A stretch of DNA of 16,857 nucleotides from Chthonomonadales bacterium (GTDB taxonomy: Bacteria; Armatimonadota; Chthonomonadetes; Chthonomonadales; Chthonomonadaceae), in assembly GCA_038217285.1 (NCBI GenBank), contig JBBQPO010000126.1:1-16857 (forward strand), in the 5' to 3' direction. Below the pieces are notes generated by a model. That model was not told the DNA's origin. It worked only from the letters and a program-made list of their open reading frames with translations, and searched no databases. The translations under genes were made by a program, and so were the position numbers. Every line of letters begins with the position of its first letter. Position 1 is the first letter of the stretch. Of this stretch, positions 1-16,857 are shown piece after piece.

Positions 1-234
1 GAGCAGTCCGCGCCCACCGCCGGAGACGAAAAGCTCTTTGCCGTCCGCGCTGAATGTCATTCCCTCCCAGGTCTGATCCAGCGTCACGCTCGTCTGCAAC
101 TGCTCATCGTAGGTATCGATGGCCAGCACGCGGCTCGGCGCATAGCCGCCCGTCGTCACCAGGAGATAGTCTTTCTGTGGCGACCAGGTCATTGCCAGCG
201 GCATATCACCGGTCGGTATCTGTCGTCCGGCCGG
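1..234 (-). pseudogene. 5'-truncated fragment of a YVTN/YncE-type beta-propeller protein (beta-propeller/phosphoesterase family); runs off the window start
   Basis: Hand translation, not in the ORF track: PAGRQIPTGDMPLAMTWSPQKDYLLVTTGGYAPSRVLAIDTYDEQLQTSVTLDQTWEGMTFSADGKELFVSGGG. WSP and FSADGKELFVS are propeller blade motifs. In-frame TGA at 277-279, and no start codon or signal peptide upstream of the homologous part. Confidence 0.6.
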
Positions 235-235
235 T

Positions 236-332
236 CCCTCCGGAACTCGCCTTCGACATCGACCTGCCCGAAGAGCTCACTTACGCCCGGCATTTTGTCG
301 AGGCCAATCGCACCCGTCGTGGGGCGGGATAG
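236..332 (+). pseudogene. C-terminal fragment of a MobA-like NTP-transferase-domain protein
   Basis: End of ORF 54..332 reads PPELAFDIDLPEELTYARHF, resembling the DxD-x-P-x-[DE] C-terminal motif of GT-A nucleotidyltransferases. The upstream part of this ORF is only the antisense of the propeller fragment. Confidence 0.5.
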
Positions 333-1572
333 GCTGATGACGTCGGGCATTCGCCGCGCGCCCATCGCTGCCGATGAGCAGCGCCAGGAGCAGATAGCAG
401 GCGGGTACGAGATAGAAGGCGTGGCCCAGCCCGCCGCTCTGGTTGCCCAGATACCCCATCAGCCAGGTGGCAACGCCACACCCCGGTACGCCCGCGCAGG
501 CCAGGAGGATGAAGAGCATCGTGGTATCGACCTGGGGGAGCCGGTCGGCGCTGTGGCTCTGCACACTGGGCCAGAACGGCGCGGTGGCGATCCCGGCGAG
601 AAAAAGGAGAAGCAAGAACAGCCCCAGCGAGGCTGCCAGGGGCAGGCACAGCGTAATCGCGGTTCCGGCCAGGGCGGAGGCGACGATGAGCGCTTTGAGG
701 TGCTGCTGCCGGATCCAGTAGCCTTCACAGGTACGTCCCAGCACCATCCCCGCAGCAAAAAAGGCCGTCCCCATGCCGCCGATCCAGGCCGAAGCGGCAA
801 AATGCAACTGGAGGTAACTGGCACACCAGAACGTGATGCAGAACTCCCCGCCGCCCGCGACAAACATCGCCGCAAAGTACCGCCAGAATCCGGGTATCGC
901 AAGAATGCTCCGCATCTGGTTCCAGACCGTCGCGCGGTCGAGTGGCTCTGGCTGTTCGGGATAGGCCTGTTCCGGGCGTACGGGTCCGAGCAGGAGCAGG
1001 GCTGGGAGCAGCGCCACGGCCGAGACGCCGCCGGTGATGAGCCGCCAGGAGACGCCCCGCGACAGCAGCGCCCCGGCGAGCAGGACGGTCGCGAGGACGC
1101 CGATGGACCAGAAGGCGTGGGAAAAGTTGATGTAGCGTCCCGGCTCTTTGGGGTGCAGATCCTGAACAAAAGGGGTCGCCAGCCCTTCGATCACGCCTTC
1201 GCCCAGTCCGGCAACCACAAGGGCGAGGAAGACAAACCCGTAGGCAGGCGCAAACGCACAGAGGCCCATCCCCAGACCCATCAGGAGCACGGCAACCCCG
1301 AGGGTACGGCGCTTACCCCAGCGTCCCGCCCAGAAGCCGCACAGCAGCAGCGATGCCACCATGGCCATCGTCCGTCCCAGATGCAGCGCCCCACCCGCCG
1401 CCAGTCCGCCGCGTTCGAGCCGGAAATCCAGTTCGCGGGCGAGGGAGACCAGCGATACCGGCACCACGACGGACCCTGCCGCATAGGCGATGAAGGCGAG
1501 AAAGGAGGCGTAATCGTAGCGCCCAAAGACCATTGCACGGGCGTTTTTCATTGTTGTTACTGGTCTAGCCAT
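277..1572 (-). CDS. MFS transporter (probable sugar permease)
   Basis: About 12 hydrophobic segments, motif-A-like AGRWGKRRTL, and GLGEGVIEGLATPFVQDLHP..GRYINFSHAFWSIG. Start is ATG 1572 or ATG 1551; the extension to 1926 does not look coding. Confidence 0.88.
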   Translation of the reverse strand: MARPVTTMKNARAMVFGRYDYASFLAFIAYAAGSVVVPVSLVSLARELDFRLERGGLAAGGALHLGRTMAMVASLLLCGFWAGRWGKRRTLGVAVLLMGLGMGLCAFAPAYGFVFLALVVAGLGEGVIEGLATPFVQDLHPKEPGRYINFSHAFWSIGVLATVLLAGALLSRGVSWRLITGGVSAVALLPALLLLGPVRPEQAYPEQPEPLDRATVWNQMRSILAIPGFWRYFAAMFVAGGGEFCITFWCASYLQLHFAASAWIGGMGTAFFAAGMVLGRTCEGYWIRQQHLKALIVASALAGTAITLCLPLAASLGLFLLLLFLAGIATAPFWPSVQSHSADRLPQVDTTMLFILLACAGVPGCGVATWLMGYLGNQSGGLGHAFYLVPACYLLLALLIGSDGRAANARRHQPIPPHDGCDWPRQNAGRK

Positions 1573-1692
1573 TCGGGTAATACCACCATAATCGCCCTCC
1601 AATCTTGTAGAGAGATGTGATTTACTGCCTGCATAAGACGGCAAACCAGCAAGCAACGATCGCTTCCTTGGGGGCAGTCTGCATTCGACTCC

Positions 1693-1701
1693 ATTGTACC
1701 A
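1693..1701 (-). promoter_or_regulatory. Extended -10 promoter for the MFS gene
   Basis: TG-G-TACAAT on the minus strand about 120 nt upstream of the MFS start. Confidence 0.5.
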
Positions 1702-1762
1702 TAGCTCGAAATAATCATCGTTCCTGCCTCGGCGAGTTGTGAGAAGGTAACAGGTGGCAAGA

Positions 1763-1792
1763 CAAAAAAGAGAATCGCCCGACCAGGGCGAT
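1763..1792 (-). terminator. Intrinsic terminator
   Basis: ATCGCCC-tggtc-GGGCGAT stem followed by TCTCTTTTTT on the minus strand. Confidence 0.55.
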
Positions 1793-1913
1793 CCAATGGC
1801 TATAGTGGTCAGGTTTGTACAAACAGAAAAGCTTGCATTCATAGCGATCAGACAGTCAAGTAGGATCGGATACAGGACTCGAATCTGTGATCTGACGCTG
1901 GTCCCTATAGGGA

Positions 1914-1946
1914 GCCCCTCTTCCAATCTCGGAAGAGGGGCGTTTT
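1914..1946. terminator. Terminator-like hairpin downstream of the DUF1573 gene; T-tail on the + strand
   Basis: 11-bp perfect stem GCCCCTCTTCC/GGAAGAGGGGC, 6-nt loop, then GTTTT. Confidence 0.65.
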
Positions 1947-1959
1947 GGCTGTCGGTGGG

Positions 1960-3303
1960 TCAGGGTTTGACGGCAGGGGTGACGTAGCCGAAGGCGGGGA
2001 GGACGAGGCGTTCGCCGTCCTGGGTCGTGAGGATCACCTGAGTCTGGAGGGCGCCGGGCGGCGTTTTCGGATTGAGGGTTACTTCCAGCAGCAGCATGGG
2101 AGGCAGCTTCTGCGGCGGCGCGGCGGGATCCTGTTTCGGGCGTTCAGGGATGCTCATCTTCGCGGTGACCCATACGGATGGAGAGGTCACCTTCAGATTT
2201 TTCAGCGCCTCTTCCGTCTTGCCAACGAGGGTGATGCGGCGGGTGGTGCTGTCGCCCTGGGTGACGGCTCCGAACACGACCGTGCCCGGTCGGGCCGAAA
2301 CCTTGCCGAAAACCTCGCCGGTCACCGGCGCCGTGAGCGCGCTGAGGAAGGTCGCTGCCATCTCGGCCGCTGCTTTCGTATTGCTTTTGTTGGCGACAGC
2401 GGCGCTCTTGAGCGGAACGAACGAGAGTGTGCCGCTCAGGACGCCCAGGCTCGCTTTCGGCGTCACCATAATGGTGTACCGTCGCAGGACCGTATGCCCG
2501 TCGCCTCCCGCAATCGGAGTATCGACCGGGGGAGTCGGACCGATGAGAATGCCGGGATTGGAGCTTACCAGTCGGACCCCACCGACTGTATTGATCAGAC
2601 GTTTGTCCAGCGTTACCGAGAGCGTCTGCGCCGGATTCTCGCCGGCGTTCACGCGCCCGAACTCTATGGCCGGGGGCGAGAAGGTGAGGACGCCTTCGAT
2701 GGTGGCGTCGAGACGGATGGCGAAGCTGGGCGCGGTCTCGCCCGGCATCATCACCCACACGAACTTTTTGATCATTCCCGGCGCCAGTTTGCTCGTATCG
2801 ATGGCCACTTTGATGCCGACCTGCGTGCCGGGCCGCAGCGTGTACTCGGCGGTCTCTTTCCCTGCCGCGATCAGCAGTGCGCTGGTGCAGCCGCAGGAGG
2901 ACTGTAGGCGATCAATCACGACCGGGATCTTGCCGTCGTTGCGCAGGGTAAAGGTGTGGATCAGAACCGGATGCAGAAAACGATCTATGCTCCCGAAGGC
3001 GTAGATCGCGCCGGCGGGCGGGGCGATCTTCACTCCTTTCTCCTCCACGAGATTGAGCAGGACGCCCTTGTCCGCACCAGCCGGTTTCTGGAGTTCAGGC
3101 GGAGCCTGGGCCTGCACAACAGGCGTAGCCTGGGCTTGCACACCCGGCGTAGCCTGCGCTTGTGCGCCCCACGACAGGGCCAACCCCAGCAGCGCCAGCC
3201 CCCCTGTCGCCTGTGTAAGGAGGCACCGTCCGACTGCGTGTGTGCGCTGCTGCCGCTCAGAAGCCTCCGGAGCCGGGAATTGCGCTTCTCTACTTCTTGT
3301 CAT
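1960..3303 (-). CDS. Exported DUF1573 (Ig-like) domain protein with about three beta-sandwich modules
   Basis: HTFTLRNDGKIPVVIDRLQSSCGCTSA is the DUF1573 signature. Repeated P-x-x-[IV]-x-FG-x-V modules, hydrophobic segment ending AQA, and a GGAGG RBS. Confidence 0.85.
   Translation of the reverse strand: MTRSREAQFPAPEASERQQRTHAVGRCLLTQATGGLALLGLALSWGAQAQATPGVQAQATPVVQAQAPPELQKPAGADKGVLLNLVEEKGVKIAPPAGAIYAFGSIDRFLHPVLIHTFTLRNDGKIPVVIDRLQSSCGCTSALLIAAGKETAEYTLRPGTQVGIKVAIDTSKLAPGMIKKFVWVMMPGETAPSFAIRLDATIEGVLTFSPPAIEFGRVNAGENPAQTLSVTLDKRLINTVGGVRLVSSNPGILIGPTPPVDTPIAGGDGHTVLRRYTIMVTPKASLGVLSGTLSFVPLKSAAVANKSNTKAAAEMAATFLSALTAPVTGEVFGKVSARPGTVVFGAVTQGDSTTRRITLVGKTEEALKNLKVTSPSVWVTAKMSIPERPKQDPAAPPQKLPPMLLLEVTLNPKTPPGALQTQVILTTQDGERLVLPAFGYVTPAVKP
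3103..3162 (-). repeat. 24-bp tandem repeat (about 2.5 copies) encoding QAQATPxV
   Basis: agcctgggcctgcacaacaggcgt / agcctgggcttgcacacccggcgt / agcctgcgcttg. Confidence 0.85.
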
Positions 3304-4006
3304 GTTTGCCTCCCTGGCCGGTCTTGGGCGCAGGTCTCTTCGTCAGGTTGGGTGCAGGGGGGGGCGGGAGCGTCGTGCGGCGCAGGCCGTTGATCGTTTT
3401 CGCGACAAGGAGCGCGGCCGCCGCTTTCTGTGGAGCGTCGTCGGCATGGCTATTGACATAGCGCAGCAGGCCGTTGTTATCGAGCACATAGAGGCGTGGG
3501 CAGGGCATCGCGTGATACAGCCGTGTCAGCTTGAAGTCGGCGTCGGGGAGCAGGACGGTCTGTTTCAAGTCGAGACCCGCTGCGGCGGCATACGCGCGCG
3601 CCGCCGCAGCATCCCCCATGAACACCACCAGTGTGATGGGCGGCTTGCTCGTCGGCGTTGAAGCGGCCTCCGTCTGCCCTGCCGCGTCCGTCAGCACGCC
3701 GCCGCGCTGCATCTGCGCCCACTCCGTGCCGAACGCATGGCACCAGCGGCAGCCGCAGGCGAAGCAGATCACGACCGGACGGCCCCGATATTCCGCAAGC
3801 GTGTGGCTCGTGCCGTCCACATCCGTCCGCGTAAAAGCAGGCGTCGTCCGGTTTTCCGGCAGGGCGGTATCGGAGGCTGCGCCGTTCGAAACGGTCAGGA
3901 ACAGACATAGCGCCGCCAGTCCGAGCCGCAGAGAGGCCAAAAAAGAGCGTAAGCGGGATGAGGACAGGGTTCTGTCCGTATTTCTAAATTGCGTCAGAAG
4001 CGGCAT
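3290..4006 (-). CDS. Exported redoxin (AhpC/TSA-TlpA-like thioredoxin fold) protein
   Basis: PAFTRTDVDGTSHTLAEYRGRPVVICFACGCRWC, LLPD and cis-Pro loop PRLYVLDNNGLLRY. N-terminal hydrophobic segment; GGAGA RBS before ATG 4006; overlaps the DUF1573 start by 14 bp. Confidence 0.8.
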   Translation of the reverse strand: MPLLTQFRNTDRTLSSSRLRSFLASLRLGLAALCLFLTVSNGAASDTALPENRTTPAFTRTDVDGTSHTLAEYRGRPVVICFACGCRWCHAFGTEWAQMQRGGVLTDAAGQTEAASTPTSKPPITLVVFMGDAAAARAYAAAAGLDLKQTVLLPDADFKLTRLYHAMPCPRLYVLDNNGLLRYVNSHADDAPQKAAAALLVAKTINGLRRTTLPPPPAPNLTKRPAPKTGQGGKHDKK

Positions 4007-4030
4007 CTTCGTTCTCCCAGGGGGTCTGTT

Positions 4031-4059
4031 ATTGTAGCCGCTGACAGCAAAATTTGCAA
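4031..4059 (-). promoter_or_regulatory. sigma70 promoter for the redoxin-DUF1573 operon
   Basis: TTGCAA-N17-TACAAT. Confidence 0.65.
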
Positions 4060-4138
4060 GGGGAGTCGGCCTACAAACCGTTCTGGAAGGAGCGAAACCT
4101 GCCCAAAGCCGTCCTGTGAAAAAAAGTTCAAACGGCTC

Positions 4139-4168
4139 TTGACAGAAGCGGCAGAGCGGGGATACAAT
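4139..4168 (+). promoter_or_regulatory. sigma70 promoter for the leader-porin-ABC operon
   Basis: TTGACA-N18-TACAAT, with an upstream A-tract at 4119-4125. Confidence 0.7.
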
Positions 4169-4182
4169 AGGCTCGTCACGCG

Positions 4183-4211
4183 CCCTTCTCTTCGCCGGAG
4201 ACGGGTTTTTT
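4183..4211 (+). terminator. Attenuator-like terminator just after the predicted transcription start
   Basis: CCCtTCTC-ttcgccg-GAGAcGGG stem (one mismatch) followed by TTTTTT. Confidence 0.45.
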
Positions 4212-4256
4212 GTTGTCTGCCTGTTCGGGCGGACGGCAACTTCTGGAGAGATCACG

Positions 4257-4343
4257 ATGAACATTGCCAGTTTTCAGCCTCCCTGCTGCCAAAAGGGGAG
4301 GCGTAAAAACCGCGCCGTGAAGGCCGTGCCCGCTTTGCGATAG
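4257..4343 (+). CDS. Putative 28-aa leader peptide MNIASFQPPCCQKGRRKNRAVKAVPALR
   Basis: GGAGAG RBS 6 nt before ATG. The 15-mer GGAGAGATCACGATG is identical to the initiation region of the gene at 15877. Confidence 0.5.
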   Translation: MNIASFQPPCCQKGRRKNRAVKAVPALR

Positions 4344-4590
4344 CCTCGTTTGCCCGCTGTCGCCTCGCCGCTCGCCGCCTTCTCGGAACTTCCGAAAGGT
4401 GCGCGAGTCGCGCGGCGAACCCCCGTTCTGCTTCGACAGATCGTTCCCGCCGCCTCCCTCGCCACTCCCATTCCCACCAAGAGACGCGACGAATCGTGTC
4501 GCCTGCTTAACCTCTCCCCTTAGGGAGGGGGGCCACTGCCTGCGCCTCGGCGCGGACGGAGCCGACTGCTTACCGAGGGAGAAAACAACG

Positions 4591-6012
4591 ATGACGACTC
4601 GAATTTCCTGGCCGCGCACAGGCCGAATAGTCCGTATGCTGAACAGTGTTGGTCTTCTGGCCTTGCTGACGGGCGGCGCAGCCTGCGCACAGAACGCGCC
4701 GACGCCGCAGGACAATGCGGCGAAGGCTAACCTGCAGCCGACCGCCGACAAAAAGGCGCTGCTACCCTATGAGCTTGGGTTGCAGGTGACCGTGATCGAT
4801 CAGAACCTGTTCAAGTTCCGCAGCCCCTACTCCGGCCCGAACAGTCTGCTGGGGCGCAATGAAAACGAGAAGTCCGATACCTACACCCTCTATGCCGGGG
4901 TGCGCCTGACACACGGCCTGGAGCTCTTCATCAACCCGGAGATGGCGCGCGGCAACGGCATCGGAGAGGCGCTTGGGCTGGCGGGCTTCACCAACGGCGA
5001 TGTGATCCGTAATCCCACGCTCGGCATGGAGCCCTATCTCGGACGCTACTTCGTCCGGTATACTCTGGCGACGGGCAAGGGCGAAGAGAAGATCACTCCC
5101 GGCGAAAATCAGATCGAAGGCATGCGCCCCACCCATCGTCTGGTCTTTACCGCCGGCAAGATCGGCGCCAACGATATCTTCGATGTCAGCTCCTACGCCA
5201 ACAGCACCCGTACGCAGTTTATGAACTGGTCGCTGCTCAACAACGCCGCCTACGACTACGCCGCCGACACGCGGGGCTATTCACGGGGCTACACGGTCGA
5301 ATGGGTGCATCCGGATTTCGCGGTGCGTCTCGGGCTGCTCGCCATGCCACTGGTCGCCAACGGCTCCGATCTCGCCGAGAACCTCCACCATGCGCGCGGC
5401 GAACAGATCGAGCTGGAGACACACCCGACCCTGCTCCGTCGCAAGGGGCCGATGATCGTGCGGCTGCTGGCCTACCGCAACATCGCCACGATGGGCAGTT
5501 ACCGCGAAACGTTGGCGCTGGCGCAAAAGAACGGCACGACGCCCGATATTTTCGCGACCCGCCGCCAGAACCGAACCAAATACGGCTTTGGCCTGAACTT
5601 CGAACAGCCGCTCGGAGACGATGGCCTGACCGGCGTATTCGGGCGCTACGGCTGGGACGACGGCGCGACGGAGAGCTTCGCCTATACGGAGGTGGATCGG
5701 ACCCTGACGCTGGGCGGGCAGCTCTCCGGCAAACGCTGGCATCGGCCCGACGACCGCCTGGCCCTGGCGCTTGTACAGAACGATATTGTCGGCGCACATA
5801 GAGACTATCTCGCGGCGGGCGGGCTCGGATTTCTGCTCGGAGACGGCAAACTCAACTACGGCTCCGAGCAGATCCTGGAGACCTACTACAGCTATCAGGT
5901 CGCCAAGCCGCTGGCGCTGGCGCTGGACTACCAGTTCATCAACAATCCCGGCTACAACCGCGATCGCGGCCCGGTTTCCGTGTTGTCCGTGCGCGCCCAT
6001 CTGGAGTTTTAG
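4591..6012 (+). CDS. Outer-membrane porin, OprB carbohydrate-porin superfamily, MnoP (Mn2+ porin)-like
   Basis: Signal peptide; F-x-SPYSGPNSL, NPE...G-x-G..LGLAGFTNG, YANSTRTQFMNW, AYDYAADTRGY, YQFINNPGYNRDRGPV; terminal Phe (HLEF); GAGGGAG RBS before ATG 4591. Confidence 0.85.
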   Translation: MTTRISWPRTGRIVRMLNSVGLLALLTGGAACAQNAPTPQDNAAKANLQPTADKKALLPYELGLQVTVIDQNLFKFRSPYSGPNSLLGRNENEKSDTYTLYAGVRLTHGLELFINPEMARGNGIGEALGLAGFTNGDVIRNPTLGMEPYLGRYFVRYTLATGKGEEKITPGENQIEGMRPTHRLVFTAGKIGANDIFDVSSYANSTRTQFMNWSLLNNAAYDYAADTRGYSRGYTVEWVHPDFAVRLGLLAMPLVANGSDLAENLHHARGEQIELETHPTLLRRKGPMIVRLLAYRNIATMGSYRETLALAQKNGTTPDIFATRRQNRTKYGFGLNFEQPLGDDGLTGVFGRYGWDDGATESFAYTEVDRTLTLGGQLSGKRWHRPDDRLALALVQNDIVGAHRDYLAAGGLGFLLGDGKLNYGSEQILETYYSYQVAKPLALALDYQFINNPGYNRDRGPVSVLSVRAHLEF

Positions 6013-6038
6013 ATCGCGCGGGAAAGGAGGGTGCGACG

Positions 6039-7772
6039 ATGCGACTGACCTATATGCCGCAGGCGGTGAAAAACGCGCACCGCATCGGCTGGCGCGATCT
6101 CGTGCTGTTCGTGGCCTTCTTCGGGCTGCTGTTCGGAGTGCTGCATCTGACGAAGGAGATGCGCGTCCATTTCGCGCCTTCCGTCACGATGCAGATAGAC
6201 CTGTCGCCGCGCGCGCTGCCCGGCTATGCGGCGCGCTCCCTGCTGCGCATGTTTCTGGCCTTCGGGGCGAGCCTGCTGTTTACGTTCGTCTACGGCTATA
6301 TCGCCGCCTACAACCTGCGGGCGCAGAAGATTCTGGTGCCGCTGCTCGACATCCTGCAGTCGGTTCCCGTGCTCGGATTCCTGTCGATCACGGTTACCGG
6401 GTTCATGGCGCTCTTTCCGGGTTCGCTGCTGGGTCTGGAGTGCGCGAGCATATTCGCCATCTTCACCGGCCAGGCGTGGAACATGACGTTCAGCTTTTAC
6501 CAGTCGCTGCGCACCATTCCCACGGAGCTGCGCGAGGCGACTACCATCTACCGGCTGAACTGGTGGCAGCGATTCGTCAAGCTGGAAGCGCCCTACAGCA
6601 TGATCGGGCTGGTCTGGAATGGGATGATGAGCTTCGGCGGGGGCTGGTTTTTTCTGGCCGCCTCGGAGGCGATCTCCGTGCTGGGCAACAACTTCAAGCT
6701 GCCCGGCATCGGCTCCTATATGGCGACCGCCGTGGAGAAGGGCGATACGAAAGCCGTCGCCTGGGCCATTCTCACGATGATCCTGGTCGTGGTGGTCGTG
6801 GACCAGTTGTTCTGGCGGCCGGTGGTGGCGTGGTCGCAGAAGTTTAAGTTCGAGCAGACCGATTCGTCCGCAGAGCCGACCTCCTTCGTGCTGGACGTCG
6901 TCCGAAAGTCGGCGCTGATGGACTGGCTCGAGAAGCGGGTGTTCGCCCGGATCGGCAAGGCGCTGGACACGCTGTTCGCCCGAACCGCCCGCGCCGACAG
7001 AGGTCCGCTTCTGCCGGCCGGCGTGTCGCAGATCGTGAACGGGGCCGTCACGGTAGCTCTGGGGGCGCTGGTTCTCTATGGCGCGGTGCGCAGCTTCAAC
7101 GTCGTTCGCAGCGAGATCACCCTCCTGAAGGCGTTCCATGTGCTCCTCCTCGGCCTGCTGACGCTGCTGCGCGTCGTGGTGATGGTGGTGGTGGCGACCG
7201 TGATCTGGACGCCTATCGGAGTGCGGATCGGATTTACCCCACGTCTCGCCCGGATCGCGCAGCCGCTGGTGCAGATCGGCGCGTCCTTCCCGGCGAACCT
7301 GATCTTCCCGGTCGCGGTGCTGATCTTTCTGCGCCTGCACGTCAACTTCGAGTGGGGCAGCATTCTGCTCATCGCGCTGGGCACCCAGTGGTATATTCTC
7401 TTCAATGTCATCGCGGGGGCCAGCGCGGTGCCCGGCGACCTGCGCGAGGCTGCACTGGTCTTCCGGCTGCGCGGCTGGACGCTCTGGAAGACGCTCATCC
7501 TGCCCGCCATCTTTCCGGCCTGGGTGACGGGGGCGTTGACCGCAGCCGGGGGAGCCTGGAACGCCAGCATCGTGGCGGAAGTGGCGTCGTGGGGCACGCA
7601 TAAGCTGACGGCGCACGGCCTCGGCGCGTACGTGGCGGACGCGACGGAGCGCGGCGACTGGCCCGCCATCATCCTGGGCATCGCGACGATGTCCGCGATC
7701 GTCGTCCTGCTGAATCGCCTCGTCTGGCGACCGCTCTACGCGCTGGCGGAAGGCCGCTACCGACTGGGGTAA
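6039..7772 (+). CDS. ABC transporter permease, NitT/TauT family, two fused TM modules
   Basis: SLLRM, LLDILQSVPVLGFL, GQAWNMTFSFYQSL..IPTELREA, second EAA loop VPGDLREAA, GGAWNASIVAE; AGGAGG RBS. Confidence 0.93.
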   Translation: MRLTYMPQAVKNAHRIGWRDLVLFVAFFGLLFGVLHLTKEMRVHFAPSVTMQIDLSPRALPGYAARSLLRMFLAFGASLLFTFVYGYIAAYNLRAQKILVPLLDILQSVPVLGFLSITVTGFMALFPGSLLGLECASIFAIFTGQAWNMTFSFYQSLRTIPTELREATTIYRLNWWQRFVKLEAPYSMIGLVWNGMMSFGGGWFFLAASEAISVLGNNFKLPGIGSYMATAVEKGDTKAVAWAILTMILVVVVVDQLFWRPVVAWSQKFKFEQTDSSAEPTSFVLDVVRKSALMDWLEKRVFARIGKALDTLFARTARADRGPLLPAGVSQIVNGAVTVALGALVLYGAVRSFNVVRSEITLLKAFHVLLLGLLTLLRVVVMVVVATVIWTPIGVRIGFTPRLARIAQPLVQIGASFPANLIFPVAVLIFLRLHVNFEWGSILLIALGTQWYILFNVIAGASAVPGDLREAALVFRLRGWTLWKTLILPAIFPAWVTGALTAAGGAWNASIVAEVASWGTHKLTAHGLGAYVADATERGDWPAIILGIATMSAIVVLLNRLVWRPLYALAEGRYRLG

Positions 7773-7777
7773 CTTAA

Positions 7778-7812
7778 CCCCGTTCCCTTCCCGACACGGG
7801 AAGGGAACGGGG
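7778..7812. repeat. Intercistronic 16-bp perfect inverted repeat (REP-like hairpin)
   Basis: CCCCGTTCCCTTCCCG-aca-CGGGAAGGGAACGGGG; no T-tail. Confidence 0.8.
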
Positions 7813-7838
7813 GTTGGGCACATGGAAGGAGATCTGTT

Positions 7839-9185
7839 ATGGCGACCGTAGTGCAGAGCACGAGCGCGCTGTTGAGCGCGGAGTCGATTATCAAATACTA
7901 TGGCGACGGCTCCAAACGGATCCTGGTGCTGAAGGACGTGAATCTGGCGATTCGAGAGGGCGAGATCATCGCGATTCTCGGGCCGTCCGGCTCCGGCAAG
8001 TCGTCGCTGCTGCGCATTCTAGCGGGGCTCTCGGCGGCTTCGGAGGGGACCGTGCGGTTTCAGGGCACGGTGCAGACCGGGCCGAACCCGCATGTCGCCA
8101 TCGTGTTCCAGACTTTCGCGCTGTTTCCCTGGCTCTCCGTCTATCAGAATGTCGAGGTCGGTCTGCTGAACTCCGATGTGCCGGAGATCCAGCGGCGGCG
8201 GCGCATTCTGGAAGCTATCGACGTGATCGGCCTCGACGGTTTTGAGGACGCCTATCCGAAGGAGCTCTCGGGCGGGATGCGGCAGCGTGTCGGGTTCGCG
8301 CGGGCGCTGGTCGTGCAGCCGGAGATCCTATTTATGGACGAGCCGTTCTCCGCGCTGGACGTCCTGACGGGTGAAAACCTCAAAAAGGAGCTGCTCTCGC
8401 TCTGGCGCTCGCGCAAAATCCCGACCAAAGCCATCGTGATGGTGACGCATAACATCGAAGAGGCCGTCGTGATGGGCGACCGACTGGTGGTCATGGGGGC
8501 GAACCCCGGCGTGGTGCGCGTCGATATGCCGGGGCTGCCGGTGGAGGAGCGCGGCAAGATGCACCCCGAACATGTCCGACTGGTGGACTACCTGTACGGC
8601 GTGATGACCAATCCCAAGGAGGCGGTCGCGCCGTTCGGAGCCACGGAGCCCCTCTCTCAGCCTGCCGCACAGCCGACACGCGCCTACCAGCTTCTTCCGC
8701 ACGTTCCGGTCGGGCAGGTGACCGGTCTGGTCGAGCGTCTGCATGCCGACGGGGATCGCGAGGACATCTACGCCCTGGGTCGCGAACTGCAGATGGAGGT
8801 GGACGATCTGTTGCCGCTAGTGCAGGCGATCGACATCCTGGACCTCGGCAATATCGAGGAGGGCGACGTCTATCTGACCGCAGCGGGAGTCCACTTCGCG
8901 GTGGCAGGCGTTCAGGAAGAGAAGGAGGTGTTCCGTGAGCAGGCCGTCGCGCACGTGCAGTTGATCAAGCAGATCCTGCGCCGCCTCGACGCGTCCGGCA
9001 ACGGTCGCCTTCGCCGGGAAGCCATCCTGCGGGAGCTCGCCTCTTGTTTTAGCGAGGACGAAGCCGAACGCCAACTCGACACCGCCATCGACTGGGGCCG
9101 CTACGCCGAACTCTTCGCCTACGACGACCAGGAAGGCGTTTTCTATCGGGAAGTGCCGGACTCGTCTCCCTCCTCCGGTGGCTGA
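7839..9185 (+). CDS. ABC ATP-binding protein, NitT/TauT family, with C-terminal AAA-associated domain
   Basis: Walker A GPSGSGKS, Q-loop VFQTFALFPW, LSGGMRQR, Walker B FMDEPFSALD, VTH switch; C-terminal IDWGRYAELFAYD. Confidence 0.95.
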   Translation: MATVVQSTSALLSAESIIKYYGDGSKRILVLKDVNLAIREGEIIAILGPSGSGKSSLLRILAGLSAASEGTVRFQGTVQTGPNPHVAIVFQTFALFPWLSVYQNVEVGLLNSDVPEIQRRRRILEAIDVIGLDGFEDAYPKELSGGMRQRVGFARALVVQPEILFMDEPFSALDVLTGENLKKELLSLWRSRKIPTKAIVMVTHNIEEAVVMGDRLVVMGANPGVVRVDMPGLPVEERGKMHPEHVRLVDYLYGVMTNPKEAVAPFGATEPLSQPAAQPTRAYQLLPHVPVGQVTGLVERLHADGDREDIYALGRELQMEVDDLLPLVQAIDILDLGNIEEGDVYLTAAGVHFAVAGVQEEKEVFREQAVAHVQLIKQILRRLDASGNGRLRREAILRELASCFSEDEAERQLDTAIDWGRYAELFAYDDQEGVFYREVPDSSPSSGG

Positions 9186-9247
9186 AACGCGTTCCCCTGG
9201 CAGGGAAAAGGCGGCGTAGCGCGAGTGGGGTATCTAACCCTCGGCCC

Positions 9248-9436
9248 CCGCCCCTAAAGGAGCGGTCTGATGCGATAAGCCCCCTAAAGGGGGCTGGGTC
9301 GGACGTGAGCCGAGGCGATTGCGTAAGGAAACAGGGTGTCAGCCATCCCTAATGGTGAGATTTGCTCTCCCTTTCAATCCTCGCAGGCCCATTTATGGGC
9401 CTTAACCTTGCCACCAGGCCGCTCCTTTAGGGGCGG
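9248..9436. mobile_element. REPIN/MITE-like non-autonomous inverted-repeat element
   Basis: 22-bp terminal IR with one mismatch (9248-9269 and 9415-9436), plus inner TAAA-loop hairpins in inverted orientation (9278-9295 and 9385-9402). Confidence 0.7.
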
Positions 9437-9447
9437 CAACCTCGGTT

Positions 9448-10665
9448 TCAGCGGGTCATGCGGCGATAAGCGATGAGCAGCAGCCCCCAGACCGGGGCAT
9501 AGACGACGATCCAGACGAGAACCTGAACCGGCAGGCGCAGGGCCATCAGGAAGGAGTGCGCGGCAGCCTGTCCGGTGCCGCTGACCTCTTCCATGAAGGG
9601 GCTTGCGGGTTTCGAGGCTACGGCAGGGACGTTCTTCGGTTTCTCGTCCAGTTCGACCGTGATTTCGGACAGCGCGCCGAGGCGGGTGAGCATCTTGAGC
9701 CGTGCCTGCGACTGCGCAGAGCGGATACGAAGCTGGCGCAGGGTCTCTTCGTCGCGGACTGTTTCGGAGTGTCGGCGGTGCACTTTCAGCTTCTCTTCGG
9801 TCGTGACGATGTCGGCGCGAAGAATGTGGCCGGTCTCCTGCTCGTCGCTCACCTTGTCGGTGATGTCTTCGCCGGTAAGTGTCTTGCCTTTAAGCAGCCC
9901 GAGCCGCGTGATCTGGCCCATGACAGTATCGAACTGATCTACCGGAACTTTGCAGGTGAGCGAGGCTGTGCAGGTATTGTCCTCGCCCGTCGTCAACTGG
10001 TTCTGCGCCACATAGCCTTTCGACTCTTTCACCAGACGCTCCACCGCTTCGCTCTGCTGCTCCGCGTTCGCGACCTCGACCGTCAGGCTCGCGTCTTTGT
10101 GTACCTGTCGCTCTGTCGGCAGGTCTTCTCCTATTAGAGTCTTAATTGCCTCGGTGCCGTTGACCTGATTTACATGAAGACGGGCGGAGTCGGCGATACG
10201 TGGCTTCGGCGTAGAAACCAACGTCTGTTCGTCGTAGTCCTGCGTGTAGGCCAGGGATGCCAGGCCTAGACCTATCTGTTTGGTGTTCGACGCTGCATTG
10301 GCGACCCTCGGGGGGGCGTTCTGGTAGCTGGATAGGGCAGGATAGAACATGAACCAGGCCAGGACCGCCGAGGCCGAGGCGCCCCAGATCAAGACGGGTC
10401 TTTCACGCCATTTCGGAATTCCGGGGGCCAGCTTGTCCGGAGCGGTGGTCGGAATGGAAGCTAGGATCCGTGTTCGGAGCACATCGCTCATCTCCAGGCT
10501 GTCGGCGGCTCGCATGCGGGTTCCCATCAGGCGCATCTCCTCGATCTCCTTACGGCAGGGTTCACAGCAGTTCAGGTGCAGGCGCATCGCGATACGGGCG
10601 GCGGGCGACAACTGGCCGTCCAGGTACGCTTTCAATTCGCTTCGCAGTTTCTCGCACTCCGTCAT
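9448..10665 (-). CDS. Anti-sigma factor: zf-HC2 domain, TM helix and DUF4349 domain
   Basis: CEKLRSELKAYLDGQL...HLNCCEPC (HxxxCxxC), a TM helix, and DUF4349-like ASLTVEV..GYV..ASLTCKVP..F..LG..EDITD..ITVEL followed by a C-terminal TM. ATGA overlap with the sigma stop. Confidence 0.85.
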   Translation of the reverse strand: MTECEKLRSELKAYLDGQLSPAARIAMRLHLNCCEPCRKEIEEMRLMGTRMRAADSLEMSDVLRTRILASIPTTAPDKLAPGIPKWRERPVLIWGASASAVLAWFMFYPALSSYQNAPPRVANAASNTKQIGLGLASLAYTQDYDEQTLVSTPKPRIADSARLHVNQVNGTEAIKTLIGEDLPTERQVHKDASLTVEVANAEQQSEAVERLVKESKGYVAQNQLTTGEDNTCTASLTCKVPVDQFDTVMGQITRLGLLKGKTLTGEDITDKVSDEQETGHILRADIVTTEEKLKVHRRHSETVRDEETLRQLRIRSAQSQARLKMLTRLGALSEITVELDEKPKNVPAVASKPASPFMEEVSGTGQAAAHSFLMALRLPVQVLVWIVVYAPVWGLLLIAYRRMTR

Positions 10666-11258
10666 CGTTTTGCCTCCTGCGGCATGGCCGCTACGGTCAC
10701 TTCCACACTGTCCCCCAGCACATAACCTTGCAGGCTGACCCGCAGGCGGCGGATCGCATTGGAGAGCCGCGACTTCACGGTGCCGACCGGAATATCCAGC
10801 ACCTTCGCGCACTCCCGGTAGGTCAGGCCGTGCAGCTCGCACAGCATCACGACATCGGCGTGGTGCGGGCCGAGGCCGTCGAGTGCGGTCTGCACCTGAT
10901 CGTTCAGCTCACCCTTGGCGGCGGCCTGCTGCGGATCGGAGCGCCAGTCCTGCGACTCGATCTCCTGCTCATCCAGCGGCACACTGTCGGTGCGGGACCG
11001 CTGGCAGTGGCGCAGGCAGTGGTTCACGGCGATGCGGTAGACCCAGGTTCCCAGGGCCGAGTCGCCCCGGAACTGCCCGATGCTGCGGTAGAGATCGCAG
11101 AAGATCTCCTGCGTCACATCCTCGGCGTCTGTCGGATTGGGCACGTAGCGGCGCACCAGGCGGTGGACACGGGTGCCATAAGCGTCCAGAAACTCTGCAA
11201 AGGCTTTGCGTTCGCCCTGCCGAATTCGACGCACCATCTGCATCTCGTTTTGCTGCAT
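10662..11258 (-). CDS. ECF RNA polymerase sigma-70 factor
   Basis: Region 2 DAEDVTQEIF..FRGDSALGTWVYRIAVNHC; region 4 LTYRECAKVLDIPVGTVKSRL. Confidence 0.95.
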   Translation of the reverse strand: MQQNEMQMVRRIRQGERKAFAEFLDAYGTRVHRLVRRYVPNPTDAEDVTQEIFCDLYRSIGQFRGDSALGTWVYRIAVNHCLRHCQRSRTDSVPLDEQEIESQDWRSDPQQAAAKGELNDQVQTALDGLGPHHADVVMLCELHGLTYRECAKVLDIPVGTVKSRLSNAIRRLRVSLQGYVLGDSVEVTVAAMPQEAKR

Positions 11259-11341
11259 AGAGTTCGCTCCCTGAAAGAGAAGCCGCCCGGTCCCTTGCGT
11301 GGGCTGGAGCCGAAATGCGGTGTTGTGCGGCGTTCACTCGG

Positions 11342-11370
11342 TTGGGTACAGCGCGGCACAAAAAGGTTCA
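11342..11370 (-). promoter_or_regulatory. Candidate autoregulatory ECF promoter
   Basis: TGAACC-TTTTT..(N17)-ACCCAA, about 85 nt upstream of the sigma ATG; AAC -35 core followed by a T-tract. Confidence 0.35.
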
Positions 11371-11411
11371 CGTCGAGCCAGAATAGGGATGGGAAACCTG
11401 GAGGGAAGAGT

Positions 11412-11882
11412 TCAGAGGGGTTTGCGCATGAGGCGGTGTTCGATGTTGCAGTCGAGGAAGATGTCGCCTTCGGCGACGTAGCCGAGTTTTTCATAGAAGG
11501 GCAGGGCGTGGGTTTGGGCTTCGAGAATCAACTCGGTATAGCCGTCGGCGCGGGCGGCCTGCTCGACGCGGCGCATCAGCAGCGCGCCGACACCCTGCCC
11601 GCGATGTTCGCGCAGCACGGCGACACGCCCGATTTTGCCGACGCCGTGCCCCTTCTCTATCAGACGGGCTGTGCCGATGATACCGGATGTGTTTGGATCG
11701 TTGGAAAGACGGGCGAGGAAGTGTGCGGCGGCGACATCATAGGCGTCCAACTCCTCTTCTGGAGGAACGGCCTGCTCTTCGACAAAGACGGTCATACGAA
11801 TGGCAAAGACGGCCTCGCGCTCGGCGGAGGTCGTAACCGGAGCGGCCTCGTAACGGGCGGCGTTGTCTGCTGAGTGGCTCAT
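11412..11882 (-). CDS. GNAT N-acetyltransferase, ElaA/YjcF-like
   Basis: IRMTVFVEEQAVPPEEELD, KIGRVAVLREHRGQGVG, AQTHALPFYEKLGY, F.DCNIEHRLM. Confidence 0.93.
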   Translation of the reverse strand: MSHSADNAARYEAAPVTTSAEREAVFAIRMTVFVEEQAVPPEEELDAYDVAAAHFLARLSNDPNTSGIIGTARLIEKGHGVGKIGRVAVLREHRGQGVGALLMRRVEQAARADGYTELILEAQTHALPFYEKLGYVAEGDIFLDCNIEHRLMRKPL

Positions 11883-11983
11883 GCCGTGGTGTTTCGCTTT
11901 TACGCCGGATGTTTCCTGCCCGGAAACACAGGCCGGGGCCGGAATCGTAGTACGAAAGAGAGAGCATCAGGGCGGAGGGGAGA

Positions 11984-13117
11984 TTGCCGTTGCAGGAGAT
12001 TCTGAGCCAGGAAACAGGCGAGAGGCCGTTAGAAGACGACTCGCATTCCGTCGCACAGGCGCTGGACAGCGACGACCCGGACATACGTGCGCGGGGGCTC
12101 AATGCGGCCTTGCGCCTGCTCTTTCGCATCAACGACCTTACGCAGAAGAGACGCTCGCAGGAGCAGTTCAATCGGGAGATCGCGCTGATCCGGATGCCTG
12201 TCACAGAGGCGATACAGAGCGACGATCCGTGGACACGCAGTCGCGCCGTTGGGGTTCTGAATGGGCTTCTGGCGACGCTGCAGGAGGTGTCTCGTAAGAA
12301 ACAGCGCGTCGATCAGATGATCGAGCAGTTGCGCGGAGAGGTCCGTCTGGCGCGCCGCGCGCGGAGGGGGCAGGTGATCTGCGCCTCCTTCCTGCTGGTC
12401 ACCGCTCTCGCGGACTTCCTTTTCAAAGGCGGTCATATCGCCTTATTTTGGTGGCTCGTCTTTCCCCTGGGCGGCTTCTGGGAAATAGACATCTCGCGTC
12501 GGCATACGATGATACAGCGGTTGAGCGAGGCGTGGGACCCGCAGGCAGTCGGCGTGCTGGCGGTAGTGGCGCAGGAGCGTGAACCGGGGCTGAACGACCA
12601 GGCGCAGCGGGCCCTCATCCCTCTGCTGCCCCGCGTACGGGCCTCCGACGCGGCCTATATCGATGCAGAGGGAATGAAGGCGCTGATCGCCCTGCTCAAC
12701 GAGGAGAACGATCCGCTGCGGCTGGCGCTGCTGCAAGCCTTCGAACAGATCGGAGACGAACGCGCGATTCCCGCCGTCCTCGATCTGCGCGATTCGCCAC
12801 ACATCGGCACCATGATACGGCACGCAGCGGCAGAGTGTCTGCCTGCCCTGGAGAATCGTGTGCGTCTGGCCAGAGAGAGCGCCACCTTGCTGCGGGCCAG
12901 CAGTGACCTGAGCCCCGCAGAGGCCGCCGATACGCTGTTACGCCCCGCCGCAGGTGAGAACGCCTCTACCGATAACCTTCTACATCCGGCTGACAGCCTG
13001 CCTACGCCGCCTTCCGCGCAGGTCGAAAAGACCACTCCGCCACTTTTTTTCGTCAAACTCCCCACGCAACCTGTTTCGGATGACACCACGGTCCCTTCCG
13101 GCACGTCTCTATCCTGA
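11984..13117 (+). CDS. Membrane protein with HEAT/PBS-like helical repeats
   Basis: ALDSDDPDIRARG, AIQSDDPWTRSRAV, two TM helices, ALLQAFEQIGDERAIPAV, IRHAAAECLPAL, LLRAS/LLRPA tail. TTG start is uncertain. Confidence 0.75.
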   Translation: MPLQEILSQETGERPLEDDSHSVAQALDSDDPDIRARGLNAALRLLFRINDLTQKRRSQEQFNREIALIRMPVTEAIQSDDPWTRSRAVGVLNGLLATLQEVSRKKQRVDQMIEQLRGEVRLARRARRGQVICASFLLVTALADFLFKGGHIALFWWLVFPLGGFWEIDISRRHTMIQRLSEAWDPQAVGVLAVVAQEREPGLNDQAQRALIPLLPRVRASDAAYIDAEGMKALIALLNEENDPLRLALLQAFEQIGDERAIPAVLDLRDSPHIGTMIRHAAAECLPALENRVRLARESATLLRASSDLSPAEAADTLLRPAAGENASTDNLLHPADSLPTPPSAQVEKTTPPLFFVKLPTQPVSDDTTVPSGTSLS

Positions 13118-13238
13118 GAACGCGATGGATCTGCCCGCTCCCATCTGAACGTGAATACCCTTTTTCAGGACTCAAAGGTTCGTAGGCAGCTTTTTGTGTC
13201 AGTCGCAGGCAGAGCACACGTCAGGTGAGGAGAATTTG

Positions 13239-14540
13239 ATGGTATCCAGTCGTCGTCCCGACCGCTCTACGAAACGAACGGCCCGCATTATGGTCGGGCT
13301 GATCGGTCTGTTCGTCGTGGGTCTGCTGGCTGTCTGGTGGCGTCTTGCCAGTGACGTGCCGGTCGTCACGATCCCCAACCCTGTCATGCCCAACCCAAAC
13401 GCCTTTGATTTCTATGTGGCGGCAGGCAACGCGGTGAATACGATGCAGATCGATGACATCAATGCCTCGAAGCCTCGTGTACAGATGACATTGAAACAAA
13501 AGGCGGCGGCGGTTCAGCGGAATGCAGCGGCCATCCAGTCGCTGCACCAGGGTTTTGCCTACGAATACTGCAACCCTCCGGTTCGCTCCTTCTACCTCCC
13601 CTTGCCGTACTTCACCGCTTCTCGCAAAATTGCCCGTGTTCTGGCCGCACAGAGCCGCGTTCGGGCGGAACAAGGCGACTGGGCCGGAGCAGCCGACAGC
13701 GCGCTCGATGCCATCCGATTGGGCGAAGATATTCCGCGCGGTGGGAGCATGATGGCCGACCTTGTCGGCATCGCATGCCAGTCTATCGGGCAGAGGCCTT
13801 TGTGGAAAACCGTCGAACATCTGAACGCCACGCAGGGACGCGCGGCGGCGCGACGGCTAGAAGCGATTGTCGAGAGGCATTTTCCTTATGCGGAGACCAT
13901 CCAGGAAGAAAAGTGGTTCGGGCAGGCGGGCTTCCAGGAGATGTTCCGTACCGTCAATGTGCGCAATGCCCTTGCCAAAGCGAAAGATGTGACCGGCTCC
14001 GACGCGCCAGCCTCTGAATCCTACTCGACAGCCCTCTACCTGCTTTACGGGAAGAAGCGCATCTTGCAGAATTATACGGAGACAATGGACGCTACCGCAG
14101 CACAGGCTCGCCAGCCCTACGCCGCCAGGCTGCCTCTGCCCCCGGTTCCTGCGGATCCCATCAATAAGAATCTGTTTCCTGTCTTCGAAAACGCGCGGTT
14201 CATCGACCTGCAAGCCGAAACGCAGAATGGTCTGTTGCTGGTCACTCTGGCGCTGCAGGCGTACCGCCTGGAGCACGGGCACTATCCGGCATCGCTGGCG
14301 GAACTCGCGCCTTCCTACCTGAAGAGGCTTCCCGACGATCCATTCGCGTTGCGGGGGACTTTCCAATATCGGAGGGAGGGCCAAAAGATGGTTCTCTACA
14401 GTATCGGCCCGGATGGCAAGGACGATCACGGCACCCCGACCGACAATCCGAAAAATGCCAGTGCGGCGAGCCCGTACGCGCGCTATCGCGTGGAAAAAGA
14501 GAGCCAGGGAGACATCGTTGGCGGCATCAATATTCAGTAG
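13239..14540 (+). CDS. Membrane-anchored protein with GspG/pseudopilin-like C-terminus, paralog 1
   Basis: N-terminal TM, PNPNAFDFY, and LALQAYRLEHGHYPASLAEL..LPDDPF..LYSIGPDGKDD; GAGGAG RBS before ATG 13239. Confidence 0.8.
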   Translation: MVSSRRPDRSTKRTARIMVGLIGLFVVGLLAVWWRLASDVPVVTIPNPVMPNPNAFDFYVAAGNAVNTMQIDDINASKPRVQMTLKQKAAAVQRNAAAIQSLHQGFAYEYCNPPVRSFYLPLPYFTASRKIARVLAAQSRVRAEQGDWAGAADSALDAIRLGEDIPRGGSMMADLVGIACQSIGQRPLWKTVEHLNATQGRAAARRLEAIVERHFPYAETIQEEKWFGQAGFQEMFRTVNVRNALAKAKDVTGSDAPASESYSTALYLLYGKKRILQNYTETMDATAAQARQPYAARLPLPPVPADPINKNLFPVFENARFIDLQAETQNGLLLVTLALQAYRLEHGHYPASLAELAPSYLKRLPDDPFALRGTFQYRREGQKMVLYSIGPDGKDDHGTPTDNPKNASAASPYARYRVEKESQGDIVGGINIQ

Positions 14541-14567
14541 GCTTTCCTGCCACCCGAAAGGAGACGT

Positions 14568-15848
14568 ATGACAAACTCCCGGTTTCGTCTGCCTGCAGGT
14601 GCCTATCGTCGTATGGCCTTCGTCTGCGTAGGCTTCGGTCTCCTCATTCTCTGGTACTCCGTGGCCAATAGAATTCCCGTCGTGACGATTCCGAATCCGG
14701 TTATGCCGCAGCTGAACGCCTTCGACGTCTATGTTTCGGCCGGGAATGCCGTCACGGGAGAGAAGCAGATACAGGACGCCGTTGGTTCGAAGCCGACCGT
14801 GAGCTATTCGTTGGAACAAAAACAGGCGCTGGTGCGGCAACACGAAGACGTCGTCAACATGCTGCACAAAGGTTTCGCCTATCCTTATCTGAATCCGCCT
14901 GTCCGCTCGTTTCGTACGCTCTTGCCCTACTACAAAAGCTTTCGTGGTCTGGCGCGACTGCTGTTGCTTCGCGGGCAGGTTCGGGCCGAAAAGGGCGACT
15001 GGAGCGGAGCCACCGACAGCTACCTGGACGCGATGCGAATAGGAGCGGATATTCCGCATGGCTCGCCCCTGATCGGCGCTCTTGTCGGGATTAACTGTCA
15101 ATCTGTCGGTCGCAAACCGATGTGGAACGCCGTGGAACATCTGAACGCCGCGCAATCCCATGTCGTCCTTACTCGGCTGACGAACATTATGCAGAGGCAT
15201 CTTCCCTTCGCAGATTCGATACAGGAAGAGAAATGGCAGGGGCAGGCCGCACTACTGGAAATCTTCCAGGGGTCAACGAAGCCTGACTCCCACAGATCTG
15301 CGGACGATTCAGAAAGTGAAGCGCTTGCGGCAGATTCGGGCTACTATCTTGTCTGGAGCAAAAAACGTATTATGGACAACTATACCGGCTATCTCGACGC
15401 AAGCTCCAAGCTGGCGCGACAACCCTACGCCCTCCATCTACACGCGCCGCCCGTGCCGAAGGACATGTTCAATCAAGTCATTGCGCCCGTTTTCCTGAAT
15501 TCCCGGCTCAAAGATGTCGAGAATGAGACTCAGAACGGCTTGCTGCTTGTCACGCTGGCGCTCCACGCTTTTCGGCTGGAGAAGGGGCACTATCCAAAAT
15601 CGTTGACGGAACTGGCTCTGGCCACCCTGCGCAAACTGCCGGACGACCCGTTCGCCGTGCAGGGAACGTTCAAGTATTTCCGCGACAGCAAGAGTTATGT
15701 TCTCTACAGCGTTGGCCCGGATGGCAAGGACGACGGTGGGACGCCTATCGACAGCCCTAAAGAGGCCGTGAGTTCCATACCCAACTCTCGCTACACCGTT
15801 CGGCAGAACAGCGTCGGCGATGTGGTCGCAGGCATCAATATTCAGTAG
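14568..15848 (+). CDS. Membrane-anchored protein with GspG/pseudopilin-like C-terminus, paralog 2
   Basis: Colinear with paralog 1 over the full length; same GINIQ end; AAGGAG RBS. Confidence 0.82.
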   Translation: MTNSRFRLPAGAYRRMAFVCVGFGLLILWYSVANRIPVVTIPNPVMPQLNAFDVYVSAGNAVTGEKQIQDAVGSKPTVSYSLEQKQALVRQHEDVVNMLHKGFAYPYLNPPVRSFRTLLPYYKSFRGLARLLLLRGQVRAEKGDWSGATDSYLDAMRIGADIPHGSPLIGALVGINCQSVGRKPMWNAVEHLNAAQSHVVLTRLTNIMQRHLPFADSIQEEKWQGQAALLEIFQGSTKPDSHRSADDSESEALAADSGYYLVWSKKRIMDNYTGYLDASSKLARQPYALHLHAPPVPKDMFNQVIAPVFLNSRLKDVENETQNGLLLVTLALHAFRLEKGHYPKSLTELALATLRKLPDDPFAVQGTFKYFRDSKSYVLYSVGPDGKDDGGTPIDSPKEAVSSIPNSRYTVRQNSVGDVVAGINIQ

Positions 15849-15876
15849 TCCTTGTCTACCGCCAGGAGAGATCACG

Positions 15877-16719
15877 ATGCAGAACCCTCATTATCGTCCC
15901 GCGCCCCGTTCCAACAAGCGCACCGCCCTCATCAGCCTCGGGCTCATTGGCCTGATGGGCGTCGGTCTTATCGGCTTCTGGTGGAACACCGCCATGAAGA
16001 CTCCCGTGGTGAACATCCCGAATCCTGTCCTTCCCAACCCGAATGCCTTCGACTTCTATGTAACCGCCGGGAATACGCTCACCGGTGATAAGCAGATCGG
16101 AGTCGCCGTCAGCACAAAGCCGACCATTGCCTATTCGCTGGCACATAAAGAGGCGCTTGTGCAGCAGAACGCAGGCGTCATCAACACGCTGCATCAGGGT
16201 TTCGCCTATCCCTACCTCAATCCGCCTGCCCGCTCCTTCGATGTCCTCTTTCCCTACTATGCGAAATTTCGCAGCGTCGCTCGTCTGCTGTCGCTCCGGG
16301 GACAGGTGAGAGCCGCACGAGGCGACTGGAGCGGAGCGGCCGACAGCTATCTGGACACGATAAGAATGGGCGAGGATACGCCGCGCGGCTCCGTCCTGAT
16401 CGGCAAGCTTGTCGGTATCGCCTGTCTGGCCATTGGACGCAAGCCGATGTGGAGCGCCGTGGAACATCTGAATGCGGCGCAGTCTCGCGCTGCGGCTTCC
16501 CGACTCGCGAGTATCATGGACAGGCACTTTTCTTACGCCGACACGCTCCAGGAAGAGAAGAGGTTCGGACAGGCCGCCTTGTTGGAGGTATTTACCAATG
16601 CGAAGAAGCGCAACGCCTTTATGGTGCCCGCAGGTACGGGAAACAGTCCGGGGAGTGGCGCTCTGGAGGCCATGTCATCGCTCTTCTACCTTGCCTACAG
16701 CAAAAATCGTATCATGAAC
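15877..16719 (+). pseudogene. Paralog 3, interrupted at 16719/16720 by an insertion sequence (ORF reads on to a stop at 16785)
   Basis: Colinear with paralog 2 up to YLAYSKNRIMN (paralog 2: YLVWSKKRIMD), then unrelated sequence; GspG-like domain absent. Confidence 0.8.
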
Positions 16720-16857
16720 GTTACTGTCCAGCCTGAAATCGCCGGGAATCTTTTGCCTTATCGTCTCGTAGGATACCTATGCTAACACGCGAAGCTTTCC
16801 AACACCTCTACGATCAAGGACCAGAAGCCGTATTTACTCTGCTGACGGCGTTCGAAC
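16720..16857 (+). mobile_element. Left end of a probable IS66-family (ISBst12-type) element; transposase N-terminus at 16779->16857
   Basis: Starts GTTACTGTCCAGC, similar to the GTAA(C).. IS66 termini. ATG 16779 gives MLTREAFQHLYDQGPEAVFTLLTAFE, resembling N-termini of single-ORF IS66 transposases. Confidence 0.7.

Follow-up and report, generated by a model that had tools for sequence, protein, structure and literature searches.

A porin–ABC transporter leader in a Chthonomonadales bacterium that appears to have lost its M-box and to retain a conserved leader-peptide RNA module

The window analysed here, a stretch of 16,857 nucleotides from a Chthonomonadales bacterium (contig JBBQPO010000126.1), carries an operon that encodes an OprB-family porin, a fused double ABC permease and an ABC ATPase (Table 1). 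The ABC transporter is of a NitT/TauT-like family without a named equivalog. In the original prediction, the long leader of this operon was taken to be a metal-responsive cis-regulator of an unknown class, placed in front of likely Mg/Mn uptake genes.

Table 1 Features of the porin–ABC operon and its leader (window coordinates)
Feature	Position	Strand	Details
Sigma-70-type promoter	4139–4168	+	TTGACA 4139–4144, 18-nt spacer, TACAAT 4163–4168; 11/12 matches
Apparent deletion junction	4178–4182	+	Single ACGCG copy, the microhomology flanking the M-box region in relatives
Intrinsic terminator, apparent orphan of the lost M-box	4182–4211	+	9-bp interrupted hairpin 4182–4206, U6 4206–4211
Stable hairpin, lineage-specific	4212–4237	+	−17.7 kcal/mol, z −4.4; not conserved in G001
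Shine-Dalgarno (SD) of uORF	4245–4250	+	GGAGAG
Leader ORF (uORF)	4257–4343	+	28 codons, MNIASFQPPCCQKGRRKNRAVKAVPALR; Pro-Pro 4278–4283; stop TAG 4341–4343
H1 hairpin	4277–4302	+	GCCUCC(C) with (G)GGAGGC; 5′ arm = Pro-Pro codons; loop length variable
Helix A	4315–4386	+	5′ strand 4315–4344 with 3′ strand 4356–4386; apex loop 4345–4355
Helix B (H3)	4360–4418	+	59-nt interrupted hairpin; base TCGCC 4360–4364 with GGCGA 4414–4418
H4 small hairpin	4427–4440	+	TCTG/CAGA; judged by eye in the alignment, differing sequences form a hairpin each time
C-rich, G-poor tract	4444–4478	+	Candidate Rho loading (rut) site
Two hairpins	4483–4500 and 4511–4532	+	Together z −2.6
Controlled operon	4591–9185	+	Porin, permease, ATPase
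OprB-family porin	4591–6012	+	First gene of the operon
Fused double ABC permease	6039–7772	+
ABC ATPase	7839–9185	+	C-terminal AAA_assoc_C domain

The near-consensus promoter expected about 420 nt 5′ of the porin ATG is present, in a region (3800–4800) where a promoter scan returned two promoter-like sites against 0.1 expected and no further plus-strand site in 4212–4590. Its sequence is also kept in the same-genus genome G001, where it lies 277 nt further from the terminator, and the promoter stretch (4138–4170) is matched by contigs from X2 and X4, two other studies. The transcript of the porin operon probably begins near 4175; no RNA run was among the public runs listed as containing the stretch.

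Rfam searches of the window gave no family at gathering score, and at E values up to 10 only two chance-level matches in 3900–4700. For the M-box (RF00380, gathering score 44 bits), nothing in the window reaches this threshold, 3900–4700 yields nothing even at E up to 10, and a search of the whole genome (95% complete) was likewise negative. In same-genus genomes, by contrast, an M-box scoring 129, 127.8 and 117.6 bits is flanked by the promoter and terminator known from the window and occupies exactly the leader of the porin-ABC operon, with orthologous permeases behind it (89% identity in G001, 91% in G003). The terminator-like hairpin with T6 that had been noted at 4183–4211 proved to be the counterpart of the one that ends these riboswitches: it is homologous to the hairpin and U7 that follow the M-box in G001, G003a and G003b, and is 92% identical to the post-M-box terminator of G003. 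Its predicted folding energy is −11.4 kcal/mol (z −1.65), and a consensus terminator scan did not report it. The intrinsic terminator thus lies directly after the aptamer site, whereas the aptamer itself, found in the congeners at 118–129 bits, is missing from the window at 44 bits or above and from the genome as a whole.

In G001 the aptamer lies between two ACGCG copies 277 nt apart, and the distance from the −10 box to the terminator is 299 nt, compared with 20 nt here. The comparison points to a 277-nt deletion between the ACGCG repeats, which took out the M-box aptamer together with its antiterminator, and identifies the porin-ABC leader as the apparent descendant of an M-box leader, now without its sensor. 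Both outside contigs span the junction without gaps: X2 over 3950–4525 with 29 differences, and X4 over 4065–4236 with six. The 126 nt that hold promoter and terminator (4111–4236) show no differences in the X2 strain, which is 95% identical; by our own arithmetic from the overall 29 in 576 nt, about six would be expected.

Several of the other predicted structures are confined to close relatives. The hairpin anticipated at 4215–4234 is present in a slightly longer form (4212–4237), and those at 4483–4500 and 4511–4532 are likewise there, common only to the closest relative; G001 has hairpins in the same places with a different inner sequence. The competing pairings proposed at the ribosome-binding site did not hold up. 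Folding of 4536–4600 gives a z of −0.45, with 62 of 200 shuffles as good, G001 carries a 31-nt insertion, and the contigs of close relatives diverge at 4526–4573. We therefore dropped these pairings as a regulatory element, as they are neither conserved nor above chance.

Between these lineage-specific hairpins lies a conserved module (4245–4478), which falls outside the M-box model and has no Rfam match at gathering score or at E up to 10, in agreement with the original view that the leader matches no known class. At least 31 instances were found, in Armatimonadota (Chthonomonadaceae), Acidobacteriota and metagenomes. Of 68 genomes from the order, 15 were positive with search model R1, every one of them in a single family, with none in the 26 genomes of the other two families; the class-level search covered the same 68 genomes. 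Across the phylum, 4 of 151 sampled genomes carried it. Pattern searches of genome contigs yielded at least ten matches at E under 1e-4 among the 80 listed of 94, two of them in Acidobacteriota, and at least 17 metagenome loci (13 of them new) were obtained at E up to 0.001 among 80 listed of at least 119. A further 150 genomes from the order of the Pyrinomonadaceae match gave only the known match, in a search with strict filters and a model tuned to Chthonomonadaceae. A 19-bit candidate (L074) resembles an ordinary palindromic terminator and was discarded. Matches in a DNA similarity search were confined to the genus.

The uORF that had been noted in the leader belongs to this module. All 31 instances found have an ATG uORF of 17–34 codons in frame with CCU-CCN, the Pro-Pro falling at codons 7–10 (codons 8–9 in most). 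When 18 instances were compared, the uORF frame was free of stops in every one, whereas the two remaining frames contained stops in 9 and 14 of them. Fifteen have an SD-like 4- or 5-mer 3–14 nt before the ATG, and three lack one. The encoded peptide, 17–34 residues long, shares an N-terminal motif (M-x3-S-x-[EQKR]-P-P) and has a variable C-terminal half. The Pro-Pro codons are built into H1 (−17.2 kcal/mol, z −3.5), whose six pairs are 100% paired over the 18 rows, five of them never varying. The H1 stem is invariant across two phyla, while its loop varies in both length and sequence.

Downstream of H1, two helices compete for the same RNA. The 5′ strand of helix A consists of R1 (CCGTGAAGGC) and the H2 arm (GCGATAGC) and lies within the uORF; its 3′ strand runs from GCTGTCGC to GCCTTCTCGG, and the helix has a predicted folding energy of −32.4 kcal/mol. 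The R1:R2 pairing joins 4315–4324 to 4377–4386. Helix B is predicted at −40.1 kcal/mol (z −5.1), and an equivalent is found 47–71 nt after H1 in all 31 instances. Helices A and B are mutually exclusive because both use 4360–4386. Compensatory change supports each of them: 7 of 9 R1:R2 pairs and 4 of 8 H2 pairs have changed on both sides, compared with slid controls that are about 40% paired, and the outer 14 pairs of helix B are 90% paired, with 8 changed on both sides. MAFFT alone misaligns the variable tip of helix B, and the CM-fitted alignment A7 fails for four distant rows, contains one spurious palindromic row and lacks L072; we therefore added alignment-free permutation tests. An earlier comparison of cognate and non-cognate strands had been too noisy, with a 34-nt R1 window and close relatives included. 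Over 12 lineages, the cognate R1 × R2 energy sum was −219.7 against −157.3 ± 11.5 when permuted (0 of 20000 permutations as good), the H3 arms gave 0 of 20000 and a negative control 2981 of 20000. With 27 lineages, the two helices reached z of −9.7 and −11.4 (0 of 20000 each) and the control −0.3. H1 is thus conserved in related leaders, and both long helices show covariation there, which was the comparison proposed at the outset. The multi-stem junction originally drawn here survives in part: the CCTTcTCGGAA/TTCCGAAAGG stem is real and forms the tip of the 59-nt hairpin at 4360–4418. Its closure by TCGCCG at 4372–4377 is not borne out, the comparative data favouring one long hairpin, and the GCGCG/CGCGC stem lies outside the conserved fold.

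The position of the uORF is tied to this pair of helices. R1 starts 24–40 nt past the second Pro codon, and the stop codon falls inside R1 or at most 17 nt after it. The uORF is nevertheless better conserved in its nucleotides than in its amino acids: its Ser codon is AGU in 17 of 18 instances, the 3′ arm GGAGGC is decoded as Gly-Gly or Arg-Arg depending on the instance, and some instances terminate at CCGUGA where others read Val-Lys. A mechanism of RNA alone has therefore to be weighed, in which the module would be a ligand- or ion-sensing riboswitch, with H1 and helices A/B as aptamer and platform and the ORF incidental. Such a riboswitch would account for nucleotides that are kept whatever the frame, for an AGU never swapped for a synonymous codon and for the invariance of H1 across two phyla, and a place behind a known riboswitch recalls tandem arrangements. 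We regard it as unlikely, as the ATG keeps its fixed in-frame distance in 31 of 31 instances, mostly with an SD-like motif; the uORF frame stays open in all 18 instances compared, while the other frames carry stops; the uORF stop always lies in or just after the helix A 5′ strand; and we saw neither a conserved junction of several helices nor a conserved loop suited to forming a binding pocket, the H1 loop itself being variable.

Another reading, that the uORF encodes a functional micro-protein such as a transporter regulator rather than a mere sensor of translation, appears very improbable. Enterobacterial Mg2+ operons include small regulatory peptides, and the N-terminal motif is conserved here; against this, the peptide doubles in length between instances (17 to 34 residues), its C-terminal half is not conserved, and the frame over the conserved nucleotides differs among instances.

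After helix B, composition is conserved rather than sequence. The C-rich tract noted earlier at 4444–4478 is borne out: here C is 0.45 and G 0.18–0.19 in the DNA behind the hairpin, and after H3 the corresponding values are 0.24–0.47 and 0.12–0.25 in 15 of 16 instances. The intervening H4 is a doubtful element because column counts on A7 are poor (44–57% paired). Specific pairing of the helix B 3′ arm with the tract was not found (z about 0 against shuffled tracts), and the predicted gain of unpaired tract in the helix B state is small (0.01–0.20). Pairing of the GGAGGC arm of H1 with CCUCC of the tract, a perfect 8-mer here, was dropped because the frequency of CCUCC in the tracts is, by a rough count, close to the expectation from base composition. 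A U-run follows helix B in only 1 of 18 instances (G055), and none follows position 4418 here; intrinsic termination is therefore not how the module generally acts.

Base composition suggests Rho instead. An output other than Rho termination, for example the stability of the mRNA or initiation on the following gene, with the switch still coupled to translation, seems improbable to us. One locus fits it, as in G044 the gene follows the module at once and its SD might be sequestered by a CUCCCC...GGGGGA pairing; the pe20 Mbox of M. tuberculosis is described as using a translational platform (PMC12810186), and pairing of the C-rich tract is not sequence-specific. Masking of a ribosome-binding site would, however, have to act across about 170 nt from module to start codon here, and several hundred in Nramp loci, which is too far; near the RBS, neither conservation nor structure beyond chance is seen; and the C-rich, G-poor composition follows the module in nearly every instance.

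The link to Mg2+ comes from the genomic setting. Immediately upstream of the module, 23 of 31 instances have an M-box that reaches the gathering score and one more has an M-box match of 42.9 bits, and the genes downstream have Pfam domains Nramp, MgtC, CorA, MgtE_N, OprB and AdoMet_dc. M-box, module and Nramp occur together in G007, a closed genome. For the leader of the window, the tie to Mg2+ stands solely through the M-box of its relatives; a role in Mg/Mn uptake for the ABC transporter is a guess, given its NitT/TauT-like family without a named equivalog. The idea of a metal-responsive cis-regulator of unknown class is accordingly retained as a conserved structured leader of the porin-ABC operon tied to Mg2+. 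Its nameable sensor is the known M-box, deleted here, and what remains looks like a uORF-controlled RNA switch, not a ligand-binding riboswitch. Six instances of the module are without an M-box within the sequence examined. The window and five other such leaders (G022, G019, L048 before mgtE, L173 and L189) suggest that the module may regulate alone. For the same transporter, the genus holds a series of alleles: M-box alone (G003a), M-box and module (G001), and module alone (the window).

Loss of the aptamer with retention of the terminator also raises the prospect that the leader is a decaying relic in this genome, its orphan terminator silencing the operon or fixing a low level of expression and its module regulating nothing. 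The genome lacks any M-box, the promoter scan offers no other plus-strand start in 4212–4590, and G002, a 98% complete congener, lacks M-box, module and permease ortholog alike. We give this reading a low probability. The allele without aptamer persists in a strain diverged by about 5%, with 4111–4236 unchanged where some six differences are expected; neither the uORF nor H1 nor either long helix is broken; most X2 differences within the module affect bases that are unpaired or mismatched (4292, 4336, 4369, 4383); and leaders with the module and no M-box occur elsewhere. Even so, without its aptamer the terminator could end the majority of transcripts, which would leave the module little influence here.

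On balance we lean towards a leader (4139–4590) that descends from a two-stage Mg2+ control of promoter, M-box, intrinsic terminator and leader-peptide RNA switch, with the second stage intact. In the first stage, the promoter would here read straight into the orphan terminator, which probably halts a fixed share of transcripts. In the second, ribosomes would initiate at the SD and ATG (4245–4259) and translate the short Pro-Pro ORF inside the H1 hairpin. A ribosome that reaches the stop would cover the 5′ strand of helix A, leaving 4360–4386 to fold into helix B; the C-rich tract would then be single-stranded, Rho could load, and transcription would terminate before the porin gene. Scarcity of Mg2+ or slow decoding of proline would be expected to cause stalling at Pro-Pro. 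With a stalled ribosome, or with the ORF untranslated, R1 would be free, helix A would form and helix B would be blocked; its freed G-rich 3′ arm could cover the C-rich tract, and transcription would go on. We infer that the uORF is translated, that ribosomes stall on it, which way the switch works and that Rho is its output. Such a scheme is feasible in so far as the genome encodes the helicase Rho (618.7 bits) and elongation factor EF-P (240.5 bits). The module itself is most likely a translation-coupled, mgtL-like attenuator, with Rho as its presumed output: as in attenuators of the mgtL/corL type, exclusive stem-loops are present and an ORF overlaps one of them.

A close likeness is to the enterobacterial leaders of Mg2+ transport genes, mgtA with mgtL, corA with corL and mgtCBR with mgtM and mgtP, in which a short proline uORF overlaps exclusive stem-loops. 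According to a review table, Mg2+ stimulates translation of the mgtL and corL uORFs; the leader is thereby refolded and a rut site becomes accessible (PMC12360218; see also PMC3641672); a C-rich candidate rut tract lies downstream in the module too. The module differs in having no detectable sequence relationship (no Rfam match) and in occurring in other phyla, in placing its Pro-Pro inside an invariant SD/anti-SD-like hairpin, and in usually standing in series with an M-box and intrinsic terminator.

A second parallel is offered by the pe20 and rv1535 Mbox leaders of M. tuberculosis, where the M-box is followed by a conserved small uORF, uORF2 (Rv1805A), which is preceded by an SD, has a conserved proline near position 7 and is reported also to have a homologue without an M-box; premature termination there is described as Rho-dependent (PMC12810186). 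That Mbox is described as having no intrinsic terminator and as acting through a translational SD/anti-SD platform, unlike the M-box of our module with its canonical hairpin and U-run, and the uORF2 peptide is called mycobacteria-specific by its authors (PMC12810186). No mycobacterial record appeared among the 80 of 94 genome-contig pattern matches listed, and the uORF2 leaders were compared by description. With the trp, his and pheST attenuators the module shares the principle that the ribosome's position on a leader ORF selects an overlapping helix (2:3 versus 3:4); its tell-tale codons are Pro-Pro rather than those of a regulated amino acid, however, and its second helix is not the terminator hairpin with U-run that a trp-type attenuator has downstream.

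In our literature search, ribosome-mediated Mg2+ sensing through proline leader peptides was shown experimentally in enterobacteria only, an M-box followed by a uORF was described in mycobacteria only, and no paper on such leaders in Armatimonadota or Acidobacteria was found. The module is apparently an undescribed combination of a conserved mini-gene and an RNA switch, placed before magnesium-uptake genes in two phyla. More tentatively, and short of what we would call probable, it may be a Mg2+ sensor of independent origin, based on the ribosome and used by Armatimonadota and Acidobacteriota, normally in series with an M-box, such that RNA would sense Mg2+ first and the translating ribosome second, and able to regulate alone. 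This would imply that the OprB porin and the NitT/TauT-like ABC system, which lacks a binding protein, form a new route of Mg2+ acquisition or of relief from Mg2+ stress.

For annotation, the locus illustrates that a leader whose structure seems new can be what is left of a known riboswitch, and its natural allele series should be useful for comparing forms of control over one transporter. The module would add a third sequence family, unrelated to the other two but following the same logic, spread over two phyla and at least six kinds of Mg2+-related genes, and it points to the OprB porin, the ABC system and AdoMet decarboxylase as genes newly linked to Mg2+. It may therefore offer a test of whether Mg2+ sensing by leader peptides is a general, convergent solution.

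The leader lies in a gap of 584 nt between a divergent redoxin-type gene and an OprB-family porin gene. The near-consensus promoter of the original prediction was recovered as TTGACA-18-TACAAT at 4139-4168, with 11/12 matches, and two sites were found against 0.1 expected. On the minus strand, a promoter-like site (TTGCAA-17-TACAAT, 4031-4059, 9/12 matches) serves the divergent AhpC/TSA-type gene. Rfam gave no match over the whole window at gathering scores, and E values of up to 10 brought two chance-level matches only in 3900-4700.

A DNA search of relatives revealed that conservation with the same-genus genome G001 starts exactly 3' of the -10 box. In the alignment, G001 carries the same promoter, about 280 additional bases, and then the same hairpin with its U-run and the same downstream leader. 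The additional bases are a full M-box Mg2+ riboswitch (129 bits, Rfam), and two loci of another genome of the genus, G003, have M-boxes too, scoring 127.8 and 117.6 bits (Rfam). The aptamer in G001 is enclosed by two ACGCG copies 277 nt apart, a single one of which is retained in the window (4178-4182), and the -10 box is separated from the terminator arm by 20 nt in the window versus 299 nt in G001. No M-box was found in the window's own genome (95% complete); M-boxes are present in 12 of the 42 genomes of its family.

An assembly artefact can be excluded as the source of the deletion: contigs from two other studies run collinearly across the junction, one (run X2) over 3950-4525 with 29 differences and no gaps, the other (X4) over 4065-4236 with six differences. 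A contig of a third run, X1, matches the window perfectly and may come from the source sample. The X2 strain has no differences over 4111-4236, which holds promoter and terminator, where rough arithmetic at the overall rate predicts about six. As a result of the deletion, the terminator now directly follows the promoter and its antiterminator partner is gone. Judged by these alignments, the window leader is a decapitated M-box leader; because the test for the aptamer is negative, it stands outside the M-box family and carries just that family's terminator.

Features of the leader and neighbouring genes, in window coordinates
Feature	Position	Strand	Details
Redoxin-type gene (AhpC/TSA match)	3290-4006	minus	divergent; likely ATG near 4006; signal-peptide-like N-terminus of product
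Terminator	4182-4211	+	-11.4 kcal/mol
H1, GCCUCC/GGAGGC	4277-4302	+	5/6 pairs invariant
Helix A	R1 4315-4324 with 4377-4386, then GCGATAGC 4337-4344 with GCTGTCGC 4356-4363	+	predicted by folding
Hairpin B	4360-4418	+	-40.1 kcal/mol, z -5.1
OprB-family porin gene	start 4591	+	first in operon
Fused double ABC permease, then ABC ATPase with AAA_assoc_C domain	after porin	+	part of operon 4591-9185

At 12 of the 13 M-box loci in the family, the M-box terminator is followed by the arrangement seen at 4245-4478 of the window, the exception being one of the two G003 loci (G003a). This module comprises an SD-like motif, an ATG, five or six codons, an invariant GCCUCC (x-Pro-Pro), a variable loop and GGAGGC, then a CCGUGA-like box, a TAG-containing hairpin, a long hairpin and a C-rich stretch. 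An ORF of 17-34 codons starting at ATG is present in all 31 instances, with Pro-Pro as codons 8-9 in most, and an SD-like motif precedes the ATG by 3-14 nt in 15/18. Within 16 codons after the ATG, stops occur in 0/18 instances in the uORF frame versus 9/18 and 14/18 in the other frames. The peptide after Pro-Pro is not conserved and the reading frame over the conserved nucleotides differs between instances, a pattern that would be expected of a sensor ORF rather than of a functional peptide.

The long single hairpin is likewise present in 31/31 instances (44-70 nt, -20 to -42 kcal/mol), starting 47-71 nt after H1. For the 5' half of hairpin B an alternative partner exists inside the uORF, giving helix A (-32.4 kcal/mol). 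Columns were counted in an alignment whose fit used no elements other than H1 and hairpin B's outer part. Both sides had changed in 7/9 pairs of the R1:R2 part of helix A (73.5% of cells paired), in 4/8 pairs of its H2 part (79%) and in 8/14 pairs of the outer part of hairpin B (90%), against about 40% paired when partners were slid by 1-3 columns. We also used an alignment-free test, pairing segment R1 of each lineage with the hairpin arm of every lineage. Across 12 lineages the cognate sum was -219.7 kcal/mol versus -157.3 +/- 11.5 when permuted, and 0/20000 permutations reached the observed value, a count that is no exact probability as the lineages are related, although relatedness works against the test; with 27 lineages z was -9.7. 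The arms of hairpin B gave 0/20000 (12 lineages) and z -11.4 (27 lineages), and the negative control, R1 against the 3' arm, 2981/20000 and z -0.3. Covariation between lineages thus backs both helix A and hairpin B, though the two are unable to coexist.

A covariance model of the module's 5' half (model R1), run on 68 genomes of the order, found it in 15, every one from a single family (0/26 in the two other families); among 151 genomes sampled from the phylum it found the module in 4. One of these four, G096, belongs to another class and has the module between a divergent M-box (42.9 bits) and a CorA gene. When one genome per species was scanned for the motif, 94 stretches matched; model R1 confirms 10 of the 80 listed at E < 1e-4, eight of Chthonomonadaceae type and two from Acidobacteriota. 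One Acidobacteriota instance (L048) precedes mgtE and has no M-box; the other stands between a 119-bit M-box and an Nramp-like gene. Scanning metagenome contigs gave at least 17 matches at E up to 0.001 among the 80 loci listed; of those listed, four score like genomes already found and 13 are new, 10 of the latter with an M-box of 119-143 bits directly upstream. Altogether, at least 31 instances were collected. An M-box lies upstream at or above cut-off in 23/31 and just below it in one more; one ends with its contig and cannot be judged. In six, the available DNA holds none: the window, G022, G019, L048, L173 and L189, the last on a mere 114 nt of upstream DNA.

Genes were assigned by Pfam on the first sizeable ORF 3' of the module, a tally that leaves out G003b, L179, L185, L189, L173, L153, L210 and L072. 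Nramp genes follow in G048, G009, G055, G022, L225, L217, L228, L194 and, weakly, L151; MgtC genes in G004, L191 and L227; OprB porin genes in the window, G013, G044 and, by alignment, G001; CorA in G096; MgtE in L048; and an AdoMet decarboxylase (polyamine synthesis) in G019. Known Mg2+ importers include Nramp-related proteins encoded behind M-boxes (PMC4072509). At Nramp loci L014, L023, L024 and L025, the approximately 500 nt between module and Nramp start codon hold a second, short ORF that starts alike at these loci (MLKM.W / MLRM.W / MLRL.W) and may be a further conserved leader ORF. In G022 (L039), a small gene resembling, by eye, a CsoR/RcnR-type metal repressor precedes the module in the M-box's place. 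A perfect palindrome, GGTATCCCCCC/GGGGGGATACC, lies at the promoter of that gene, which also has a terminator-like hairpin of its own. In G019 (L041), promoter and module are about 200 nt apart, and the leader between them, where the M-box would be, includes a terminator-like hairpin; Rfam found nothing in this segment.

The window's permease has orthologs in G001 (L139, 89% identity), behind M-box, module and porin, and in G003 (L138, 91%), behind the M-box alone at locus G003a, with neither porin nor module. Together with the window, which has module and porin without M-box, this makes three kinds of leader for one transporter in a single genus. By NCBIfam the transporter falls into a nitrate/sulfonate/taurine-like group, and no equivalog model reaches its cut-off. 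The operon (4591-9185) has no binding-protein gene. From its leaders, the OprB porin/ABC system may be an unrecognised Mg2+-linked uptake system. Further along, at 9448-10842 on the minus strand, an anti-sigma-type zinc finger (zf-HC2) is fused to DUF4349, and HEAT-repeat and T2SS-G-like (prepilin-type) genes lie beyond; all are unrelated to the leader.

Segment R1 begins 24-40 nt after the second Pro codon, and the uORF stop lies inside R1 or at most 17 nt past it, so with a ribosome held up at Pro-Pro, R1 would stay accessible and could pair with the shared segment to give helix A. If the ribosome instead got to the uORF stop, it would cover the 5' strand of helix A, and hairpin B would form. 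Hairpin B is followed first by a small hairpin and then by a tract rich in C and poor in G (in 15/16 instances C is 0.24-0.47 and G 0.12-0.25), a composition compatible with a candidate Rho loading site; Rho and EF-P are both encoded in the window's genome. With ample Mg2+, smooth translation would let hairpin B form and leave the tract exposed, and Rho would terminate; stalling would favour helix A and read-through. We infer this direction and the part played by Rho from the analogous mgtA/mgtL and corA/corL leaders (PMC12360218). Specific masking of the tract by the freed 3' arm of hairpin B was considered and dropped, as nothing beyond base composition favoured it (z about 0). Constrained folding predicted no more than a modest change in the tract (mean unpaired probability 0.58 versus 0.48). 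Within it, CGCCUCCC (4451-4458) is a perfect complement of the invariant H1 3' arm GGGGAGGCG (4295-4303), possibly by chance, as CCUCC occurs in other tracts about as often as base composition predicts (rough count). In the window, where the M-box stage is gone, the orphan terminator would act as a fixed brake and the uORF switch as the sole conditional element.

Other parts of the leader are lineage-specific or common to G001 only, namely the hairpin at 4212-4237, two hairpins at 4483-4532 and the RBS region. The competing pairings proposed near the RBS did not rise above chance (z -0.45), and the segment differs in close relatives.

By analogy, the module would work like the enterobacterial Mg2+ leader-peptide attenuators; with no Rfam family does it share detectable sequence. 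The closest parallel in architecture is the pe20 Mbox of M. tuberculosis (PMC12810186). It governs a conserved uORF in which a proline is conserved, makes use of Rho, and has an SD/anti-SD translational platform and no intrinsic terminator; the uORF peptide is described as specific to mycobacteria. Our literature search found no description of the module for Armatimonadota or Acidobacteria. Of the novel regulator originally proposed, the conserved module without an Rfam match stands. The finding is real and reaches further than one odd leader, and it is in part accounted for by a known riboswitch that the window has lost.
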